A DNA stretch of 64,000 bases from a virus: IMG/VR virus record IMGVR_UViG_3300031088_000796, positions 44 through 64,043 of that record, one strand, 5' to 3'. The notes under the pieces were generated by a model. The model had not been told where the DNA came from. It searched no databases and worked only from the letters and a program-made list of their open reading frames with translations. The position numbers were made by a program, and so were the translations under genes. Positions 1-64,000 of the stretch are shown here, piece by piece. Numbering within the stretch: position 1 is the stretch's first letter; the number at the start of each line of letters is the position of its first letter.

Positions 1-50
1 GTGGCCACCGCCTTGATAACAAGGCTGTAGAAAGCCTGTATTCACCGTCG

Positions 51-1217
51 GTGAGGTTCTACGAGGAAAGCACCGCCCTCAGTCGTGTGCTGATTGAAGC
101 CCCGTATCTCGCACGTTGCAGCGATAACAAGACCGCTGCGCTGGTCCGTCCCCGCGAATACGCTATCCGCTACCCCTACATGCAGATCAACCGCCCTGGG
201 ATGGTGTCGTGGTTGATCTTCGACCTCGATCACACCAACGCCTTGGCGTGGGATGACGCGGGCCTACCGGCGCCGAACCTGATCGTGCGCAATAGGAACA
301 ACGGCCACTCCCACCTCTTTTATGCCATACCCCCGGTCTGCACGACCGAGAACGCCCGCGACAAGCCTATTCAGTACATGAAGGCGGTTTACTCTGCGTT
401 CGCGCAGCGCCTGAATGCCGACACCGACTACAACAGCGGGCCGGTGGCCAAGACCCCTGGCCATCCGTGGTGGTCGACCACCGAGCTGCACAACCGCGTC
501 TATGACCTCGGCGAACTGGCCGACTACGTGGAGCTTGAAGTGACGCCCTGGAGGAAGGGGCCAGCGATCGAGGATCTTGCGCACTCCCGGCACGTCATTC
601 TGTTCACCCAGCTGCGTTACTACGCGTACAGCATCGTCAGCCGTGAGCGCGAGCGGGGGACGTTCAGCTCTTTCAACCGCCTGCTGGAAGCCTTTGCGCA
701 CAACCACAACACGTTCGCTCGCAATGGCTTCACCGAGGACTTAATGCTGTCCTCGCTGCGGGCCTCCGTCAGGTCCGTCGCCCGCTGGGTGTGGGCGAAG
801 TACTTCGGCAGCTCCCGGTGCTGCCGTGGCGCGATGGCCCTGGACAGCTCGCTGCCCCTGGCCGAACGCCAAAGCCTGGCGGCCAAGCGCACACACCAAC
901 TACGCCACAAGGCGACTGAATCCAAGATCCGCGCCGCGTGCATGGGCCTTCGCGAGCGTGGCCAGAAGCTCACGCAAGCCGCAATTGCGGCCCTTGCGGG
1001 CATCTCCCGGCAGACGGTGGCCAAGTATGGCCACGTCCTGGTTGCCGCCGCTCGCCCGCTGCCGATCGCTGACCTGGGCGCCGCGCGCCTGGCCAAAGCT
1101 GGGCAGTCGATCCGCCCAGCCGCAGGCGTTAAGCATGGTGCACATCAGGTAACAGCCCCGCTAGGGGCGCCGTTGGATCCAATCCTTACAAAGTCTGAAA
1201 GTGAAGATTCCTCATAG
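51..1217 (+). CDS. ColE2-type primase/replicase (Replicase + PriCT + HTH); probably 5'-truncated by the window edge
   Basis: YMQINRPGMVSWLIFDLDH, NGHSHLFYAI, D..Y.G..AKTPGHP, C-terminal HTH (LTQAAIAALAGISRQTVAKY). Frame is open from position 3. Confidence 0.85.
   Translation: MRFYEESTALSRVLIEAPYLARCSDNKTAALVRPREYAIRYPYMQINRPGMVSWLIFDLDHTNALAWDDAGLPAPNLIVRNRNNGHSHLFYAIPPVCTTENARDKPIQYMKAVYSAFAQRLNADTDYNSGPVAKTPGHPWWSTTELHNRVYDLGELADYVELEVTPWRKGPAIEDLAHSRHVILFTQLRYYAYSIVSRERERGTFSSFNRLLEAFAHNHNTFARNGFTEDLMLSSLRASVRSVARWVWAKYFGSSRCCRGAMALDSSLPLAERQSLAAKRTHQLRHKATESKIRAACMGLRERGQKLTQAAIAALAGISRQTVAKYGHVLVAAARPLPIADLGAARLAKAGQSIRPAAGVKHGAHQVTAPLGAPLDPILTKSESEDSS
1129..1160 (+). promoter_or_regulatory. 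Candidate ColE2-like replication origin inside the rep 3' end
   Basis: TTAAGC...ATCAGGTAACAGCCCC resembles the ColE2 origin core as I recall it (TAAGCCTTATCAGATAACAGCGCC). Confidence 0.5.
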
Positions 1218-1309
1218 TGCTGGGGAGTGGTGAGTGACTACCGCCTGAGCCCAGCCCATGAAGCTGATCGACGGCGCCTGAAGCAATTGAACGCGTAGGC
1301 AGGTGAGCA

Positions 1310-1723
1310 ATGGACGGAAGAAGCAAGACAGTCGGGGAAAAGCGTTGGCACGACACCGTGGCGGATGTGTGTGGGTGCATCTGCTGCATCTTGGATGGTC
1401 GGCCCAGAAACTACGAAGAGCAGGCCTATGTGTCGATTCACCACTGCGATGGCAGGACCAAGAAGCACGCGCACTGGTATGTCCTGCCGCTGTGCGCTGG
1501 CCACCACCAGGCGGGTACCGGGCCGCTCAAGACGATGATCGCGGTGCACCCGAACAAAGCCAGGTTCATTGAAGAGTACGCGCGGGAAATTGTGCTGGTT
1601 GAAGCGTGCGTGCAGATGGTGGAGCGGGCGGGTCGGGATGTTCCGGTGGAAGTACGGGCGTTGTTGGCCAAGTGGTACGCGAGTCAGCAGTACCAGGAGC
1701 ACGAGAACAGAGGGGCCGCGTAA
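1310..1723 (+). CDS. ref: Ref-family RecA-dependent recombination-enhancement nuclease
   Basis: CxxC...VSIHHCDGRT...LPLCAGHHQ...AVH matches the P1 Ref catalytic core pattern. Confidence 0.75.
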   Translation: MDGRSKTVGEKRWHDTVADVCGCICCILDGRPRNYEEQAYVSIHHCDGRTKKHAHWYVLPLCAGHHQAGTGPLKTMIAVHPNKARFIEEYAREIVLVEACVQMVERAGRDVPVEVRALLAKWYASQQYQEHENRGAA

Positions 1724-1733
1724 ACGGGAACGT

Positions 1734-1790
1734 CATAAAAACATAGAAACGCTATTGTGTTGTTATGCCGTTGTGTCATTATGTCGTAGA
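1734..1790 (+). promoter_or_regulatory. Repeated AT-rich promoter/operator, copy A
   Basis: CATAAAAACATAGAAACGCTATTGT...GTTGTTATGCC...CATTATGTCGT; near-identical copy at 11948. Confidence 0.6.
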
Positions 1791-1816
1791 CGGTTTAACA
1801 ATTCAGGGCTCAGCCA

Positions 1817-2194
1817 ATGAATCCACCGCAGATTTTGATCATCAGTCGGTTCGCAGCAGGCGTATTGCTCGCCCGGCTCAGGTTCATGTCCTGCCCCCAG
1901 GCAATGCACGACACCTTCAATGAGGCTCAAGAGCCCCATTTCAGCGCTCAAGTTTGGGCGTTGGCTGCAACCGAGCTGGTTCAGCAGTTGGACGCAGGGC
2001 AGGGGGTGAGCATGGACCGCGTGAATGCGGTGATTCTGGTCGAGGCACTGGAAGGCAGCAGTCTTGGGGCAGCTAACCAAGCAGGGCGGCGGGAAGTTGC
2101 TGCGTTATTGGCCAAGCGCCTGGAACCGTACGTAGGGCGCCGGGTGATGCTCGATATCCCCCAAGCCAAGACTGAACCTCACAGCGTGAAGTAA
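1817..2194 (+). CDS. hypothetical protein
   Basis: 125-aa ORF, first gene after the repeated promoter, co-oriented with the operon. Confidence 0.55.
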   Translation: MNPPQILIISRFAAGVLLARLRFMSCPQAMHDTFNEAQEPHFSAQVWALAATELVQQLDAGQGVSMDRVNAVILVEALEGSSLGAANQAGRREVAALLAKRLEPYVGRRVMLDIPQAKTEPHSVK

Positions 2195-2205
2195 GGAGTA
2201 ACACC

Positions 2206-2976
2206 ATGTCCGCAGCGCGAAACAAGACATTTGAAGAGGTGCTGACCGAGCAGGTCATCGCGTTTTCTGAGAGCGCTCGCCCCGGCGAAATCATCACCGC
2301 CAGCGTTGAACGGCTGTTTACTGACGTCGTAAAGGAAGTGCTGAGCCCACATAGCAGTTTTGGCACCCGGATTAAGGAAGAAATGGCCAACGCGCTGCCG
2401 TCGAACATTTCTAACGTGATGGCGCTGCCTCGATATAACGACCTGATTGTCACCGCGCTGAAACAGCACCTTTCAAGCGCTGGGGTCACTGGCGATTTAC
2501 TCCGTCGCGCTGAACAGGCCATTGATGAGGTGTTACGTGACGAGGTTATTCCTGAGTTTGTGAGCCTCACCGAGCTGCTGGACGCGTTCATTCAAGTGCA
2601 TCAGGAAAAGGCGGCGGAAAGAGGTTGGTTTGTTCCGCACATCACCCTGATGGAGGGCGGAAGTGCGCGAGCCAGGACAATCCATGTGCTATTCGATGCC
2701 GAGCCTGAGATTGCCTACCGGGAGCGCCACGGGCTGCACGAGCGTACCCGTTCCGAAATGGATTATTCCAACAGCCTGAGCGTGCGCATCACCGGCCATA
2801 CCGATCGAGGTTTTGAGAGCGGTGAGGTGCGCGCGGCAATGTTGGAAGGTCAGCCAATCGGTCGCCATTTCTCAATGACGACGAAGTGGCAAAAGTTGGT
2901 CGCCGCCCTCTATTTCGGCGCTTCAAAGCTGATCATCGACTGCAAAGAAGACGATTTTACCTACGGTAACGAGTAA
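2206..2976 (+). CDS. hypothetical phage protein
   Basis: 256-aa ORF with GGAG RBS. Confidence 0.7.
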   Translation: MSAARNKTFEEVLTEQVIAFSESARPGEIITASVERLFTDVVKEVLSPHSSFGTRIKEEMANALPSNISNVMALPRYNDLIVTALKQHLSSAGVTGDLLRRAEQAIDEVLRDEVIPEFVSLTELLDAFIQVHQEKAAERGWFVPHITLMEGGSARARTIHVLFDAEPEIAYRERHGLHERTRSEMDYSNSLSVRITGHTDRGFESGEVRAAMLEGQPIGRHFSMTTKWQKLVAALYFGASKLIIDCKEDDFTYGNE

Positions 2977-3030
2977 CCAACCTGGTGCACCACAGGTTGG
3001 TGCGCCCCTTTCTCAAAGGGAGCTTCAAAA

Positions 3031-4038
3031 ATGCCGATTCGACACGCCATAGTGCATCTGATTGATAAAAAACCGGATGGCACGCCTGCGGTACTGCACG
3101 CCCGTGATGCCGACCTGGCTGAATCCGCCGCGCTCGACAACATGCTGGCGGACCTCAACGAGAGCTACAACGCCAAGCAAGGCAAGGCTTGGGGATTCTT
3201 CCATGCCGAGTCCGGCGCGTACCCGTTCAGTGGGTGGTTGAAAGAGTACCTGACAGGGAAACAGGACTTCACCGGTTTCAGCCGCGAGGCCGTGGAACAC
3301 CTCCAGCGATTGATGGAAGAGTCAAATCTCTCAACCGGTGGCCACGTACTTTTTGCGCACTATCAACAAGGCATGACCGACTACCTGGCGATCGCTCTTC
3401 TGCACCACAGCGAAGGGGTAGCGGTGACCGACGAGCTGGACGTGATGCCCTCGCGCCATCTGGACCTGGGCCAGCTGCACCTGGCGGCGCGCATCAACGT
3501 CTCCGAGTGGCAGAGCAACCCCAACTCGAAACAGTACGTGTCCTTTATCAAGGGCAAGAACGGTCGCAAGGTATCGGAGTACTTCCGTGACTTCATTGGC
3601 TGCCAGGAAGGCGTCGACGGCCCCGGCGAAACCCGCACCTTGCTCAAGGCGTTCACCGACTTCGTTGAAAGCTTAGACTTGCCCGATGAGTCCGCCCGCG
3701 AAAAGACCAAGACCCTGGTGGACTACGCCAGCAGCCAGACTCGCCTGGGCGAGACCATCAGCCTGGAAGAGTTGTCGGGGCTGATTGACGAGGATCGTCC
3801 AAAGGCGTTCTACGACCACATCCGCAACAAGGACTACGGCCTGTCACCTGAAATTCCAGCGGACAAACGCACCCTCAACAAATTTCGCCGCTTCACCGGG
3901 CGCGCCGAAGGCTTGTCGATCAGCTTCGAAGCACACCTGTTGGGCGACAAGATTGAATTCGATGAAACGGGCGGCACGCTGACTCTTCGCGGTTTGCCCC
4001 AGGCATTGACCGACCAACTCAAGCGGGCCAAGGCCTGA
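3031..4038 (+). CDS. yejK: Nucleoid-associated protein YejK/NdpA family
   Basis: [17 protein letters not shown]...[12 protein letters not shown]...[14 protein letters not shown]...[16 protein letters not shown] is the typical YejK pattern. Confidence 0.9.
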
Positions 4039-4090
4039 ACCATCAAAACGCCGCCCTGTAACGGGGGCGGCGCCTGTATTGGAGAACGCC

Positions 4091-4735
4091 ATGAATACTG
4101 AATGGAAGCTGGTACCGGTGGTTCCAACCTGGGAAATGCTGTCTGCCAGCGGCTGCACGGACCATCACCAGGGGCAGCACTGCCTGCATCACGAGAACCG
4201 CAAACGCATTTGGGCCGCCATGCTCGGTGCGGCCCCTGAGCCAATGCAGGCGTGGGCACGCCCGGTGGCCACCGTTCGCGGGCGTATGGAACCACAGGGC
4301 ATTTGCTACGACCTGACACGCCAGACAGTCAGTCTGAAGGATGGCGAAGAGGTGAATCTGTACGCCTGGCCAACAGCTGCGGAAGAACTGGCCGCCGTCC
4401 TGCGCTGGCGCGGGCTGTACACCACCGCTATCAAAGAACGCAATTGCCTGACTTTGGCGGTTGCCGATCATTTTCGCGTAGACCTGGGCAATGACGCACC
4501 CTGGGAGACCGCGCTGCAAGTGCTGGATGGTGACTTCGTCACGCAGTCGGACGCCGATCGGGAGTGTGACCGTCTGCGCGCCCAGTTGGCCGACCTGGTG
4601 ACGCTGGGCTTCAACATGGTCGGTTCGTCTGGTGCGAAACGTAAGTACCACACCGAACTGCTGACATCCCGCCTTCATGAGTTAAAGGACGCCGTCGCTC
4701 CCGTAGCTGGTGCTGCTGTGGAGGGTGCCCGATGA
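4091..4735 (+). CDS. hypothetical phage protein
   Basis: WKLVPVVPTWEML...IWAAMLGAAP motif common in phage early proteins; GGAG RBS. Confidence 0.65.
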   Translation: MNTEWKLVPVVPTWEMLSASGCTDHHQGQHCLHHENRKRIWAAMLGAAPEPMQAWARPVATVRGRMEPQGICYDLTRQTVSLKDGEEVNLYAWPTAAEELAAVLRWRGLYTTAIKERNCLTLAVADHFRVDLGNDAPWETALQVLDGDFVTQSDADRECDRLRAQLADLVTLGFNMVGSSGAKRKYHTELLTSRLHELKDAVAPVAGAAVEGAR

Positions 4736-5094
4736 GCGACGTAGTGAATATTCAAATCAAGCAACTGTACCGCTGCGGCGAGTGCCGGGTAATTCACGAC
4801 GATGAGGACGGCGCCAGGGAATGCTGTATGCCGTCGGTCCACACCATCTACGTGTGTCCTGTGTGCAACAGCCACCAGGATGACCACGAAAAAGCAGTCA
4901 GCTGCTGCAACGTCGAAGGCATCAAGTGCCCCCAATGCTACCGCGACTACAGCTCGATATCGGTTCACTACGCCGCCATCAAGATCGCTGGGCACTGCAA
5001 CACCTGCAATCCGCTGTTCACCATCGATCAACAGTTAGCTGTCCAGGATCTGCACTACCAGCAGACAGGCCAGCGCGTTCACCTGCACGACTAA
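4732..5094 (+). CDS. Cys-rich, probable zinc-binding protein
   Basis: Four CxxC pairs plus two CC; ATGA overlap with the previous gene. Confidence 0.65.
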   Translation: MSDVVNIQIKQLYRCGECRVIHDDEDGARECCMPSVHTIYVCPVCNSHQDDHEKAVSCCNVEGIKCPQCYRDYSSISVHYAAIKIAGHCNTCNPLFTIDQQLAVQDLHYQQTGQRVHLHD

Positions 5095-5108
5095 GCGCAG
5101 GAGGCCCA

Positions 5109-5321
5109 ATGAACATAAATATGACACCCGCATTCCCATGGACCTTTGAAGGGCTGACGTTTCGCAATCGTGCCGAGCTTGAAAGGGTCATCGAGCGCTT
5201 CGCCCAGGCCGGGCCTCGTGCCCATCTTGCTGCGGCAAACACGCTGCTACGGGAGGCGCTGGCTGAAAGCAAGCTGAGTGCCGACCAGTACACCGAGATC
5301 AAGGAAAGGTTGCACCTCTGA
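5109..5321 (+). CDS. small hypothetical protein
   Basis: GGAGG RBS before ATG 5109; 70 aa. Confidence 0.55.
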   Translation: MNINMTPAFPWTFEGLTFRNRAELERVIERFAQAGPRAHLAAANTLLREALAESKLSADQYTEIKERLHL

Positions 5322-5413
5322 GCCCTCTAGCCCAGCAAAACCACGTTCGGGGTTGATCCCTGTTTTTGTCTACCGACGGTTGTTGCCGTAGTACTTCCTC
5401 AAGGAATCGCAAC

Positions 5414-7090
5414 ATGATGCTCAAGCGAACACTCACCCATTTCCATTTTTGCTGCGGCGTCGGTGGTGGAGCCAAAGGCTTCAACCGTGCAAAGCCCGTC
5501 GTCGGTAACGTTCAGGCTGAATGGGAGTGCATCGGCGGCGTTGATGTAGACCCTGCCGGACTGCGTGACTTCGAACGGTTAAGCGGTGTGAAAGGCACCT
5601 TGCTTGACTTGTTCACCCGTGATCAATACATCCGCTTCCATGGCAAGGAACCTCCGATGGGTTGGCGCGAGGCGACCCCTGAAGATATTCGCCGCGCAGC
5701 AGGCGGACGCAGACCAGACGCGGTATTCATCAGCAGTCCATGCAAGGGCGCGTCGGGTTTATTGTCCGAGTCGATGAGCCTGACACCGAAGTACCAGGCC
5801 CTAAACGAACTGACGCTGCGGTGCGTCTGGCTGATGTGCGAAGCCTGGAAGGATGACCCGGTATCGCTGATTGTTTTCGAGAACGTACCGCGCCTGGCTA
5901 CCCGTGGCCGACACCTGCTGGACCAAATCAACAAGCTGTTGAACCACTACGGTTACGCGGTTGCGGAAACCACGCACGACTGTGGCGTCATCGGTGGCCT
6001 GGCGCAAAGCCGCAAGCGCTTTCTGCTGGTGGCCCGCCACATCGAGAAGGTGCCGCCATTCTTGTATGAACCTGAGAAAAAGACCCTCAAGTCTGTCGGA
6101 TCAATCCTTGGCCGAATGCCTATGGCTGGTGATGTTGTAGCCGCTGGCCCTATGCACCGGGTTCCTGCACTGCAATGGAAAACATGGGTGCGCTTGGCCC
6201 TGGTAGAAGCCGGTAAGGACTGGCGATGCCTGAATGATTTAGCGATCGAGGATGGCTACTTGCGCGACCTGGTCATTGTGCCGCGCTACCACGACAACGT
6301 GCTGGGTGTAACAGCGTGGGACGACACGGCAGGAGTAGTTGCCGGTGCGAGCAGGCCCATGAACGGCAAATACTCGGTAGCAGACCCACGGGCCAAGGCT
6401 GGAGCATTGCAATACCAGCAGTACGGCGTCCGCCGCTGGGATGAAACAAGCGGCGCGGTGATTGGCGTCAAATCGCCCGGACAAGGGACATTCAGCGTTG
6501 CGGATCCCCGCGACCCCGGCATTGGGCACGCCAAGTACAACGTGGCCCAGTGGGATGGGATATCGCGCACGGTGATATCCGGTAGTACCACGGGCCAGGG
6601 TGCTTTCGCCGTCCAAGACCCGCGCCCAGGCATGAAACGCACCAAGGGCGATGCCTACCTCACTGCCGGGCACTACGGTATTACCGCCTGGAACGATCAG
6701 TGCGGCGCCGTTTCCGCCAGCGCTCGCCAGGACAATGGCCGGTGGTCTGTCGCAGATCCGCGCATACCAGAAGCCAATGAGCGCCTTACCTGCGTCATTG
6801 AAAGCCTCGACGGCACCTGGCACCGCCCCTTCACCACCTTGGAGCTGGCCGCACTGCAAAGCTTGGTCGAGCCCGAAGAGCTGTTTGAACTGGACGGCCT
6901 GAGCGACCAAGCCTGGCGCGAGCGGATCGGAAATGCAGTTCCACCAGCCGCTGCCGAAGCAATAGCCCATGTGATGGGCACCACCCTGCTGCTGGCCGAG
7001 GCCGGTGAAACCTTCATGCTCAACAGTATGCCGATTTGGGTTCAGCCTGTGGCAGTCGGCCTGAGCGTGTCGCAACGGGTGCAGTCATGA
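5414..7090 (+). CDS. C5 cytosine DNA methyltransferase
   Basis: Motif I FCCGVGGG, motif IV SPC, motif VI ENV, motif VIII QSRKRF, motif X RIGNAVPP. Confidence 0.9.
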   Translation: MMLKRTLTHFHFCCGVGGGAKGFNRAKPVVGNVQAEWECIGGVDVDPAGLRDFERLSGVKGTLLDLFTRDQYIRFHGKEPPMGWREATPEDIRRAAGGRRPDAVFISSPCKGASGLLSESMSLTPKYQALNELTLRCVWLMCEAWKDDPVSLIVFENVPRLATRGRHLLDQINKLLNHYGYAVAETTHDCGVIGGLAQSRKRFLLVARHIEKVPPFLYEPEKKTLKSVGSILGRMPMAGDVVAAGPMHRVPALQWKTWVRLALVEAGKDWRCLNDLAIEDGYLRDLVIVPRYHDNVLGVTAWDDTAGVVAGASRPMNGKYSVADPRAKAGALQYQQYGVRRWDETSGAVIGVKSPGQGTFSVADPRDPGIGHAKYNVAQWDGISRTVISGSTTGQGAFAVQDPRPGMKRTKGDAYLTAGHYGITAWNDQCGAVSASARQDNGRWSVADPRIPEANERLTCVIESLDGTWHRPFTTLELAALQSLVEPEELFELDGLSDQAWRERIGNAVPPAAAEAIAHVMGTTLLLAEAGETFMLNSMPIWVQPVAVGLSVSQRVQS

Positions 7091-7413
7091 GCGGACAAGG
7101 TGAGCCCCGCAAGGGGTTTGGGTCGAATGGCACCACGTTTCACGTTCACCTGGACGTGCGGGGCGCGCTGCGCGACTTAAAAAAAAGCCAGCTCAAAGGA
7201 TTGTTTCGCTTTGAGGATGGCCGGGCGTGTACCGCCGAGGAAGCACGGGAGCATCTGTGCGAATGCCTGGCCCAGGGCAAGAACGTTTTGCCGTTCGGGC
7301 CGCCCTGTGAGGGCTTCGATTTTGCGGGCGGTGGGTGTCCTGGCCACGACCATGCGGCACCTGCTGACCCATTCACCGCTGTACCAACCCCATCAGCATC
7401 ACAAGGAGTATGA
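7087..7413 (+). CDS. hypothetical phage protein
   Basis: ATGA-coupled; [19 protein letters not shown] motif. Confidence 0.6.
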
Positions 7414-7415
7414 CC

Positions 7416-7610
7416 ATGTTGATTTTAACTCGCCGAGTGGGTGAAACCATCTGCATTGGAAACGACATCACAGTCACTGTATTGGGCGTTCAAGGCTTGC
7501 AAGTGCGCTTGGGTGTTAACGCTCCCAAAACGGTGGCCGTGGACAGGGAGGAAATTGCTAAGCGTAAAGCTGATGGAGCGCCTAGCGCAGAGCCGGGGGG
7601 GCGCCAATGA
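7416..7610 (+). CDS. csrA: CsrA/RsmA-family translational regulator
   Basis: [47 protein letters not shown]; AAGGAG RBS. Confidence 0.95.
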
Positions 7611-8104
7611 GCGAAGTGACGCGATATGCCGTAGAGCGGCCTCAGATGTATTTGCACATTGAAGGCCGAACGCTTGGCACTGAAGAGCGTGTGGTAGTGC
7701 TCGCAGCGGACTTTGACACGACAAAGGAAGAACTGACCAAGGTGAAGGCTGGTTACAAGTGGGAAAGCGAACGTGCGGCGCGTCTGCTCGAAACATTGAA
7801 CGACAGTGAGCAAAGCCTTACCGCAGCCAATGAGCGGGTGGCGGTGCTGGTCACCGCTCTGTCGAGGATTAAGTTTCGCTTGGATGCATTCGTTGAGGCT
7901 GATCGCGATATGCCGTCGCCGTCGGTGGAGGTCTGCCAGTCGATTGCGGACGCCGCACTCAAGCCAGCAGAGCGCACCAACACCAGCGGCAAGGCCCATT
8001 GCCCGCATGACGGCATATGCCACACCAGTGATGAGACGTGTGCAGAGGCGCATGAGCGTATTGATTCGCTCAGGACGGTAGGGGGTGGTGGCGATGAGCA
8101 ATAA
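7607..8104 (+). CDS. hypothetical coiled-coil phage protein
   Basis: ATGA overlap, 165 aa. Confidence 0.6.
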
Positions 8105-8243
8105 AGCATTCGGCACCTGCCCTCGCTGCAAGGAATGGGGGCAGCTTTGGAAGGTCACCAAGATGGCTAGGCGTTTCTGGCTGTTTGGCCCGCTCGTTTC
8201 ACATTCGGAGTGGCGCTGTGATGAATGCGAGTCGAAACCCTAA
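8094..8243 (+). CDS. small zinc-finger-like protein (not in ORF track)
   Basis: [12 protein letters not shown]...WRCDECESKP, 49 aa, two CxxC, overlaps the previous stop. Confidence 0.5.
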   Translation: MSNKAFGTCPRCKEWGQLWKVTKMARRFWLFGPLVSHSEWRCDECESKP

Positions 8244-8304
8244 CCCAACTCCCCACCTACTGCTGGTGCCTGCTGGCACTGGCACAACTGATTTGAGGTG
8301 ATTT

Positions 8305-8544
8305 ATGAGTGTTGAACGAGTTATTGCAGTGCCGGTGACAATCACTGCACAGCAAGAGCGCGACATTCTGCGCTTTCGTGATACGTGCGAAGACGACCAG
8401 GGTTACGACGTGCCGAAAGATCGCATGAAGTCACTGGCGCGCCTGGGCCTGATCCGCCCGACAGGCTTTTCCCGCTACGAGATTACCGATGTGGGTGACG
8501 CCGTAATTGAGGTTTTGCTGGCTGCGCTGAGGACCAAGCCATGA
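8305..8544 (+). CDS. small winged-helix-like protein
   Basis: MKSLARLGLIR...YEITDVG; GAGG RBS. Confidence 0.55.
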   Translation: MSVERVIAVPVTITAQQERDILRFRDTCEDDQGYDVPKDRMKSLARLGLIRPTGFSRYEITDVGDAVIEVLLAALRTKP

Positions 8545-9398
8545 CCAACCAAACGATTGACGGCGTGCCGCGTGATCCATGCCAGTGGACCGACCTGCAA
8601 ATCCTGGACTTCCTGGGCGTAGCCCTACGCAACGTTGACCTAGTCGGCACAGTGAAACTGAGCGAAATTCGGCAGGGTTTCGAGTACATGCGCAACAAGC
8701 AGCAGGCCGCCCAGCCCCAGGGCGACACTGTGCCCGTATCGGCGCACTGGTCTGACTGGTCCATGGTCACGCTCGAAATTGACGGAAGGCACAGGACTTA
8801 CGTTGAGTGCGGGAAGCCAGAACGAACCCAGAACGAACCGGAGACGCCTGCGTGCAAAACCCCAGGCGGGCTGGAGTGCCCTGGTGACGGCGTAGGCCAG
8901 TGCAAGAAGTGCCCAGCCGCCCGGCCCCAGGGTGAGCCGCTTATTCACATCACGCCCGAAGTTCTCGCCCAGTTGCGCGGCGAGCGGAAAATGCAGCCAG
9001 GCGGGCTTACCTTCAGCGAATCAAAGCCGCTTGGGAACTGGACTGTGCCGCTCTATACCGAACAACCCGCGTCGGTAGCAGGACTAGAAAAACGGTATGA
9101 ACGACTGAAAGAGCGTGCCTGGGCCGTTATGCAAGAGGCCATGGAAGGTGCCCACGTGCATCCCTGCGATGAACACAGTGAGGACGCAAAGGTACGCACG
9201 CTAGCCCCAATGCACCAAGCGCTGTACGCCTCATTGAAAGCCACTGGTGAGCAGTTTGCGCCGGTAGCAGCAGAAATAATCCCCGCGCCACGGGCACTAC
9301 TGGAGAGGATCGAGACCCGGATTCCCGAGCACTGCCAGGATTTGACTGATCTGCAAACCCTGCTCAATGCACCATCTGATAACCAGGTGTCCCTATGA
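8541..9398 (+). CDS. hypothetical mosaic phage protein
   Basis: 285-aa ORF, ATGA-coupled at both ends. Confidence 0.6.
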   Translation: MTNQTIDGVPRDPCQWTDLQILDFLGVALRNVDLVGTVKLSEIRQGFEYMRNKQQAAQPQGDTVPVSAHWSDWSMVTLEIDGRHRTYVECGKPERTQNEPETPACKTPGGLECPGDGVGQCKKCPAARPQGEPLIHITPEVLAQLRGERKMQPGGLTFSESKPLGNWTVPLYTEQPASVAGLEKRYERLKERAWAVMQEAMEGAHVHPCDEHSEDAKVRTLAPMHQALYASLKATGEQFAPVAAEIIPAPRALLERIETRIPEHCQDLTDLQTLLNAPSDNQVSL

Positions 9399-9721
9399 CC
9401 GTCTACGTCGACAACATGAACGCCAATTGTGGGCGCATGAAGATGTGCCACATGCTGGCAGACACCGAGGAAGAGCTGCTGGCGATGGCTGACAAAATCG
9501 GCGTCCAACGCCGCTGGCACCAGTACCCCGGCACCATCAAGAGCCACTTCGACATCTGCACCAGCAAACGTGAGAAGGCTGTTGACCTCGGCGCGGTCGA
9601 GATTGACTACCCGTCGGGCGTTGCAAAAATCCTGTCTGCCAGGCGGATAAGCCAAGCCACCACACCACCATGCTCCCGATCTGTCGCACAAAGCGGCAAG
9701 GAGACCACATGCAGTCAGTAA
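9395..9721 (+). CDS. DUF4031-family protein
   Basis: MTVYVD...MCHMLADTEEELLAMA..IGV.R.W.Q...HFDI..KR..AV.LGA. Confidence 0.8.
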   Translation: MTVYVDNMNANCGRMKMCHMLADTEEELLAMADKIGVQRRWHQYPGTIKSHFDICTSKREKAVDLGAVEIDYPSGVAKILSARRISQATTPPCSRSVAQSGKETTCSQ

Positions 9722-10485
9722 AGTTATTCCTGATCCTTTTGTGCCTGAGCGCCTATTTGATCGCCACGGCTGTATGGTTTTCCTGGGGGCTGGGGGAAAT
9801 GCTGGACTCCTATCACATCGTGGGGCCCCTGGTCAGTGCTCTGGCAATCAGCGTTTTTTGGCTGGCTTTCACCGGCTGCGCAATTGCTTACCTGGTCAAG
9901 TGGTATGCAGGCGCTGCGAGCAAAAAAGCCGGTTTAGCTCATGTAGGTCCGGTAGGTTTTCTGCATCGACACTTCCGTGACGCCTTGGGTATCCACCTAG
10001 GAGCGATCGCATGGAATCAAGATAGCTTGTTCTCGATCCCTGTGTACCTGGATCCACCAGCGGAACCACCTGCTGGTAATTGGTATGCAGCTGAAGACAT
10101 TGACCGCCACGTTCGCGCCCTAGATGTGCTGATCAACGGTGAAGAGGGTGCATCCCCGCAGGCGAAGCTGTGCGACCTGGTGGCCCAGCTACAGGCCAAA
10201 CCAGTATTCGGCCTCGATCCAGCAAAAGGCTATGCGCTCGTGCCTACCAAGCCGTCACCAGGGGTTTTGATGAGCATGGCCATACGTTCTGATCACGGGC
10301 TTGGTGTGCCTGGCTATTACGACACGGGCCTGATGCTCAAGGAGGGCTTCGGTGTCACCCATGCCCAACGCTTGGAATGCACCCTGTCCGAAATGTGCAA
10401 GCTCTATGAAGAGGTTGTAGGCACTGGGTTTTATTCGGTAGAAAAAGAATCTGACTACGTGGCGAAAAGCATGGAGGTGCGCTGA
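9709..10485 (+). CDS. membrane-anchored hypothetical phage protein
   Basis: Two hydrophobic N-terminal segments and a soluble C-terminus; AAGGAG RBS. Confidence 0.6.
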   Translation: MQSVKLFLILLCLSAYLIATAVWFSWGLGEMLDSYHIVGPLVSALAISVFWLAFTGCAIAYLVKWYAGAASKKAGLAHVGPVGFLHRHFRDALGIHLGAIAWNQDSLFSIPVYLDPPAEPPAGNWYAAEDIDRHVRALDVLINGEEGASPQAKLCDLVAQLQAKPVFGLDPAKGYALVPTKPSPGVLMSMAIRSDHGLGVPGYYDTGLMLKEGFGVTHAQRLECTLSEMCKLYEEVVGTGFYSVEKESDYVAKSMEVR

Positions 10486-10733
10486 TGAACGAGAATATTG
10501 AGCTTGGACAGCAGATGTGGAAGGGGTTGCTACTGCCTTTTCAGCAGATGGCTGTGGATCATGGTATTGCCACCACGGCAGAAAAAGCCCAGTTGTGGGC
10601 GGGATTCTTGGCCGGGGCCTCTGGTGCAATGTGTGCGGATATAGGGCCCGACAACACCCAGGCGGTGCTAGACCAGATCAAGAAGTCATGCGCCGAGGTG
10701 ATGCGTAACGAGCTGCGCGTTGTGAAGCCATGA
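10485..10733 (+). CDS. hypothetical protein
   Basis: 82 aa, GGAGG RBS, coupled. Confidence 0.55.
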   Translation: MNENIELGQQMWKGLLLPFQQMAVDHGIATTAEKAQLWAGFLAGASGAMCADIGPDNTQAVLDQIKKSCAEVMRNELRVVKP

Positions 10734-11226
10734 CCAGGCGCGTATATCTCGCAGGCTTCGACGTCTTTCGCAGCGATGCTATTAACGGGGCGATTACCTG
10801 AAGAGCCTTTGTGCGGCCCAGGGCTTACAGGGGATGTATCCGTTCGACAACCAAGCGCCTGATCACCTCGGGCCAGAAGCAACCGCGCGGATCATTTGCC
10901 AGCAGAACCTGCAAATGGTTCGCAGCTGTGACGCGGTACTGGCAAACCTCAACAGCTTTCGGGGGCTGGAGCCGGATTCGGGTACTGCTTTTGAGGTTGG
11001 TTTTGCGATCGCCCTGGGCAAACCGGTTTGGGCCTACCTGGATGATGTATCGACGCTGCGCGGCCAGGTTCCCCATGACGATGAGGGGCGGGATATCGGC
11101 GGTTATTTCGTTGAAGACTTTGACCTGCCACGTAACTTGATGCTGGCCTGTACCTGGGCAGGGTATAGCCGCACTGCGGAGGAAGCTGCGCCGGCCCTTA
11201 AGGCTTACCTGCGGGCTCTGGAGTGA
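10730..11226 (+). pseudogene. Nucleoside 2-deoxyribosyltransferase-family gene, frameshifted near 10784
   Basis: MTRRVYLAGFDVFRSDAI in one frame continues as GDYLKSLC...YPFDN...DSGTAFEVGFA.ALGKPV in another; one extra base restores a single ORF. Confidence 0.75.
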
Positions 11227-11292
11227 GTAGGGGGCCTATAGTATGGTTGGGTGAATGGATTCACTTGCCCCCACTTCAAAAGGACGGCCCAT

Positions 11293-11940
11293 ATGTCAAA
11301 AAAGGTATTTGCTGTAGCCATCACCTCTATCTTGGGCCTGTGCGCAGGTATCCAAAGCGCTTCAGCCGGTGTCGGTCTCTTCAAGGATTACACCTTCAAC
11401 ACCCCCATCGACAAGTACACGCGCTCGGCAGGCTATTACGACTGCTCCAACAGTGAGCATACGGGCCGTTGCACGGACAACTTTGAATTCCTGGGTCAGA
11501 AATTCACCGTGGCGCTGTTCTTTTTCGATAACCGGCTGGATAGCGTTGCGTTGCTCGCGCCATACAGCCAAGGGCTGTACCAGAAGGTAACCAACACGCT
11601 GTCCAAGTCTTTCAACATCATCTCATTGCAGAACGAGAAGTCATTTCTCGACATGGTGACGCTGCGCAATACCGCGACCCAGGATGAGTACGTGAAGAAG
11701 TTCATGGCCTTTGAGACCGCAGCGCTTGCCGCTGGTGACTTGACCTATATGTATCTTGAGACCCCGGAAACAGTGGGTTACAAGGATGTAGACGCAATTT
11801 TGCAGGCATCGCCGGAAGACGTCAGAACTGCGGCTATCAGGCTGCTAAAGGACGAGACGTCCACCAGCCTGGTGCTGAGATTTGAAGTTCCAAATGTGAA
11901 CCGCCAGCTTGCAGCACAGCAAGCTGAAGAGACTTTCTGA
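11293..11940 (+). CDS. exported protein with signal peptide
   Basis: MSKKVFAVAITSILGLCAGIQSASA followed by a 190-aa soluble domain. Confidence 0.75.
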   Translation: MSKKVFAVAITSILGLCAGIQSASAGVGLFKDYTFNTPIDKYTRSAGYYDCSNSEHTGRCTDNFEFLGQKFTVALFFFDNRLDSVALLAPYSQGLYQKVTNTLSKSFNIISLQNEKSFLDMVTLRNTATQDEYVKKFMAFETAALAAGDLTYMYLETPETVGYKDVDAILQASPEDVRTAAIRLLKDETSTSLVLRFEVPNVNRQLAAQQAEETF

Positions 11941-11947
11941 CTATCGC

Positions 11948-12001
11948 CATAAAAACATAGAATCGCTATTGTTATTTTATGTTGTTATGCCATTATGTCG
12001 T
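11948..12001 (+). promoter_or_regulatory. Repeated AT-rich promoter/operator, copy B
   Basis: CATAAAAACATAGAATCGCTATTGT...GTTGTTATGCCATTATGTCGT; 24/25 identical to copy A over the first 25 bp. Confidence 0.6.
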
Positions 12002-12061
12002 CACGAGTGGGCTACATCGGCAGAGCATCAGCTTTGCGCCCACTCAATGAGGGCGTAGAAA

Positions 12062-12271
12062 ATGGGCATTTCGCTGGAAGTAGGCCGGGCATACAAAACT
12101 CGCAACGGCGGTACCGTCATCATTGAGCATGAAGACGGTGACGACAGGTATCCGTTCTTTGGGAAAATCGTGAATATGGACGGCTTGAGTGACCGGATCG
12201 CCTACTTCACTGCTGCTGGCCGCTACAATTTGTCGGGTGTCAGCGTGTTTGACATTCAAGCAACAGGTTGA
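12062..12271 (+). CDS. small hypothetical phage protein
   Basis: LEVGRAYKTRNGG.V.I...YPFFG motif; GAGG RBS. Confidence 0.55.
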   Translation: MGISLEVGRAYKTRNGGTVIIEHEDGDDRYPFFGKIVNMDGLSDRIAYFTAAGRYNLSGVSVFDIQATG

Positions 12272-12424
12272 GTCTTCGCCACGGAGAACCGTGCAGCTCG
12301 CATCGTCGAACTGAAGCGCAACTACGGACTCAATCCCGCACCGCACCCCAAGCCCAGCCCCCGCGCTGGGCCGAGGCCGTAGAGGACTCCGTATCGGCGT
12401 CCACCCATCGAAGGATTCGACGAT

Positions 12425-12718
12425 ATGGCTGCATCGAGCAAGGCACAACGGTTTCAAGAGGACATGATCCGCTGCCGTGGGATCGAGTTCGCTCGCTTGG
12501 GCATGATGGTTGAGGTGGATGGTGATATGGGTACCATCCAGGGCATGAACAGCAGCGCGAATCTGGACGTACTGTTCACCAACCAGCTTAAGCACGGCAA
12601 GCACTGCCACAACTGCCACCCGACCTGGAACGTGAAGTACTTCGATGAGAATGGCACCCTCATTGCTCACTTCTCTGAGAACGAATGTGTGCTCCGACCA
12701 GAACGGACAGCGGCCTAG
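12425..12718 (+). CDS. hypothetical phage protein
   Basis: G.I.G.NSSANLDVLF...NCHPTW...YFDENG motif. Confidence 0.6.
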   Translation: MAASSKAQRFQEDMIRCRGIEFARLGMMVEVDGDMGTIQGMNSSANLDVLFTNQLKHGKHCHNCHPTWNVKYFDENGTLIAHFSENECVLRPERTAA

Positions 12719-12817
12719 GAGAATCGCAACAGGTGCACCAGAGCCCCGCCGTCAACGTGGGGCCAAGTGGCTCGCTCGTGCTGATGCTGCTCGTGAATCA
12801 AATTGAAAGGAGGTTTT

Positions 12818-13054
12818 ATGTCAGACAGTCCCATAGAAACGACCCTCGACCGTATCACTACAGCCCTCGGGCTTATCGAGGAAGCGCCCAGTCTCCCTAT
12901 GGCTGATATGGCTGCTGCGTATGCGAGGGGTTATGTTGATGGTCTGCATTTTGAAGGAACGATCAACGCCAAAGAGGCAGAAGGTCACTTGATTGATATT
13001 TCAACACGTCGCCGGAATCAACTGATTAAGCTTGGTGTAGAACTGACCGATTAA
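12818..13054 (+). CDS. small helical protein (family shared with 13078, 24906, 27888)
   Basis: AGGAGG RBS; AYARGYVDGLHFEGTINAKE. Confidence 0.6.
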   Translation: MSDSPIETTLDRITTALGLIEEAPSLPMADMAAAYARGYVDGLHFEGTINAKEAEGHLIDISTRRRNQLIKLGVELTD

Positions 13055-13077
13055 GGACGTAAGTGGGGGGTGACGTT

Positions 13078-13320
13078 ATGCAAACGACTGATGAGCCCGA
13101 ATCCCTGAAGGCCCAAAAGCTAACGGAGCTGCGTGCCGATCTGGCCCGCACCGTGGCTGAGAAGACGTCTGACCTACGCGTATGGCGCCAAGGCCTCATT
13201 CATGGCCGGTTGCTGGAGCTTGAGTCGTTCGGGGTGCTGAACCGAAAGGAATGCGCCGCGTTCGCTAAGGAAGTGCAGCAGGCGGTGGATTCGACGTTAC
13301 TACCATCGAATGACGATTGA
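13078..13320 (+). CDS. small helical protein
   Basis: GLIHGRLLELESFGVLNRKE. Confidence 0.5.
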   Translation: MQTTDEPESLKAQKLTELRADLARTVAEKTSDLRVWRQGLIHGRLLELESFGVLNRKECAAFAKEVQQAVDSTLLPSNDD

Positions 13321-13349
13321 CCGCTCCACATCAGCAAGGAGTTTCACTG

Positions 13350-13628
13350 ATGCAACCCGAACTGAAAGCCTACCTGGTCGACCTGACCAACGTTATTGCG
13401 CATTACAGCCCCGCCGAGGCGCTGGATTACTTCTGTGAGAGCTGCGGCTTCCCTCGGTCTGACTTTGTCCTTGATGACGTTGAGGACGCCACCGATGAAC
13501 TACTGGATGAGCCAAAAGTGTATCCAGACGGTTCACCGGCAGGGACGCTGCGTGAGGTTCTGGAAGCCGCAACAGGGCCTGAGTACATGTACAAGGGCGG
13601 CAGTGACCGTTACGGGACGCTGTCTTGA
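13350..13628 (+). CDS. acidic hypothetical protein
   Basis: AAGGAG RBS before ATG 13350. Confidence 0.5.
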   Translation: MQPELKAYLVDLTNVIAHYSPAEALDYFCESCGFPRSDFVLDDVEDATDELLDEPKVYPDGSPAGTLREVLEAATGPEYMYKGGSDRYGTLS

Positions 13629-13653
13629 CTGCCTGTAGCAAGGAGACCGCACT

Positions 13654-13899
13654 ATGACTCAGGCCCAACAAGCCCCGACGCTGGCGCAGTGGAAGGCGCT
13701 GTATGACGATCAGAGGGCGCTGATCAAGTCCCCTGAGGGCCATCAGTTCGTTCTGATTGAGCTGGCTGAGTCATTGCACGCCCAGGGTGTGATTGATGCT
13801 GGTGAGCTGTCTGAGATGCTTGAGAAGGCCGACGCGGCGTATCAGTGGGGTGTCGAGGCGCAGTTGAGCGCTGAGTTGAACGGCCCGGTAGAGCATTGA
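13654..13899 (+). CDS. small helical hypothetical protein
   Basis: AAGGAG RBS; LAESLHAQGVIDAGELSEMLEKADAAY. Confidence 0.6.
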   Translation: MTQAQQAPTLAQWKALYDDQRALIKSPEGHQFVLIELAESLHAQGVIDAGELSEMLEKADAAYQWGVEAQLSAELNGPVEH

Positions 13900-13902
13900 T
13901 CC

Positions 13903-14148
13903 ATGACGACATTCACTGATGCCCCAGTAATGGCAGCACTACGCGATGCGTCCTGGCATTCTCGACCGGATACGCGAAGCCCGAAGCGGTACCACATCGT
14001 GGTGGATGGTAAGCCTGCGTGCGGTGCCCACATGTTCTTGTGTGAAGGCGAGCCAGCTGAACGAATCCCGGTAAACAGCCGTTGCCAGCGTCCAGGCTGT
14101 AAAGGACGGTGGCCAGCATTCATCGAACGCAAAAGGAGCCCGCTATGA
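13903..14148 (+). CDS. small Cys-containing hypothetical protein
   Basis: YHIV.DG.PACG...RCQRPGCK.RWP. Confidence 0.55.
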   Translation: MTTFTDAPVMAALRDASWHSRPDTRSPKRYHIVVDGKPACGAHMFLCEGEPAERIPVNSRCQRPGCKGRWPAFIERKRSPL

Positions 14149-14477
14149 ACCAGGTGCTGTTTACCGCACAATTTGGTCTGGACGAGCTGCGTATAGAAGT
14201 CGCCAATAAAGCTGACCTGGCGTTTACCCTGACGTGCAACACAAGGCACAACGGGAGTATGGCGTGACTGGAGTTGCCGCGGCGCTATCAGAGCGCCCGA
14301 GGTGCCAAGCTGGGCGCTGCCAGGATCATGGGAGAGCCGGTCCAGTGGAAAGCCACCGCGTATGAGTGACCTGTAGGAGTTCGAAAAGCGCCCCTTATTC
14401 CAAAATCTGGTGCACTAGAGCTTGATTGCACCTTCTGTTCCATTGCGCCACAAAACCTGTAAAGGACACGCCCCAAT

Positions 14478-14717
14478 ATGGCGAAGATTGACACTGTTGC
14501 GCTGCGGCTCTTCCTCGACCCAGTAAACGAAACTGCCGATGAACACAGAGAGGCTATCAAAGCCCTGGATGGCGTGATGGGGCTATCGGCCAGCCGTCGG
14601 GCCAAGGTGGTCAAGGCGTGTACCAAAACCAAGGACGCGCATGTGAACGCCGTGGGCGAGTTGATTGGGGGGTTGAATAAGCTTGTCCAGGACGCTGAAG
14701 CCGCCGAACCGGAATGA
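14478..14717 (+). CDS. hypothetical protein
   Basis: AAGGA RBS; followed by a terminator. Confidence 0.55.
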   Translation: MAKIDTVALRLFLDPVNETADEHREAIKALDGVMGLSASRRAKVVKACTKTKDAHVNAVGELIGGLNKLVQDAEAAEPE

Positions 14718-14735
14718 CCTGATCCTGTACTGAAG

Positions 14736-14759
14736 AGCCCGCCGCGTGCGGGCTTTTTC
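14736..14759 (+). terminator. Rho-independent terminator
   Basis: AGCCCGC-cgcgt-GCGGGCT followed by a T-tract. Confidence 0.7.
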
Positions 14760-14788
14760 ATGCCCGGAAGTCCCGCAAACACCTGCAT

Positions 14789-15064
14789 TTGAGCCCGCTC
14801 CTACGCGATTACATTGGCTGGCGTACCGGTTCGCCTGGAGGCTATGCAGTGAGCGTGTTTGAAGTGGCTGATGAGGCCCGCAGTGATTTTGAGTGTGACC
14901 ATGAAGGCCCATTTGAGCGCAAGAAGGGCGCCATGGGGCGCGACCTGGACGAATACAAAGACCCGCAGGTACAGCGCGAGTATCTGATATGGCTGCGCGC
15001 ACGCGGGTCTGTTCGTTCCTGCCACTGCTGTGGCGGTGGTGTTGGCCAGCAGGTTGCGCAATGA
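14789..15064 (+). CDS. hypothetical protein
   Basis: 91-aa ORF ending in CHCCGG, coupled to the next gene. Confidence 0.4.
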   Translation: MSPLLRDYIGWRTGSPGGYAVSVFEVADEARSDFECDHEGPFERKKGAMGRDLDEYKDPQVQREYLIWLRARGSVRSCHCCGGGVGQQVAQ

Positions 15065-15570
15065 GTCGGCGCTGGCTCAGTGAGGCCGACCTGGCCAAGC
15101 TGCCCCACGAAATGACCGAGCGCGCCCTGGGCGGCAAACCAGCGAGAAAAAAGCCTATCCCTGAGCACCTACGCATGGAGGGTGTAACCCAGGACAAACC
15201 AACCGGTGGCCGCAATGGCATGAAAGCCATGCAGGCGCTGGGGCGTCTGAAAAAGGGTGAGTTGAACAAGACCGAAGAGGCGTATCAGGCACACCTGGAG
15301 CTGCGCCGGATGGCTGGTGAGGTGCTGTGGTACCACTTTGAACCGTTCCGGCTTGAGTTGGCACCCAAAACAACCTACAGCCCTGACTTCCTGGTGCAGC
15401 TGGCCAGCGGGCACCTGGAAGTGCACGAGGTGAAAGGCGTCTGGATGGATGATGCACGGGTAAAGATCAAGGTCGCGGCCAAAATGTTCCCGGTGTTCAA
15501 GTTCATCGCGGTGATGAAGAAGGATGAAGGGAAGGGCAAAGACCCGTCTTGGACCATGGAGGAATTCTGA
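15061..15570 (+). CDS. DUF1064-like PD-(D/E)XK endonuclease
   Basis: MNKTE..Y..HLE...GEVLWY.FE...TYSPDFLV...HEVKG.W.DDARVKIKVAA..FP. Confidence 0.75.
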   Translation: MSRRWLSEADLAKLPHEMTERALGGKPARKKPIPEHLRMEGVTQDKPTGGRNGMKAMQALGRLKKGELNKTEEAYQAHLELRRMAGEVLWYHFEPFRLELAPKTTYSPDFLVQLASGHLEVHEVKGVWMDDARVKIKVAAKMFPVFKFIAVMKKDEGKGKDPSWTMEEF

Positions 15571-15839
15571 TAGTGCTCGACGTGGCCACGTCCACCGCTC
15601 ATGAGAGCTATATCAATCACGTGATGGTCTGCTGCCTTTGTCACGCACCTACAAAACGCTATTGTTGTGAAGGTTTTGAACTGCATGACGAATATCTCGC
15701 GCAATATCTGATGAGCCAGGATCTTTACACCCGGCGCACGTTTCTGGCCGACCTCGAAACCACTGACCTTGCGCGATGCACGGCATTAAAGGCGCGGATG
15801 CTGGTGATTTTTGAAGGTAAAACAGAGGTGGCCCCATAG
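15549..15839 (+). CDS. hypothetical protein
   Basis: H..YINHVMVCCLC...RYCCEG; start uncertain. Confidence 0.45.
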   Translation: MDHGGILIVLDVATSTAHESYINHVMVCCLCHAPTKRYCCEGFELHDEYLAQYLMSQDLYTRRTFLADLETTDLARCTALKARMLVIFEGKTEVAP

Positions 15840-15955
15840 AAAGTTGGCAATCCGTCCATCGACGTGTGCAAACCTTTTGGGCATTCCGCGCTTGCAGTTG
15901 GTACGGGGATACAATTTAATGTCGCCACTGACATCGTGGTCAAAGGTGGCGTGCC

Positions 15956-16714
15956 GTGCTTGCAAACAGTGATACCCAAGACATACCAGCGGAACAGGCA
16001 GGCGAAAGCGCATCCGTGGCCGAACAAACTCAATCTCTTTTTGACGCAGACGAGTGCGGGGAGGGCATGGCCCCCTCGTGCCGGGCGCGGGAAGAAGAGC
16101 AGGCACTGCGCGATATCGTCGCGAAACGACTCGTTAGAGCAAGGCGCGCCGCAGGGCTCAAGGATCTTGAGGTGGCTATTCGCCTCGGTCATTCAAACCT
16201 GACAATGATCAGCCTGTTTGAGAACGGGCACCGATCGCCAAGCCTCAAAAACCTGCAAATCTTGGCAGACCTCTACAGCGTTACCACCGACTACCTCCTT
16301 GGACGCACTGACAACTTGGGCCTGGCGCCCGAGGAAGGTAACCAGGCTCTTATCACGGGCGTGGTCACCGGCGTTTTGAAAGCCTACAACGAAAAATTCT
16401 TGAATGGTCTCGCCGCTGTGACCGCGATCGGCATTGAAGGCGCCAGCATGGACCGTGTGCTGCTCAACAAGGTGGCCGATATCGCCAGCGAACTTGACGA
16501 TTCGATGGGCGTCATCAGGAAGCACCACGGCAAGGCTTTCGAATCCATGCGCGGCGGAAGCAAGTTGCTGCGCCTTGTTTCGGAGCTTTCTGGTTCGGTG
16601 TCTTCCCGAATTACAAGCAAACAGCACGAAAAAGCCCTAATTGAATACGATCATCCTGTGTGCACGGTGCAGCAGGTTTCAGAGGCTGTTCAACAAGCGC
16701 TGTTTGTTGATTAA
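15956..16714 (+). CDS. XRE-family HTH regulator (repressor candidate)
   Basis: KRLVRARRAAGL...VAIRLG...ISLFENGHRSPSLKNLQILADLYSVTTDYLLGRT. Confidence 0.85.
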   Translation: MLANSDTQDIPAEQAGESASVAEQTQSLFDADECGEGMAPSCRAREEEQALRDIVAKRLVRARRAAGLKDLEVAIRLGHSNLTMISLFENGHRSPSLKNLQILADLYSVTTDYLLGRTDNLGLAPEEGNQALITGVVTGVLKAYNEKFLNGLAAVTAIGIEGASMDRVLLNKVADIASELDDSMGVIRKHHGKAFESMRGGSKLLRLVSELSGSVSSRITSKQHEKALIEYDHPVCTVQQVSEAVQQALFVD

Positions 16715-16967
16715 CACCGGCAGCAAGCCAGCTACCCGGCCTTAGGGTAGCCATGCCGGGCTGTCGTGCGCTAGGTACTGGGCAAGGGGTTGTTCACGCG
16801 GCTTCCGAGCTTATGGGGTCTCTCGACAGGGGGGCTTCATCAGGTATTCGACGTTGGATAACGGTCAAAACTGGGGAAGTGGTTTCGACGCCATTGCAGC
16901 GCTTGCCGTAGCGTCCCCTATACGGTCCAGGGAAGCCCGCTAACGCGGGCTGTTCCTTCAAGATTCC

Positions 16968-16991
16968 GGCCTGCGCAAGCGGGCTTTTTTT
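16968..16991 (+). terminator. Rho-independent terminator
   Basis: GGCCTGC-gcaa-GCGGGCT followed by TTTTTT. Confidence 0.6.
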
Positions 16992-17055
16992 GCGCCAGAC
17001 GCGCAGAAAGTTGCGGTTTTAACGTGGCTGATAGCCAAGAAACTTTGCAATAAGG

Positions 17056-18201
17056 TTGGTGACAGTGGCACGAAAGAAAAGCGCCGAGACCGGGATGCCG
17101 CCTAAGTCCGCCGAGGATAGTCAATCCCCGGACAAGCCCGCCCGTAAAAGGATTACACCCCCTAAACCTCCGGCCAAAAAACCAGAGGTTAAGGTGGCAA
17201 ACGGTCGTGTTGAAAAAAGCATATCTCCCGCAGCGTCTAAAAAGGCCCCCGTCAGGGCAAAGACTGCTGCTCGCTCGCCTGCCAAACCAGCACAGGTACC
17301 AGAGAAAAAGCCGCGCTCAAAAACTGGTGGAGCCGCTGGAAAGGTGCGTGTTCCGAAAGAAGTCAGACTGACCAAAAAAGAGCACGAAGCCTTGCAGGCC
17401 GGGTGTTTGTACGGCCTGGACGAACGCCAGGCTAAGTTCATCGACCTGTGGTTGGTCACCCAAAACGCCACGCGGTCATACCAGGATGCAGGTTTTGAGT
17501 GCAAGAACGATGCAGTAGCAGCGGCGGCGGCCAGCAGGCTGTTAAGAAAGGTTAGGGAGCATCCCTACACCCAGGCCAAGCGTGCCGAGCTGTTCGCCAA
17601 GACAGAAGAAATCACCAACCGGGTAATTGAGCGCGTCTACGGCGCCGCGATGGCTGACCCGCGTGAACTGGCCGAGGTGGTCTACAAGTGCTGCCGCTAC
17701 TGCCATGGAGTGGGCCACGAATACCAGATGACTCCGCGAGAGATGAAAGAGCGGGAAGCGCGGTATGAACAGGCAGTGGCAGAAGCGAAGAAAGAGCGGA
17801 AAAAGCCCCCCGAATTCAACCCCCTGGGCGGTATCGGCTTCGACCTTACCCAGGATCCTCACCCGGAGTGCCCTGAGTGCAACGGCGTGGGTGTGCGGGT
17901 CGAGATCATTAACGACACCCGATACCTCTCACCTGGTGCGCTCGCTCTGTATGGCGGCTGGAAGGTGACAAAGGAGGGCGGTGCAGAGGTCAAGATTGCG
18001 GACCAGAGACCTTACCTGGAGCTGCTGGGCCGAATCTTCAATATGAACATCGAGCCTGCGGCCCCTCTCGTGGCCGTGGTGGACATGAATGCGCTGGACG
18101 AGGCCTACCGCAAGGGCTTGGAGAAAACCCAGGCCCAGCGTGACGCCATGGCTGAGCGCGCCGCTGCAATCGCGGCACTGAGTGATGGCGGTGAGGAATG
18201 A
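17056..18201 (+). CDS. terS: Terminase small subunit (PacA-like)
   Basis: LDERQAKFIDLWLVTQNATRSYQDAGF...AASRLLRK HTH, Lys/Pro-rich N-terminus, CRYCHG...CPECNG; upstream of TerL. Confidence 0.8.
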   Translation: MVTVARKKSAETGMPPKSAEDSQSPDKPARKRITPPKPPAKKPEVKVANGRVEKSISPAASKKAPVRAKTAARSPAKPAQVPEKKPRSKTGGAAGKVRVPKEVRLTKKEHEALQAGCLYGLDERQAKFIDLWLVTQNATRSYQDAGFECKNDAVAAAAASRLLRKVREHPYTQAKRAELFAKTEEITNRVIERVYGAAMADPRELAEVVYKCCRYCHGVGHEYQMTPREMKEREARYEQAVAEAKKERKKPPEFNPLGGIGFDLTQDPHPECPECNGVGVRVEIINDTRYLSPGALALYGGWKVTKEGGAEVKIADQRPYLELLGRIFNMNIEPAAPLVAVVDMNALDEAYRKGLEKTQAQRDAMAERAAAIAALSDGGEE

Positions 18202-18488
18202 CGCTCAACGCCGATCGCGAACCAACCCCCGACAACATCCGCCAAGCCAGGAAGAACCGTGGCCTGAGCGAGAGCGCAGCCGGTGAACTGATCTACGTGA
18301 GCCGCGAGTCGTGGCGCCTGTACGAAAAGGGCACCACCAAAATCAAGCTGGGGCTGTGGGAGCTGTTCCTGTTCAAAACAGGGCAAATCTGGCTCAAGCC
18401 TGTTGTGGAACCGCGACCCAAGGCCAAGCGGCGTGGGCGCGTCGAAAACTTAAGGCCGTTCCGGGCCAACTCGTTAGGAGCTGACTGA
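18198..18488 (+). CDS. small HTH protein
   Basis: PTPDNIRQARKNRGLSESAAGELIYVSRESWRLYEKG...WELF. Confidence 0.75.
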   Translation: MTLNADREPTPDNIRQARKNRGLSESAAGELIYVSRESWRLYEKGTTKIKLGLWELFLFKTGQIWLKPVVEPRPKAKRRGRVENLRPFRANSLGAD

Positions 18489-19078
18489 TGCAGAACAAAC
18501 CGAAACCGAAAGGGCAGGCGCACGACGACGACCTACTGCTGGCCAGCAACGTGTCAGCGTTCAAACAGTGGCTGATCGCCCAGGACATTGCCGTGCAGGA
18601 ACCCGTGGTGGCTCACAAGGCGCGCGGAGTGCATTACTGGGTAGATATCCCTGGTTGCAAGCCTGTATCAGTCCAGGAGGGCACTGCACGCAAAGCCCGG
18701 TACGCACAAACGCACTACCGCCTGCGCCCGTTGCTGAACAGCTTCCTTACTTCGCCCATGGCCAGTGCCATCAAGGCAATCGTACGCACGAAGACGCCAA
18801 GCCCGGTAATGACGGTAGTTGACCGCAAGGTTCAGCCAGTCGCGGCGGCCAACTCCGATGCCTCGACTGGGGCAGATATCGCGTCCAACAATCCTGAGGC
18901 CGTCCAACCGACTGGCAAGGCCATACACGTCAAGCCCCTGGACAAGTTCCTGGTGGACCTGCGCGATGACTTCGCCATCAGCTGCCCACTGAAGGTCAGG
19001 GGCGATGAAAGCATGGCCTCCTTTGCTAATCGCCGCTGGGAGTACGCCCAAGCAATGCTAGACGCGCGCCCACAGTAG
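18488..19078 (+). CDS. hypothetical phage protein
   Basis: Coupled ORF with C-terminal LRDDFA...YAQAMLDAR motif. Confidence 0.6.
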   Translation: MQNKPKPKGQAHDDDLLLASNVSAFKQWLIAQDIAVQEPVVAHKARGVHYWVDIPGCKPVSVQEGTARKARYAQTHYRLRPLLNSFLTSPMASAIKAIVRTKTPSPVMTVVDRKVQPVAAANSDASTGADIASNNPEAVQPTGKAIHVKPLDKFLVDLRDDFAISCPLKVRGDESMASFANRRWEYAQAMLDARPQ

Positions 19079-19106
19079 TCCGGGGATACGCGGGGACCGA
19101 ACGCGA

Positions 19107-19277
19107 ATGCTGTGCCGATTTTGTGGAAGTGATCGAGTCATCTGGCGGCGGCCTCGGAGGGGCCCCGCCTACACCTATTGCCGTGACTGCAAGCGCCGCA
19201 ACTGTGAGGCCATCGCCCACCAGCTGCCGCACGGTGACAACGAATGCGACCGGGCCCAACTGCGGCTCAATGTTTAG
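19107..19277 (+). CDS. small zinc-finger-like protein (not in ORF track)
   Basis: MLCRFCGSDRVIW...YTYCRDCKRRNC, 56 aa. Confidence 0.5.
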   Translation: MLCRFCGSDRVIWRRPRRGPAYTYCRDCKRRNCEAIAHQLPHGDNECDRAQLRLNV

Positions 19278-19312
19278 GGGATGCATATGCAACTTTCAGG
19301 AAGGTGCGGGCC

Positions 19313-19897
19313 ATGACCTTGTTCTATCGCCGCGAAGACTTTGAACGCGCTTGTCGACACGCGGGTATCAGTGACCTGGCCTTTAGCGCCGAAACAGGTG
19401 AGTACCAGAACCCCCACACACATAAGGCATACCTGGTGTGGGAATCGCTGGCGCAGACCAAGCAGGCCAGCGCCGGGCCAAAAGTGTGGCTGACGCGCCG
19501 CAGGGGTAAGGATCAAGGCATTGCGGTCACTCGACCCTATTCCACCACCACGCCTTCCGAGTGGGCGCGCATGGACGCCATGGGCTGGGAACAACCGTTG
19601 GCGCTCTGGCCAGCGATGCCGATTACCAGCGCCAGTGAAAACGCTGTCCTGGTCGAGCGTCAACGGCAGAAGTCGGTCAAGGGCTACTCCCCTGAACTCG
19701 ACCTGCGATATGGCAACGACGAGCTACTACGCGCGGCAGCGGCCTATGCACTGCAATGGTTGGCGCCGAGCCAGGCACGGGCGATCTGGCCGTGGCCGGA
19801 CTCCCCCATGAAAAGCGTGTCACGCCTGAGGGCGATCGAGAAGGCTGGTGCGCTGCTGATCGCCGATCACGAGCGCGTGATGGCGGTGGACGCATGA
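19313..19897 (+). CDS. conserved phage hypothetical protein
   Basis: C-terminal ERQRQ...EL..AAAAYA...WPW...KAGALLIAD.ER domain. Confidence 0.65.
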   Translation: MTLFYRREDFERACRHAGISDLAFSAETGEYQNPHTHKAYLVWESLAQTKQASAGPKVWLTRRRGKDQGIAVTRPYSTTTPSEWARMDAMGWEQPLALWPAMPITSASENAVLVERQRQKSVKGYSPELDLRYGNDELLRAAAAYALQWLAPSQARAIWPWPDSPMKSVSRLRAIEKAGALLIADHERVMAVDA

Positions 19898-20559
19898 AAA
19901 CCAAAGCACCCGTTGTAATCGACTTGGCCCAACTACAGGCGCGCCTCCACACAAAGCGGGCAGATCCAGTTTTTCACGATGATCCGCGCTACGCAGAGTT
20001 TCGCGAGCGTTACGGCGCCGATCTTTGCGCATTCGCTGAAGAGGTGTTTGGCGTAGAGCTGGATCCTGAAACGCGCAAGGCCTACCTCAATGCAAGTAAG
20101 CCTGGTACCCGCATGGTGCTGTCCGATGTTCTCGACATGCGTGAGGCCCGGTTCCCACCGGTTGCGCTGTGGGCAATGCTCTTTCATCCGTGCAATGAAG
20201 TGGTGGTTATTGCGCCGAGGAATGAACTGCACCGATGCCACTGGCGCGCCTACATGAAGGTTGCGAAAGGCGCCCATGGCTGGCTTGGGAAGCACCTGCG
20301 CATTACACAGTCGGGTATTCGAACAGAGGCTGGTTACCTGGGGCCGAGAATTTCGTTCAGGACCGCGACCAACCATTCACCGGAAAACCTGGCGGGCATG
20401 TCCGGTCATCAAATGTTGTTTCTGGTCGAGGGTGCAGCGCGGATCGGCGACCAATGCATTCAGGTACTTCACGCCAGCCTTCGAGAGCCAATGGTTTCCG
20501 AGGTGCTGGCGCTTTCGTGCTTCACAGTCGTGCAAACCAGCCCGCAGGTCGCGCACTAA
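19894..20559 (+). CDS. Degenerate paralogue of the terminase ATPase domain
   Basis: Collinear with the TerL N-terminus (DPRY..F.ERY..DL..FA.E; IAP; KG.H.W; RTA...SPENLAG..G) but Walker A and B are replaced. Confidence 0.75.
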   Translation: MKTKAPVVIDLAQLQARLHTKRADPVFHDDPRYAEFRERYGADLCAFAEEVFGVELDPETRKAYLNASKPGTRMVLSDVLDMREARFPPVALWAMLFHPCNEVVVIAPRNELHRCHWRAYMKVAKGAHGWLGKHLRITQSGIRTEAGYLGPRISFRTATNHSPENLAGMSGHQMLFLVEGAARIGDQCIQVLHASLREPMVSEVLALSCFTVVQTSPQVAH

Positions 20560-20614
20560 CGCACTTTAGAGTTATGGGGCCGGTCCACCGGCCCTTTTTG
20601 TGTTTAGGGAACCC

Positions 20615-22165
20615 ATGGCCAAGCCAAAGCCCAAAAGTCTGCGCCTAGAATCAGACCCGAGGTGGCCAGCTTTCATCGAACGTTACGCCTTCGACCTGTA
20701 CAAGTTCGCCGTCGAAGCGTGCCTGATGGATGTCACCCCGCAGCAGAAAGAACTCTTCGACGAGACGTCCGTTTTTGGCTGTCGCGTCTCGGTGTCGTCT
20801 GGCCACGGTACCGGCAAGACTCGCGGCTTTGGTGTGACCTGCCTGTGGCACCTGCTCAGTTACCTGCACTCAAACACCTATGTGACGGCGCCCAAGCTCA
20901 AGACCGTACGGGAGGGCGTGTGGAAAGAGATCACCACGATTCTGGCGCAAATCCGTAAGGGGCCCCACGCTTGGATCGCTGACTACGTAGTGATTCAGGC
21001 CGAGAAGGTCTATGTAGTCGGTCACAGCGCCACCTGGTACGTCACCACACGCACCGCCCCGCGCGGCTCACCTGAAAATCTGGCCGGTACCCACGGCGAG
21101 TACCTGTTGTGGCTGGCGGACGAAGCGTCAGGCATTCCAGACGAAAACTTTGGCGTGATCGGTGGCGCCCTTACAGATGACCGCAACCGCTTCGTCATGG
21201 CCAGCCAGCCAACCCGATCCAGCGGCTTCTTTTGGGATACGCATCACGGGCAGTCGATCAAACGGGGCGGGCCTTGGGTACCGCTGGTATTCAACTCGGA
21301 AGAGAGCCCAATTGTCTCCCTCAAGTTCATCAGGGAGAAGCGCCAGCAGTACGGCGGTGTCGGCGAAGCGGAGTATCAAATCAAGGTGAAGGGGATGTTC
21401 CCTACCAACTTGAGCAAATACCTGCTGAACACGACGCTGCTTGAGCGCGCTATTGCGGCTCAAAGTCCAATCCTGCCAGGTGAAGAGTGGGGCCACCTCA
21501 TCGTTGTCGACGTCGCCGCTGGCGTTGGGCGTGACAAGACTGTGGCCACGCACATGCGCGTAAGCGGTAAAGGCGATCGGATGCTCAACGAGCGGCGCCG
21601 GAAAGTTGAAGTGGTCGACATCCCGATCTATAGCTCCACCGAGGACTGGACGCCGCTGGCGGTCAAGTTGCGCGACTACGCCATGCGCTTGCCCAACGTC
21701 ACCATAGTGATCGACGTAAGCGCCATGGGCGTGCAGTTCATGAAGCGTCTCCAGGAGCTGCAAGAGGGCAGCATGATCATCCAGGGCGTGCAGTGGGGCG
21801 CTCGTCCGCACTCAAACGAATACCGCAAGCGATTCCTTAACCAGAGGGCGCAATGCACCGTGCACGCCACAGAGGCGATCAAAGACGGCGTGGTCAAGCT
21901 GGCGAAGAAGCATCAGCGCGACCTGATCGACCAAGGCTCACGCCTGCCGTACTCCTTCGACGATCAGGGGCGCTACAAGATCGCCACCAAGGAAAGCATG
22001 GAAGCCGACGGGCTTTCATCCCCGGACCTTTTTGACACCATCTGCATGGCGTTTCTTGAGGACGTCAATTACATCGCGTGCAGCGAGCAGAGCGCGATGG
22101 TGAAGACATCTCGCGCTGAAGCGACCCTGAAAAAAGCCATGTCCAGATTTGATAACGTCGCATAA
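20615..22165 (+). CDS. terL: Terminase large subunit (PacB-like)
   Basis: Walker A SGHGTGKT, Walker B LWLADEA, coupling motif SQP, nuclease VDVAAG / IDVSAMG / SPDLFD. Confidence 0.92.
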   Translation: MAKPKPKSLRLESDPRWPAFIERYAFDLYKFAVEACLMDVTPQQKELFDETSVFGCRVSVSSGHGTGKTRGFGVTCLWHLLSYLHSNTYVTAPKLKTVREGVWKEITTILAQIRKGPHAWIADYVVIQAEKVYVVGHSATWYVTTRTAPRGSPENLAGTHGEYLLWLADEASGIPDENFGVIGGALTDDRNRFVMASQPTRSSGFFWDTHHGQSIKRGGPWVPLVFNSEESPIVSLKFIREKRQQYGGVGEAEYQIKVKGMFPTNLSKYLLNTTLLERAIAAQSPILPGEEWGHLIVVDVAAGVGRDKTVATHMRVSGKGDRMLNERRRKVEVVDIPIYSSTEDWTPLAVKLRDYAMRLPNVTIVIDVSAMGVQFMKRLQELQEGSMIIQGVQWGARPHSNEYRKRFLNQRAQCTVHATEAIKDGVVKLAKKHQRDLIDQGSRLPYSFDDQGRYKIATKESMEADGLSSPDLFDTICMAFLEDVNYIACSEQSAMVKTSRAEATLKKAMSRFDNVA

Positions 22166-22289
22166 ATATAGTTTTTTATGTATTAATCTGTATATTCGGA
22201 CATGGCCGAACAATTAAACCCCGCAATTCTGGCCATAACCATCGGTTAAGCGCAAATAGAATGTACGGGGATCGTTTGAGGGGCTTGGT

Positions 22290-22655
22290 ATGGAACTGCG
22301 TCGTTACACAAAGAACTATCACGAGAAACCAGAGACGGTGAGCGCCTACGCGTTCGTTGCCTTTTGGGCGGATGACAAATACATCCATGGCCTGGACCGA
22401 GAGGGCGAGGTTTGGCTACTGAAGGGTGGTCACACGCTCAAAGAGATCGAGGCCAACACGGCGGGGCTTGCCCGGATTCACCGACGCGCCATCATTCGAC
22501 TGGACGCCATTGCCCACTTGGTAACGCGAACCCCGCCAGGTGGGAGTTTTAGCGCTTACTGCATGGTCGGCGGCGAAGAATTCAAGGTCTCCCGCAAGTG
22601 CAGGCCAACCATTCAGGCGCTACATGCCGCCCACGTTTCAAAGGGGGCCGCATGA
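22290..22655 (+). CDS. Stand-alone LytTR DNA-binding domain protein
   Basis: AFWADDKY...TLKEIE...RIHRRAII...FKVSRK; no receiver domain. Confidence 0.8.
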   Translation: MELRRYTKNYHEKPETVSAYAFVAFWADDKYIHGLDREGEVWLLKGGHTLKEIEANTAGLARIHRRAIIRLDAIAHLVTRTPPGGSFSAYCMVGGEEFKVSRKCRPTIQALHAAHVSKGAA

Positions 22656-23503
22656 CACACAGCCGACACGAAGAGAATTTGGCCTACCTGGCTAGGATGG
22701 GGCGCCTGAGCAAGACCAAGAAGGCCAACGAGCGCGATGGGTACACCAGCTTTTATGAGAAGAAAGGCCGCCCGGCTGGCGTTTCGTTGAAGCCAACCGA
22801 CGTTCCGTCGCTGGTGGCTACAGCCCTGTCCAGCGGTGGCCCGATCAAAACCGGTGAAGCCTTTGAGCACCTGTTATCGGTGGTGTGTGACAGTTCCCGG
22901 TTCTATGCCTACCACTTCATCATCGCGGCTTCACGCGGTACCGGTGGATGCCGAGCGATTCTATTGAGCGCCCGCACGCTGAATGGCCCCTGCCAGTCCC
23001 GCGCAGCAACCTTGGCCTACGCCACGAAACTGGTTGAGTATGCTGGTGCGTTGGGTTCGCCTCGGGTGATGATCGACGAGACGTCACATTGTTGCTTCCT
23101 GGCCCAGGCACTTAACCATGGCGTGCCCAACAACCTGGTATGGGCGGACGCGCGCGTGCAGTGGCCACCTACCGATGAGGCGTTAAGGACACAGTACCTG
23201 GACAACTATGCCTTGGGGTTTGACCGCTACCGACAGGCGCTGGCCACCAACTCGGTGAAGCTCCCCGAAATGGATTTGCTGGCAGACCAGGTAAAGGCCA
23301 TGGCACCACGGTTGGATGCAGAAGGGCGGATGACCCTCAACAGCCCTGGCGACAAGATGGAGCGTGAGCTGAACGCCCTATGCCTGCTGTACCTGGACGT
23401 GGCAAGCGCTCATCTGATGGTGCCAGGCTCGCGGGTTGAGCCTGGCCAGGCATTCGCGCGGCCTCCCGGAGACCGGTATTCAGCAAGACTTGACCATGTT
23501 TGA
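22652..23503 (+). CDS. Degenerate paralogue of the terminase nuclease domain
   Basis: KLVEYA..LG...VMIDE, VQWP, YLDNYA, VKLP...L.DQ...LDAEGR, NALCLLYLD are collinear with the TerL C-terminus. Confidence 0.6.
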   Translation: MTHSRHEENLAYLARMGRLSKTKKANERDGYTSFYEKKGRPAGVSLKPTDVPSLVATALSSGGPIKTGEAFEHLLSVVCDSSRFYAYHFIIAASRGTGGCRAILLSARTLNGPCQSRAATLAYATKLVEYAGALGSPRVMIDETSHCCFLAQALNHGVPNNLVWADARVQWPPTDEALRTQYLDNYALGFDRYRQALATNSVKLPEMDLLADQVKAMAPRLDAEGRMTLNSPGDKMERELNALCLLYLDVASAHLMVPGSRVEPGQAFARPPGDRYSARLDHV

Positions 23504-23557
23504 TAACAGTTATTAAGTCAGCTATTCTGAATGCACGGTTATCTGGAGATAAAAAAC

Positions 23558-23815
23558 ATGATTAGTGCCGATCTTGGCAAGTCGCTTGAAAACTATGTGA
23601 CGCAACTCACCGAGTCCGGTCGCTACGGCTCGAAAAGCGAAGTCCTGCGTGAAGGTGTACGGTTGGTCCAGGATCGTGAAACCCGCCTGGCGGCTTTGGA
23701 CGCCTCAATCGCTCGCGGCCTGGGCGATATCGAAGCGGGCCGCACCAAGCCTGCGGCAGAGGTCTTTGACCGACTGGCAGCAAGATACGAGGCGATGGTT
23801 GATAAGCCCGAATGA
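23558..23815 (+). CDS. parD: ParD-family antitoxin
   Basis: SGRYGSKSEVLREGVRL...LAALDASIARGL.D..AGR. Confidence 0.9.
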   Translation: MISADLGKSLENYVTQLTESGRYGSKSEVLREGVRLVQDRETRLAALDASIARGLGDIEAGRTKPAAEVFDRLAARYEAMVDKPE

Positions 23816-24102
23816 TCGTCCACATCACAGATGAAGCTGTAGGCGATCTTGAGCAAATCGGCGACTACATCGCCCAGGACAATCCACGCCGTGCGTTGTC
23901 GTTCGTCCTTGAGCTGCGTGACAAGTGCCTGAGCTTGGCCAGCACCTACCAATCCTTCCCCCTCATTGCCCGCTACGGCCTACGCCGCAGGATCCATGGC
24001 AATTATGCGATCTTCTACCAGGTGGAAGCTGATCGCGTTGTTGTCGTGCACGTCCTTCATGGTGCGATGGATCACGCGTCGATCTTTCTCGACTCTGAAT
24101 AA
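23812..24102 (+). CDS. parE: ParE/RelE-family toxin
   Basis: ITDEAVGDLEQIGDYIAQDNP.RA..F...YAIFY...VHVLHG; ATGA-coupled to the antitoxin. Confidence 0.9.
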   Translation: MIVHITDEAVGDLEQIGDYIAQDNPRRALSFVLELRDKCLSLASTYQSFPLIARYGLRRRIHGNYAIFYQVEADRVVVVHVLHGAMDHASIFLDSE

Positions 24103-24119
24103 GCCCCACTGCGCTGTCT

Positions 24120-24190
24120 AATGGCTCAAAAGGATGGTTCTTTTATAGGTGGCTCATTTAAGTTAGCCATTCTCTAAATGAGCCAACCCT
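24120..24190. promoter_or_regulatory. Candidate res site
   Basis: Inverted repeat TGGCTCATTTA (24150-24160) / TAAATGAGCCA (24175-24185), extra TGGCTCA at 24122, directly upstream of the resolvase. Confidence 0.6.
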
Positions 24191-24232
24191 GATATGGTTG
24201 GGTCTTTAGGGTATACCCAAAGGAGCCAGGCT

Positions 24233-24889
24233 ATGACCCCCACCAACGTTGCGCGGGTTTATCTGCGTGTCAGCACCGAAGGCCAGGACTTGCAGCGACA
24301 GGAAGCGATAATCGGCGACGCACGAAACTCGGGCTATTACGTGGCGGCGGTCTATCGTGAAAAAGCGTCAGGCGCACGCCCCGACCGTCCCGAACTGCTG
24401 CGCATGATCGAGGATCTACAACCGGGCGAAGTTGTCATTGCGGAAAAGATTGACCGCATCAGCCGTCTGCCGTTGGCGGAAGCGGAAAAGCTCGTTGAGA
24501 CAATTCGGGCCAAAGGCGCGCGTCTGGCTGTACCGGGTATCGTTGACCTGTCTGAGTTGGCAGAAGCGTCGAGTGGGGTCGCCAAGGTGGTTATACAGAG
24601 CGTGCAGGAGATGCTGTTGCGCGTGGCCCTGCAAATGGCGCGCGATGATTTTGAGGATCGCCGTGAGCGGCAGCGTCAGGGCATCGACCTGGCCAAGGGC
24701 GCAGGGCGCTACCTTGGACGTAAGCCAGACACAAAAATGCACGAGCGCGTTATTGCGCATAAGCGTAACGGTACCAGCATTGCGGAAACCGCAAGACTGG
24801 CCGACTGTAGCGTCAGCCAGGTTAAGCGCATCTGGGCCCAGTACACGGCCAACACAAGTTCCGCTCCGCAACTCCTCACACACCAATAG
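24233..24889 (+). CDS. Small serine recombinase (resolvase)
   Basis: YLRVST..QDLQRQ, EKASG, EKIDRISR, RRERQRQGI..AK..GRYLGRK, C-terminal HTH. Confidence 0.92.
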   Translation: MTPTNVARVYLRVSTEGQDLQRQEAIIGDARNSGYYVAAVYREKASGARPDRPELLRMIEDLQPGEVVIAEKIDRISRLPLAEAEKLVETIRAKGARLAVPGIVDLSELAEASSGVAKVVIQSVQEMLLRVALQMARDDFEDRRERQRQGIDLAKGAGRYLGRKPDTKMHERVIAHKRNGTSIAETARLADCSVSQVKRIWAQYTANTSSAPQLLTHQ

Positions 24890-24905
24890 GAAAGGAACCC
24901 CGGCT

Positions 24906-25148
24906 ATGCCGACCTATACCGACCAAGAAAAAACGCTGTACCTGAATCAAGCCCGGCGCAAGGTGCTGGCCATCGCCAAGGCGAATCGGAAGTACATCGA
25001 CCGCACCGAGGAACATGCCCGCGCCTATGCCGAGGCGCTGTATGACGTGGCCGCCATCACCGAAACAGAGCGCTTGACGCTGTTGGATGATGCCCGCGAG
25101 GCCGCCGAAGCCCGCGTGCGTGAATTCAGAGCCGCCGAACAGGCCTAA
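24906..25148 (+). CDS. small helical protein, array gene 1
   Basis: ATG after the repeat leader; HARAYAEALYDVAAITETE. Confidence 0.7.
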   Translation: MPTYTDQEKTLYLNQARRKVLAIAKANRKYIDRTEEHARAYAEALYDVAAITETERLTLLDDAREAAEARVREFRAAEQA

Positions 25149-25169
25149 CCGAAAGGAACCCCCGCCGTC

Positions 25170-25385
25170 ATGAGCAAATCCCCGATTCCTCGACCGGCGC
25201 CGCTGGCCGAACTTGAGCCTGGCGAGGACCTGGCCGCGTTGCGCCTGGATGCCGAGCGGTGGCGGTGGCTGCGTGAGCGGGCTGTGCGGATCCAGGGGAG
25301 CTACGTGTGGTATCAGGGTATCTATCTGGACCTGCGGGCCGATATCGGATTGGGCCATGTCCGGGAAGACAGCGAGCCACAATGA
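25170..25385 (+). CDS. small hypothetical protein, array gene 2
   Basis: ATG after the repeat leader; DAERWRWLRERA motif. Confidence 0.7.
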   Translation: MSKSPIPRPAPLAELEPGEDLAALRLDAERWRWLRERAVRIQGSYVWYQGIYLDLRADIGLGHVREDSEPQ

Positions 25386-25431
25386 AGCGCCGCGTTACCA
25401 TCACGTACTTGAACCGAAAGGAACCCCCGCC

Positions 25432-25659
25432 ATGCCGATTGATCCCCAGGCGGCGCCGCTGAATGCCGACCAAACCCGTGACCTGCAAGCGGCTGCCGTT
25501 GAGGCGCTGGCCGTGTTGCGCGACTTGCTGCGTGATCGAGCGACCGGCAATCACTACAGCCGTGTAAATGCCGCGTGCTGGAAGTTGTCGACCGCCCTGG
25601 AACAAGTGGTAGCCGATGACGTGCCGGGGAATGGCGCAAGTCCCGGCGCCGAAGGGTAG
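25432..25659 (+). CDS. small hypothetical protein, array gene 3
   Basis: ATG immediately after the repeat leader. Confidence 0.65.
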   Translation: MPIDPQAAPLNADQTRDLQAAAVEALAVLRDLLRDRATGNHYSRVNAACWKLSTALEQVVADDVPGNGASPGAEG

Positions 25660-25700
25660 GCCGCTGTATTACCAATAACGAACCGAAAGGAACCCCCGCC

Positions 25701-25943
25701 ATGAGTGTCCAAGTGAAAACCGCCAAGCTAGACCGATTCTCCCATGGTGTGCTGTATGCCGCCGCCCAGGTACAGCGTCTGCACGATGAGCCGCAAGTTG
25801 CAGCCGATCTGCTGAAAAACGCCGGGCTCGCCCAGGTCGATTGCAGCAGCTTGGACGAGTACGACAAAGAGTCATTGCGCGAAGTGAACAAGATCCGTGG
25901 AATGGGGCTGACCGGATTGGGCGAAGCTGCCGAGGGCGAGTGA
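25701..25943 (+). CDS. small hypothetical protein, array gene 4
   Basis: ATG immediately after the repeat leader. Confidence 0.7.
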   Translation: MSVQVKTAKLDRFSHGVLYAAAQVQRLHDEPQVAADLLKNAGLAQVDCSSLDEYDKESLREVNKIRGMGLTGLGEAAEGE

Positions 25944-26170
25944 GCCCGCCGCGCTACCAATAACGTGACCTAGGTTAAATCGGGGGGCACAGCCAGGCCG
26001 GCGGCGGTGCCCTTTTCTACCGCCTGGCGCCCCTTTGACTGGATTTATCGCAGTCTGCCCCATCCTCTTCAAAAATAGCTGGTGCGCTACGAAGACTCTC
26101 GGCCCACTATCAAATGGTAGTGGTTCGCGTTATCATTGATGCAAATATATGCACAAATGCATAAATTGCA

Positions 26171-26199
26171 TTGACGCCTAACCTGTACGTTTGTACAGT
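26171..26199 (+). promoter_or_regulatory. Sigma70 promoter with LexA (SOS) box
   Basis: -35 TTGACG (26171), 17-bp spacer, -10 TACAGT (26194); CTGT-ACGTTTGT-ACAG at 26183-26198 overlaps the -10. Confidence 0.75.
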
Positions 26200-26272
26200 G
26201 TTTGAGTGCCTACGACCTACGCACACCGATTGGACAAAAAATTTATGACTCTAAAGAAATGGAGAACGCATC

Positions 26273-27328
26273 ATGTTGAAAATTGGAGACACGTTTTACC
26301 TTACCGCACCAGTGGTAATTAATACGGATGAATACAAACCACAAACGTTCGGAGGTGGCGGCAGCGGCGACGGAAGTATAGGTAATAGCCGTCTAGGAGC
26401 ATTAATCAGTGCTGCGACGCGTGCGCATATTCTGAATACTTTCCCTGCCAAAATTGCTAAAGACGTTAAAGATCAAGAGAGCAATATTGTTACTAAACTG
26501 CAAACGCTGCCACAAACGTTAGATGATAGCATTGCTGCTCTTACCCAACAAAACCCGGCTCATAATACAGCCGATACTGCCAAACAGCTCGAAAATTATG
26601 TTACGGCCAATAATCTCCTTCTCACCCAAAAAACACAGGAGTACAGCCAACAAAAAACGATTGCAGATTCGTATTATTATGGACGGGACTTTTTTAGCTA
26701 TCCCACCAATCGATTCATCTCGCTTGCCATTAGCAATGGCATGGTTAATATGAGTCCTGATGTACACTATAAAAAATGGTTTACTTCGTTGCAGGCAGCG
26801 TATAACGCGAAATATATCCAATACCAAATCGACTATTTGACTAAAACTAAAGCGTGGTTGCAGGGGTTGACTCCAGAGATGTTAAGCGCTGAGGCGCTGC
26901 GCTTACAAGAAGCAGAGCGGCGTGCAGCGAATAAGCAGGTTCCGTCAATTCCAGCCGGCGTTTCTTTGGATGAAAACATGAGGATCTCTAAGGCTACGCG
27001 AGATTCAGCAAAGCTGGTTATAGGTGGTGAAAACGCATTTGTTTATGGTGTTTTTTACACCAAAGTTAGAAATGGCGGTGAATGGGATTATAAACAGCGA
27101 GGCCGCCAATTCGAAGAGTTTGGGAATTTCAACTACGGCGCCACTGGCACAGCAGCGGGAATTCCGGAGCAAATCCTGCTGCGTGCCGCAGGCGCGGCGC
27201 AAAGTCAAGCGGGCACGTCGGAAGCGGATTTTGGTAAGTGGTGGAAAGAAACTCCGTATGGGGATGACAGGGTAGATCAGGTCTGGATTAAAGCAGGCAT
27301 TGAACACGCTAAGACCAAAGGGTACTGA
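26273..27328 (+). CDS. Bacteriocin-like toxin with C-terminal Ntox44 (predicted RNase) domain
   Basis: Gly-rich N-terminus, helical middle, C-terminal KVRNGGEWDYKQ...FGNFNYGATG.AAG...LLRAAG.AQ...YGDD..DQ.WI..G; low GC. Confidence 0.8.
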   Translation: MLKIGDTFYLTAPVVINTDEYKPQTFGGGGSGDGSIGNSRLGALISAATRAHILNTFPAKIAKDVKDQESNIVTKLQTLPQTLDDSIAALTQQNPAHNTADTAKQLENYVTANNLLLTQKTQEYSQQKTIADSYYYGRDFFSYPTNRFISLAISNGMVNMSPDVHYKKWFTSLQAAYNAKYIQYQIDYLTKTKAWLQGLTPEMLSAEALRLQEAERRAANKQVPSIPAGVSLDENMRISKATRDSAKLVIGGENAFVYGVFYTKVRNGGEWDYKQRGRQFEEFGNFNYGATGTAAGIPEQILLRAAGAAQSQAGTSEADFGKWWKETPYGDDRVDQVWIKAGIEHAKTKGY

Positions 27329-27434
27329 GGTTTTTAAATCTGTTAAAAAACACGCGTTGACGCTACAGACAAGCCCTGTAAAATGGGCTTGTTATTATCA
27401 ATGCGCTCATTGAATACGCTCTAGGGGAATTTTT

Positions 27435-27845
27435 ATGAAACGATGGTTTCAAGGCTTATGCAACCTTGTTTTGGTTGGCTGCCTCGTTTACTTCGGTATA
27501 AGCTGGACAAGCTCACCATCCGCAGCTAATTTAGATGAAATTGTTTATAAACACCCCCTTGGTAATGGTAATTCGCTTTATGGAGCGCGCGACAATCGCG
27601 GGGGAGCGACGGTCGGGTTTTCCTATCGTTACTATATTTCCAAGCAGACTGATACTGATGAACAAGCGCTAGCTTTGTTAAATGAAAAGCCTCCATTTTT
27701 AATAACGAAAGATCCCGAGGTGTCCGCTAAAGTTGTAGATGGCGCACTCCATCTGTCCATTCGCGGAAGAGTTTATGATTTCAGTAATTACACGCTGAAT
27801 AGCATTAAGGATTCCGGTGATATTAAAGTCATTATAGGGCTATAA
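27435..27845 (+). CDS. membrane-anchored protein, candidate immunity/partner of the toxin
   Basis: N-terminal hydrophobic helix, GGATVGFSYRYY; low GC, directly downstream of the toxin. Confidence 0.6.
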   Translation: MKRWFQGLCNLVLVGCLVYFGISWTSSPSAANLDEIVYKHPLGNGNSLYGARDNRGGATVGFSYRYYISKQTDTDEQALALLNEKPPFLITKDPEVSAKVVDGALHLSIRGRVYDFSNYTLNSIKDSGDIKVIIGL

Positions 27846-27887
27846 AAATCACGGCGTGAATGCCTTGCCACATCGGGCGGCACCTAG

Positions 27888-28040
27888 CTACAGGAGAATG
27901 TTCACCTGGCGCAAGAGCGCGCGGAGGGCTTTGTGGAAGGCGTTGGCGCAACGGGAGCATTGACCCAAGCTACCGTCGAGACGCTGACCATCGTGCTGGA
28001 TGATGCCACCACCGCACGAGAGTTAACGCTGGAGAGCTAA
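27888..28040 (+). pseudogene. 5'-truncated remnant of a small helical-protein gene
   Basis: Open frame LQENVHLAQERAEGFVEGVGATGALTQ...ES* with no start codon after an in-frame TAG. Confidence 0.45.
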
Positions 28041-28045
28041 GCCGT

Positions 28046-28240
28046 CTATGCGCCTTGCGCTTTGGCGGCCCGGTCCACGCCTTCGGCCAGGATTTGTGCG
28101 GAGGTGCTGAGTGCGCTGTAGAGTTTTCCCAGCTCCAGTTCGGGAGTGCTGGACGTCGTGCGCTGGTATTCGGCGTACAACCGGCGAAAGTCACGCAGCG
28201 TGTCCAACTCGTGTGGGGTTAGGTCAAGGATGATGCGCAT
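28046..28240 (-). CDS. small hypothetical protein
   Basis: MRIILDLTPHELDTLRDFRR..., 64 aa. Confidence 0.5.
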   Translation of the reverse strand: MRIILDLTPHELDTLRDFRRLYAEYQRTTSSTPELELGKLYSALSTSAQILAEGVDRAAKAQGA

Positions 28241-28391
28241 GGCCAAGCCTCGCAATGGGTGTGAGAGCAGTCAGTGTTGCCCGTCGTAGCGCAATAAACA
28301 AATCCCCCGCGCACTCGAAAGCATGCAAAGCGCGCCCACGGCGCCGATAGCACCGCCGGGATAATTTGCCCATGTCCTATGAGGGTGAGCA

Positions 28392-28688
28392 ATGATTCCC
28401 GAAGCCAGGTTCTATCTGGAGGTGCGTAAGTTCGCACTAACAGAACCATCCTACTCGTCCCGCCGCCAGGTCGTGCGCAGCTTCCCCAGCGAGCGCTATC
28501 ACCTGCCCATGCTGGCGTTGAGGGTGTATGACGATGCTACCGAGGTTCTGGCCATCCAAGCCGCTGCGGGCCTGTCTACAGTCGATTCTGAACTGGTAGA
28601 GCAGGACGTGGTGCTGCCTACTAGGGAACATCTGGCTTACCTCAAGCAAAAGGCAGGTCTCACCACCGCCGTGAGGTCCGTTCGCTGA
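28392..28688 (+). CDS. probable baseplate/tail protein
   Basis: LALRVYDD...LAIQAAAGL...VVLPT resembles tail-X-type proteins; starts the structural block. Confidence 0.55.
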   Translation: MIPEARFYLEVRKFALTEPSYSSRRQVVRSFPSERYHLPMLALRVYDDATEVLAIQAAAGLSTVDSELVEQDVVLPTREHLAYLKQKAGLTTAVRSVR

Positions 28689-29779
28689 TGGCTGTCCGGA
28701 AGAAAAAACGTAGTGCTGTTGTAGCACCGGCTAATAGGGCGGTTTCCGACGCGCGCAAACGTTTTGAGGCAGACCGCGCCCGCAGGATCGGTGACCAGGA
28801 CAGGATCCTGTCTGCCGACGACATGGCGGGGCTGTATGACCCAAAACGAGGGCTGTTCACTACCCTGGGCGGGCAATTCCGAGTCGTCACTACCGACGAC
28901 TTATTGGCATTCCGCGCGGCGGTTAATGACATCCAGCGGCGCCACGGTCAGCGCGAAGGTAACGTGCCGGTGGTGGGCGCCAGCGGCGGGATCCTGGCCA
29001 AGCAAGTGATCAACCTTTCGGCGCCGGAAGATCGGCAACGGGCAACACGAGAGATTCACACCGTCATTCCCGTGAGCAAGCAGGGCGGCGTGGTGCACAT
29101 CACTACAAACTCCGGCCCAGGTTCGGACGTGGCCCGCCACCACGTCAAAGTCCAGTTTCTAGAGTACGACAAGGTTCTGGCCGACGGCACGACGTCCCTT
29201 GAGGCTGCCAAGCGAATGCTGGCGGGCAAGCTGAAGTTTGACTGCGACTGCGGACGACACACGTTCTGGTACCGGTACATCGCCAGTATCGGGAACTTCA
29301 ACTACGGACGGCCTGAGGACGGTTTCCCCAGGGTGCGTAACCCCACCATGCGGGGCATTGCGTGCAAGCACGTCATCCGGGTCATGGCCACCATCACCGC
29401 AGGCGCGACCTTCAATCTGTTCGCCAAGAACATGATTGAAACAGGCCGCAAAACTTTGAGCGGCAAACAGGTCGCGGTATCTGTTGCGGAACAACAGAAA
29501 TTCGTAGAAAACGTGCTCAAGGAAAGAAAGAAGTCCAAGCGGGGCGCAGTAATCAAGACTACGGATGAACTGAGGGAACAGCGCAAGGCCCAGCCGTCGT
29601 ACCAGCGCCAGATTCAAGCCCGCAAGGAGGCCAACGAGTTGGCCCGCAACTCGAAAGCTGCCAAAGTCATACGCTCGACATCATCCCCGCAGCACCAGGC
29701 CCTAAGCGCAATGATGAAAGCCCAGGGCTTCACTGATATTCAGATCGCCGCCGCACTTAAAGCCGTGGCAAAGGCATAG
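28688..29779 (+). CDS. phage morphogenesis protein with SWIM-like zinc finger
   Basis: FDCDCGRH...GIACKHV. Confidence 0.6.
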   Translation: MAVRKKKRSAVVAPANRAVSDARKRFEADRARRIGDQDRILSADDMAGLYDPKRGLFTTLGGQFRVVTTDDLLAFRAAVNDIQRRHGQREGNVPVVGASGGILAKQVINLSAPEDRQRATREIHTVIPVSKQGGVVHITTNSGPGSDVARHHVKVQFLEYDKVLADGTTSLEAAKRMLAGKLKFDCDCGRHTFWYRYIASIGNFNYGRPEDGFPRVRNPTMRGIACKHVIRVMATITAGATFNLFAKNMIETGRKTLSGKQVAVSVAEQQKFVENVLKERKKSKRGAVIKTTDELREQRKAQPSYQRQIQARKEANELARNSKAAKVIRSTSSPQHQALSAMMKAQGFTDIQIAAALKAVAKA

Positions 29780-29788
29780 GGAACCGAC

Positions 29789-30307
29789 ATGCTCAACAAC
29801 GTGGCGATCCAGATCAACCGGGCAAATCGACAACGCACGCTGCGTGAGCCCAATTCCATCCCGTGTGTACTGTTCACCAAGAAGGTCACACGGGTCAGTG
29901 ATGATCAGACCTATGACGGTGCCCCCACTATTGGTGGCCTGGGCATCATGAGTGATGAAGACGAAGCCGAATATGAGTGGGTGGAAGCGTGCGAGGCGAT
30001 GCTCAATTTTTCGCAAAGCTATGCGGCTTCCGTGGGTAACACCTCCGACGATGACAGCCGCCTCGACTACGCAGAAGGCATGATTGAGGCGTCTATAGAG
30101 CCCCTTGCAGAGCCCGGTACCGCAGAGTACGTGCAGCCAGACAAACGTATGCTGATCGCACTACTTATGGGCGAGGGGATAATCATCAATTTTGAGATTG
30201 TCGACGTGACCGGCTCCGTCAACATCCCACCCTACACCCGCAAATACCTTCTCAATCTGCGCCCTGACGAAGCAATGAGCGAAGCCCTGGGTCTCGACGA
30301 CTACTAA
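29789..30307 (+). CDS. probable virion structural (head-tail) protein
   Basis: Position before the portal; acidic, 172 aa. Confidence 0.5.
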   Translation: MLNNVAIQINRANRQRTLREPNSIPCVLFTKKVTRVSDDQTYDGAPTIGGLGIMSDEDEAEYEWVEACEAMLNFSQSYAASVGNTSDDDSRLDYAEGMIEASIEPLAEPGTAEYVQPDKRMLIALLMGEGIIINFEIVDVTGSVNIPPYTRKYLLNLRPDEAMSEALGLDDY

Positions 30308-30387
30308 GAAAGGGGCAAACCCTCGGCCAGCCGGGGGTTCTGGCGTCTGTACGCTTAAGGTTAATCCAAGCCTTAGTGTGTACGTGA

Positions 30388-32028
30388 ATGGCTAATTCAA
30401 CTGATCAGAAACAGGGCCTGCTGGCGCGCTTGGCCAACGGTACCCGAAAGGCTGCTGACTTGATCTTGGGCGGCGAACTCTCTGACATGACGCCCGGCCA
30501 GGCAGCCGACCAGGCGAATCACAGGCTTGATGCCGTGCCAACGTTCGATGCCGAATACGTTGGCATGGAAATGATGCTGGGTAACTCTGGCAAGCCGATG
30601 CGCACGCGTTCGCAGATTTACATCAAGTACCACTTCATGATGCAGGAAGGGCTCATTTCCACGGCCCTGCGTAACAACGTCCAAATGGCGCTGGGCGGAC
30701 ACGAAACCACTGGCGAAACGATTTTTATCGAGCCCAAGCCAAAGATCAGCAGCGCCGACAAAAAAATGGTCGCCGACCTGGCGGGCGTGCTCAAGATGCT
30801 GAATGACAGCGCTCACTCCATGTCCTTCAACGCAGCAGGCTTCGGTGACGGGTATGCACGCGCGTACACGGTACCCAAAAAAGGGGTTATCGCCCTCGAC
30901 CACGAAACTATGTTCCCGCCACTGATACAGCCATATGAAGAGCTTGGTCGCACCGTCGGTTATGTAGTGAATGTGGGCGAAAAGGGCACGAGCCGCATGA
31001 GTCATCTGGATATCGTGCGCATGAAAATGCCGCGCATGTTGATGTTGCCGCAGATGAAGGCCATCGAAAATGCCCAAAAAATCAACCTGGAGGCGAAAGA
31101 CCTCACACGCATAGTGCCGCTCCCAGCACTTGTGGGTGGCTCGCTACTGGAAGCGGCGGAGCACGATTTCGACAACCTTTACGCTGCCTTGCGTGGCCTA
31201 GTGGGTCAACGTATTTCAAGCTCAATCGAAGAGGTTCTGTTGGCTCTGGACCTATCCGACACAACCAAGGAACAACGAAAACGCATTATCGAGAACACAT
31301 CCAAGATGATTCTCGCGATGAAGGAGCGGGCCGAAAGGCAAATCAGTGAGGGTGTCTACTCGACAGCGCGAAACTTCAACATCATGCCGGTGTGGAGCCA
31401 AAAGCAACTGACCCAGGTAAGTAGCCTCGCGTCAGGCGCCAGTGGCCAGAACTTGAACGTCGAGGACGTGCTCTTTCATGCCAAGAAGCTGGCGGGCACC
31501 CTCGGTACCGACATTTCCATGCTGGGTTTCGCCGATCAGTTATCAGGTGGCCTGGGCGATGGCGGGTTCAACCGCACCAGCAGCCAAGGTGCCGAACGGG
31601 CCAGGATGCTGCGTACCAGCTACACCAAGATGGCCAATGACCTTATCGACCGCCACATGCTGGCCAAGTACGGTTTCTGCTGGCCTGACGCAGAGCGCCC
31701 CTACACCATCAACTTCTATGGCTCGATCGCCGCGCTTGAGGCTGAAAAGCAGCTCAGCTCCGAACGCGCCATGAACAAGGCCGCCATCCTGGTCCAGGTG
31801 CTGGCGCAAATGCGCGACGTGGGCATGTCGGAAGAAACCAACGCTTTCATGCTGGCCAAGACGGCAGAACTCGACCAGGAAGCCGCCGAGGTCTACGCCA
31901 AAGGCCTGGCCAACGCAAAACCGCCGCCACAGCCAGGCTTTGGCGGCGGAGACAATGACATGAATCTACCGCCGCCTGGTGGTACCGACAGCAACAACGA
32001 CGAAGAAGGGGACGATGGCGATGAGTAA
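30388..32028 (+). CDS. Portal protein (P1 Prt-like)
   Basis: 546 aa, FGDGYAR, LAG.LG.D.SMLGFAD.LSGGLG.GGF.RTS, acidic tail; adjacent to the protease as in P1. Confidence 0.75.
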   Translation: MANSTDQKQGLLARLANGTRKAADLILGGELSDMTPGQAADQANHRLDAVPTFDAEYVGMEMMLGNSGKPMRTRSQIYIKYHFMMQEGLISTALRNNVQMALGGHETTGETIFIEPKPKISSADKKMVADLAGVLKMLNDSAHSMSFNAAGFGDGYARAYTVPKKGVIALDHETMFPPLIQPYEELGRTVGYVVNVGEKGTSRMSHLDIVRMKMPRMLMLPQMKAIENAQKINLEAKDLTRIVPLPALVGGSLLEAAEHDFDNLYAALRGLVGQRISSSIEEVLLALDLSDTTKEQRKRIIENTSKMILAMKERAERQISEGVYSTARNFNIMPVWSQKQLTQVSSLASGASGQNLNVEDVLFHAKKLAGTLGTDISMLGFADQLSGGLGDGGFNRTSSQGAERARMLRTSYTKMANDLIDRHMLAKYGFCWPDAERPYTINFYGSIAALEAEKQLSSERAMNKAAILVQVLAQMRDVGMSEETNAFMLAKTAELDQEAAEVYAKGLANAKPPPQPGFGGGDNDMNLPPPGGTDSNNDEEGDDGDE

Positions 32029-32935
32029 GCGCACGGGCGTTATTCGCTACAACTTGAACGACACCGGGCGCACCTACACCGGCCAGCCGCGCAAGATCGA
32101 CATTGACGCCGCCATGCGCTTGCTCAACGGTCCAGCGCTTCAGGAGTCAATCCGTAAGGGCGATGTGGTTGGCTACATAGGCCACCAGTACCGTGAGAAA
32201 TTCGGGCTCGACGTCCCGGAAACGGTGATTGTTGACGGCAAGGAGGTAGTGCTGGAACCGGGTGTGCGTACGATTTACATCAAGTGCTATCCCAACGGCG
32301 ATGTGGAGCACGAGCAGGAGTTTTTGAATAGCGCCCCTGGGCGAGTCGGGCAGCGCCTGTGGGATAGCAAGGCCTACGGCTTCAGTTCGGCCATCTATGC
32401 CCCTGAAGAGGGCGGCGTGCGGGTACCCAAGGGGTATTTCGGCATGGACCTGGTGCGGGCGCCAAACTACGACAACAACCGTGGGTATGCGGTGATGCTC
32501 GATAGCGTGACCCCTGGGGCATTCGCGGAGACCGACACGTTTGCGTCTGACAGTGCGGCGCTGCTCGACTCCGTAGACATGATGATCAAGGAATCTGACG
32601 CCCACGCCGCCAGTATCTGCACTTCCTACCTGGAACAATGCAAGGCCAATGATGAATTGGTCGAGTTCAATGCCGTGTTGCTGGAGAAACTGGCCAAGGT
32701 CGGTATCTCGGCGCCGATGCTCGACAACGCGCCGACAGTCATGGAGCGCGGCATTTCCATGGATGAGGGCACGGCCATGCTCGACACAGCCAATCGTTTT
32801 ATGGCCAGGGATGACCTGCCTGGCTATCAGGAACCGTCGGACAAGGACGATAAGGACAAAAGTGCGATAGACACGGTCACCAAGGGCGTCAAAGCGGCCA
32901 TTTCGGTCATCGGCTCCGTTATTCAGGGGCGCTAA
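32021..32935 (+). CDS. Prohead protease (P1 Pro-like)
   Basis: Y.GHQYR, VEH.QEFL, GFSSAI, GMDLV..PNY..NRGY. Confidence 0.7.
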   Translation: MSKRTGVIRYNLNDTGRTYTGQPRKIDIDAAMRLLNGPALQESIRKGDVVGYIGHQYREKFGLDVPETVIVDGKEVVLEPGVRTIYIKCYPNGDVEHEQEFLNSAPGRVGQRLWDSKAYGFSSAIYAPEEGGVRVPKGYFGMDLVRAPNYDNNRGYAVMLDSVTPGAFAETDTFASDSAALLDSVDMMIKESDAHAASICTSYLEQCKANDELVEFNAVLLEKLAKVGISAPMLDNAPTVMERGISMDEGTAMLDTANRFMARDDLPGYQEPSDKDDKDKSAIDTVTKGVKAAISVIGSVIQGR

Positions 32936-32940
32936 TCACC

Positions 32941-35859
32941 ATGGACCAGCTTAAGCATGACCCGGAGTCCGGCTTTCTACGCGGTGAGAGCATCGCTGAT
33001 GAGATCGAGCAGCTTGCGCAGGAGCTGAAGCTTTTACGCTCCATCGATGCCAACACCAGCGATATCGCCAAGCGTTTGGGCCAACTGGGTACAGCAAACG
33101 CGCCTATCTTGCCTGAGCCCGCTGGCGCGAGCCGTGCGCCAACCATCGTCAACAACACAGTAAATAGCCCCGAGGTGCCGCGTGCGACGTCGGCGGCCAG
33201 GGTTCGGGTACCGGCGCCGACATCGCCGACAGCTCGGGAACAGTCACCCGCCAATCCTGCTGGCGACTGGCGCAAAAATGTGATCGTTGTGAATGGCCGC
33301 GACGCCGTATCTCCGCGTCCGCCAGGTACGCGTGACGAATCGGGCCGCTTCACCACGCGCGGGCAAAACAAGGACGAGGACAAAAGCGTAGAGCGCCCAA
33401 CGTCCGAAAGCTCGGCCAAGTCGATTGGCGGGGCTATTTCCTCTGCGGTGCGCGATGCTTCGCAACGGATGACATCCGACGTCGACAACGTTGACCCAAC
33501 GATTCAAGCAGCCAAAGAGGTCAGCGGGATCCTTTCGCCTGTTTCGGCACTGGTTAAGCCGTTCGGCGCCCTGTTTGGGCGTGGTGATGACGCCAAACAG
33601 ACCAAGGAGCACCGGGAAAGCATTGGTTGGCTGCGCCGCATCTGGAGAACGCAGGCAGACGGCAACAAGATCAAGGGGCGCGGCCTGGGCGGAATGCTCG
33701 GCATGTTGATTGCGCCGCTCATGGCGCTTCTGTCGGCGTTGATGTTGCCGCTTAAAGCCTTGGGACGCCTGCTTGGTATGGGTGGCCTGTTAAGAGCTGC
33801 CGGAAGCCTGTTGGGAGGGCGCCGTGGTGGGCGTGCCCGTGGCCGTGTGGATGCTAGTGGGCGCCGCACCCGTAGAAGCGGCGCCGATGCTCGCGACACC
33901 CGCAGGCGGTGGCAGGAACGAGCTGCCGCCCGAAACGGCAACGGCGGCCCCTCCAGATCCGGGGGCCCAGCGGCTAACGCCGGAACACCAGGGCAACCCG
34001 GCACTGTAGCCGCAGGCGCTCGTGCGAGAACGCCGGTTCCCGGTGGCGCCCCTCCTGCCGCTGGTGGCCCGCGCCCTGCCGGGAGGCTTGGCGGTGTCGG
34101 AACGCTGACCAGAGGGGCCGGTGCGGGCCTTCTCGGCATGGGCAAAGGCCTATTGAGCAAATTGCCTGTCTTGGGAGCCTTGTTCGGCGTCGGCATGGTT
34201 GCATCCAGCGCGATGGCCAACGATGACCCGGAACTGTCCACTGACGAAAACAAAAAGAACAAGTGGGGGAATGTTGGCGGCGGTGTCGGCGGGCTGATCG
34301 GCGGCGTGGCGGGCCTGGTTGGTGGCCCTGCTGGTGCGATTGCAGGCGGCATGTTGGGTGACGCCATAGGATCAGCGGTTGGTGAGTGGCTATCGACAGT
34401 AGACTTCAGCAAGGCTGTTGAGAGCATTTCCACCGCAGCGGCAGGGTTCGCCGATGTAGCAATTAAGACGGCCAGTGCCGCGTTCGACTACGTCAAAGAG
34501 GGCTGGTTGACGCTGGTCACACTCGGCAGCAACACGTTCAGCAGTATGGCGGACTGGGCGCGCGATACCTGGAAGGGCATCACTGACAAGGTTGCCGACT
34601 GGAAGGATACCGTTGTCGATAAGGTGAAAAGTGCCTCCGACTATGTAGAAAACAAGGTTGATCGCGCCAAGGACGTGGGCTCCAACGTCCTCTACAAGGC
34701 ATCGGGTGGGCGTGTCGGTACCGGTGGATCTGCCGCAGCCAAAGACGAGATGATCAAGGCGATGGACGCGGGGGGCATCACCGACCCTAAATCCAAAGCG
34801 ATGCTGATGGCCAACGTGGACCACGAATCAGGGGGGTTCACGCGTAAAGAAGAAAACCTGAATTATTCGGCCAAGCGATTGCAGGAAGTCTTTCCCAAAT
34901 ACTACAAAAATGCCGAAGACGCCCGCACGGACGCCGGTAACCCTGAAGCGATCGCCAACAAGGTCTACGGCGGTCGAATGGGCAATACCGAGCAAGGCGA
35001 CGGGTTCAAGTACCGTGGGCGGGGGTCCATACAGTTAACCGGCAAAGCCCAGTACGAAGCGATGGGCAAGAAGCTGGGGATCGACCTGGTGAACAATCCT
35101 GACCTGGCGATAGACCCTAAGTACTCGGCGCAGATAGCTGTAGAGCACTGGAAAAGCTCAGGAGCCGACAGGCTGGCCCAGGCTGGCGACGTTGTAGGTT
35201 CAAGAAGGCGCACCAATGGCGGCCTCAATGGTTTAGCGGACGTAGAAGGCAAGTACGAGGCTTATCTGGCCCAGGCGCAGGCAGGAGACCTGACGCCGAC
35301 CCGGCGTGCGGATGAACTGAGGGTCGCGGCACCAGCGGCAGTTGGCACTGCGGTTGCCAGCACTATGGCGACGGTCTCTCGCAGGGATAAGGGCGCTGCA
35401 CCGGTAGGTGCGACTCCTGCCAACACAGCGAACCCCATTGGGGTGCTGCCCATGGCGCAGCCTCGTGGAGCGAACATTACCACCCTGGCGGGTGCTCAGT
35501 CGGTGGCGCCGGTCGCTCCCGCAGCCGTCCCAGTTCAGAACGCCCAGGTGGCAAGGAATGCTCAAGCGGTCACGCCGATCGGCATCCTGGCAGCATCACA
35601 GGCCCGTGCAACAGCTGCGGTGAACACGTCCGCCCCGGCAACAGTGGTTACGCCGAGGATCAGCAGCTACGCACCAGCGGCAGCAGACTCCAGCCAGATG
35701 CGGATCCCTGCCACACCCGAAGTCAAAACGCCCACCGGCAGTGGGCGCAGCAAAGAAGGGGCGCAGTCCATCACCCTGGAGATGCCTTTGTCGCAGGACG
35801 TCAACGACCGTGGCATCGCACATGCATCCTCGGGCGGCATCGGTATGCGTCCCCTCTGA
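32941..35859 (+). CDS. Tape-measure-like protein with GH19 lysozyme domain
   Basis: Gly/Ala-rich helical region, then HESGGF...ENLNYSA.RL...IANKVYG.RMGN...DG.KYRGRG.IQLTG. Confidence 0.8.
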   Translation: MDQLKHDPESGFLRGESIADEIEQLAQELKLLRSIDANTSDIAKRLGQLGTANAPILPEPAGASRAPTIVNNTVNSPEVPRATSAARVRVPAPTSPTAREQSPANPAGDWRKNVIVVNGRDAVSPRPPGTRDESGRFTTRGQNKDEDKSVERPTSESSAKSIGGAISSAVRDASQRMTSDVDNVDPTIQAAKEVSGILSPVSALVKPFGALFGRGDDAKQTKEHRESIGWLRRIWRTQADGNKIKGRGLGGMLGMLIAPLMALLSALMLPLKALGRLLGMGGLLRAAGSLLGGRRGGRARGRVDASGRRTRRSGADARDTRRRWQERAAARNGNGGPSRSGGPAANAGTPGQPGTVAAGARARTPVPGGAPPAAGGPRPAGRLGGVGTLTRGAGAGLLGMGKGLLSKLPVLGALFGVGMVASSAMANDDPELSTDENKKNKWGNVGGGVGGLIGGVAGLVGGPAGAIAGGMLGDAIGSAVGEWLSTVDFSKAVESISTAAAGFADVAIKTASAAFDYVKEGWLTLVTLGSNTFSSMADWARDTWKGITDKVADWKDTVVDKVKSASDYVENKVDRAKDVGSNVLYKASGGRVGTGGSAAAKDEMIKAMDAGGITDPKSKAMLMANVDHESGGFTRKEENLNYSAKRLQEVFPKYYKNAEDARTDAGNPEAIANKVYGGRMGNTEQGDGFKYRGRGSIQLTGKAQYEAMGKKLGIDLVNNPDLAIDPKYSAQIAVEHWKSSGADRLAQAGDVVGSRRRTNGGLNGLADVEGKYEAYLAQAQAGDLTPTRRADELRVAAPAAVGTAVASTMATVSRRDKGAAPVGATPANTANPIGVLPMAQPRGANITTLAGAQSVAPVAPAAVPVQNAQVARNAQAVTPIGILAASQARATAAVNTSAPATVVTPRISSYAPAAADSSQMRIPATPEVKTPTGSGRSKEGAQSITLEMPLSQDVNDRGIAHASSGGIGMRPL

Positions 35860-35931
35860 TGGGCAAACCGTCGCCTGAGAGCGGCGGTTTTCTTTGCCAA
35901 CATGCGCGCAAAGCATTCTGAGTGCGCTCAT

Positions 35932-36249
35932 ATGGCCGAAACGTTAAACACTGACCTGATCTTTCGGATGGTCGCGCATTGGTGGAGCACCAAGCCCAAC
36001 ACCTACTACGGCAGCACCTACGGCAACCCGGTAGAAGACATGCTGCAAAAGCCGCTGAGTTCCCCGATCGCCGATTGGTTCCTGGCCAAGATGCTCAAAG
36101 ACATTCCCGTCTTGGGTGCTCTCCCTGCGGGGACCATCAACCTGTATGCAACGTCTGAGGGCGTTGACATAAAAAACGTCCACATCGAAGTGGCTGGGCA
36201 GACGTTGTCCCTTTCTGACCTGTCAGAGGTATCTCGTGGCAATTACTAA
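35932..36249 (+). CDS. probable baseplate wedge protein
   Basis: Directly before the J-like gene; YYGSTYG. Confidence 0.55.
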   Translation: MAETLNTDLIFRMVAHWWSTKPNTYYGSTYGNPVEDMLQKPLSSPIADWFLAKMLKDIPVLGALPAGTINLYATSEGVDIKNVHIEVAGQTLSLSDLSEVSRGNY

Positions 36250-37621
36250 AGACCAGTTTATTCAGGATGCGGTCAACGAGATCGCCAGCTATCCGACTAT
36301 CGCCAAGCGCTTCCAGATCGGTGACCCGCTGATCACGCAGAACCTGGCGTCCATGGCGGCCATGTTGGCGGACCTCAGCAACCAGGTGGAAGTAACAACC
36401 GGTGAGGTATACCTGAAGGCCCGTGACGTGACTGTCCTGGCGGACGCGTCCGTGAAGGGCGTGCTGCCATTCGGCTCACCCTGTATCGCGCTGGTGCAGG
36501 TGGAGAACACCGCAACTGCGGTTTTGAGCATTCTCATAGGACGGGTATTACGGGACCAAAATGGGCGTATGTGGCGGGTTTCAACCGGGGCACAAATCGC
36601 ACCAGGTGAGACGGGGGTTATAACGGCCCGCCAGGTGGAACTGCGCAGCATCATCCACGCCGTGGCGCAAAACCAGCCGTTCTACACCATCGAGCTGCCC
36701 GGCCCTGACGTCGGCTACATGGCTGAAGTGTCCGTGACCGGGTGGGACTATGCCCCGGAATTCTGCAACGTCGCAGACGGCGACCTGATGTATCACATCC
36801 AGACCGATGAGAATCAAGTGGTCAGTTTGGTGTTTGGCGTGAACGGCCTGGCAGGGTTGCAGCCCGCAACCGGTTCAAACATCACCATTTCCATCTACGA
36901 CACGGAAGGCAACATAAGCCCAAGTGACGGTATGGCGTTTTACTTTGAATACAGTGACGCGACTGAAAAAGCGGTCATGGCCCTCAAAGACGTGATTCAG
37001 GCGGGCGAGGCGCCCATGAACATCACCACCATGCGCGAAGTCTGCTCCTACCCTGGCATCTACAGCGAGAACGCCGTTTATCTCTCAAACTTCGACTTTC
37101 TGGTACGCAAACGACTGGGCGCCGTTACGTTCCTGAACGTCTGGAACGAACGCAGGGAGGAAGAGGTACGCGGCGCAGACGTTAAGCACATGAACAGGCT
37201 GTTTGTGGCGGCATTGAAGGAGGGCGTCAGCAAGGAGGCACTGGAGAACCAAATCACAACCATTATTCGCACCGCAGACGACAGCTACCGGATTGTGTTT
37301 GTACCAGTGTTGGAAAAGAGCGTGCCCTTGAAAATCACGCTGTACGTTCCTTCCACCTACGATGCGGCGGCGGTCAGGCAGGCGGTTCGATCATTGATGC
37401 TGGCGAACTACGGGCGGTTGTCGGCCTGGGCGAAGCGTGGTGACGCCAAGATGCTGAAAAAAGACCTGTACGACCTCGTGCGAGAGAACGTCCCGGCGCT
37501 CACCCAGCGTATCGCGGATGTTTCTGTGGACGTGATCGGTGATGACACTGCGGACTTACCTGAGCACTTCAGATACGTTACGGAAGCGAGCTTGGTCGTG
37601 AATACGGAGACAGCACGCTGA
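36236..37621 (+). CDS. Baseplate wedge protein (BplA/J-like)
   Basis: 461 aa in the baseplate block, coupled to its neighbours. Confidence 0.65.
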   Translation: MAITKDQFIQDAVNEIASYPTIAKRFQIGDPLITQNLASMAAMLADLSNQVEVTTGEVYLKARDVTVLADASVKGVLPFGSPCIALVQVENTATAVLSILIGRVLRDQNGRMWRVSTGAQIAPGETGVITARQVELRSIIHAVAQNQPFYTIELPGPDVGYMAEVSVTGWDYAPEFCNVADGDLMYHIQTDENQVVSLVFGVNGLAGLQPATGSNITISIYDTEGNISPSDGMAFYFEYSDATEKAVMALKDVIQAGEAPMNITTMREVCSYPGIYSENAVYLSNFDFLVRKRLGAVTFLNVWNERREEEVRGADVKHMNRLFVAALKEGVSKEALENQITTIIRTADDSYRIVFVPVLEKSVPLKITLYVPSTYDAAAVRQAVRSLMLANYGRLSAWAKRGDAKMLKKDLYDLVRENVPALTQRIADVSVDVIGDDTADLPEHFRYVTEASLVVNTETAR

Positions 37622-38334
37622 TGGACCTCAAGCCGTTACAGTTAAGCGCCGAGTACGACAACCTTGAGTCGGAGTTTAAGGCTCTATTCCTGAGCCTATA
37701 TCGCAAACGGCTCAATGAGCCCGTAGTCGACGCCAACACCCTGGGTATGCCCCACTTGGGGCCAGACACCTTTATCAGTCGAGGACTCAATAACGACGGT
37801 CTGGCGCTGCTCAATGACACGACCAGCGAAAAGACGCGCATGTTGTTCAAGGCCTGGCGCTACCTGAATCCACAGCGCGGCACCAAATTTTTGGAGTTCT
37901 ACCTGCGGGCCTTGTTCGGAGACGTCTACACAATCGACCAGCTCTGGTGCAAGAAGGCTGGCCAATATCCCGTGGACGTGATGAGCGAGTCGGAAATGCT
38001 CGCAGCGGGCGAAAATGAGGCTGATTGGTTCCTGACAAGCCGCCTACGCGTGGACATTGAAACGGAAATCGTCCCTGAACGCATTTTGCGTGCGGCCAGG
38101 ACCGCGATCGCGGCTAGGTTTGTCCTGGAGCTGCGTGCTGCACGCCGCACCAAGCTGACGTTCCCGCTCGGAATGATTGCCTATAGCGTCAATGTCGTTC
38201 GCTCCAGTGGCACGGCTCTTTATCAGCAACCTGCTATCGAAAGCAGGGCCACCGTCGGCACTGGTACGAAAGGCAGCGGGGCCAACTTTACCTACAGCTC
38301 GATAGACCGTTTAGACATGCAAACCTTCACCTAG
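37621..38334 (+). CDS. Baseplate protein
   Basis: RGTKFLEFYLRALFG; between the J-like gene and the fibre. Confidence 0.6.
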   Translation: MDLKPLQLSAEYDNLESEFKALFLSLYRKRLNEPVVDANTLGMPHLGPDTFISRGLNNDGLALLNDTTSEKTRMLFKAWRYLNPQRGTKFLEFYLRALFGDVYTIDQLWCKKAGQYPVDVMSESEMLAAGENEADWFLTSRLRVDIETEIVPERILRAARTAIAARFVLELRAARRTKLTFPLGMIAYSVNVVRSSGTALYQQPAIESRATVGTGTKGSGANFTYSSIDRLDMQTFT

Positions 38335-38386
38335 TAGGGCCACACGCCGACGGTACCCTTTGCCACAAATAACCCTCGGGGGCTTT

Positions 38387-40861
38387 ATGGCAAATCCTGT
38401 AATCATCAACCCCACGCTAACGTTGGCGGGCCAAAGGGCCGCATTCAACGCCGCCAATACGGGGATTGAGCTGCAATTAGACGCGGTATCTTTCGGGCGT
38501 GATCACTATGACCCGACCGGCGAAGAGCTGGCGCTCAAGAGTCCCGTAGGCAAAAAAGTTCCCCTGGCTGGGGCGAGCCGTCCGACTCCTTATCAAATCC
38601 GCATGGTCAGTACCTGGCGGGAAGATGTGGGCGAAGTGCCTATTGGAGAAATCGGCTTTTGGTCCGGCGACGTGCTTGTTTTTGTCTGGTCAAAGGCTGA
38701 CGGCTCGATCGCGTCCTACAAGACCGACGGCGTGTCCTATGTGCTGTTCAATGACCTGGCATTCGCACAGGTACCAGCCGACAGCATCAGTTTCACAGTA
38801 GATCCAAACGAAAGCGTGGCACTGGCCGCGCTGCTGGCGCATGAGGGCGCTGCGAACGCGCACCCACAGTATCTGCTGCGCGCTGACGTTGCGAAGGACA
38901 GCGGGCCTCTGGCGTGGCTTGGGCTGGCGGCTGGTACCGCCAATGCCCTGGACCTTTCTTTGGTCGCCAAGGAGGCAAAGCTACCTGACTACGCTCCTGG
39001 CCAACGCTTCCAATTCCGCGCCAAGACAACCAATACCGGGGCGGTGACCGCCAAAATCGCGGGACTGGGCGTGAAGTCGGTTAAAAAGGCTGGTGACGCG
39101 GGCTTGATCGACGTGGAGGCGGGTGACATCAAGGCCGATGCGCTCTATGACCTCAACTACGATGGCACCTCTTTCCAGTTAGGCGGTGGCGTAGGCTCGG
39201 GCAAGGCGTTTGTGCGGTACTCGTTTACCGCTTCCGTGGCACAGACCATCTTCCCTGCTGACCACACTATCGGCGCTACCGTCGTCCTGCGCGATGGCCG
39301 AGAGGTCACTGACTTCCTTTCGGATGGCGCCAAGATAACCATGCGTACCCCCTGCGACTTGGGGACCAGTGTAGAAATTCTGGCGTTCAAATCCTTCAAG
39401 GTTGCCGACACCTATACAAAGGCCGAGCTGCAAGCACTGCTCGCCACCGCGTCGGGGGTTCCCGTGGGGGCGATGTTGCCATTCCCGCGTGGGGTGCTGC
39501 CACCTGGCTTCCTGGAAGTAGACGGCTCCCAATTTGACCCGCTGATGTTCCCGGATCTAGCAGCCTTCCTGGGTGGCTCCAAGTTGCCTGAGTCGCGCGG
39601 TGAATTTCTGAGAGGCTGGGATCATGGCCGAGGTGTAGACCCCAACCGGGAAATTGGCAGCTTACAAGGGGATGACATCAAAGCTCACACCCATAAGGAC
39701 ATTGGTTTTGTCGATAGCGTGGGGGCGGGGGCGGGGGCATCTGGAATCACCGGAGCACAACCCACAGTCGGTTCGATTTTCGGGAAAGTTTATGGTCTCG
39801 GTGGTGCGAACTCGGCAAAAGGATATCAAGAAACCTCGCCTGGCTCGATGACTGGCGGCATTGGCGGGCTGGTATCTGGCAGTACAGGAGGAAGTGAATC
39901 GCGCCCACGAAACCTGGCGGTTATGTGGTGCATAAAGGCTTGGAACGCTCCAATCAATCAGGGAACGATTGACATCGCTGTGCTGGTGAGCACCGTCCAG
40001 GGCTTCATGCGCGACGAGGCCACCGTCGCAGAAATGACAACCGCACCCGACGCCGCCAGTAAACATTGGGTTTCTGTACGCCGTTTTCTGGCGGCAGTAG
40101 CCCTAAAGGCCGATATCGACAGCCCAACGTTCACCGGTAACCCTAAGGGCCCTACTCCTGCGGCATGGGATAAAAGTAAAGCTCTCGCTAATACCGAGTT
40201 CGTTAATGCTTCACAGGGTAGTTTCTCGATGCATGGCCCTATTTCTGCAAACAGAAGTTTGAATATTAAAGAAATAGGTGGCCTTTTATGGTTCAGCGGA
40301 AACTACAGCTTGGCGTTGCCTAAACCGTCGTCGCTTAGCTTACCTATGGGCGCAGCGGTAAATGTATTTACAACTTCGGTTGGTGGCAGCATTGTCTCTC
40401 AACCTGGGGTAGTTATTCAGGACCAGTCGGGTGCCCCCCAAACCACATTCAAAATGAGCCCCGGCCAATCTCTATGTCTAGTAGCAGTGTCGGATATCCA
40501 ATGGTTAGTTACAGACTCTACCGCTGGCTTGGAAAACAACTCTGACTTTCGCCAATCTAAAGCTGTTAACGGGTTCCGGTATTTGCCAGGAGGAATGCTT
40601 GAGTGCTGGGGGTTGTCAGCGCCTAGCACCGACAAAGTGAATATCACGTTCCCTGAACAGTTCTCTCAAATACCGTTCATTGTTCCCTATGACAGCTCTG
40701 CCCAAGGCGCAACTGTAATGACTCTCTGGCAAAACACTGCCGTAACAACGACCGGCTTTATTGCTCAGAATATGTGTTCATTGATTCGTGGAAGTACCGC
40801 TGTGAATGGGGTTACAAACTCTCAATGTAACTGGCGCGCCTGGGGCTGGGTTAATAAATAA
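38387..40861 (+). CDS. Tail fibre protein 1
   Basis: AHPQYL, collar domain PVGA..PFP...GFL..DG...RGEFLRGWD.GRGVD, DSPTFTGNP repeat, C-terminal LPGG..ECWG. Confidence 0.9.
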   Translation: MANPVIINPTLTLAGQRAAFNAANTGIELQLDAVSFGRDHYDPTGEELALKSPVGKKVPLAGASRPTPYQIRMVSTWREDVGEVPIGEIGFWSGDVLVFVWSKADGSIASYKTDGVSYVLFNDLAFAQVPADSISFTVDPNESVALAALLAHEGAANAHPQYLLRADVAKDSGPLAWLGLAAGTANALDLSLVAKEAKLPDYAPGQRFQFRAKTTNTGAVTAKIAGLGVKSVKKAGDAGLIDVEAGDIKADALYDLNYDGTSFQLGGGVGSGKAFVRYSFTASVAQTIFPADHTIGATVVLRDGREVTDFLSDGAKITMRTPCDLGTSVEILAFKSFKVADTYTKAELQALLATASGVPVGAMLPFPRGVLPPGFLEVDGSQFDPLMFPDLAAFLGGSKLPESRGEFLRGWDHGRGVDPNREIGSLQGDDIKAHTHKDIGFVDSVGAGAGASGITGAQPTVGSIFGKVYGLGGANSAKGYQETSPGSMTGGIGGLVSGSTGGSESRPRNLAVMWCIKAWNAPINQGTIDIAVLVSTVQGFMRDEATVAEMTTAPDAASKHWVSVRRFLAAVALKADIDSPTFTGNPKGPTPAAWDKSKALANTEFVNASQGSFSMHGPISANRSLNIKEIGGLLWFSGNYSLALPKPSSLSLPMGAAVNVFTTSVGGSIVSQPGVVIQDQSGAPQTTFKMSPGQSLCLVAVSDIQWLVTDSTAGLENNSDFRQSKAVNGFRYLPGGMLECWGLSAPSTDKVNITFPEQFSQIPFIVPYDSSAQGATVMTLWQNTAVTTTGFIAQNMCSLIRGSTAVNGVTNSQCNWRAWGWVNK

Positions 40862-40874
40862 GTAGGGTTATAAT

Positions 40875-41291
40875 ATGTACGCGAAGTGGATTGAAGAAGA
40901 CGGGCGGTTTGGTTTTTCCTCCGTATATAACGGAGGCGTCAATATCACCGATAAAGAGCACCAGCGCCTGATCAATGGCGAATCTGAGGGTAAGCGCATA
41001 CAGCCTGACAGCCAAGGCTACCCGGTGCTGGTCGATATGCCGCCGCCCACGCTTGAACTGATCGCTGCTCAAGCCCGCCAGTGGCGAGACGCTGAGATTG
41101 AAAGCCTGCAATGGTTGCGAAATCGCCACCGTGACGAAATCGACTCACTGCGCCCCACAACTATGAATACAGATCAGTCGGGCGAGCTTCTAGACTACGT
41201 GCAGGCGCTGCGCGACTGGCCAAACGCTGCGGGCTTCCCAACCGATGATCGACCTTTGAGGCCGAGTTGGATTGCACTTCAAAGCGCGTAA
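40875..41291 (+). CDS. Tail fibre assembly protein 1
   Basis: WRD.EIES..WL..RHRDE...LL.YVQALRDWP....FP...RP..P.W. Confidence 0.85.
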   Translation: MYAKWIEEDGRFGFSSVYNGGVNITDKEHQRLINGESEGKRIQPDSQGYPVLVDMPPPTLELIAAQARQWRDAEIESLQWLRNRHRDEIDSLRPTTMNTDQSGELLDYVQALRDWPNAAGFPTDDRPLRPSWIALQSA

Positions 41292-41368
41292 ACCGCCTGG
41301 CCAGTAAGCGCTGGTCATGGCTCAAGATGCTTACCAAGCATCATCAGAATTAATTTACGGAGACTGCC

Positions 41369-42583
41369 ATGAGTCGCGCTGACACATTGGCTTCAAACGA
41401 TCAGAAAGTTCAGGATCATGTTTTACAAGGTGAAGCCTCGGAAGCGGAAATTACAGCTGGTGACACGGAAAGTAAGCACTGGATCTCGGTTCGCAGGTTT
41501 GTGAAGGCGCTTAAGTCGATGGCAACCGCCAGCGTCGATGATCGCAGCAAAAGCGGCGCCAACACAGAGTTCGTTCGAAACCAGATCGAGAGTCCAAACC
41601 AGTCATTCCCGACTCAAGTTTTTCGCAAAAACCGCTTGATCAACGGCAACTTCGATATCTGGCAACGTGGTGCGACCGGCACCGCTGGCAATGCTGTTGG
41701 GCCAGCGCAGTCCGTATATGGTCCAGACCGGTGGATTATTTATATGCCTGCTAACGCAAACGCTACTTGGGAACGGCTAGTTTTCGCACCAGGTACAGGC
41801 GTAAACGAAAGCCGCTATGCGTTGCGAGTTACCCGTTCAGGTACGGGCGATGGCGTGAATATCAGCCAGCGTATCGAAGGCGCCGAGTGCTTTGCGGGGA
41901 AAAAGGTGACGCTTTCTTTTTATGCGCGAGCGTCTATTAACCATGTTTGCGCTGTGATTTGCAGGCAGAACCTAGGGGCTGGTGGTTCTGACGCTGGTCC
42001 TGGCGTGGGTGCCGAAATTTCTTTAACCACAGATTACAAAAAATACACCGTTACATTAGATGTTCCTTCTATTGCGGGAAAAACGCGTGGATCAAGCGGG
42101 GACTATTTGGAAGTTGTATTCGGCAGTGCGGGTAAGGGAGGGTACACTTTCGATATCGCATCCGTTCAAGCCGAACAGGGTGCTGTAGCGACAGAATATG
42201 AGATTAGGCCCGTCGCTCATGAACTGATGCTATGCCAGCGTTACTTTGAAAAGACATTTCCCCAAGACGTGGCACCTTCAATCGACTCAGGATTATCAGG
42301 TACGCTGGTCGGCCTTGTTTATCAGAACCAGGCTGGCTCAGCGAGTCAGCCTGTGGCTCATTGGCAGTTCAAGGTAGAAAAAAGAGCAACACCGAGTATT
42401 CGCTTGTACCGACATGGCGGCAATGCAGGTGCTAATCAGTGGACAAATTCAAGCGGGGAATCAAGTACGGTAAATGCTAGTGCTTCCGGTGTTTGTTCAA
42501 GGTCTGCAACTATTGGCAATAGTGATATCGGTGTCCCTGCGACTACGTATTACATCCATGCATCGGCAGATGCCGAACTTTGA
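41369..42583 (+). CDS. Tail fibre/receptor-binding protein 2
   Basis: RKNRLINGNFDIWQRG, PDRW, EL.LCQRYFEK carbohydrate-binding-type module. Confidence 0.8.
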   Translation: MSRADTLASNDQKVQDHVLQGEASEAEITAGDTESKHWISVRRFVKALKSMATASVDDRSKSGANTEFVRNQIESPNQSFPTQVFRKNRLINGNFDIWQRGATGTAGNAVGPAQSVYGPDRWIIYMPANANATWERLVFAPGTGVNESRYALRVTRSGTGDGVNISQRIEGAECFAGKKVTLSFYARASINHVCAVICRQNLGAGGSDAGPGVGAEISLTTDYKKYTVTLDVPSIAGKTRGSSGDYLEVVFGSAGKGGYTFDIASVQAEQGAVATEYEIRPVAHELMLCQRYFEKTFPQDVAPSIDSGLSGTLVGLVYQNQAGSASQPVAHWQFKVEKRATPSIRLYRHGGNAGANQWTNSSGESSTVNASASGVCSRSATIGNSDIGVPATTYYIHASADAEL

Positions 42584-42592
42584 GGTGGATTC

Positions 42593-42970
42593 ATGGAATA
42601 TCAACTTACAGCTAGCCCTGACACGGTTGTTCGGCTGTCGGATGGCGCAACCGTACCGCGCGGACACCGTTTCTGGATTGATTACGAAAAGTGGTTGAAG
42701 GCAGGGGGTGTGGCAGTACCCGCTTTCACAATCGACCCTGCGGTCAAAGAACGAACCTGGCGCGACGTAGAAATTGAAAGTGTGAAGTGGTTACGCGATC
42801 GGCATCGGGATGAAGTCGATTCAGGCCTCCAGACGACGTTGACGGCCAAGCAATCCGGGGAGCTGATGAATTATGTGCAGGCGCTACGGGACTGGCCAGC
42901 CGCAACCGATTTTCCTTCACCCGATCACCGCCCGGTAAAGCCTGAGTGGATCGCCCTGCAAAGTCGGTAA
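42593..42970 (+). CDS. Tail fibre assembly protein 2
   Basis: Paralogue of 40875 (WRDVEIESVKWLRDRHRDE...YVQALRDWP). Confidence 0.85.
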   Translation: MEYQLTASPDTVVRLSDGATVPRGHRFWIDYEKWLKAGGVAVPAFTIDPAVKERTWRDVEIESVKWLRDRHRDEVDSGLQTTLTAKQSGELMNYVQALRDWPAATDFPSPDHRPVKPEWIALQSR

Positions 42971-43048
42971 ACCACAGGGCCAGTCGTTGCTGGCCATCCC
43001 TCAAAATAACGAGATAGCGCGCGGGTATAGAGCCCTCGCCGTTGAGGT

Positions 43049-43816
43049 GTGCGTATGCCAGATTTGAGCGGCAGTTTTATCCAGCAGAAAGAAGCGTTCG
43101 GCTGGTACATGGTCAAGTGGTTCAACGGGTTGTACACCGACACGGCTGCGCTGAAGGACTTTAGATCACGCCGTGTGGCCCAGGCCATTCAGTGGGCGCC
43201 GTCGCGTATGCTGGACCAAGCGGAAAAGATGCTGGAGCAATACCGCAAGAATGAGAACGGCCCGCCAGGCGCAACCACAAAGCTCCCGGTGGTGCTCCTT
43301 GCCACCGATGATGACTTTTTGGGTACAGGCGCCGACTTCGGTGGTCACCACACCGGTTTCGAACGCGTCCAGATCCTTGAGGGCGGTTCCTGGTATGACT
43401 ACCGCCAGGATATGCACGACCGCCGCATTCAGGTAGCGGTCGTCGCCAGCGATATCGACACAGCAAAGTCGCTGGCGGCGCAACTAAGCGCCTACATGCA
43501 AGAGCCACATCACCGCTACCTGGACGCCAAGTACTCTTTCGGCCAATACATTGTCCCGGCGTCCATGCAGCTGGAGACGAAGCGCATCGATTGGATGAAG
43601 GTTGATACCGATCAGAAGAACATCAAGATTCTTGCCGCCGATATCGCGCTTAAGTGCGTTGTGCCCATCCTACGGGGTCCGAATGAGGACGAGCCAAACG
43701 ATGGTACCGACAACATGCCACCGGGCTTCCCAGTGGTGAAGAAGGTGCACAACCTCCAGGGCATGGGCCACGATCTAAACCACCTGGTGCCTGGCGATGA
43801 ACGTATATCTGAGTGA
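43049..43816 (+). CDS. probable tail/baseplate completion protein
   Basis: Position before the hub and spike, as in P1-like tail operons. Confidence 0.5.
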   Translation: MRMPDLSGSFIQQKEAFGWYMVKWFNGLYTDTAALKDFRSRRVAQAIQWAPSRMLDQAEKMLEQYRKNENGPPGATTKLPVVLLATDDDFLGTGADFGGHHTGFERVQILEGGSWYDYRQDMHDRRIQVAVVASDIDTAKSLAAQLSAYMQEPHHRYLDAKYSFGQYIVPASMQLETKRIDWMKVDTDQKNIKILAADIALKCVVPILRGPNEDEPNDGTDNMPPGFPVVKKVHNLQGMGHDLNHLVPGDERISE

Positions 43817-44696
43817 GAACAGCGATCAGCTGCCCACGGACGTTGTGATTCGCTGGGTTAGCCGATCGGACCTCACACCTGTACTACGGAACCTTGAGTT
43901 CACCGTCAAGCTGATCGACGGGCTGGAGGCCAAGCTAAGGCGTGGCGTCACCGTTTGGTCTGGCCGGGAGAACCTTCCGTACAAGATCGTGAAAACGCAG
44001 CGCGAAAAGCCATTGGGAGAGGTTCAAGGCAAAAGCCAGCAGCAGGCCATGAGCGTGACCGCGTTGCTGGCCAGTTGCGCGCCGCTCGCTGAACCCCTGG
44101 CCCAGGCGGTGGTGCTACGTAACACACCGTTTTCGAACGTCCTGCGCAGTTGCGGGGCCCATTTACGCATTGGTAGCGACTTCGCTGTGCCTCGGTTCAC
44201 CTGCTTTCGCGGACGACAGCCCAGTTACAGCGTCGTCAGGGTGCTCCAGGAAGAGGGGGCCGCCCTGGTGCTGATCAGCGGCAGATTACAGGTGATGCGC
44301 CTTACCGATATCGCCAAGCAGGCGCCGGTCGATGACATTGGCCAGGTCGATGCAAGCGCACGGATAGACAGCGAGTTTCTTGAACTTCAGCAGGTACCGA
44401 GCTGGTATAGCGTCAACGACTCAGGGGCGATCGTCACCGGCCAGATGGGAGAGTCGCGGGTGGTGAACTACATGCCCCGAGGCGATCTACGCCAATTGCG
44501 CAACGCTTCTTGCGTTCTGGTACGCAGCAAAACCGTGGACTCGCAGCAGTGCCAGCAGATCCAGGCAGGGAACGTGCTCACCGTCGGTGGCGAGAACCTG
44601 GTAGTCATCACCGCCGCCCACGCAGCCATCCAGAAGACGGGGGCCATGGAAAGCTACAGCCGCCTTTGGTTGGGGAGATTGGTCAATGCTACCTAA
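43797..44696 (+). CDS. probable baseplate hub protein
   Basis: 299 aa immediately upstream of spike and PAAR. Confidence 0.55.
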   Translation: MNVYLSENSDQLPTDVVIRWVSRSDLTPVLRNLEFTVKLIDGLEAKLRRGVTVWSGRENLPYKIVKTQREKPLGEVQGKSQQQAMSVTALLASCAPLAEPLAQAVVLRNTPFSNVLRSCGAHLRIGSDFAVPRFTCFRGRQPSYSVVRVLQEEGAALVLISGRLQVMRLTDIAKQAPVDDIGQVDASARIDSEFLELQQVPSWYSVNDSGAIVTGQMGESRVVNYMPRGDLRQLRNASCVLVRSKTVDSQQCQQIQAGNVLTVGGENLVVITAAHAAIQKTGAMESYSRLWLGRLVNAT

Positions 44697-45159
44697 CTTG
44701 ATACCCGCGTATGTGCGTTCCGTTGAAGGTAACCGCCAACGGCGGGAGATTCGCGTAGAGATATCGCCGTATACCGACGGCGCCAGTGAATGGCCAATCG
44801 CCGAGATGTGTTACCCGATTGGTGATGACTCCACTAACACGGAGATTCGTGTGGTGGTGGGAATGCCGGTATGGGTGGCCTTCCGCGGTGGTGATGAGCG
44901 CTATCCGATCATCATGGGCCACCGCCCGGTCAACGTTGGTAACGAGCAGTCCACCAGGCGCTGGGATCACGACAACTTTGAGTCGAATGCGGATGTGAAC
45001 TACACGGTGAATGCCGGGAAAGACATCATAGTGAATGCAGGACAGAACGTATTGATCCAAGCCGGGGCCAAAATCACGCTCGTAGTGGGCGGTTCTACCT
45101 TGACCATCACCTCAGCAGAAATTGCCGCGATCGCGGGGAAAATCAACCTCAACGCATAG
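44686..45159 (+). CDS. Baseplate spike (gp5/gpV-like)
   Basis: VWVAFRGGDERYPIIMG and C-terminal beta-helical repeats. Confidence 0.8.
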   Translation: MLPNLIPAYVRSVEGNRQRREIRVEISPYTDGASEWPIAEMCYPIGDDSTNTEIRVVVGMPVWVAFRGGDERYPIIMGHRPVNVGNEQSTRRWDHDNFESNADVNYTVNAGKDIIVNAGQNVLIQAGAKITLVVGGSTLTITSAEIAAIAGKINLNA

Positions 45160-45168
45160 GGGGAACTC

Positions 45169-45432
45169 ATGCCAGGCATAGCACGCGTGGGCGTTGACAC
45201 AGCAGGCGGAATCATCAAAGGGAACCTTGCCCCGACTGTGTTCGTGAACGGGGCCCCCATAGCCGTCAAAGGCGCCGACGTTACAGGTCATGGCGCTGGC
45301 GCACATGCGGGCCCGGTGATGGTGGGGGCCAGTGCTACAGTTTTCGCCCATGGTATTCCCGTTTGCAGAGCTGGTGACGCGGCAACGTGCGGTGATACGG
45401 CTACAGGCTCCGGCAACGTCTTTGCTGGATAG
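45169..45432 (+). CDS. PAAR-domain spike tip protein
   Basis: ARVGVD...VFVNG.PIA..G...H...H...VFA.G.P..R.GD.ATCG...TGS.NVFAG. Confidence 0.9.
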   Translation: MPGIARVGVDTAGGIIKGNLAPTVFVNGAPIAVKGADVTGHGAGAHAGPVMVGASATVFAHGIPVCRAGDAATCGDTATGSGNVFAG

Positions 45433-45558
45433 TGTGATTTTGTACAGTCTGTATAAAAAAACATAACACTTGGAATGCTTCGTTCACGCAAAGCGATCGT
45501 TTTTGCTGTTCGGATGGGCCTCACAATCATGTGTATCTCTACATGTGCCGAGGCCGTC

Positions 45559-46566
45559 ATGCCGCAAACCAATTCCCTAGACTTTTCTTCGCCAGCGAGC
45601 GCAGAAAAGGCACTTAAAAAAGTTAGCCAACTGCTGGGCCGGGCCGGACAGCCTGTAGCCGGTTACGAATTCATCCAGAAAAAGCGGCGAACCGCAGATG
45701 TCAATTTTCAGGAAGCGTTTCTGACCCTGGTCAGCGGCCAAACGATCACGCTGCGGGTGAACGTTACAGGTGATATTTACCAGGTACTAATCAACAACTC
45801 GTTGAGGCCCCTGAAAGAGCACTCCGATACGGAAAAAGCCGTAGTTGAGATCGCCGCGCAGGCAGAAAAAAGCCAAGCCGCGTTCCAGAAGGCCCAGGCT
45901 CGCAAGGTTGTTGCGCTACCCAAGGGAATGGTCACCGCCAGGCCCAAGCTGGTCGAGGCGTTGCAACAGCAAGTAAGCGAGCTGGATACGCAGATCAGTG
46001 AGCGTCGAGCCACAATCTTGGAGCTACAGGCCAGGCTGGGGGCCGGGACAATGACCGACGGCGTACAGAACGAGCTGCCCAATCTCGGCGTTGAGGCGGG
46101 CGAAGTCGAAGCCTTGTTGAACCTGGCCAGCACCTATGTGGCTGCGCGAGAACTAGCTGCCGCCACCGGTATCTTGCTCGATGACGCGTCTACGGACGGG
46201 GCGAAGGCGTATCTACAGATCGGGCTGGAAGTGGTCGAAACCAATGGCCCCATCAGCTTGGAAGAAGGCAACGTAGAACAGGCCCGCCTGCAACTGCGCA
46301 TGGTCGAATCATTCAAGGCAGCTATTGCGATGCTCGACAGTGCCAACGATCGACAGATGGACGACAAGGCGCTGGAGCAGCTGGTGGCCATCGCCCAAGC
46401 GTCAGCCGCGTCAGAAGATGAGATAGCGGACCAGACTGCTTTGGCGACCTTGCTGGCGCTGTCAATGGTTGACGTCGCCGAAGGAATTTATTTCCTGAGC
46501 GAAAAGGGTCGCCAACACCTCAACGACAACGGTTACGACGCCTACGGGGAGCCTTTCGCAGAGTAG
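45559..46566 (+). CDS. Hdf-like protein (DarA N-terminal-domain family)
   Basis: SGQTITLRVNVTGDIYQVLIN...PL, similar to the DarA-type segment SDGQTVSVFFH in 52797; coiled coil follows. Confidence 0.65.
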   Translation: MPQTNSLDFSSPASAEKALKKVSQLLGRAGQPVAGYEFIQKKRRTADVNFQEAFLTLVSGQTITLRVNVTGDIYQVLINNSLRPLKEHSDTEKAVVEIAAQAEKSQAAFQKAQARKVVALPKGMVTARPKLVEALQQQVSELDTQISERRATILELQARLGAGTMTDGVQNELPNLGVEAGEVEALLNLASTYVAARELAAATGILLDDASTDGAKAYLQIGLEVVETNGPISLEEGNVEQARLQLRMVESFKAAIAMLDSANDRQMDDKALEQLVAIAQASAASEDEIADQTALATLLALSMVDVAEGIYFLSEKGRQHLNDNGYDAYGEPFAE

Positions 46567-46742
46567 TCCGAAGGAAGCCGCGATGGGGTGAGGTGAGATT
46601 GCGGAGTTAAATATGTCGAAAACATTATATTTTTGATGTTTAATCGTTCCCGACTTGTACGGGGATAGTTTATGTCGATCCAAAAACGTCCACAACAACA
46701 CGGCAGGAAATACTCCCAGCTGGGCTGGGCCGGGGGTGCCCG

Positions 46743-46934
46743 ATGATGCTCTTGGCAAATAACCAGATTGATGAGCGGGATCTAATTGCGTTCGTAATGC
46801 GCAGTATGCGCCCTTGTAAACGCCCGCAGGTGCGCTGGATTTTGGTGCGCGACACCTTTGGGGTTGGTTCGACGGTGGCTTATGCAATGTGCCGCGAGTT
46901 CAACCTGGACCCCGAAGAGAAGATGACCCCATGA
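46743..46934 (+). CDS. small hypothetical protein
   Basis: RW.LVRDTFGVGST.A..MCREFNLDP. Confidence 0.55.
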   Translation: MMLLANNQIDERDLIAFVMRSMRPCKRPQVRWILVRDTFGVGSTVAYAMCREFNLDPEEKMTP

Positions 46935-47269
46935 CACTCCCGCCGCTCATAAGCTCGCAGCGTTATCTAAGTCCCGAGGCCGTCCAACGCAAAGCTGCCA
47001 AGTTCAAGGTGTTCGCGGTTAGCACGGTGACTCTGGAGCTATTGGGCAAGCAATACCGGGTGCTGCTCGACGGACACCACAATCTGGCAGCAGCACGCCT
47101 GGTGGGCGTTGAGCCTCAGTGGCGCGGCCCGTCGCCCAAGATGCAGCGCTTGATTCGACGCACGCCAAAAGCCGACTTGGCCCGCTTTCTCATCAACAAT
47201 CTGACCGACAGTGACTGGTACTTCATTGATTCCGGCGCCGTGGTGCAAGAGTTACTGGATTTCGTCTGA
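46931..47269 (+). CDS. ParB/Srx-like small protein
   Basis: LISSQRYL...RVLLDGHHNLAAARLVG. Confidence 0.6.
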   Translation: MTLPPLISSQRYLSPEAVQRKAAKFKVFAVSTVTLELLGKQYRVLLDGHHNLAAARLVGVEPQWRGPSPKMQRLIRRTPKADLARFLINNLTDSDWYFIDSGAVVQELLDFV

Positions 47270-47392
47270 TCCTCCAGTGGATAGGCGCCGTTTCTGATTT
47301 TCACCTACCCGCATAAATGGTCATTAAACAATAGTGTTTTAGTTATGTTTATAAGTCTCTAAGTCCGGGGATGTTTTTTGAGGTGAAATGAA

Positions 47393-47779
47393 ATGCTGCT
47401 CATGTCAGAGGCCCGTATTACGTTGAACGCGATCGCCAATCACCTGGCCCGCTACAGCTATCGGTACAGCAGTGAAGAGCTGTTGCACGCGGCATTGTCG
47501 AAAGTCCTGGAAACGCATGGCTTTGACTTCAAACACGAGCATGTCCTGGACGCGCGCAACCGCGTGGACTTCTGGATCAACGGCATTGTGATCGAGGTCA
47601 AGGTAGACGGCTCCATGCCCGACGCGCTGCGCCAAGTGGATCGCTATATCAACTTACCGAGCGTCCAGGGCGTAATTCTGGCCGGTACACCGCGCTGGGC
47701 TGCGCAAGAGCTGGTGCAAAAGCCTGTGTGGAAGGACAAACCGTTTCAGATGATCAGGCTGGAGAGGCAGTACCTATGA
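47393..47779 (+). CDS. PD-(D/E)XK-family nuclease-like protein
   Basis: EH.L....RVDF.I..IVIEVK...QV.RY. Confidence 0.7.
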   Translation: MLLMSEARITLNAIANHLARYSYRYSSEELLHAALSKVLETHGFDFKHEHVLDARNRVDFWINGIVIEVKVDGSMPDALRQVDRYINLPSVQGVILAGTPRWAAQELVQKPVWKDKPFQMIRLERQYL

Positions 47780-49521
47780 ATTACGGTGAGATTCGGTTTG
47801 ACACCCGTAGCTGGCACATCAAGTGCGAGCCGCAGGTACGCTCTCGACTCAAACGAGTGTTCCCGCGAATGTCGCAACGCGCTGCTGACGTGGTGGAGTT
47901 GCTGGCCAGCCCTGAGAATAGCCGTGAGTTGCTGTGGTTTCTCCAGCGCTACCCTATGGAAATTGAACAGGGTTTATCCAAAAGGCTGGAAAGCCTTGCT
48001 TCGCAGCATGTGCAAATGGAAACGAGCCTGGCTGACCTTGTAGCTGGGCGTTTGGAGTTGCCGCCCTTTGAGTTGGCCAAACCGCCGCGTGAGTATCAGC
48101 GTTTTGCAGCGGCCCAGGTAGAAATCCGAGGTGGGTTGTTGCTTGCCGACGACCTGGGACTGGGTAAGACGGTCACTGGTATTTGCCCGATGGCCATCCC
48201 TGCAAATTTGCCCGCAGTGGTGGTTTATCCAGCATCTTTGCCGAATCACTGGCCGGAAAAACTGGCTGAATTTGCACCTCATCTGCGTGTACACCACATC
48301 CGCAAAGGTCAGCCCTATTCGTTGATCAAACAGCCACGGCAACGCGTGGCGGACCTTTGGGACACCCTGCCCGATGTGATCCTTGTGAGTTATCACAAAC
48401 TTCGGGGTTGGGCCGAAACGTTGGCTGAAATTGTTCAGTACACCGTGTTTGAGGAATGCCAGCAGTTGCGCAACTCCGGTAGTGACATCTATCGCGCCTG
48501 TGAGTACTTGGCAGCCCGCTCCAGACTGCGCCAGGGGCTCACCGCTACCCCAATATACAACTACGGGGGCGAGTTCTATCACGTTGTGAACGTGTTGATA
48601 CCAGACGCGCTAGGTAGCTACGACGAGTTCCTGCGTGAGTGGTGCGTTGGCGGGATGGGCGAGAAACCTAAACTCAAGGACGCGGAGCTGTTTGGCAGTT
48701 ACTTGCGTCGTGAGGGGATCATGCTGCGCCGTACACGCAAGGAAGTTGGCCGTGAGCTGCCCGAACTGTCGAAGATCCCCCACGAGATTGAATCCGACTC
48801 CGCAGTGCTGGAGAGTATAACCGGCGATGCGGTGGCGCTGGCCAAGACGATCCTGGCCAGCAACGAGACCTATCGTGGTCAGAAGATGCAGGCGGCAGGG
48901 GAATTGGATGTCCTGGTGCGTCACGCAACGGGCGTTGCAAAGGCTCCCTACGTTGCGGAGTTCGTCAAACTGCTGTTGGAAAGCGGCGAACAAGTACTGC
49001 TCTTTGGTTGGCACCGTGACGTGTACAAGATTTGGGCGGAAAAGCTGTCCGAGTACAACCCATGCCTTTACACGGGCAGTGAGTCACCGACGCAGAAGCA
49101 AGCCGCCAAAGACGCTTTTATTCGGGGAGAAAGTCGCGTGATGCTGATCAGCCTACGCGCTGGTGCGGGTATAGATGGCTTGCAGCACTGTTGCAGCACC
49201 GTTGTGTTTGGCGAGTTGGATTGGTCGCCAGGTGTGCACGAACAGTGCACAGGCCGCGTGCACCGCGATGGCCAACAGGAACCGGTAATGGCGTATTTCC
49301 TGATATCGGACGAAGGCAGTGACCCAATTGTTTCTGACGTGCTGGGTGTGAAGCGTGAACAGATCGAGGGGGTGCGTAACCCGGACGACGATTTGATTCA
49401 GCGACTGGACGTTGGCGGTAACAAGCTGCGTGACCTTGCGCAGAAATTCTTGAAAGACAACAACGCGCTGCCAGACGTGAACGTTCATACACCAATTCGT
49501 CGTGATTTGGAGCCCGTATGA
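47776..49521 (+). CDS. SNF2-family (SF2) helicase
   Basis: LLADDLGLGKT, motif II variant FEECQQ, LTATP, GIDGLQ, QCTGRVHRDGQ. Confidence 0.88.
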   Translation: MNYGEIRFDTRSWHIKCEPQVRSRLKRVFPRMSQRAADVVELLASPENSRELLWFLQRYPMEIEQGLSKRLESLASQHVQMETSLADLVAGRLELPPFELAKPPREYQRFAAAQVEIRGGLLLADDLGLGKTVTGICPMAIPANLPAVVVYPASLPNHWPEKLAEFAPHLRVHHIRKGQPYSLIKQPRQRVADLWDTLPDVILVSYHKLRGWAETLAEIVQYTVFEECQQLRNSGSDIYRACEYLAARSRLRQGLTATPIYNYGGEFYHVVNVLIPDALGSYDEFLREWCVGGMGEKPKLKDAELFGSYLRREGIMLRRTRKEVGRELPELSKIPHEIESDSAVLESITGDAVALAKTILASNETYRGQKMQAAGELDVLVRHATGVAKAPYVAEFVKLLLESGEQVLLFGWHRDVYKIWAEKLSEYNPCLYTGSESPTQKQAAKDAFIRGESRVMLISLRAGAGIDGLQHCCSTVVFGELDWSPGVHEQCTGRVHRDGQQEPVMAYFLISDEGSDPIVSDVLGVKREQIEGVRNPDDDLIQRLDVGGNKLRDLAQKFLKDNNALPDVNVHTPIRRDLEPV

Positions 49522-49919
49522 AGACTTTGAGTATTCGTCAGCCCTGGGCCTGGTTGATTGTGCATGGTGGTAAGGACATCGAAAACCGTTCATGGCACAC
49601 AAAATATCGCGGGCGGTTTCTGGTACATGCCAGTAACGGTATGACCAAACGGGAATATGCGTTCGCCGCTGAGTATGCAAAGCGTTTGGGCGTAATTGTC
49701 CCACCGGCAAATCAGTTGCTGCTCGGTGGAGTGATTGGTTCAGTAGAACTGATCGACTGCCTGGCGGCTCACAAGTCTCAGTGGTACATGCCGGGCAACA
49801 AAGCTTTCGTCTTGCGCGAGCCGCGAGCGCTTCCCTTCCATTCCACCCCTGGCCGTTTGGGGTTCTTTGATGCACCAGACGCTTTTGCTGCCAACTGCAA
49901 GGAATGTGTTTCTCTATGA
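49518..49919 (+). CDS. ASCH-domain protein
   Basis: MKTLSIRQPWAWLIVHGGKDIENRSW...HAS...G.LGFF. Confidence 0.9.
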   Translation: MKTLSIRQPWAWLIVHGGKDIENRSWHTKYRGRFLVHASNGMTKREYAFAAEYAKRLGVIVPPANQLLLGGVIGSVELIDCLAAHKSQWYMPGNKAFVLREPRALPFHSTPGRLGFFDAPDAFAANCKECVSL

Positions 49920-50047
49920 AAACCCCTATTTATTGCCGCACAAGCGGCCTCAAAGCTGATGTATGCACCTGTTACCGCTGCCGTCCAGTTAGTCAGGACA
50001 GCACGCTGATCCTGGTGCGGCGCGAGGTCTCCAAACCAAGCCTGTAG
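49916..50047 (+). CDS. small Cys-rich protein (not in ORF track)
   Basis: MKTPIYCRTSG...CTCYRC, ATGA-coupled, 43 aa. Confidence 0.45.
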   Translation: MKTPIYCRTSGLKADVCTCYRCRPVSQDSTLILVRREVSKPSL

Positions 50048-50155
50048 GGATTTAAAAGTTTTAAAGGGATTTAATACTAAGATTTAGCGGATGTTGATAA
50101 ACCCTTTGAGCCCTTCTACTACGTGCGTTTGAGCCTGTGTACAACCCTGTGGGCG

Positions 50156-50370
50156 GGTGGGTAATTTACTGAAAAGGGTGGGTAAATTACTGATTCTGGT
50201 GGGTGTAATACGGCTATCGGTGGGTAAATTACGTTTTTGCCTGTTGCTGGTGGGTAAATTACGGGATTAAGGGCTTATGCCTGTGCGTAGGTGTCTAAAT
50301 TACGACATTAAGGTCAGTAATTACGGGCCTTTGATCGAAACGATGCAGGCGATTCCGTAATTTACCCACC
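50156..50370. repeat. Iteron array of the second replicon
   Basis: GGTGGGTAAATTAC-type 14-mers at 50156, 50177, 50198, 50219 (21-bp period) and 50249; inverted copy at 50357; AT-rich tract at about 50050-50100. Confidence 0.85.
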
Positions 50371-50475
50371 AGCCGAAATGACCGCACAACCACCGCACAG
50401 TATCTCGTTCCGGCCAAAGACCTTATCATCACGCGATTATTTGATCACCAGCGTGACGATACGGATCGCTTCACT

Positions 50476-51561
50476 TTGACAGGATTCACCATGACATCTG
50501 ACAAGCCCCCTGCGAAAAGCCCAAACAAGCATGAACAGAGGATTGCGCAGATTAAGTCAAAGGCACCGCAGGGTGATTTGTTGCCACCGGAGGAAACAAC
50601 GTCCAGTGTCGAGCCTGTCGCAGACGTTAAAGCCAAGCCCCCTGCCGCGAAGGCAAGCCGCCGTAAACAGGCGGTAGGTACCACCCAGGGAGACTTTTTC
50701 ACGCCTGTGCTTTACGACGTTGGCGCTCGGGACAGTCGGGGCGTGATGGATGTCGCGGTATTCCGACTGTCGAAGAAGAATAAACGAGCCAACTCAGTTA
50801 TCCGGTATGACCTTCCTGATGGCCATGTCGAGGTGTCGTCTGGTCCCTACGGCATGGCGTCAGTTTGGGACTATGACATTGTGCTCATGGCGGTCTCTCA
50901 TCTCACCGAGGCAATGAACCGGTACCGGGATGGCAAGGGTGACAAGCCTTCGCAGTACTTTCGACCTCATATCGGTGACGTCCTGAAATTTTGTCGCAAG
51001 GACAATGGGGGCAATCAGAAAGACGCAGTGGTGGGCGCGCTTCAGCGGCTTAGCACCACCTTTGTAGGTATCGAGCGAACCAACATGTTGCGCAACAAGC
51101 TGATGACCGTCACCGAGGGCGAGAACCTGATTGGTCCGTTCAGGGCGATCAGCAACGCTAAAGACAAAGTTGAATATATCGAAATAAAAATTGCTGACTG
51201 GATGTATCAGGAGATCACCCAGGGCACGAAGCCGGATGTACTGACGGTCCACCCTGACTACTTCTTGCGGGAGTCGGGTATAAGTCGCTTCATCTACCGG
51301 TTGGCGCGCAAGGCTGCTGGCAAGGACACCGCCGCGTGGGGGTTCAGGACTATCTACGAGCGTAGCGGCAGTGAAGGTAGCCTTAAGGAGTTCACTCGAT
51401 CGTTACGAGAGATCATTGCGGCTGATGACCTGCCCGAATACTCACTGGCGGAAGAGGACGGCCAGGTTGGGCCTGTGTTGCGGATGGTCCACCGCTCTCA
51501 AATCAACAATTGGAAGGAAACCCCACCTGTCGATGCCCCGCCAGCGCCTGAGCAGGATTAG
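50476..51561 (+). CDS. repA: Plasmid replication initiator (RepA/RPA type)
   Basis: VFRLSK...YGMASVWDYDIVL...AL.RL..T...LTVHPDYF...RFIYRLARKAAG; follows the iterons. Confidence 0.85.
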   Translation: MTGFTMTSDKPPAKSPNKHEQRIAQIKSKAPQGDLLPPEETTSSVEPVADVKAKPPAAKASRRKQAVGTTQGDFFTPVLYDVGARDSRGVMDVAVFRLSKKNKRANSVIRYDLPDGHVEVSSGPYGMASVWDYDIVLMAVSHLTEAMNRYRDGKGDKPSQYFRPHIGDVLKFCRKDNGGNQKDAVVGALQRLSTTFVGIERTNMLRNKLMTVTEGENLIGPFRAISNAKDKVEYIEIKIADWMYQEITQGTKPDVLTVHPDYFLRESGISRFIYRLARKAAGKDTAAWGFRTIYERSGSEGSLKEFTRSLREIIAADDLPEYSLAEEDGQVGPVLRMVHRSQINNWKETPPVDAPPAPEQD

Positions 51562-52001
51562 ATCCTCAGTAAATCAAACCATTCGTCGCAGGCGTCGTCT
51601 GCGACATTGATTGCCAGCTGGCGCTGCTGAAAATGCACAAGCGCCAGGACCGCTACCTCCCCGTTGGTAAGGTCAGACGGCAGCCGGTACTTCTGCCCCT
51701 TGTCGTCCACGCCATCTGTTTCAACCCTCGGCGTGAACCTGGACGATTCATCAGAAAAAATTAAGGTCTCGTTGCCCTCCCCGATTCGAAAGTCGCGAAC
51801 GGCTTGTTCCCAGTGGTCCTCTGTGAACAGGCTGTCGTAGGCGTCTGACCGCGTGTTGGTGACAAAAGCGTATCCCTCGTCGGCAATCTCCCTGAAAACA
51901 ACATGTTTCACTACCGCCAGTACCCCCGTAGCCGGGTCCAGGAAGGCAATGAGTGTCGTCCTTTCGCCGCTGTATCCGCTGATGGAAGCCATAATATCCA
52001 T
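51558..52001 (-). CDS. hypothetical protein
   Basis: 147-aa ORF convergent with rep, GAGG RBS on the minus strand. Confidence 0.6.
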   Translation of the reverse strand: MDIMASISGYSGERTTLIAFLDPATGVLAVVKHVVFREIADEGYAFVTNTRSDAYDSLFTEDHWEQAVRDFRIGEGNETLIFSDESSRFTPRVETDGVDDKGQKYRLPSDLTNGEVAVLALVHFQQRQLAINVADDACDEWFDLLRI

Positions 52002-52011
52002 TGCAAATCCT

Positions 52012-52036
52012 CATAAAATACATAAAACGCTATTTT
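52012..52036 (+). promoter_or_regulatory. Diverged copy C of the repeated promoter/operator
   Basis: CATAAAATACATAAAACGCTATTTT in an AT-rich divergent intergenic region. Confidence 0.45.
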
Positions 52037-52114
52037 TAAGTGTTGCCAAATAAACAATAAAACTATAACTTTATTTTCGTCGAAGGTTACGACTGAAACG
52101 AAAAGGAAAAAGTT

Positions 52115-52339
52115 ATGCGCAAGCTTTTTGAGCGGCTACCGCGACCGTTTTATATGGGTGTCTTGATTGGGGGGTTGGTCACCGGCTATGGCTGGGTAGG
52201 CGACTCAGACTACCAGGAAGCGCTGGCCGGTGCGGCGTTCTATTGCCAAATGGCAGGCAACGGCGATTGGCCACCGCGCCCTGAATTGAATTGCCCGGCA
52301 CCAAAAGTTGAGCCGATTGAGCGACTTGTTGGCCTGTGA
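52115..52339 (+). CDS. small membrane/exported phage protein
   Basis: Hydrophobic helix then FYCQM...WP.....C. Confidence 0.6.
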   Translation: MRKLFERLPRPFYMGVLIGGLVTGYGWVGDSDYQEALAGAAFYCQMAGNGDWPPRPELNCPAPKVEPIERLVGL

Positions 52340-52489
52340 TCGTATGGTAATCGTAAGCCAGAAATATGCCATATCATCCCCGTACCATGCTGATATGCGC
52401 TGAATACATGCTGGAAGCCCGAACCTTGGCGCTTACGCTCACTGTGATTTATCATAACGACACCAAGTCCACATATCACAGGAGCTACC

Positions 52490-52669
52490 ATGGCGGCGAA
52501 AGGCAAAGAGTCATCGACGGATGCGGGGAAAGTGCGCATTGCTTTCTGGATGGACGAAGCCCTGGCTGAAAAGGTGCGTGCTCTGGCGTTTGAGGACAAT
52601 GTGTCGAATTCCAAAATCGTGAGCGACCTGGTGCAGGCTGCGCGCGAGCCCAAGGTAAAGCGCGGCTGA
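52490..52669 (+). CDS. Ribbon-helix-helix protein (not in ORF track)
   Basis: AGGAG RBS; KVRIAFWMDEALAEKVRALAFEDNVSNSKIVSDLV; followed by hairpin AAGGCGCC-GGCGCCTT. Confidence 0.7.
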   Translation: MAAKGKESSTDAGKVRIAFWMDEALAEKVRALAFEDNVSNSKIVSDLVQAAREPKVKRG

Positions 52670-52796
52670 TTGCGATCGCTTTATCCTCAAAGGCGCCGAT
52701 GTGGCGCCTTTTTTACGTCTGTGGGGTATGAAAACCACCATCAGCCCCCCGCTGATCACCGGGGTATCGTGAGGCTTTCCAGCGGAGCCCCGTGAA

Positions 52797-55700
52797 ATGA
52801 CTGATCCCTATGCAAAGTTGACCGCTGCCGCGCATAGCGGTGCGTTCGGCCTTGGGTCCAAACGCCTGCCAACTGCCGAGCAGATACGTGCGGGCAACTA
52901 TTCGAAAGGCAGTATGCGTCTGCATGGGCTCACCTTCACCATCGAAACCCCGATGTTTACGCCACGCTCCGGCAAGGAAGATGGAAAGCCGTGGGCGATC
53001 GTATGCATGGCGAACTACGGCTACCTCAATGGTTACCAGGGCGCCGATGGTGATGCCTTCGACGTGTACGTGGGGCCAGCTCCTGAAAGTCAGCTAGTGG
53101 TGGTAGTCAACCAGGTCAAGAAAGACCGCAGCTTTGATGAGCACAAGGCGGTGTTGGGCTTCATGGATGTAGAGAGTGCCCTTGCGGGCTATCGCAATAG
53201 CTATGAACGCGGATGGCAGGGCCTGGGCAGTTACGTGGTCTGCACCATCAAACAGTTCAAGGCCTGGCTCAAGTCAGGCGATCTAACCCGGCCCCTTGCG
53301 GCTGCCGATTTGATTCAGGATGAGGTGAAACCTATGACCGGTACTGTGGTTACCTGGGGCAGCGACAGCCTGCCCGTGGGCCAGTCGTTGGGCGCTGTCA
53401 TGTACGGCCTGCGCTGCGATGATGCTGACAATCTGCTGCTGGACAGCGTGTTGATGTCCGACATCACCGAATATCTCGGCGATGGTGTGATGCTGGATGC
53501 GATGGTGATTCCGTATGCCCAGTTTGAGCGCAAGGGCAAACAGCTGTTACGCGTGATGCAGGCCGCATCCGGTACCGTCAAAGCCGAAACAGTAGAAATC
53601 AGCCCGCCATTCAAGAACCGAGGCACCACGCAGGTGGCCATGCTGTTCACCATGAGCGATGGCCAGACCGTTTCGGTGTTCTTTCATAACCCGGATAGCA
53701 CGCCCAACCGCCTGACCCCGACTGATGAAATGATCAGCTGGAAGTGGGTGCAGAACAAAAAGGACATCACCGTGGTGGTGGCGCCAGAGCGTGGCCAGGA
53801 CATCAACCCGCGCCAGGTTGCCCGCCGCATCATGATGCTGATCGAGAAAAACAGCGCGAAGTTTGTTAAGGCCGCTGGTACCAGTGCTGACAAGGCCGCG
53901 CAGGTCGAAGAGCTTAAAGGCCAGGTTCAGAGCAGGCTCACTGAGCTGAATGTTCTGGACGAGCAGATTACGGAGCTACAGGCCAAGGTTGATCAGCTAC
54001 CGGCGCCGAACGAAGATTCACCAGGTGGCGCTGCTGCCGAGCCTGAAGTTGCAACGATTCAACAAGAGGCAGTCAGTGAGCCGCAACAGGACATGCTTGG
54101 TGATGACCCATCCCTACGTGACAACCGTTCTGACCTGGTAAAGCTGACCGAGGCTTTGAAGGCAGGTAACGTGATGGGCGCACTTGGCGTGCTGGACGCG
54201 ATTGTGGGCGTAGACGACCTTCGCGAAGTGGTGTTGAACGCTGGGTTCAGCCTGGGCGCCAGTGGCACCAAGGATGAGATCCTGGCTAGCGTTGGGCGTG
54301 ACCTCGTGCAGGCCGCCAAGGCCAAAGTAGATGGCTTTGGTTTGCGCGCACTCAAGAACCCTGTGGCGCCTGATGAGTTCAACGAGGCATACCCAGCATG
54401 GGAAACAGCCATGGTCGAAGCCCTGGCTCAACTGCTCGGAGTTGATTACGGTGATGCAAGCGGCGTGGCATTGGCCCAGGACAACCTGGTGAGCCATCTG
54501 TACGTGGACAAGAAGAGCCCGCAGGACGCTGCCCAAGCCGTTCTAAAGGCATCCCAGGTCGCCGCTAGCACGCAGGAAGAGTCTGAGCCGACTGGTGATT
54601 ATGAGACAGGCCAGACAGGCGATGCGCGTATTGAAGTAGCGGATACCAGTTTCTTACATCAGGGCACGTTGGTACGCACTACAAACGGTACAGAGTATTC
54701 AGTTTGGAATGCCCGTGGTCCCTTGGTCGAAGTAGTACCAATCGTCAATGGTACTGCTGTGGTCGACGCTGATTCTAGGGTCCGGTTTCATGTCGACCCT
54801 GCGAGTGCGAGTCAATATCCAGAACGTCGCTCTGATCCGCTTTATGAAGTGGGGGCAGTTTTGCCAGGAAGTGCTGCCGAGCGCATTCAACAGGCGACAA
54901 AAGAGGCGGTTGCGGCTGCCTCCGAACCCAGCAGTGATGAGGCGGGGGGAGAGGAAGATACGGGTGAAATCACACCTGAAGGCCGCGAGAACACTGTAAA
55001 GACTGCCAAGGGCACAAAGGTTGTCACAGGCTTCAAGGTCATTGAGGCGAAGAACCTAATCATCAGCCACGAAGCCGACGGTACCCCTAACCCGGACTAC
55101 CCAAGTGAGCTTCAGCCGCGTGACCGCGCGCGCGCGACGTCGCAGGCTTGGGTACAAAAAACCGCTCGTGACCTCGATCCTGATAGCCTGGGCCGCACCA
55201 CGCGAGCTGACAGTGGCGCCCCGATCGTTGGTCCCGATCGCGTTGTGGAGTCTGGAAACGGTCGAACTATGGCTATCCGTGAGGCATACCGCATTGGTAA
55301 GGCCGATGAGTATCGGGAATGGCTGTTGGAAAACGCCGACTATTTCAAGGTTAGCGCCGCGAAGATCCAGAGCATGAAGGCGCCCGTGCTGGTGCGGGTG
55401 CGTATCAGTAACGTGGACCGGGCCGTGTTCGCGGTAGAGGCCAACCAGGACGACAAGCTGGCGATGACCGCGACTGAGAAGGCCCGCAGCGATGCAAAGC
55501 GCCTTGACGCAGCCATGATGGCCAAGTTAGCGGATGGTGACCTTACCACCGCGTCAAACCGAGACTTTATCAGCGCATTTCTGCAAAGCCTGGGTGATAC
55601 CGAGGCGGCGCAGTACATGACCACCGACGGGCGCCCTACCGCCAGTTTGATCAGTCGCGTTCAGGCGGCGCTATTTGCTGGCGCGTATTCTGACGATCGC

Positions 55701-56465
55701 CTGCTGGAGCTGACTGCTGACTCCAGCAAGCCCGAGATCGCCAACATCGTCAGTGCTTTGAACATGGCGGCGCCGGACTTCATGCGGGCTAAGGAGCTGG
55801 ACGTAACTGGTACCGAGGCCGCTGGTGAGAAGGTAGCTGACTCCCTGGAGCTGTCGCTTGACCAGGAGGCGGTCAATGCGATCATTAACGCTACGAATAT
55901 GCTGCGCCAGGCAAAGGAGAGCGGCCTGAGCATTGATGAGTTCTTGCGCCAGGGCGATATGTTTGGTGATGTGGAACCGTCTGTGGCGGCCATGGCCATG
56001 TTCATCAGCAAGAACAACCGCAGCGCCAAGCGACTAGGAACCGCCTTCAAGGCCATGGCCCAGTTCGTAGAGTCGGAAGCCAGGCGCAAGCAGACAGCGG
56101 GTCTTTTTGGTGACCAACCGGCGAGCTTTGCCGATATCGTCAGCGCGGCCAACGCCCAACTGGAGAAGGAATTCGGTGAAGGTGTGTTTGCGATCGAGCA
56201 GTCAGACTTATTCAGTCCTCAGTCTCCGGCGCAGGTTGAGCCCCCTCCCCTCGACAACGACAAGGACGACGCCTTAAACAAAGCCAAAGCCTACCTGGAC
56301 AGCGTGATTGAAGGGGCCGCCGACCTGAGTGACCCGGAAAGCGTCATGAAAGAACTGGAGCGGATCTATACCGCGTTTGGTGAGGGGGAGTTAAGCGGAC
56401 TCTTTGCAGATGCCGCCGAGGCCTTCAGTCAGCACGCGCTCAAAGCCACAGCCGAGGTGTTTTGA
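52797..56465 (+). CDS. darA: DarA-type antirestriction protein fused to inorganic-pyrophosphatase-like and DdrB-like ParB domains
   Basis: N-terminal GNY.KG...YGYL.G..GADGD..DV...FDEHK..LGF; SDGQTVSVFFHNPD...ISWKW..NKKDIT..VAPE.G; LQPRDR...GAPIV...VESGNGRT; C-terminal A.AYL..VI.G..DL. Confidence 0.8.
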   Translation: MTDPYAKLTAAAHSGAFGLGSKRLPTAEQIRAGNYSKGSMRLHGLTFTIETPMFTPRSGKEDGKPWAIVCMANYGYLNGYQGADGDAFDVYVGPAPESQLVVVVNQVKKDRSFDEHKAVLGFMDVESALAGYRNSYERGWQGLGSYVVCTIKQFKAWLKSGDLTRPLAAADLIQDEVKPMTGTVVTWGSDSLPVGQSLGAVMYGLRCDDADNLLLDSVLMSDITEYLGDGVMLDAMVIPYAQFERKGKQLLRVMQAASGTVKAETVEISPPFKNRGTTQVAMLFTMSDGQTVSVFFHNPDSTPNRLTPTDEMISWKWVQNKKDITVVVAPERGQDINPRQVARRIMMLIEKNSAKFVKAAGTSADKAAQVEELKGQVQSRLTELNVLDEQITELQAKVDQLPAPNEDSPGGAAAEPEVATIQQEAVSEPQQDMLGDDPSLRDNRSDLVKLTEALKAGNVMGALGVLDAIVGVDDLREVVLNAGFSLGASGTKDEILASVGRDLVQAAKAKVDGFGLRALKNPVAPDEFNEAYPAWETAMVEALAQLLGVDYGDASGVALAQDNLVSHLYVDKKSPQDAAQAVLKASQVAASTQEESEPTGDYETGQTGDARIEVADTSFLHQGTLVRTTNGTEYSVWNARGPLVEVVPIVNGTAVVDADSRVRFHVDPASASQYPERRSDPLYEVGAVLPGSAAERIQQATKEAVAAASEPSSDEAGGEEDTGEITPEGRENTVKTAKGTKVVTGFKVIEAKNLIISHEADGTPNPDYPSELQPRDRARATSQAWVQKTARDLDPDSLGRTTRADSGAPIVGPDRVVESGNGRTMAIREAYRIGKADEYREWLLENADYFKVSAAKIQSMKAPVLVRVRISNVDRAVFAVEANQDDKLAMTATEKARSDAKRLDAAMMAKLADGDLTTASNRDFISAFLQSLGDTEAAQYMTTDGRPTASLISRVQAALFAGAYSDDRLLELTADSSKPEIANIVSALNMAAPDFMRAKELDVTGTEAAGEKVADSLELSLDQEAVNAIINATNMLRQAKESGLSIDEFLRQGDMFGDVEPSVAAMAMFISKNNRSAKRLGTAFKAMAQFVESEARRKQTAGLFGDQPASFADIVSAANAQLEKEFGEGVFAIEQSDLFSPQSPAQVEPPPLDNDKDDALNKAKAYLDSVIEGAADLSDPESVMKELERIYTAFGEGELSGLFADAAEAFSQHALKATAEVF

Positions 56466-56467
56466 CC

Positions 56468-56608
56468 ATGAATCAAACGATTATGAAGCGGATGATGCTC
56501 GGGGCGCTGTTGGCGTTGGCGCTGCAATGTCAACTGGCGATGGCGAAAGTTTGTGACACGGGCCGTTACCAGGAAGAGCGAATAGCCACGCGGTGTTTAC
56601 CGGCCTGA
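56468..56608 (+). CDS. small exported peptide
   Basis: MKRMMLGALLALALQCQLAMA signal-like segment, 46 aa. Confidence 0.4.
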   Translation: MNQTIMKRMMLGALLALALQCQLAMAKVCDTGRYQEERIATRCLPA

Positions 56609-56665
56609 TAAGAATATAAAGCGGCCTACCCTACCCGGATGTGCCCGCTACTTGCGGGCTTTTCT

Positions 56666-56707
56666 CTGAGCATAGAAAAAGCCGCTAGGCCTTAGCCTGC
56701 GGCTTTT
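56666..56707. terminator. Bidirectional terminator between convergent operons
   Basis: AAAAAGCCGC-TAGGC-CTTA-GCCT-GCGGCTTTT. Confidence 0.65.
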
Positions 56708-56755
56708 ACGCACTTTACGCACTTTACGCACTTTACGCACTTTACGCACTTTACG
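56703..56755. repeat. 9-bp tandem repeat (CACTTTACG x5 plus a partial copy), candidate centromere
   Basis: Exact copies span 56711-56755; degenerate ACG/GCAC units continue to about 56800. Confidence 0.85.
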
Positions 56756-56795
56756 TCACGTATGCACGTTGTGGACGTTGCGCAACGTGCGCACG

Positions 56796-57158
56796 CTACT
56801 GATCGTGTTCTTCTTGTGTATCGTCTTCAGCACCAACCACCTCGCGGAGCTTAGCAATCACGTCGGCCCTGGGCATCGAAAGGAGCAGCAGAACGCCTGC
56901 GCGCACTACATCGCTGCGCGTAGCCCGGAAGTTGCGAGGCATTATAGAGAGCTTGTCGATTTGCTTGTCTAAGGTCTCGTCCAGCGAGAAATTTACTCGT
57001 TTGGCCTTTGCCGCAGGCTTCTTTTTTTTCTCCGGCGCAGGGTCCGCGGCCTTTTGAGAAACCAGCGAGGCTGAACCGATGAACTCCAGTGCAGCGTTCT
57101 CGGTCGATTTTAAACGCGCTTCTGCATCTACCTTGCCAAGCCCCTTTAAGCCTGCCAT
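56796..57158 (-). CDS. Type Ib partition adaptor (RHH, ParG-like)
   Basis: KRVNFSLDETLDKQIDKL...RSDVVRAGV; overlaps the parA stop. Confidence 0.75.
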   Translation of the reverse strand: MAGLKGLGKVDAEARLKSTENAALEFIGSASLVSQKAADPAPEKKKKPAAKAKRVNFSLDETLDKQIDKLSIMPRNFRATRSDVVRAGVLLLLSMPRADVIAKLREVVGAEDDTQEEHDQ

Positions 57159-57811
57159 TTAGCGTCCCCCCATAGTTCTGAAGCAATGCTTCGAATTTCT
57201 TCAACAGCCTTATCGTCCAACGTGCTTTCCAGGACGCTGGCGCCGTTCTCATCAGCGTCGTCGTAGATGTTTCTGGCCATTGTGACGGCATCCAGCGTGG
57301 TAATGCCGAACGAACGGCAAATTTCCTTAGCGTCGAGAATGCGGACTACCTGGCTGGGTAATGACGGGCACTGTGTAATCAATGCTCGCACCTGTAGGTT
57401 TGGATTGACTGCGGTGGCCAGCTTTACCAGTTCCGCCACTTTCGGGAGCGTTTTCAGGTCGCGGCGTTTAGGCCTGAAGGGTGTGATCATCAGGTCAGCA
57501 ACCGTCATGGCAGAACGCAGGGCCTCGGAGTCGGCGCCTCCAGTATCCACCATCAGATGGTCATACCGCTTTGCCTGTTCAATTAGCCATTCACGGATGT
57601 TCCCGTGAGCTTTTAGGCGGGGAATGATCCCCGCTGGGTTGGTAGTTCTAAGGCGCTCTTCCCTTTCCGCTGCCCAGTCAAAGCTGGTGCCTTGAGGGTC
57701 TGTGTCGATCAGTACTATGTCGCCACCCGCTTGCTTAATTGCCACCGCAAGGTTTTGCGCTACGCAGCTCTTGCCAACACCGCCCTTTTCGCCTGCCACG
57801 AGAATAATCAT
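57146..57811 (-). CDS. parA: ParA Walker-type partition ATPase (short, type Ib)
   Basis: EKGGVGKS, IDTDPQG, VDTGG, no N-terminal HTH. Confidence 0.93.
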   Translation of the reverse strand: MIILVAGEKGGVGKSCVAQNLAVAIKQAGGDIVLIDTDPQGTSFDWAAEREERLRTTNPAGIIPRLKAHGNIREWLIEQAKRYDHLMVDTGGADSEALRSAMTVADLMITPFRPKRRDLKTLPKVAELVKLATAVNPNLQVRALITQCPSLPSQVVRILDAKEICRSFGITTLDAVTMARNIYDDADENGASVLESTLDDKAVEEIRSIASELWGDAKWQA

Positions 57812-57859
57812 CGGTCACCCCTACGTTAACCAAAGTAAGTATGTTGTTCGCGCTACTTA

Positions 57860-58040
57860 CCGTGTGTCGTGTACGCACGTTGCGCACAGATTATACGGTG
57901 TGTGCATTAAGTAAGGTAGCGAAAGTGAACACGGTATGCAACGTGCGTATGGTGTGTAAGGTGTTCACGTTAAGTATGAAGATCACCGTGCGTAACGTGC
58001 GCACGGTGTTCATTGTGCGTAACGTGTGTAGTGTAAGTGC
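57860..58040. repeat. Degenerate 9-bp-period repeats upstream of parA
   Basis: GTGCGTAAC GTGCGCACG GTGTTCATT GTGCGTAAC GTGTGTAGT; GTGCGTAAA is the reverse complement of the downstream repeat unit. Confidence 0.65.
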
Positions 58041-58188
58041 TGAGTATGGCTAGCAATTACAAGGGATTCCCCAGTTTGATAAGCAACTATTTTTCCTGAG
58101 ATGCGCGGCTTGTTCATGCAAACGGGCTTCAGAAAGCGCTTTATTAGTGCATCAAAATTCAGGTCTGACTATGAAAGGCCTGTAAACC

Positions 58189-60510
58189 ATGCAAATCACT
58201 CCCATAGAGAAAGCCCGCCTCAGTTCACGGTTATTGGCCCTACGCGCAATGCTGGTCGGAGGTGCGCTGAGAGCCTTGGAAAAGGTCCGAGTCAGTGCTG
58301 AGGCTCTGGATATCCGCAAGAGGCTGACCGGCAAAACCGTGGCTGCCCCTGTAGTTGATTCTGAAACCGCTGCCGAGCAGGTAGCTGACGACGGTCTGAG
58401 CGACGACCCCAACAGCCCAAACTACCGCTATGCGGATGTTGGCTACATCCCTGGTAGCCGCAAAGAAGAAGCGGCAGGCGTCATTCGAAAGGCGCGTGCC
58501 GAGGGCCGTATGCTTCGCGGTACCGATATTGACTTCAATGCGATTGAGGAAACCCCGCGTGAGGCCAGGGCCTTGGTGGTCAAGTCCAATCTGTTCGGTG
58601 TGGTCGACTGGGCTGGACTGAGAGCGGGCGGTACAGAACCCGCAGCAGCGTTCCTGATGGACCGGGTGTATGCCTCAATCGCCAAGGAGCCCTCTGAGGA
58701 CAGCGCCCAGGCGCGTCGGGCTTATGTGTTGGGTCTTGAGACGCTGCGCACGCGGTTGGAGCTTTGCAAGACGCCCAAGGAGCTTGTAGCCACGCTGACG
58801 GAGATCCGCGACGAGCTGCTGGGCTCTCAACTCAATGCAGATGAAGCAGAGCGATATCAGGAGATAGGAGACCGAACCCACGCTTTAACCGTCCAAATCC
58901 GTGATATCGAAGCCGAGCAATCGAAGGCTCAAAACGCAATGTATGAGGCGAGCCGCCTCAACAACAAAGCCCAACGAGACCTGGACAACCGTCTGGCTCG
59001 TGGCTGGTCAGTTGGGTCAGAGCACGAAACGGCAGTGAGTGAGGCTGAAAAGGCCTATCGCCAGAGCATGAAAACATGGTCTGACCTCCTTGGTATGAAC
59101 AAGCCTGTGCTGGAGGAATTGAATGCCGCCAGGGCTGCGCTGTATCAGGAACGCGCCGAAATCAAAGGGGTGGCCAAGTCGCGCAACTTGGACTCGCCCA
59201 TCAACCGCGCGTGGATGTCGATGGGTGACAAGTTCGTCAAAGCTCTGATGTTCCGCAGTTCACGAGGCTCCGAAGCCTTCGCCCGTCATGTTTCCAATGC
59301 GCTTTCCGGCGACCCAAAAGACTGGGAGTGGTCAGAAAAGAGCGGACAAGTGATCCAAGGGGCCCCAAAGGAACCGACCAAAAAACGGCAGACGTTCGCG
59401 CTGAAGGTAGTGGATAAGTTCGACCGGAAGGGCGGGCGCCCTATATCAGTCAACTCAACGCTTTCTTTGCAGAAACTGTGTGGTTTTCGCGCGGTTCAGT
59501 CGGGTAACTGGGTGCTGGATGACCGTGACAGTTCCAAATGGCACGTAGAGCAAAGCGCTGGGGCCATGATGGACATGGCCGACGTGCTGGGTATCAGTGA
59601 GGAAAAGCTTGGTTTCGGAGGGCGCTTGGGGCTTGCCTTTGGCGCCCGTGGTAAGGGGGGGAAGGGTGCCGCGACAGCGCACTACGAGCCGATCATGCGA
59701 GCGATCAACATCACCAAGATGAACGGTGGTGGTGGCCTTGGCCATGAGCACCTACATGCGATGGACAACATCCTGCCGGGCCTGTTGCGCGGTGAACCTG
59801 GTGCGGCATCCGAATTTGCAACGGAAAACCCCAACCTGGTACCCGAAGGCCCAATTCGTGACGCTTTCGTCGGCCTCAAACGCGCTCTAACCGAGGGCGA
59901 ACACCGTCTGCCTGAAATCATCAAGTTCACGCCACGCACGTTTGGGAACGCCCGTCTGAACCTGGACAGGCCCAGCAACGAAATTGCGCGCCGGATTAAG
60001 GCTGCTGGTAATGCTGAAGCTGCGGTGAGAGCGGTGGATGACTACTTCGGAGCCAGGGTTGACGCTCGATCGCTCAAGTACAAAAAGAACTGGCGAACGA
60101 TCGCCGCCGCTTATTTCCTGCCAGAAGGTACGACCGATGTGCAGTTGAACACGGGTAGACCTGTGTCGCGATACATGACCGAGGCCATGCTGTTGGATGC
60201 CTCAAAGGAGGGTAAGTACTGGTCATCGGCGCCGGAGTTGGCTGCTCGTGCGTTCCAGTCCTACCTGGAGGACAAATTGGCAACCATGGACCGCCAAAAC
60301 GACTATCTGAGCTGCCTGGCAGACAACAAACACCACTACTTCCCTGAAATGGGTGAGCCCTTCAAGCCTTACCCCGAGGGAGAAGAGCGGGCGCGCATCA
60401 GCGCCGCGTTTGATGAGTTGTTCAAGGCCCTGCGCGATGGCCAGGTGTTTGAGACGGCGCTGGCAAACACCGCGCTGCTGGATTCGATTTTTGGGGGTTG
60501 CGATGAGTAA
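58189..60510 (+). CDS. Large polyvalent protein (LPD1-type C-terminus; Dar/DdrB-related)
   Basis: YADVGYIPGSRKE, FRAVQSGNWV, AHYEP...INITK..GGG.L.HE..HA.D (HExxH), YWS...ELAARAFQSY. Confidence 0.7.
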   Translation: MQITPIEKARLSSRLLALRAMLVGGALRALEKVRVSAEALDIRKRLTGKTVAAPVVDSETAAEQVADDGLSDDPNSPNYRYADVGYIPGSRKEEAAGVIRKARAEGRMLRGTDIDFNAIEETPREARALVVKSNLFGVVDWAGLRAGGTEPAAAFLMDRVYASIAKEPSEDSAQARRAYVLGLETLRTRLELCKTPKELVATLTEIRDELLGSQLNADEAERYQEIGDRTHALTVQIRDIEAEQSKAQNAMYEASRLNNKAQRDLDNRLARGWSVGSEHETAVSEAEKAYRQSMKTWSDLLGMNKPVLEELNAARAALYQERAEIKGVAKSRNLDSPINRAWMSMGDKFVKALMFRSSRGSEAFARHVSNALSGDPKDWEWSEKSGQVIQGAPKEPTKKRQTFALKVVDKFDRKGGRPISVNSTLSLQKLCGFRAVQSGNWVLDDRDSSKWHVEQSAGAMMDMADVLGISEEKLGFGGRLGLAFGARGKGGKGAATAHYEPIMRAINITKMNGGGGLGHEHLHAMDNILPGLLRGEPGAASEFATENPNLVPEGPIRDAFVGLKRALTEGEHRLPEIIKFTPRTFGNARLNLDRPSNEIARRIKAAGNAEAAVRAVDDYFGARVDARSLKYKKNWRTIAAAYFLPEGTTDVQLNTGRPVSRYMTEAMLLDASKEGKYWSSAPELAARAFQSYLEDKLATMDRQNDYLSCLADNKHHYFPEMGEPFKPYPEGEERARISAAFDELFKALRDGQVFETALANTALLDSIFGGCDE

Positions 60511-63500
60511 CTTGAACCAGGCCGGTGCGCTATCGCCGATCGACCGTGCGCGACTGAGCGCCGAGCTGTTGCAGATTCGCGCGAGCCTTTTAGGAGCATC
60601 ACTACCACCGATTGAGCGGGTTCGGTCCAGTGCCCGAGGGTTGGCCATTCGCGCGCAGCTTGGCCAGCCAACGAAACCTGGTGCTGATGAAGGCCAGGCT
60701 GCGTTTGAGAAGGCGCGTCAGTTCTACCAGGAACACCTCAAAGGGCAATTGATTCAGTCTGTGGTGGGGCCGGTGATCGTTAATAGCGCCGGTTGGAAGA
60801 AGTCAAAGCAAGGCATGAAGTCTGACCTGTTGAAAGCCAGGCTGATTGAGTACGTGCGGGAGATCCTGGAAACCGGTACTGCTGGCCAGCGGCAAGAACC
60901 GCACAAAGACCGTAATGACGGGCTTATCGCGTTCTACTTCATTCAGAAACAGGTGCGCGTCGACGACCTGCTGGTGACCGCAGGTGTAACGGTGGCCGAG
61001 GATGCAAAGGGGAACCTGTTTTACAGCATTTCTCATGCAGACAGGGACGCTTGGAAGGCATATAAAAACGGCGTACCGGATTATGCAGGGGTAGGGCCCC
61101 GCTCCGGTGACGCCGATGACGGAATACTTGATGGCCTGCCACAAGTGCAGGAATCAGATGCCGACCAAGACACTGTAGCAGACGATGATATCAATATCAC
61201 CATCCTGGCGGTGGTAGCTGTTGAGTCGAGCGCTGTACCAGTACCGGCATCAAAAGGCGCCCAGGCCATCGCCACAGGTGTATTGCCGCAGAAGAATGGC
61301 GGCGTGCTGGTGGTGGGTGACCCTCAAGCCTTGGATGCCTACGCAAAGACCTACCTAGACCAGGCCAAGTACACCCTGGCCTCCACCGGGTTGCTGCTGA
61401 GTAAAAGTCAGGTGCGCCTGGCGCAATACCTACCCGCCACACAGGAAGTCTTGCCCTCGGGAGCGGTGATCTACACCTACGCGGAGATTGGCGGCGTGTC
61501 GGTGGCCGTTGGACGGGAGTTGTCAGGGATTGCCCGCGACCTGATTGAACTGAAAAGCCTGATGGCCCAGGAATGGGGCCCCGACAAGTTCAAGAGTGTG
61601 TTTGGTGAGGATGCGGCGGCGAAGGACGTGCAGGCCTACCAGGAAGGCCAGGCGGCAATTGCGCAGCGCAAACAGGACAATATCGACGGGGCCGCGCAGG
61701 CGCTGGCGGATCAGAAGCTGGCGCAGGAGTCGGAGAGCGCCAGGGTAGCCGCCGTAGCCGAAGAAACAGCAACGATCCTGAGTCAGCGGGATGCAGACGC
61801 CCGCGCCTACTTCGCAAAGACCCTCGGCGCCGGAAAGTCAGAAAACCCCATTTACCAAGCCTACCTAGACACCCTGGAAGAGTTGCCCACTTACGAGGCG
61901 GGCAACAACGCGGGTTTCTTGGGGTGGGCTGGTATCCGCGCGGGTGAGTTTGAGCGGCAGGGCGGCGGGCGCGTTTCGATGAACCACGATGCTTACCTGG
62001 CCTATGTCCGGGGTTGGGCAGATGAGCACTTGTCTGATCGGGTGAAGGGCCACGCGCGCGGCCAGCCGGAGGAAGCACAGAACACCCCCGGCTCTACAAT
62101 CGAAGCCGTCCAGACCGAGCAGTTGCCCACAACAAGCACGACCGCCCACGAGATCATCGAGTACACCACCAAAGGCAAAGGAAAGGTGCTGCGCGGGATC
62201 ATCCGTACAGACCTTACCCAAGCAGAAGCCAAGGCGATTGACCCCTACACCTGGCGCATGAGCGGCGGTTACTTTATCCGGGAAAAGTACCTCTCTGGCG
62301 ATACCAGCTCTGTGCAGGCCGCCCCGGTGCCGGTTGTGTTGAGCCCTGAACAGGAGGCTGAGAAGCAGGATCGCGACAGACGGGTAGCGCTGGAGCGCCA
62401 ACAACAGGCAATTGCCCACCAGGTGGGAAAGTTACGAGAGGCGGGTAGCAAGGCGATCGCCAGTGGCAGCGAAGGCATGAACGCCGACCGCAAAACCAAT
62501 ACTTCTCGCCGCGCGGGGATGGCTGCCAGTGCCTACGCCCGTGCTGCGTCTGACGAGGCGGAAGGGCAGACCCTGAACAACATCGCTGATGCGATCGAGG
62601 TGGGAGCGGCAGGGCCGCTTGCCAACCTGACCAGTCGTGCGCAACTTCAAGAACTGAAAAAGATCCTCATCCAGGCGAAGTTCGAATCTGAGCGCGGGCT
62701 TACCTACAGTGAGCAGCTGGCGTTGCGTGGTCAGCCGGTGGGAGAAGATGCGTTACGGCACGTCAGTATGCCAAACAGGTTGGTCTGGGCGAGCCGTTAC
62801 AGCAACGCTGCAATGACGTTAGCGAAGAAGGCTCCTACGGGGAACTCCAAGTTGATCGCAGCCTTGAAAAAGCTGGGAGACCGCACTGAACGCTGGCCGC
62901 TGGTTAACGACGGCGATATAGCTATAACCCGCAAGGCCTATCAAGTGTTGGGCACCATCAAAGAGACTTGGGATTTGAAAGATCCCATGGAAATGCTCGC
63001 CAGGGTAGAACGCCTCAAGCGTATGGGGGTCACCAACGAAATGCAGCTCCAGGACGCGTGCCGTGCACTTCTGCCCCATATGGCGGCAAAAAAGGAAGAG
63101 AGTGCTGTAGTGAAGTTGGAGCGGGCAATCATCGGCCAGAAGGTGGGAATCGACTTCTTCCCCACGCCTGCCGCCGAGGCACACCGCATGGCTCGCCTGG
63201 CGCGAATTACCAAGGGTATGCGGGTGTTGGAGCCAAGTGCGGGTAATGGCAACCTGGCGGATGCGGCTGCGGCAGCTGGTGGCGAAGTGGACGTGATTGA
63301 GATCAGTAGCCAGCTGCGCGACATTCTCACCGCCAAGGGTTACACCGTCGTGGCGCAGGACTTCAACAGTTTCACGCCGGACGAGCCCTACCAGGCGATT
63401 CTTATGAATCCACCGTTCTCTAAACGCCAGGATGCTGAGCACATCATGCGTGCGTTCGGCATGTTGGCCAATGGCGGGACATTGGTTGCAATCGCAGGGG

Positions 63501-63661
63501 AGGGCGTGTTTTTCGGGCAGGACCAAAAGGCTGTGCAGTTCCGCGCCTGGCTCGACTCTCACAATGCCGACGTCGAAAAGCTGGGTGAAGGAACGTTCCA
63601 AGACAACGCACTTTTGGCGCAAACATCGGTAAATGCGCGGCTGATTGTGCTGCACAAATAG
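60503..63661 (+). CDS. DarB-related polyvalent protein with C-terminal amino-methyltransferase
   Basis: DFFPTP...RVLEPSAGNG...DVIE...ILMNPPF; LPD3-like N-terminal region; ATG 60503 overlaps the previous stop. Confidence 0.8.
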   Translation: MSNLNQAGALSPIDRARLSAELLQIRASLLGASLPPIERVRSSARGLAIRAQLGQPTKPGADEGQAAFEKARQFYQEHLKGQLIQSVVGPVIVNSAGWKKSKQGMKSDLLKARLIEYVREILETGTAGQRQEPHKDRNDGLIAFYFIQKQVRVDDLLVTAGVTVAEDAKGNLFYSISHADRDAWKAYKNGVPDYAGVGPRSGDADDGILDGLPQVQESDADQDTVADDDINITILAVVAVESSAVPVPASKGAQAIATGVLPQKNGGVLVVGDPQALDAYAKTYLDQAKYTLASTGLLLSKSQVRLAQYLPATQEVLPSGAVIYTYAEIGGVSVAVGRELSGIARDLIELKSLMAQEWGPDKFKSVFGEDAAAKDVQAYQEGQAAIAQRKQDNIDGAAQALADQKLAQESESARVAAVAEETATILSQRDADARAYFAKTLGAGKSENPIYQAYLDTLEELPTYEAGNNAGFLGWAGIRAGEFERQGGGRVSMNHDAYLAYVRGWADEHLSDRVKGHARGQPEEAQNTPGSTIEAVQTEQLPTTSTTAHEIIEYTTKGKGKVLRGIIRTDLTQAEAKAIDPYTWRMSGGYFIREKYLSGDTSSVQAAPVPVVLSPEQEAEKQDRDRRVALERQQQAIAHQVGKLREAGSKAIASGSEGMNADRKTNTSRRAGMAASAYARAASDEAEGQTLNNIADAIEVGAAGPLANLTSRAQLQELKKILIQAKFESERGLTYSEQLALRGQPVGEDALRHVSMPNRLVWASRYSNAAMTLAKKAPTGNSKLIAALKKLGDRTERWPLVNDGDIAITRKAYQVLGTIKETWDLKDPMEMLARVERLKRMGVTNEMQLQDACRALLPHMAAKKEESAVVKLERAIIGQKVGIDFFPTPAAEAHRMARLARITKGMRVLEPSAGNGNLADAAAAAGGEVDVIEISSQLRDILTAKGYTVVAQDFNSFTPDEPYQAILMNPPFSKRQDAEHIMRAFGMLANGGTLVAIAGEGVFFGQDQKAVQFRAWLDSHNADVEKLGEGTFQDNALLAQTSVNARLIVLHK

Positions 63662-63778
63662 CGTGCCGCTGGCGTGAAAACCAAGCAAACCCCCTTAAGT
63701 TAGGGGGCTTTGGCGAACTTACCATTAATTCCGAAATGTACAGGGCGCTGCCCACCATCAGGAATGAGGTAAAACGCT

Positions 63779-64000
63779 ATGCCTAATATTTACGCGCCCG
63801 AAACTACGTTGGCGTCGGATGAGCAAAAGGTCACCGAGTTGCTGAAGCTGAGCCGCGCAAACGGCTCGATGCTTGATAGCGCGTCTCCGACCGCCGTTAC
63901 CGCGATCGGCGAAGCACTGCAAAACCCGGATGACCTACTTCCGGCCCGCATGGCACCGTTGATGGCAATCGTTGACGAAAAGCACCGTCCAATGGTCTTG
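63779..64000 (+). CDS. Probable major capsid protein precursor, N-terminal part (truncated by window)
   Basis: GAGG RBS; MPNIYAPETTLASDEQKV...GSMLDSA; open to the end of the window. Identity is inferred from context and the MLDS-bearing propeptide. Confidence 0.5.
   Translation, partial: MPNIYAPETTLASDEQKVTELLKLSRANGSMLDSASPTAVTAIGEALQNPDDLLPARMAPLMAIVDEKHRPMVL

Follow-up and report, generated by a model that had tools for sequence, protein, structure and literature searches.

Large terminases are the most conserved enzymes of tailed phages and are recognised by several bacterial immune sensors. In the 64,000-nt window studied here (the whole stretch of DNA that was analysed, from IMGVR_UViG_3300031088_000796, a member of a Pseudomonas phage-plasmid lineage), an apparently inactive copy of the terminase nuclease domain follows an intact terminase gene. 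This raises the question of whether such a copy is a decaying remnant, one half of a second, split terminase, or a protein retained for a purpose other than cutting DNA.

The terminase gene and its downstream paralogue

The active large terminase (TerL) of the window is encoded at positions 20600..22165 (plus strand, as are all features below) and is of the PacB type (phrog_2, phrog_5902). Its likely start is the methionine at 20615, which gives a protein of 516 aa. All motifs were intact, i.e. Walker A (GHGTGKT), Walker B (LADEA) and the nuclease residues D304, D372 and D479. No terminase was matched when its sequence was compared to the PDB. TerL displayed 34.5% identity with P1 PacB over 96% of its length, so that the label 'P1-like' given in the first-pass annotation is fair as far as the terminase is concerned.

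Gene P0001 (22652..23503) encodes a 283-aa paralogue of the TerL nuclease domain, from an ATG at 22652 to a stop codon at 23501-23503. The open reading frame was present as initially described, and its start methionine was common to the nine closest homologues (9/9). The RNase H-like core of the protein (aa ~48-255) is preceded by a basic N-terminal extension (aa 1-45) and followed by a disordered tail, which is variable. The core (aa 48-255, positions 22793..23416, delimited by HHalign, a three-family alignment and residue counts) is homologous to TerL ~280-487. There is no ATPase domain, the only segment ahead of the nuclease-like core being the ~45-aa basic extension, and the N-terminal 45 aa displayed a pI of 10-12 in 17 of the 18 family members.

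With ~11 clusters at 50% identity, the family is small and its limits are clear. P0001-type genes were found on complete plasmids of Pseudomonas isolates (P. fluorescens DR133, CP048608, and P. yamanorum, CP058645). Searches by tblastn matched one PLSDB plasmid and recovered no homologue among 50,697 phage records, laboratory P1 included, while a search of genome contigs uncovered a related locus in one genome. P0001 matched none of the Pfam, PHROGs and NCBIfam models, and its sequence retrieved nothing above noise from the PDB.

Homology, fold and loss of the catalytic sites

A relationship to the terminase nuclease was observed at every level of comparison. BLASTP aligned P0001 with residues 279-507 of its own TerL (22% identity, 235 columns, E 2e-4), and the HMM built on the 18 family members matched the TerL of every related locus (E 1e-7 to 3e-11), HMM positions 55-253 corresponding to TerL ~289-498. 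Collinearity with the TerL RNase H-like domain had been claimed from a series of short peptide pairs, all of which were aligned in both BLASTP and HHalign. Profile-profile alignment, proposed at that stage as a check, paired the family with the TerL-nuclease profile at 97.6% probability (HHalign, E 4.5e-12, 190 columns).

The predicted structure led to the same assignment. An AF2 model computed from the 18-sequence family alignment alone displayed a mean pLDDT of 81.9 and a pTM of 0.77, with pLDDT values of about 90 or more across the core; it replaced an earlier run on 9 sequences (pLDDT 51.6) whose Foldseek matches were weakly terminase. With the final model, the top Foldseek matches in the PDB were all TerL nuclease domains, namely Sf6 gp2, E217, G20c and HK97 (E 2.5e-4, prob 1.0). 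In VIA-align, the nuclease of E217 TerL was superimposed over 180 residues with a Z of 13.8 and an rmsd of 3.1; Z values for the E217, Sf6, G20c and RB49 nucleases ranged from 12 to 13.8, and the first 32 rows were terminase nucleases. The structural neighbours in BFVD, AFDB and Atlas were terminases as well. An RNase H-like fold, set beforehand as a test of the homology, was therefore recovered, in the form of matches to TerL nucleases at Z up to 13.8. RuvC was also among the neighbours, at Z 8.2-8.7, well under the 12-13.8 of the terminase nucleases; P0001 as a RuvC-type resolvase was rejected on this difference and on the lack of a conserved acidic set.

The acidic triad of a terminase nuclease consists of an Asp where strand 1 ends, an Asp/Glu where strand 4 ends and an Asp within the C-terminal helix. 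Contrary to TerL, in which all three catalytic sites are D in 15/15 sequences, the P0001 family has not preserved its active site. The TerL stretch 'VVD304VAAGVGRD312' is found opposite 'SVV-----CD80' in P0001, and the loop bearing the first catalytic Asp (site I) was deleted in 18/18 members. The first-pass annotation was thus right that this Asp is lost (a gap in 18/18), but not that it had mutated into 'IAASRG', the loop being deleted instead. Site II (D142 in P0001) was D or E in 11/18 members and S, H, N, C or G in the other 7/18. The claimed loss of the C-terminal PD..D was confirmed, since the 'SPD' segment was deleted in 18/18 members and site III (N241 in P0001) was variable and unconstrained across the family. 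P0001 is almost certainly non-cutting.

Selection, origin and position

Comparison of P0001 between the window and locus L004 gave a dN of 0.098, a dS of 0.741 and an omega of 0.13. Median omega was 0.22 for P0001 (range 0.13-0.22) against 0.08 for TerL, and the dN of P0001 was 4-5 times that of TerL. This does not make it an exceptionally fast gene, given that its identity among relatives (50-60%) was close to that of TerS (62-69%) and that other module genes were similar. The frame was intact in 18 loci and in 18 diverged members, with 11 invariant columns down to 26% identity. Omega values of 0.13-0.22 indicate a pseudoenzyme rather than a decaying pseudogene, so that 'dead copy' in the sense of a pseudogene had to be abandoned; this sense was ruled out by both dN/dS and conservation. 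With high confidence, P0001 is a selected, dead paralogue of the TerL nuclease.

Its position was equally stable. P0001 was the first or second gene 3' of TerL in 15/15 loci with enough flank, and this included members down to 26% identity. It looks like a core gene of its subclade and not like a patchy accessory. Relatives whose TerL is 59-65% identical (L002, L003, L020 and L022) had no P0001 homologue; as these elements package without it, P0001 is no universal requirement of the PacB-type terminase. P0001 adjoins a cargo hotspot carrying TA, methylase and recombinase genes.

In most relatives a third TerL-nuclease-like domain was encountered, inserted in the homologue of orf196 and inactivated differently (Asp to Arg). 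Phylogenetically, both nuclease-like families, P0001 and the insert, branched inside the close Pseudomonas TerL clade (node SH-aLRT 99). They also grouped together (SH-aLRT 92, stem length 2.5), a grouping that may be due to long-branch attraction and hence provides no basis for claiming a single duplication.

The ATPase-domain copy and the split-terminase proposal

Upstream of TerL, gene P0003 (19894..20559) codes for a 221-aa protein that is a dead paralogue of the ATPase domain of TerL (BLASTP 27% identity, E 7e-19; HHalign 99.96%). The P-loop was absent in 9/9 copies and Walker B reads VEG, in agreement with the first-pass annotation, which had taken the open reading frame at 19894 for the other inactive half of a terminase. 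A terminator-like GC hairpin followed by a T-run was detected by scanning immediately 5' of the TerL start (20576..20595), and the same hairpin was kept in locus L007 (5908-5927).

P0001 and P0003 had been proposed to form one obligate second terminase split into two inactive halves. Distribution across loci led us to reject this proposal. The co-occurrence of both halves that it implied was observed in some loci, but L007/L008 and L016 carried P0001 and no ATPase copy, and L002 and L022 the ATPase copy and no P0001. Jointly, the two proteins span only TerL ~16-206 and ~280-487 and do not amount to a whole TerL, the rest of the ATPase domain being missing. The third dead domain also spoke against an arrangement in two halves, as did the fact that the steadier partner of P0001 was another gene, described below.

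The LytTR-like neighbour and the conserved spacer

Between TerL and P0001 lies a gene (22290..22655) coding for a small basic protein of 121 aa (pI 8.9-9.9) that resembles LytTR domains. In the window its Pfam LytTR score, 21.7 bits, fell short of the gathering score (22.6), and PF04397 was matched at E<=0.01 by 6 out of 10 members of its family (best 9.3e-6). Its stop codon overlaps the start of P0001 (ATGA). This overlap was kept in 16 of 17 evaluable loci and suggests translational coupling of the two genes. Although the LytTR-like gene was a more regular neighbour of P0001 than the ATPase copy, the pairing is not obligatory, since P0001 was present without it in L017. A weaker LytTR-like relative was found 3' of TerL in the elements devoid of P0001 (L002, L003, L020 and L022). 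As each was found alone, neither gene needs the other.

The spacer between TerL and the LytTR-like gene (22166..22289) was AT-rich and conserved in a comparison of 13 loci. It contains a dyad, A(C/T)ATAG-N5-TATGT, together with GTATAT, then CCCCG...GTACGGGGA ahead of the ribosome site. The dyad pattern was unique within the window. The GTACGGGGA 9-mer occurred four times in the window against 0.28 expected, always just 5' of a start codon; the three other genes that it precedes include the HTH regulator gene ahead of TerS. Judging from its sequence, the spacer is a probable promoter or leader, in which case the LytTR-like/P0001 pair may be a transcription unit of its own.

A putative role in packaging and its alternatives

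P0001 probably works by binding and not by cutting. The reading that we prefer, though tentatively, is that it acts as a non-catalytic mimic modulating DNA packaging. P0001 arose by duplication of the TerL nuclease inside the Pseudomonas phage-plasmid lineage, lost the first-Asp loop and the 'SPD..D' segment and gained its basic ~45-aa N-terminal arm. It was then maintained by purifying selection directly 3' of TerL, usually coupled to the small, putatively DNA-binding LytTR-like protein. As a mimic of the TerL nuclease, it could occupy the cleavage-site DNA, the nuclease domain of an adjacent TerL or the portal/TerS docking surface, and such occupancy would tune when or where terminase cuts during packaging. 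Targeting to DNA could be provided by the LytTR-like protein together with the basic arm.

A nuclease-dead terminase domain kept for binding has a precedent in the C-terminal domain of phi29 gp16. One report (PMC7672431) presents this domain as a 'vestigial nuclease' of terminase-type RNase H-like fold that has lost catalysis and is retained for a role in functional transitions of the packaging motor. Compared by description, both proteins display a terminase-type nuclease fold without catalytic residues, P0001 being retained under selection (omega 0.13-0.22). They differ in that the gp16 domain has remained joined to the packaging ATPase in one polypeptide, in a phage without any terminase nuclease, whereas P0001 is a separate gene beside an intact TerL.

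Less probable, yet worth considering, is a function in conflict: dead TerL domains might be mimics that titrate or blunt the Avs1-3/Upx sensors by which hosts detect the large terminase, or dominant-negatives against competing PacB-type phages (superinfection exclusion). Three independently inactivated TerL-derived domains occurred in one module, two of them with a patchy distribution, and the cargo-hotspot border is a setting that would suit a conflict gene, as would a dN several times that of TerL. Yet P0001 itself is fixed in its subclade, its rate of divergence did not exceed that of TerS or of other genes in the module, its omega gave no sign of gene-wide positive selection, and none of the PADLOC models matched P0001, P0003 or the LytTR-like protein at E<=0.01. 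Immune sensors are known to target terminase, and several act through the nuclease domain: SeAvs3 binds this domain in its native conformation, and some nuclease domains activate KpAvs2 (PMC13601566). The active-site residues that SeAvs3 is reported to read (PMC13601566) are however exactly those absent from P0001, and if a mimic did bind an Avs, activation of the sensor would be a likelier outcome than its inhibition. Prophage proteins blocking packaging by other phages do exist, as exemplified by TerI/anti-TerI (bioRxiv 10.1101/2025.02.27.640495). P0001 lies within the late morphogenesis region, and it is not obvious that lysogens express it. The lineage holds three candidate mimics, i.e. 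the ATPase-like gene, the Asp-to-Arg nuclease-like insert and the loop-deleted P0001. In a broader and slightly less probable version, PacB-type phage-plasmids would have repeatedly made terminase domains into non-catalytic mimics forming an undescribed class of effectors, either decoys for Avs1-3/Upx or dominant-negatives that block rival packaging and spare the cognate enzyme.

More doubtful is that the two coupled genes form a regulatory pair. By analogy with LytTR regulator/inhibitor pairs, the LytTR-like protein would act as a transcription factor at promoters with a GTACGGGGA leader and P0001 as its co-factor or anti-factor, tying gene expression to the status of the packaging machinery. 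Such a pair would agree with the widely kept ATGA overlap and the LytTR-type motifs, as well as with the conserved dyad and 9-mer upstream and the recurrence of this 9-mer before three other genes of the window. It is at odds with the elements in which one gene occurs without the other and with a LytTR match that, in the window, falls under the Pfam gathering score. Known LytTR inhibitors are membrane proteins, unlike P0001 with its soluble RNase H-like fold.

That P0001 is still an enzyme appears improbable. It would be a diverged RNase H-like nuclease, e.g. one clearing branches or junctions during packaging, with an acidic site rebuilt from D80, D/E142 and D/E239. D80, kept in 17/18 members, is found where strand 1 ends on its C-terminal side, the place taken by the catalytic Asp in TerL; position 239 was acidic in 18/18. 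BLAST indeed paired D80 with TerL D304, but HHalign and MAFFT both placed it opposite D312, which is not catalytic. Since positions 142 and 241 were not kept, a conserved two-metal site is unlikely across the family. RuvC and poxvirus resolvases were among the structural neighbours (Z 7.5-8.7), far below the terminase nucleases. The persistence of D80 and of an acidic residue at 239, at the edge of the sheet that used to carry the active site, may nevertheless reflect a residual metal site or even a non-canonical activity, which counts against the preferred reading.

Finally, a functionless remnant of an old partial TerL duplication would account for the 22% identity to TerL, the lost catalytic motifs and the absence of any Pfam, PHROGs or NCBIfam family, but is highly improbable in view of the intact frames, an omega of 0.13-0.22 with dS up to saturation, the invariant columns and the conserved start and ATGA coupling.

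Relation to known proteins

Our searches found no paper describing dead terminase-domain proteins of this kind. The presence of up to three selected dead terminase-domain copies around a functional terminase gene points to an unstudied layer of action on packaging, which could consist in control of the timing of terminase cutting or in molecular mimicry within terminase-centred conflicts. With a small and well-delimited family and complete plasmids in sequenced Pseudomonas isolates, the question looks testable. Even as a minor packaging accessory, P0001 would illustrate clearly how a pseudoenzyme can evolve from a viral nuclease.

P1 Mat was rejected as a relative of P0001: an AFDB cluster called 'Maturation control protein' came up as a structural neighbour, but a weak one (rank 22), and Mat (250 aa) compared with the P0001 family, the TerL nuclease, the insert and the TerL ATPase gave HHalign probabilities <1% and BLASTP noise. 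TerI/anti-TerI of Listeria prophages resemble P0001 as temperate-phage accessories at a conserved hotspot, TerI acting on the terminase/packaging step (bioRxiv 10.1101/2025.02.27.640495). TerI is however small, not derived from a terminase and without sequence or fold relation to P0001, so that any analogy would be purely functional.

The nearest structural clusters of P0001 were standalone 'Terminase_6C / gp17-like C-terminal domain' proteins from AlphaFold DB and ESM Atlas, ~230-340 aa long and mostly made of the terminase nuclease fold. These entries are uncharacterised and automatically named, and many of them may represent fragments of genes or terminases that are split. With the nuclease domain of PacB-type TerL (its own and that of P1 PacB), P0001 shares homologous sequence, the same fold and a tree position in the Pseudomonas PacB-type clade. 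It departs from this domain by being a standalone protein in which the Asp loop and 'SPD' were deleted, the acidic sites were not conserved and a basic arm was added.

[quoted passage not shown] Among 5.8 billion proteins, a word-based search retrieved nine homologues of 264-272 aa (53-83% identity), all nine sharing the start Met with P0001, and exhaustive HMMER searching of 1.84 billion cluster representatives yielded about 11 genuine clusters (234-275 aa, identity down to 26%), long multi-stretch matches, which look spurious, having been set aside. Occurrences were recorded in one PLSDB plasmid, six IMG/VR contigs and one GTDB species genome (Pseudomonas azerbaijanoccidentalis), and the family is thus small and narrow. 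None of the 50,697 phage genomes searched carried a homologue. The N-terminal arm is basic in 17/18 family members (pI 10-12). Compared with all homologues, the window protein has about 16 extra aa (MVPGSRVEPGQAFARPP), inserted in frame in its disordered C-terminal tail (23417-23500).

Residues 53-263 of P0001 aligned with residues 279-507 of the neighbouring large terminase TerL, encoded at 20600-22165 (BLASTP, 22% identity, E = 2e-4), and every peptide pair quoted in the first-pass annotation falls within this alignment. A family HMM (18-member alignment A2) matched the TerL of every related locus (E = 1e-7 to 3e-11). HHalign comparison of A2 with 15 TerL nuclease domains (42-100% identical to that of the window over this region) gave 97.6% probability and E = 4.5e-12 over 190 columns.

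The AlphaFold2 model, for which only the 18 family sequences served as input, displayed a mean pLDDT of 81.9 (some 90 or higher across residues 41-255) and a pTM of 0.77. In Foldseek, each of its best PDB matches was the nuclease domain of a large terminase (Sf6 gp2, Pseudomonas phage E217, G20c, HK97, D6E and P22). With VIA-align, the E217 TerL nuclease scored Z 13.8 (rmsd 3.1 Å, 180 residues); rows 1-32 were terminases, followed by RuvC (Z 8.7). Neighbours in BFVD, AFDB clusters and the ESM Atlas agreed, bearing out the RNase H-like fold of TerL-nuclease type proposed at first pass. AFDB and the ESM Atlas also hold uncharacterised standalone 'Terminase_6C' proteins, kin to P0001 in fold. In a quick maximum-likelihood tree, the P0001 family and a second, inserted nuclease-like family (see below) both fell within the close Pseudomonas TerL clade (SH-aLRT 99). 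The P0001 stem was very long, and its pairing with the inserted family may reflect long-branch attraction.

Catalytic residues

Positions were compared in an alignment of 15 TerL proteins, 7 inserted domains and 18 P0001 relatives. Five Asp residues are invariant in TerL (15/15 each): D304 (site I, in 'VVDVAAG'), D312 (in 'GRD'), D372 (site II), D476 (in 'SPD') and D479 (site III). In the P0001 family the site I loop is deleted, leaving a gap at D304 in 18/18 ('SVV-----CD80'), and D476 is likewise deleted in 18/18. Site II corresponds to D142, where only 11/18 members display D or E, and site III to N241, an unconstrained position. Loss of the first Asp and of the C-terminal PD..D, as initially proposed, was therefore upheld; the accompanying conversion of VDVAAG into IAASRG was not, IAASRG belonging to the next hairpin. 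Most of the other invariant positions (H73, H88, R101, Y130 and the 'PI..GE' turn) also occur in TerL and therefore probably act as fold determinants.

Gene order and distribution

The window element is a phage-plasmid-like myovirus with portal, baseplate and fibres, and related records are non-mobilizable Pseudomonas plasmids of 81-95 kb. Its TerL is of PacB type (34.5% identity to P1 PacB). In this family, TerL is often interrupted by an intein (Hint, in some cases with LAGLIDADG) that sits close to the P-loop of the ATPase domain (L003:9251-11527 and L018:3904-6492; proteins P0041, P0054, P0062, P0068 and P0070). The gene order is TerS (17056), HTH gene, orf196, orf217, ATPase-like copy (19894-20559), TerL, LytTR-like gene (22290), P0001, ParDE, resolvase and onward.

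Twenty-two related loci were scored by tblastn and family HMMs. A P0001 homologue was the first or second gene downstream of TerL in all 15 carrying loci with enough flank; elements with 59-65% identical TerL had none. The first-pass annotation regarded P0001 and the ATPase-like copy as two inactive halves of a second terminase. They occurred mostly together, the ATPase-like copy being present in 11/14 evaluable P0001-bearing loci, yet it was missing from L007/L008 and L016 and occurred without P0001 in L002 and L022. The halves thus mostly travel together and neither requires the other; jointly they span only TerL residues ~16-206 and ~280-487. The P-loop was missing in 9/9 ATPase-like copies; Walker B 'DE' of TerL was replaced by an 'ED' acidic pair in 6/9 and by 'EG' in the window, L004 and L005.

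A third TerL-derived piece was found in homologues of orf196, the gene following TerS and the HTH gene. In 11 relatives these reach 422-448 aa (e.g. L005:2384-3652, L007:3095-4363 and L001:7477-8772) and contain, as an internal insertion, a nuclease-like domain resembling TerL 268-508 (32-37% identity, E down to 1e-34). Site I is Arg in 7/7 inserts and site II is still Asp, so that inactivation took another route than in P0001. The window orf196 (18488-19078, 196 aa) matches only the flanks of its longer homologues and, like that of L016, lacks the insert.

The site just 3' of P0001 (window 23531-25960) is a variable cargo hotspot, occupied at the same position by ParD/ParE and a serine recombinase (resolvase) in the window and L004; L016 has an N6/N4 methyltransferase there, L018 DUF4160/DUF2442 and L005 an HTH gene. 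In the more distant L020 and L022, a plasmid replication gene (RPA) lies within this interval.

Selection

Pairwise Nei-Gojobori estimates were obtained for ten loci; as many pairs were synonymously saturated, the closest pair (window versus L004) is the most reliable. It gave dN 0.098 and dS 0.741 for P0001 (dN/dS 0.13); the median dN/dS of P0001 was 0.22. Values were 0.08 for TerL, 0.18 for the LytTR-like gene and 0.34 for the ATPase-like gene, the highest in the module. P0001 is a gene under selection and no pseudogene. Its identity among relatives (50-60%) is roughly in line with TerS (62-69%) and the remaining module genes; the unusually slow gene is TerL (85-93%).

Possible roles of P0001

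P0001 is a standalone, selected TerL-nuclease paralogue with a basic arm, no canonical site and a fixed place after TerL. We infer that it works by binding. Our best guess, a tentative one, is that it would mimic the TerL nuclease domain and thereby tune packaging or cleavage; this is favoured by its core-like distribution in the subclade, ordinary evolutionary rate and operon position. The vestigial nuclease of phi29 offers a precedent for a terminase nuclease fold devoid of catalysis (PMC7672431). Such folds were already known; the literature search brought up no paper on a nuclease-domain paralogue that is both dead and conserved and lies next to the gene of an intact TerL.

Somewhat less probable is a role in conflict, as a decoy for terminase sensors or a poison for rival terminases. 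The other dead TerL domains are multiple and patchy, and both terminase sensing (PMC13601566) and packaging interference (bioRxiv 10.1101/2025.02.27.640495) are documented. Against this reading, the distribution of P0001 is fixed and not patchy, positive selection across the gene is not seen, and the active-site residues that SeAvs3 reportedly reads are missing (PMC13601566).

A regulatory pair with the LytTR-like protein appears unlikely. In 16/17 evaluable loci that gene lies upstream of P0001 and overlaps it through a conserved ATGA; P0001 occurs without it in L017, and a weaker LytTR-like gene follows TerL in the P0001-free relatives L002, L003, L020 and L022. Residual nuclease activity is quite improbable. 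D80, at the end of strand 1, and position 239 (acidic in 18/18) may form a residual metal site; D80 lies opposite D312 in HHalign and is retained in 17/18 members. That a gene under such selection is junk is hardly credible.

Sequence signals around TerL

A strong terminator-like hairpin (GGGGCCGG..CCGGCCC and a T-run) at 20576-20595, 4-20 nt before the TerL start, was also kept in L007 (5908-5927), a relative without the ATPase-like gene; judging from sequence, TerL may need read-through or antitermination to be expressed. The AT-rich spacer following TerL (124 bp) is conserved in 13 loci, as is a dyad, A(C/T)ATAG-N5-TATGT (ACATAG in the window) then GTATAT, at 22166-22195, directly after the TerL stop. 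The motif CCCCG...GTACGGGGA lies 3' of this dyad, ahead of the ribosome site. The window contains four copies of the 9-mer GTACGGGGA, where 0.28 would be expected (15901, 22263 and 46657 on the + strand, 52377 on the - strand), each copy with a start codon 4-19 nt 3' of it; one of these start codons belongs to the HTH regulator gene that precedes TerS. In most relatives the 9-mer also stands before the LytTR-like gene (three have the one-base variant GTCCGGGGA), and the 17-kb L003 locus contains six copies; it is a putative leader or promoter element. A TTTTTGATGTTTAATCG stretch, similar to the dyad region, precedes the copy at 46657.

Follow-up and report, generated by a model that had tools for sequence, protein, structure and literature searches.

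The closest analogues of the small-gene array described here are the PeSL cassettes of T4 and the CUP elements of IncN plasmids. Integrons, the third system compared in this study, use an IntI-type tyrosine recombinase and attC sites, which are imperfect inverted repeats of 57 to 141 nt at the 3' ends of cassettes. In T4-type phages, every PeSL (promoter-early stem-loop) element has a strong sigma-70 promoter and a terminator hairpin (Arbiol et al. 2010, PMC2839356; PMC4122927), and PeSL mini-circles have been demonstrated physically (PMC2839356; PMC4122927). The CUP elements of the leading region of the IncN plasmid pKM101 contain promoters and ArdK-binding operator sites, according to PMC6289460, which cites Delver and Belogurov (1997).

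The array lies in a 64,000-nt stretch of viral DNA (IMG/VR record IMGVR_UViG_3300031088_000796; hereafter, the window), and the features of the locus are collected in Table 1. A 20-mer, AACCGAAAGGAACCCCCGCC, occurs three times exactly on the plus strand, where shuffles of the 64-kb window gave an expectation of 0, and the window holds no further match at up to 3 mismatches. Together with the degenerate copy in front of ORF1, these are the three exact and one partial leaders of the original prediction. The four copies are spaced by 261, 265 and 269 nt, and an ATG 0 to 3 nt after each opens an ORF of 71 to 80 aa. A second conserved segment had been predicted just after the stops of genes 2, 3 and 4, with a last copy that has no gene behind it, and we found it in two exact copies and one looser variant; its 11-mer, TACCAATAACG, matches exactly at 25670 and 25955. 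This tail motif, or box, is absent from the ORF1-ORF2 junction. Given that the 11-mer is not enriched at 2 mismatches (14 found versus 9 expected), we place weight only on the two exact copies and on the recurrence of the box in other loci. The gaps between the genes measure 21 to 46 nt, no sigma-70-like promoter match was found inside the array, and Rfam returned no family over 23400-26400. The hairpin near 26000, which probably acts as the terminator that closes the operon, was missed by a simple terminator scan because its loop exceeds 8 nt.

Table 1. Features of the parDE-resolvase module and the adjoining small-gene array (positions in the window)
Feature	Position	Strand	Basis or remark
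parD-parE-resolvase stabilization module, separate	23499..24852	+	Pfam; promoter-like site; block homology to contig L113
Promoter-like site	23500-23528	+	Promoter scan
parD	23531-23815	+	Pfam ParD_antitoxin
parE	23812-24102	+	Pfam ParE_toxin
Dyad-rich res-like region	about 24125-24230	+	TGGCTC...GAGCCA dyads, kept in relatives
Serine recombinase, resolvase/invertase type, 218 aa	24233..24889	+	PF00239, E=3.9e-21; HTH_7, E=1.9e-07
Leader 1, GAAAGGAACCCCGGCT, degenerate	24890..24905	+	Repeat family D1, 75% over 24 nt; 2 mismatches versus the 16-nt core
ORF1, 80 aa	24906..25148	+	Widespread small-protein family, 25 homologous clusters
Leader 2, exact 20-mer	25147..25166	+	Overlaps ORF1 stop codon; ATG 3 nt further on
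ORF2, 71 aa, RWRWLRE motif	25170..25385	+	Homologues in contigs L081 and L145; 78-aa homologue in L149
Tail/box variant after ORF2, GCCGCGTTACCATCACGTAC	25389..25408	+	Looser; resembles family consensus; read from sequence
Leader 3, exact 20-mer	25412..25431	+	Exact-match search
ORF3, 75 aa, orphan	25432..25659	+	Sole match is itself
Tail/box after ORF3, AGGCCGCTGTATTACCAATAACG	25658..25680	+	Repeat family D3; 11-mer exact
Leader 4, exact 20-mer	25681..25700	+	Exact-match search
ORF4, 80 aa	25701..25943	+	15 homologous clusters
Terminal tail/box	25943..25965	+	Repeat family D3, 78%; 11-mer exact; no leader or gene behind it
GC-rich hairpin region and T run, candidate terminator	25985..26024	+	Read from sequence; stable hairpin by RNAfold

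ORF1, ORF2 and ORF4 are real coding genes, with pN/pS values of 0.03 to 0.28 for ORF1 (against five homologues), 0.26 for ORF2 and 0.20 for the part of ORF4 that forms the core common to its homologues. For ORF3, a search of 5.8 billion clustered proteins retrieved no relative other than ORF3 itself, and its GC pattern by codon position agrees with that of the other three. The four proteins were expected to be unrelated, and this was upheld by both BLASTP and profile-profile comparison, neither of which detected similarity among them; the profile-profile probabilities between the four families were all below 6%. No NCBIfam family was found for any ORF of the window, and ORF1 also had none in Pfam or PHROG. 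The nearest Atlas clusters of ORF2 contained only hypothetical viral proteins and a weak Ead/Ea22 lead. The homologues of ORF4 are mostly 68-aa proteins on P. aeruginosa plasmid contigs of about 50 kb, where both the leader and the first 9 codons are unlike those in the window.

Outside the window, the leader core GAAAGGAACCCCCGCC followed by ATG precedes more than 30 unrelated families of ORFs of 70 to 100 aa, carried by Pseudomonas phages, conjugative plasmids (pA506, pSDM007 and pD4A-46) and chromosomal contigs, and within Pseudomonas genomes of 6 to 7 Mb the 16-mer is confined to such arrays. The 53 leader-preceded ORFs fell into 32 sequence clusters. Among 51 of these cargo ORFs, 48 were without a Pfam family, one was a Lar restriction-alleviation protein, and none had an NCBIfam family. 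Most of the arrays were gathered by exact match to the core, and the apparent conservation of the core is inflated because the collection was ascertained in this way. A protein search with ORF1, which is independent of the leader, found leader variants at all six loci with an ORF1 homologue. These homologues sit in runs of 5 to 12 small genes; four of the six loci adjoin KlcB/HicAB or SSB genes, and the remaining two have a Peptidase_S24 repressor-like gene ahead of them or belong to a NinX prophage. The arrays of pA506 and of contigs L145 and L147 are immediately 3' of KlcB (and HicAB), amid small genes, and on pD4A-46 the second gene downstream of an ArdR anti-restriction gene bears a leader. 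Among the large ORFs that flank other arrays, five are mutually similar; PHROG and Pfam scans of the large flanking ORFs gave no family, and tblastn of one of the five against plasmids placed it in the KlcB family. No KlcB homologue was found in the window. Two complete circular phages (G003 and G004) carry four leaders each, those of G004 in one array, and both have HK97-type capsid genes and are therefore unrelated tailed phages. A third record (G005; 11 kb, 28% complete) had no capsid match, and none of the three records held a homologue of the window's TerL or of KlcB, or a VirB4. Full-text literature searches found no paper for the leader string and nothing relevant on KlcB with small ORFs.

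The view that variable cargo sits between conserved boundaries was supported. Homology to the window ends at leaders: contig L105 matches 24890-25166 only, L081 matches 25144-25369 only and plasmid pSDM007 matches 24867-25158 only. Across the collection, 27 ends of high-scoring segment pairs (HSPs) fell within 10 nt of a leader versus 8.8 expected (maximum of 18 in 1000 permutations), a roughly threefold enrichment computed over HSPs that are not independent of one another. Numerous block ends in the array regions fall at other gene boundaries. The set of four genes and its order are not fixed among relatives, and homologues of ORF1 and ORF2 occur in differing orders and with differing neighbors. 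With families denoted A, B and C, the order is A-C in the window and in L145, C-x-A in L149 and B-C in L081, and elsewhere family A is followed by six different genes. When the region was compared by megablast, no phage matched, and the ORF1 cassette of pSDM007 was the only match among plasmids. An exact look-up of ORF3 retrieved 16 contigs, all with the same array, and contig L136 is 100% identical to the window over 4.9 kb; neither an intermediate of recombination nor a recent exchange was seen. Leaders within an array were no more alike than expected (0.356 versus 0.351, p=0.38), which gives no sign of frequent gene conversion at the local scale.

The leaders are not promoters but translation-initiation regions with unusually little structure, lying inside what is probably one operon. 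The leader proper is 16 nt long, A/C-rich and G-poor (GAAAGGAAYCCCCGCC), with an AAGGA Shine-Dalgarno sequence 8 to 9 nt before the ATG. In RNAfold, the leader regions of the window folded worse than 191 to 200 of 200 shuffles, and 58 start regions were less structured than controls (mean z of +1.15 versus -0.17, p=7e-10). No stable hairpin was found in the junctions. We considered a role for the box as an RNA hairpin and rejected it, given that the stem does not exceed 5 bp and that these regions are less structured than shuffles. The box, with the consensus CGTTACCCNTAACGAAC, is rich in stop triplets and often forms a palindrome of 14 bp, as it does in pA506 (CGTTACGCGTAACG). All three reading frames are closed within 42 nt at 21% of junctions versus 6% in shuffles. 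Upstream ORFs enter the box in different frames, so the box is an element at the nucleotide level. An open Shine-Dalgarno sequence alone leaves the strictly kept C-rich spacer CCCCCGCC unexplained, which may point to a specific factor acting in trans; this spacer hints at a constraint on translation initiation.

We consider it rather likely that box and open Shine-Dalgarno leader together form a conserved intercistronic junction that serves as a swap point for small accessory genes. ORF1 to ORF4 would be the distal part of one polycistronic operon, read from a single transcript that probably starts at the promoter-like site of parD near 23500, or in the region upstream of the resolvase, and probably stops at the hairpin with its T run near 26000. 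Every ORF would be translated from the same two-part junction, first the box and then the 16-nt leader, which would keep the start region unfolded. This junction is common to a large, fast-evolving pool of unrelated accessory genes of 70 to 100 aa, which occupy early or establishment regions in temperate phages, phage-plasmids and conjugative plasmids of Pseudomonas, where the cargo may have a role in establishment or anti-defense. Given that the junction is the only sequence common to neighboring genes, the arrays would have recombined there, so that whole cassettes, from leader to leader, would be gained, lost or rearranged. The shuffling of the arrays is probably due to recombination at the junction, most likely homologous or short-homology recombination with no dedicated site-specific recombinase. 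Joining the box to an open leader would allow interchangeable small genes to be expressed in a row.

A different account of the strict conservation is that the leader is an operator through which translation is regulated in trans, either by a protein of the Rsm/CsrA family that binds the GGA of the Shine-Dalgarno sequence or by a protein or RNA that reads the C tract, so that all cassettes are switched together and the core is kept for recognition. Throughout the family the core is retained with sharp edges, on very different elements and without local homogenization, which suggests selection for a specific sequence beyond lack of structure. CsrA/Rsm leaders have GGA in or near the Shine-Dalgarno sequence, ideally in a hairpin loop, and usually at least two sites. 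Each leader in the arrays does offer an A-N-GGA within its Shine-Dalgarno sequence, but this is its only GGA, it lies in an unstructured region and so outside any hairpin loop, and ANGGA is the only part that agrees with the published CsrA/Rsm consensus. A canonical CsrA/RsmA homologue is encoded on the window's own element (7410-7610, 78 bits), others occur on pSDM007 and on a plasmid of P. syringae pv. actinidiae that has leader-preceded genes, and contig L142 has a faint CsrA match upstream of its array; the arrays of G003, G004 and pA506, however, come without a CsrA gene, and host Rsm proteins could act there instead. No RNA complementary to the leader is encoded on either strand of the window. 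We regard regulation of this kind as unlikely to be the explanation of the leader, and it would be compatible with cassette shuffling. A more ambitious combination can be put forward tentatively, in which a specific factor from the host or the element also reads the swap-point junction, and cassettes, probably for anti-defense or establishment, are exchanged among tailed phages, phage-plasmids and conjugative plasmids and expressed at once in the operon that receives them, as a recombinase-free, operon-internal counterpart of integrons and PeSL. If this is true, phage and plasmid gene pools are linked through a translational cassette junction.

The near-constant period of the leaders and the narrow size range of the ORFs could also come from tandem duplication of a gene unit of about 265 nt, followed by arms-race divergence of the coding sequence under a leader held by selection, so that the cargo would be cryptic paralogues. 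Similar opening codons (ATGCCGA..) in many cargo ORFs of other arrays are consistent with duplication, as is the relationship by profile comparison (91%) between two clusters, c3 and c7, that are separate by BLAST. Against it, the window's own four families show no such relationship, the same families recur in other arrays in other orders and with other neighbors, which requires exchange, and the ORF4 core stands behind an unrelated leader on the P. aeruginosa plasmids. We therefore judge an origin of the arrays by duplication to be improbable.

The arrays are independent of the neighboring resolvase. It had been proposed that this gene serves the array as an integron-like capture system. On such a reading the serine recombinase next door would insert cassettes at, and excise them from, the leader or tail sites, and the position of the gene, whose TAG stop (24887-24889) abuts leader 1, together with the cassette-like anatomy with its geneless terminal site, favors such a platform. 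The proposal was not sustained by the relatives on either side. No Resolvase-family gene was found in the complete phages G003 and G004, which do have arrays, in a search that detects the window copy, and none of 25 resolvase relatives (61 to 87% identity) has an array or leader downstream, their homology to the window stopping at 24852. With the window resolvase as query, IMG/VR gave no relatives. The protein matches PHROG 125 'DNA invertase' (E=5e-37), and its gene travels with parDE and with its own conserved upstream dyads, which are typical of a res region; the whole parDE-resolvase block shares 80% identity with Pseudomonas sp. contig L113, with homology again ending at 24852. The leader neither co-occurs with the recombinase in relatives nor offers a dyad site with a central crossover dinucleotide; its core has no dyad symmetry, and the palindrome of the box is missing at many junctions. 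An array run by this recombinase is thus very improbable. That each leader instead holds its own repressor-controlled promoter, as in CUP elements, is hardly credible either. In its favor, the plasmid context, with anti-restriction genes nearby, is similar to that of the IncN leading region, and the 14-bp palindrome could bind a dimeric DNA-binding protein; against it, the short gaps contain no sigma-70-like site, the ORF1-ORF2 junction is boxless and upstream ORFs run on through the box in various frames.

If the junction is the point of exchange, it marks out small accessory genes that form an easily searched pool, one moving between Pseudomonas phages and plasmids, and the 16-mer would then be a handle with which to mine hundreds of candidate establishment or anti-defense genes, most of them without a family assignment.

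In summary, the array resembles several described systems in part. Like integrons, the arrays consist of unidirectional, promoterless small genes with a recurring site and variable cargo and order, and cargo and order do vary between related arrays. Unlike integrons, the site is 16 to 40 nt long without a folded attC architecture, arrays occur without an associated recombinase, and every gene has its own conserved Shine-Dalgarno leader; no tyrosine recombinase was found between 21 and 30 kb of the window, where the adjacent recombinase is of the serine type, and an inverted-repeat search found no attC-like arms at the 21- to 46-nt junctions. The arrays of pA506, L145 and L147 follow KlcB, as in the kilC/klcB accessory region that IncP-type plasmids and their Pseudomonas relatives carry, whereas that of the window stands behind the parDE-resolvase module of a phage-plasmid. 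With CUP elements, the leaders share a repeated conserved sequence ahead of a number of unrelated small plasmid genes for establishment or anti-restriction, and an analogous neighborhood of the ArdB/KlcA type. The suggested analogy to CUP fits the plasmid context, with KlcB, ArdR, HicAB and SSB genes nearby, but not for the element itself: the leaders are ribosome-binding regions of 16 to 20 nt without promoter features, we saw no sequence similarity to CUP, and the gaps are too short for a promoter per element. PeSL cassettes belong to T4-type phages and the arrays described here to Pseudomonas temperate phages and plasmids, and the PeSL element is transcriptional whereas the Pseudomonas junction is translational, lying inside an operon without the promoter or terminator stem-loop of PeSL. 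PeSL circles were seen physically, and the shuffling of the Pseudomonas arrays is known here from sequence comparison. In both, a short conserved motif is repeated between small, mostly orphan, nonessential genes in a plastic region, differences between relatives map to the motifs, as the coincidence of block ends with leaders illustrates, and inter-motif recombination is proposed. If the junction is indeed the point of exchange, modular shuffling can be organized by a translation-initiation signal within an operon, beyond the promoters of PeSL and CUP and the recombinase sites of integrons.

The four small ORFs belong to a single run of genes, all on the + strand, whose coordinates are collected in the table. 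Exact copies of the 20-mer AACCGAAAGGAACCCCCGCC lie directly before ORF2, ORF3 and ORF4, and ORF1 is preceded by a degenerate copy that abuts the resolvase stop codon. No additional copy was found in the 64-kb window with up to three mismatches allowed, against a chance expectation of zero. The second motif (..TACCAATAACG) is exact 3' of ORF3 and ORF4 and looser 3' of ORF2, and the arrangement of repeated leader and second motif around four small genes in the original prediction was thus confirmed. Downstream of the last second-motif copy lies a GC-rich hairpin plus T run, and beyond it a low-GC Ntox44 toxin gene that has a promoter-like site of its own. The neighboring 136-aa ORF in this low-GC island is probably the immunity gene.

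Coordinates of features in the window and in the records compared with it
Record	Feature	Position (nt)	Strand	Remarks
Window	CsrA/RsmA homologue	7410-7610	+	canonical, 66 aa; 78 bits vs PF02599
Window	Promoter-like site	23500-23528	+	start of gene run
Window	parD	23531-23815	+	
Window	parE	23812-24102	+	
Window	Gap between parE and recombinase gene			130 nt; contains dyad TGGCTCATTTA/TAAATGAGCCA
Window	Serine recombinase	24233-24889	+	218 aa; Resolvase + HTH_7; PHROG 'DNA invertase'
Window	ORF1	24906-25148	+	
Window	ORF2	25170-25385	+	
Window	ORF3	25432-25659	+	
Window	ORF4	25701-25943	+	
Window	Low-GC island (42-51%)	26157-27845		directly after array's terminator region
Window	Promoter-like site of island	26171-26199		
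Window	Ntox44-domain protein	26273-27328		in island
Window	136-aa ORF	27435-27845		in island; no family
L105	Only homology to window	24890-25166 (window)		
L081	Only homology to window	25144-25369 (window)		
pSDM007	Only homology to window	24867-25158 (window)		
G003	HK97 capsid genes	1176-2027 and 39291-40142		
G003	Leader arrays	21965 and 60102-60652		

ORF1 to ORF4 are real, mutually unrelated genes, probably of one operon. ORF1, ORF2 and ORF4, each with homologues at other loci, are under purifying selection (pN/pS 0.03-0.28). A search of 5.8 billion clustered proteins gave no homologue of ORF3 save identical copies on eight contigs; ORF3 shares the codon-position GC pattern of the other three and is a true orphan within a conserved frame of leaders. 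No similarity among the four was detected by BLASTP, profile-profile probabilities were below 6%, and none matched a Pfam, PHROG or NCBIfam family. Given that the intergenic gaps (21, 46 and 41 nt) contain no sigma-70-like site, the leaders are read as ribosome-binding regions within a polycistronic message and not as promoters, and we infer that the four ORFs share a single transcript. The suggestion of CUP-like co-regulated leaders is retained in a modified, translational form.

The leader is a family-wide signal and not a local repeat. Public collections were searched with GAAAGGAACCCCCGCCATG, and meaningful matches came from Pseudomonas contigs and 28 IMG/VR stretches, many of these stretches holding two to four leader copies 260-320 nt apart. 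Chance could account for the lone matches seen in other high-GC organisms, and within entire Pseudomonas genomes of 6-7 Mb the 16-mer core is confined to such arrays. The leader-preceded ORFs (n = 53) nearly all encode 68-102 aa and form 32 sequence clusters; 48 of the 51 scanned have no Pfam family, and the other three are a Lar restriction-alleviation protein, a DUF551 and a DUF7706. Leader-like matches occur in 42 Pseudomonas plasmid records, including pA506 (three leaders within a small-gene run 3' of klcB-hicAB), pD4A-46 (second-motif box and leader before a gene two genes downstream of the ArdR anti-restriction gene) and pSDM007 (the ORF1 cassette behind a perfect leader). The pSDM007 homologue (L001 6017-6259) has an in-frame TAA at codon 9 with the leader intact, and the CDS annotated in the record is shorter, starting at 6053; this points either to decay of the copy or to a restart.

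Given that the array collection was ascertained on the core, ORF1 homologues were also looked up by protein sequence alone, and six contexts were fetched as a leader-independent sample. A leader variant precedes the homologue in all six. Five are rows of 5-12 small genes that follow KlcB/HicAB, precede an SSB gene or sit beside a repressor in a phage early operon, and in four of these rows several neighboring genes also lie behind leader variants; the exception is a lone leader-bearing gene in a NinX prophage (L148). The phage records G003 and G004 contain HK97 capsid genes, with their arrays near a CI-like repressor and a ParA-like protein. The hosts are thus true tailed phages, conjugative plasmids and the phage-plasmid of the window. 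G003 (behind L093 and L097) is a 76.6-kb 'complete' record with terminal repeats and two capsid genes ~38 kb apart, and could be either a dimer or an assembly that merged two related ~38-kb phages. A large ORF (360-510 aa) was seen upstream of each array in L013, L055, L079, L081 and L086; the Pfam copy scanned gave these ORFs no family, a blank that is not proof of none, and their relatives by tblastn and precomputed hits are KlcB (PF27393 KlcB_N, PF27190 KlcB_3rd).

Nucleotide homology of the window to other loci is limited to single leader-to-leader units. Over all array loci, 27 homology-block ends lie within 10 nt of a leader versus 8.8 expected (maximum of 18 in 1000 permutations), an enrichment that is real but modest; the HSPs are not independent. 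Gene order is shuffled between arrays: families A (ORF1) and C (ORF2) are neighbors in the window and L145, L149 has the order C-x-A, L081 has family B then C, and six different genes come after A in other arrays. The conserved boundaries and varying cargo originally proposed are borne out, given that A and C change both order and neighbors, and homologous arrays do not keep one fixed set of four genes in a constant order, which would have refuted the proposal. On P. aeruginosa plasmids, the ORF4 core has a different N-terminus and an unrelated leader, which indicates that cargo and leader can be recombined. Among the nearest relatives the array is unchanged (L136 is 100% identical), and no recent exchange event was caught.

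Conservation has a sharp onset at GAAAGG and runs to the ATG, codon 2 being partly conserved. A CGTTACCCNTAACGAAC-type box lies 5' of the core at 21 of 55 junctions (the pA506 copy is a perfect 14-bp palindrome) and an alternative box, CCTGTAAACAATTCGCAC, at nine; the remainder have neither. Upstream ORFs end within the box in differing frames (e.g., ..LPVTN*, ..RYP*, ..ITPYEPT*), so the box is a nucleotide-level element. The junction has an excess of stop triplets. Every reading frame is closed within 42 nt at 21% of junctions versus 6% of shuffles, and the core's 5' edge overlaps a TGA or TAG at 37 of 67 junctions. Further down the array of L150 (2400-3300), a second class of intercistronic unit, the perfect palindrome GCGTGACGCGTCAC and then ..AAGGAGATTCA..ATG, is repeated before three or four consecutive genes.

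The leader is A/C-rich (T only 4%, G 22%), and for each of the window's three start regions 191-200 of 200 shuffles fold better. The mean folding z was +1.15 for 58 distinct start regions versus -0.17 for random windows of the same loci (p = 7e-10). The simplest mechanism would be an open Shine-Dalgarno region: AAGGA precedes the ATG by 8-9 nt and, set right after the upstream stop, could give efficient translation of any gene dropped between two junctions. The CCCCCGCC spacer is strictly identical across very different elements, without local homogenisation; such identity exceeds the needs of an open Shine-Dalgarno and leaves room for a specific trans-acting reader. We consider it unlikely that a CsrA/Rsm-type regulator acts on the leaders, as a rival or a complement to our preferred explanation. 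The window's own CsrA/RsmA homologue could act on GGA-containing leaders such as these, and the leader-bearing pSDM007 and a P. syringae pv. actinidiae plasmid also encode one; however, no CsrA gene was found in the two array-bearing phages or pA506, and the leader has only the ANGGA core of Rsm/CsrA sites, not the fuller consensus, with its GGA outside a hairpin.

Integron-like capture by the adjacent resolvase is rejected and the resolvase is a bystander, given that two complete circular phage records with four leaders each lack the Resolvase family (the same search found the window's copy), that none of 25 resolvase relatives (61-87% identity; P. amygdali, P. avellanae, Xanthomonas, rhizobia and others) has a leader downstream, and that their homology to the window ends at 24852, within the gene's last codons. 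A Pseudomonas sp. contig (L113, 4265-5620) shares the whole parD-parE-resolvase block (window 23499-24852, 80% identical), which is separately mobile. The TGGCTC...GAGCCA dyads upstream of the resolvase (~24125-24230) are kept in relatives with inner bases changed and are likely a res or operator region. Such a pattern fits a plasmid multimer-resolution module equipped with its own res region; the array was joined to this module at about 24853-24889.

Collectively, we class the feature as modular shuffling bounded by regulatory motifs, and the leader is useful chiefly as a search handle for a pool of small genes, without assigned function, that is shared across elements. We found no published description of this leader. 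Integrons similarly hold rows of promoterless cassettes, but none of their defining parts is in the array. The IncN CUP has a similar neighborhood but a different level of control, consisting of repeats that carry promoters and ArdK operators, set before establishment genes (PMC6289460). In its logic, the array is closest to the PeSL cassette of T4-type phages, whose plastic regions carry conserved regulatory motifs that separate small orphan genes; the places where relatives differ coincide with the motifs, and recombination products have been physically shown (PMC2839356, PMC4122927). PeSLs are promoter-terminator units, whereas the array leader, as read here from sequence, is ribosome-binding.
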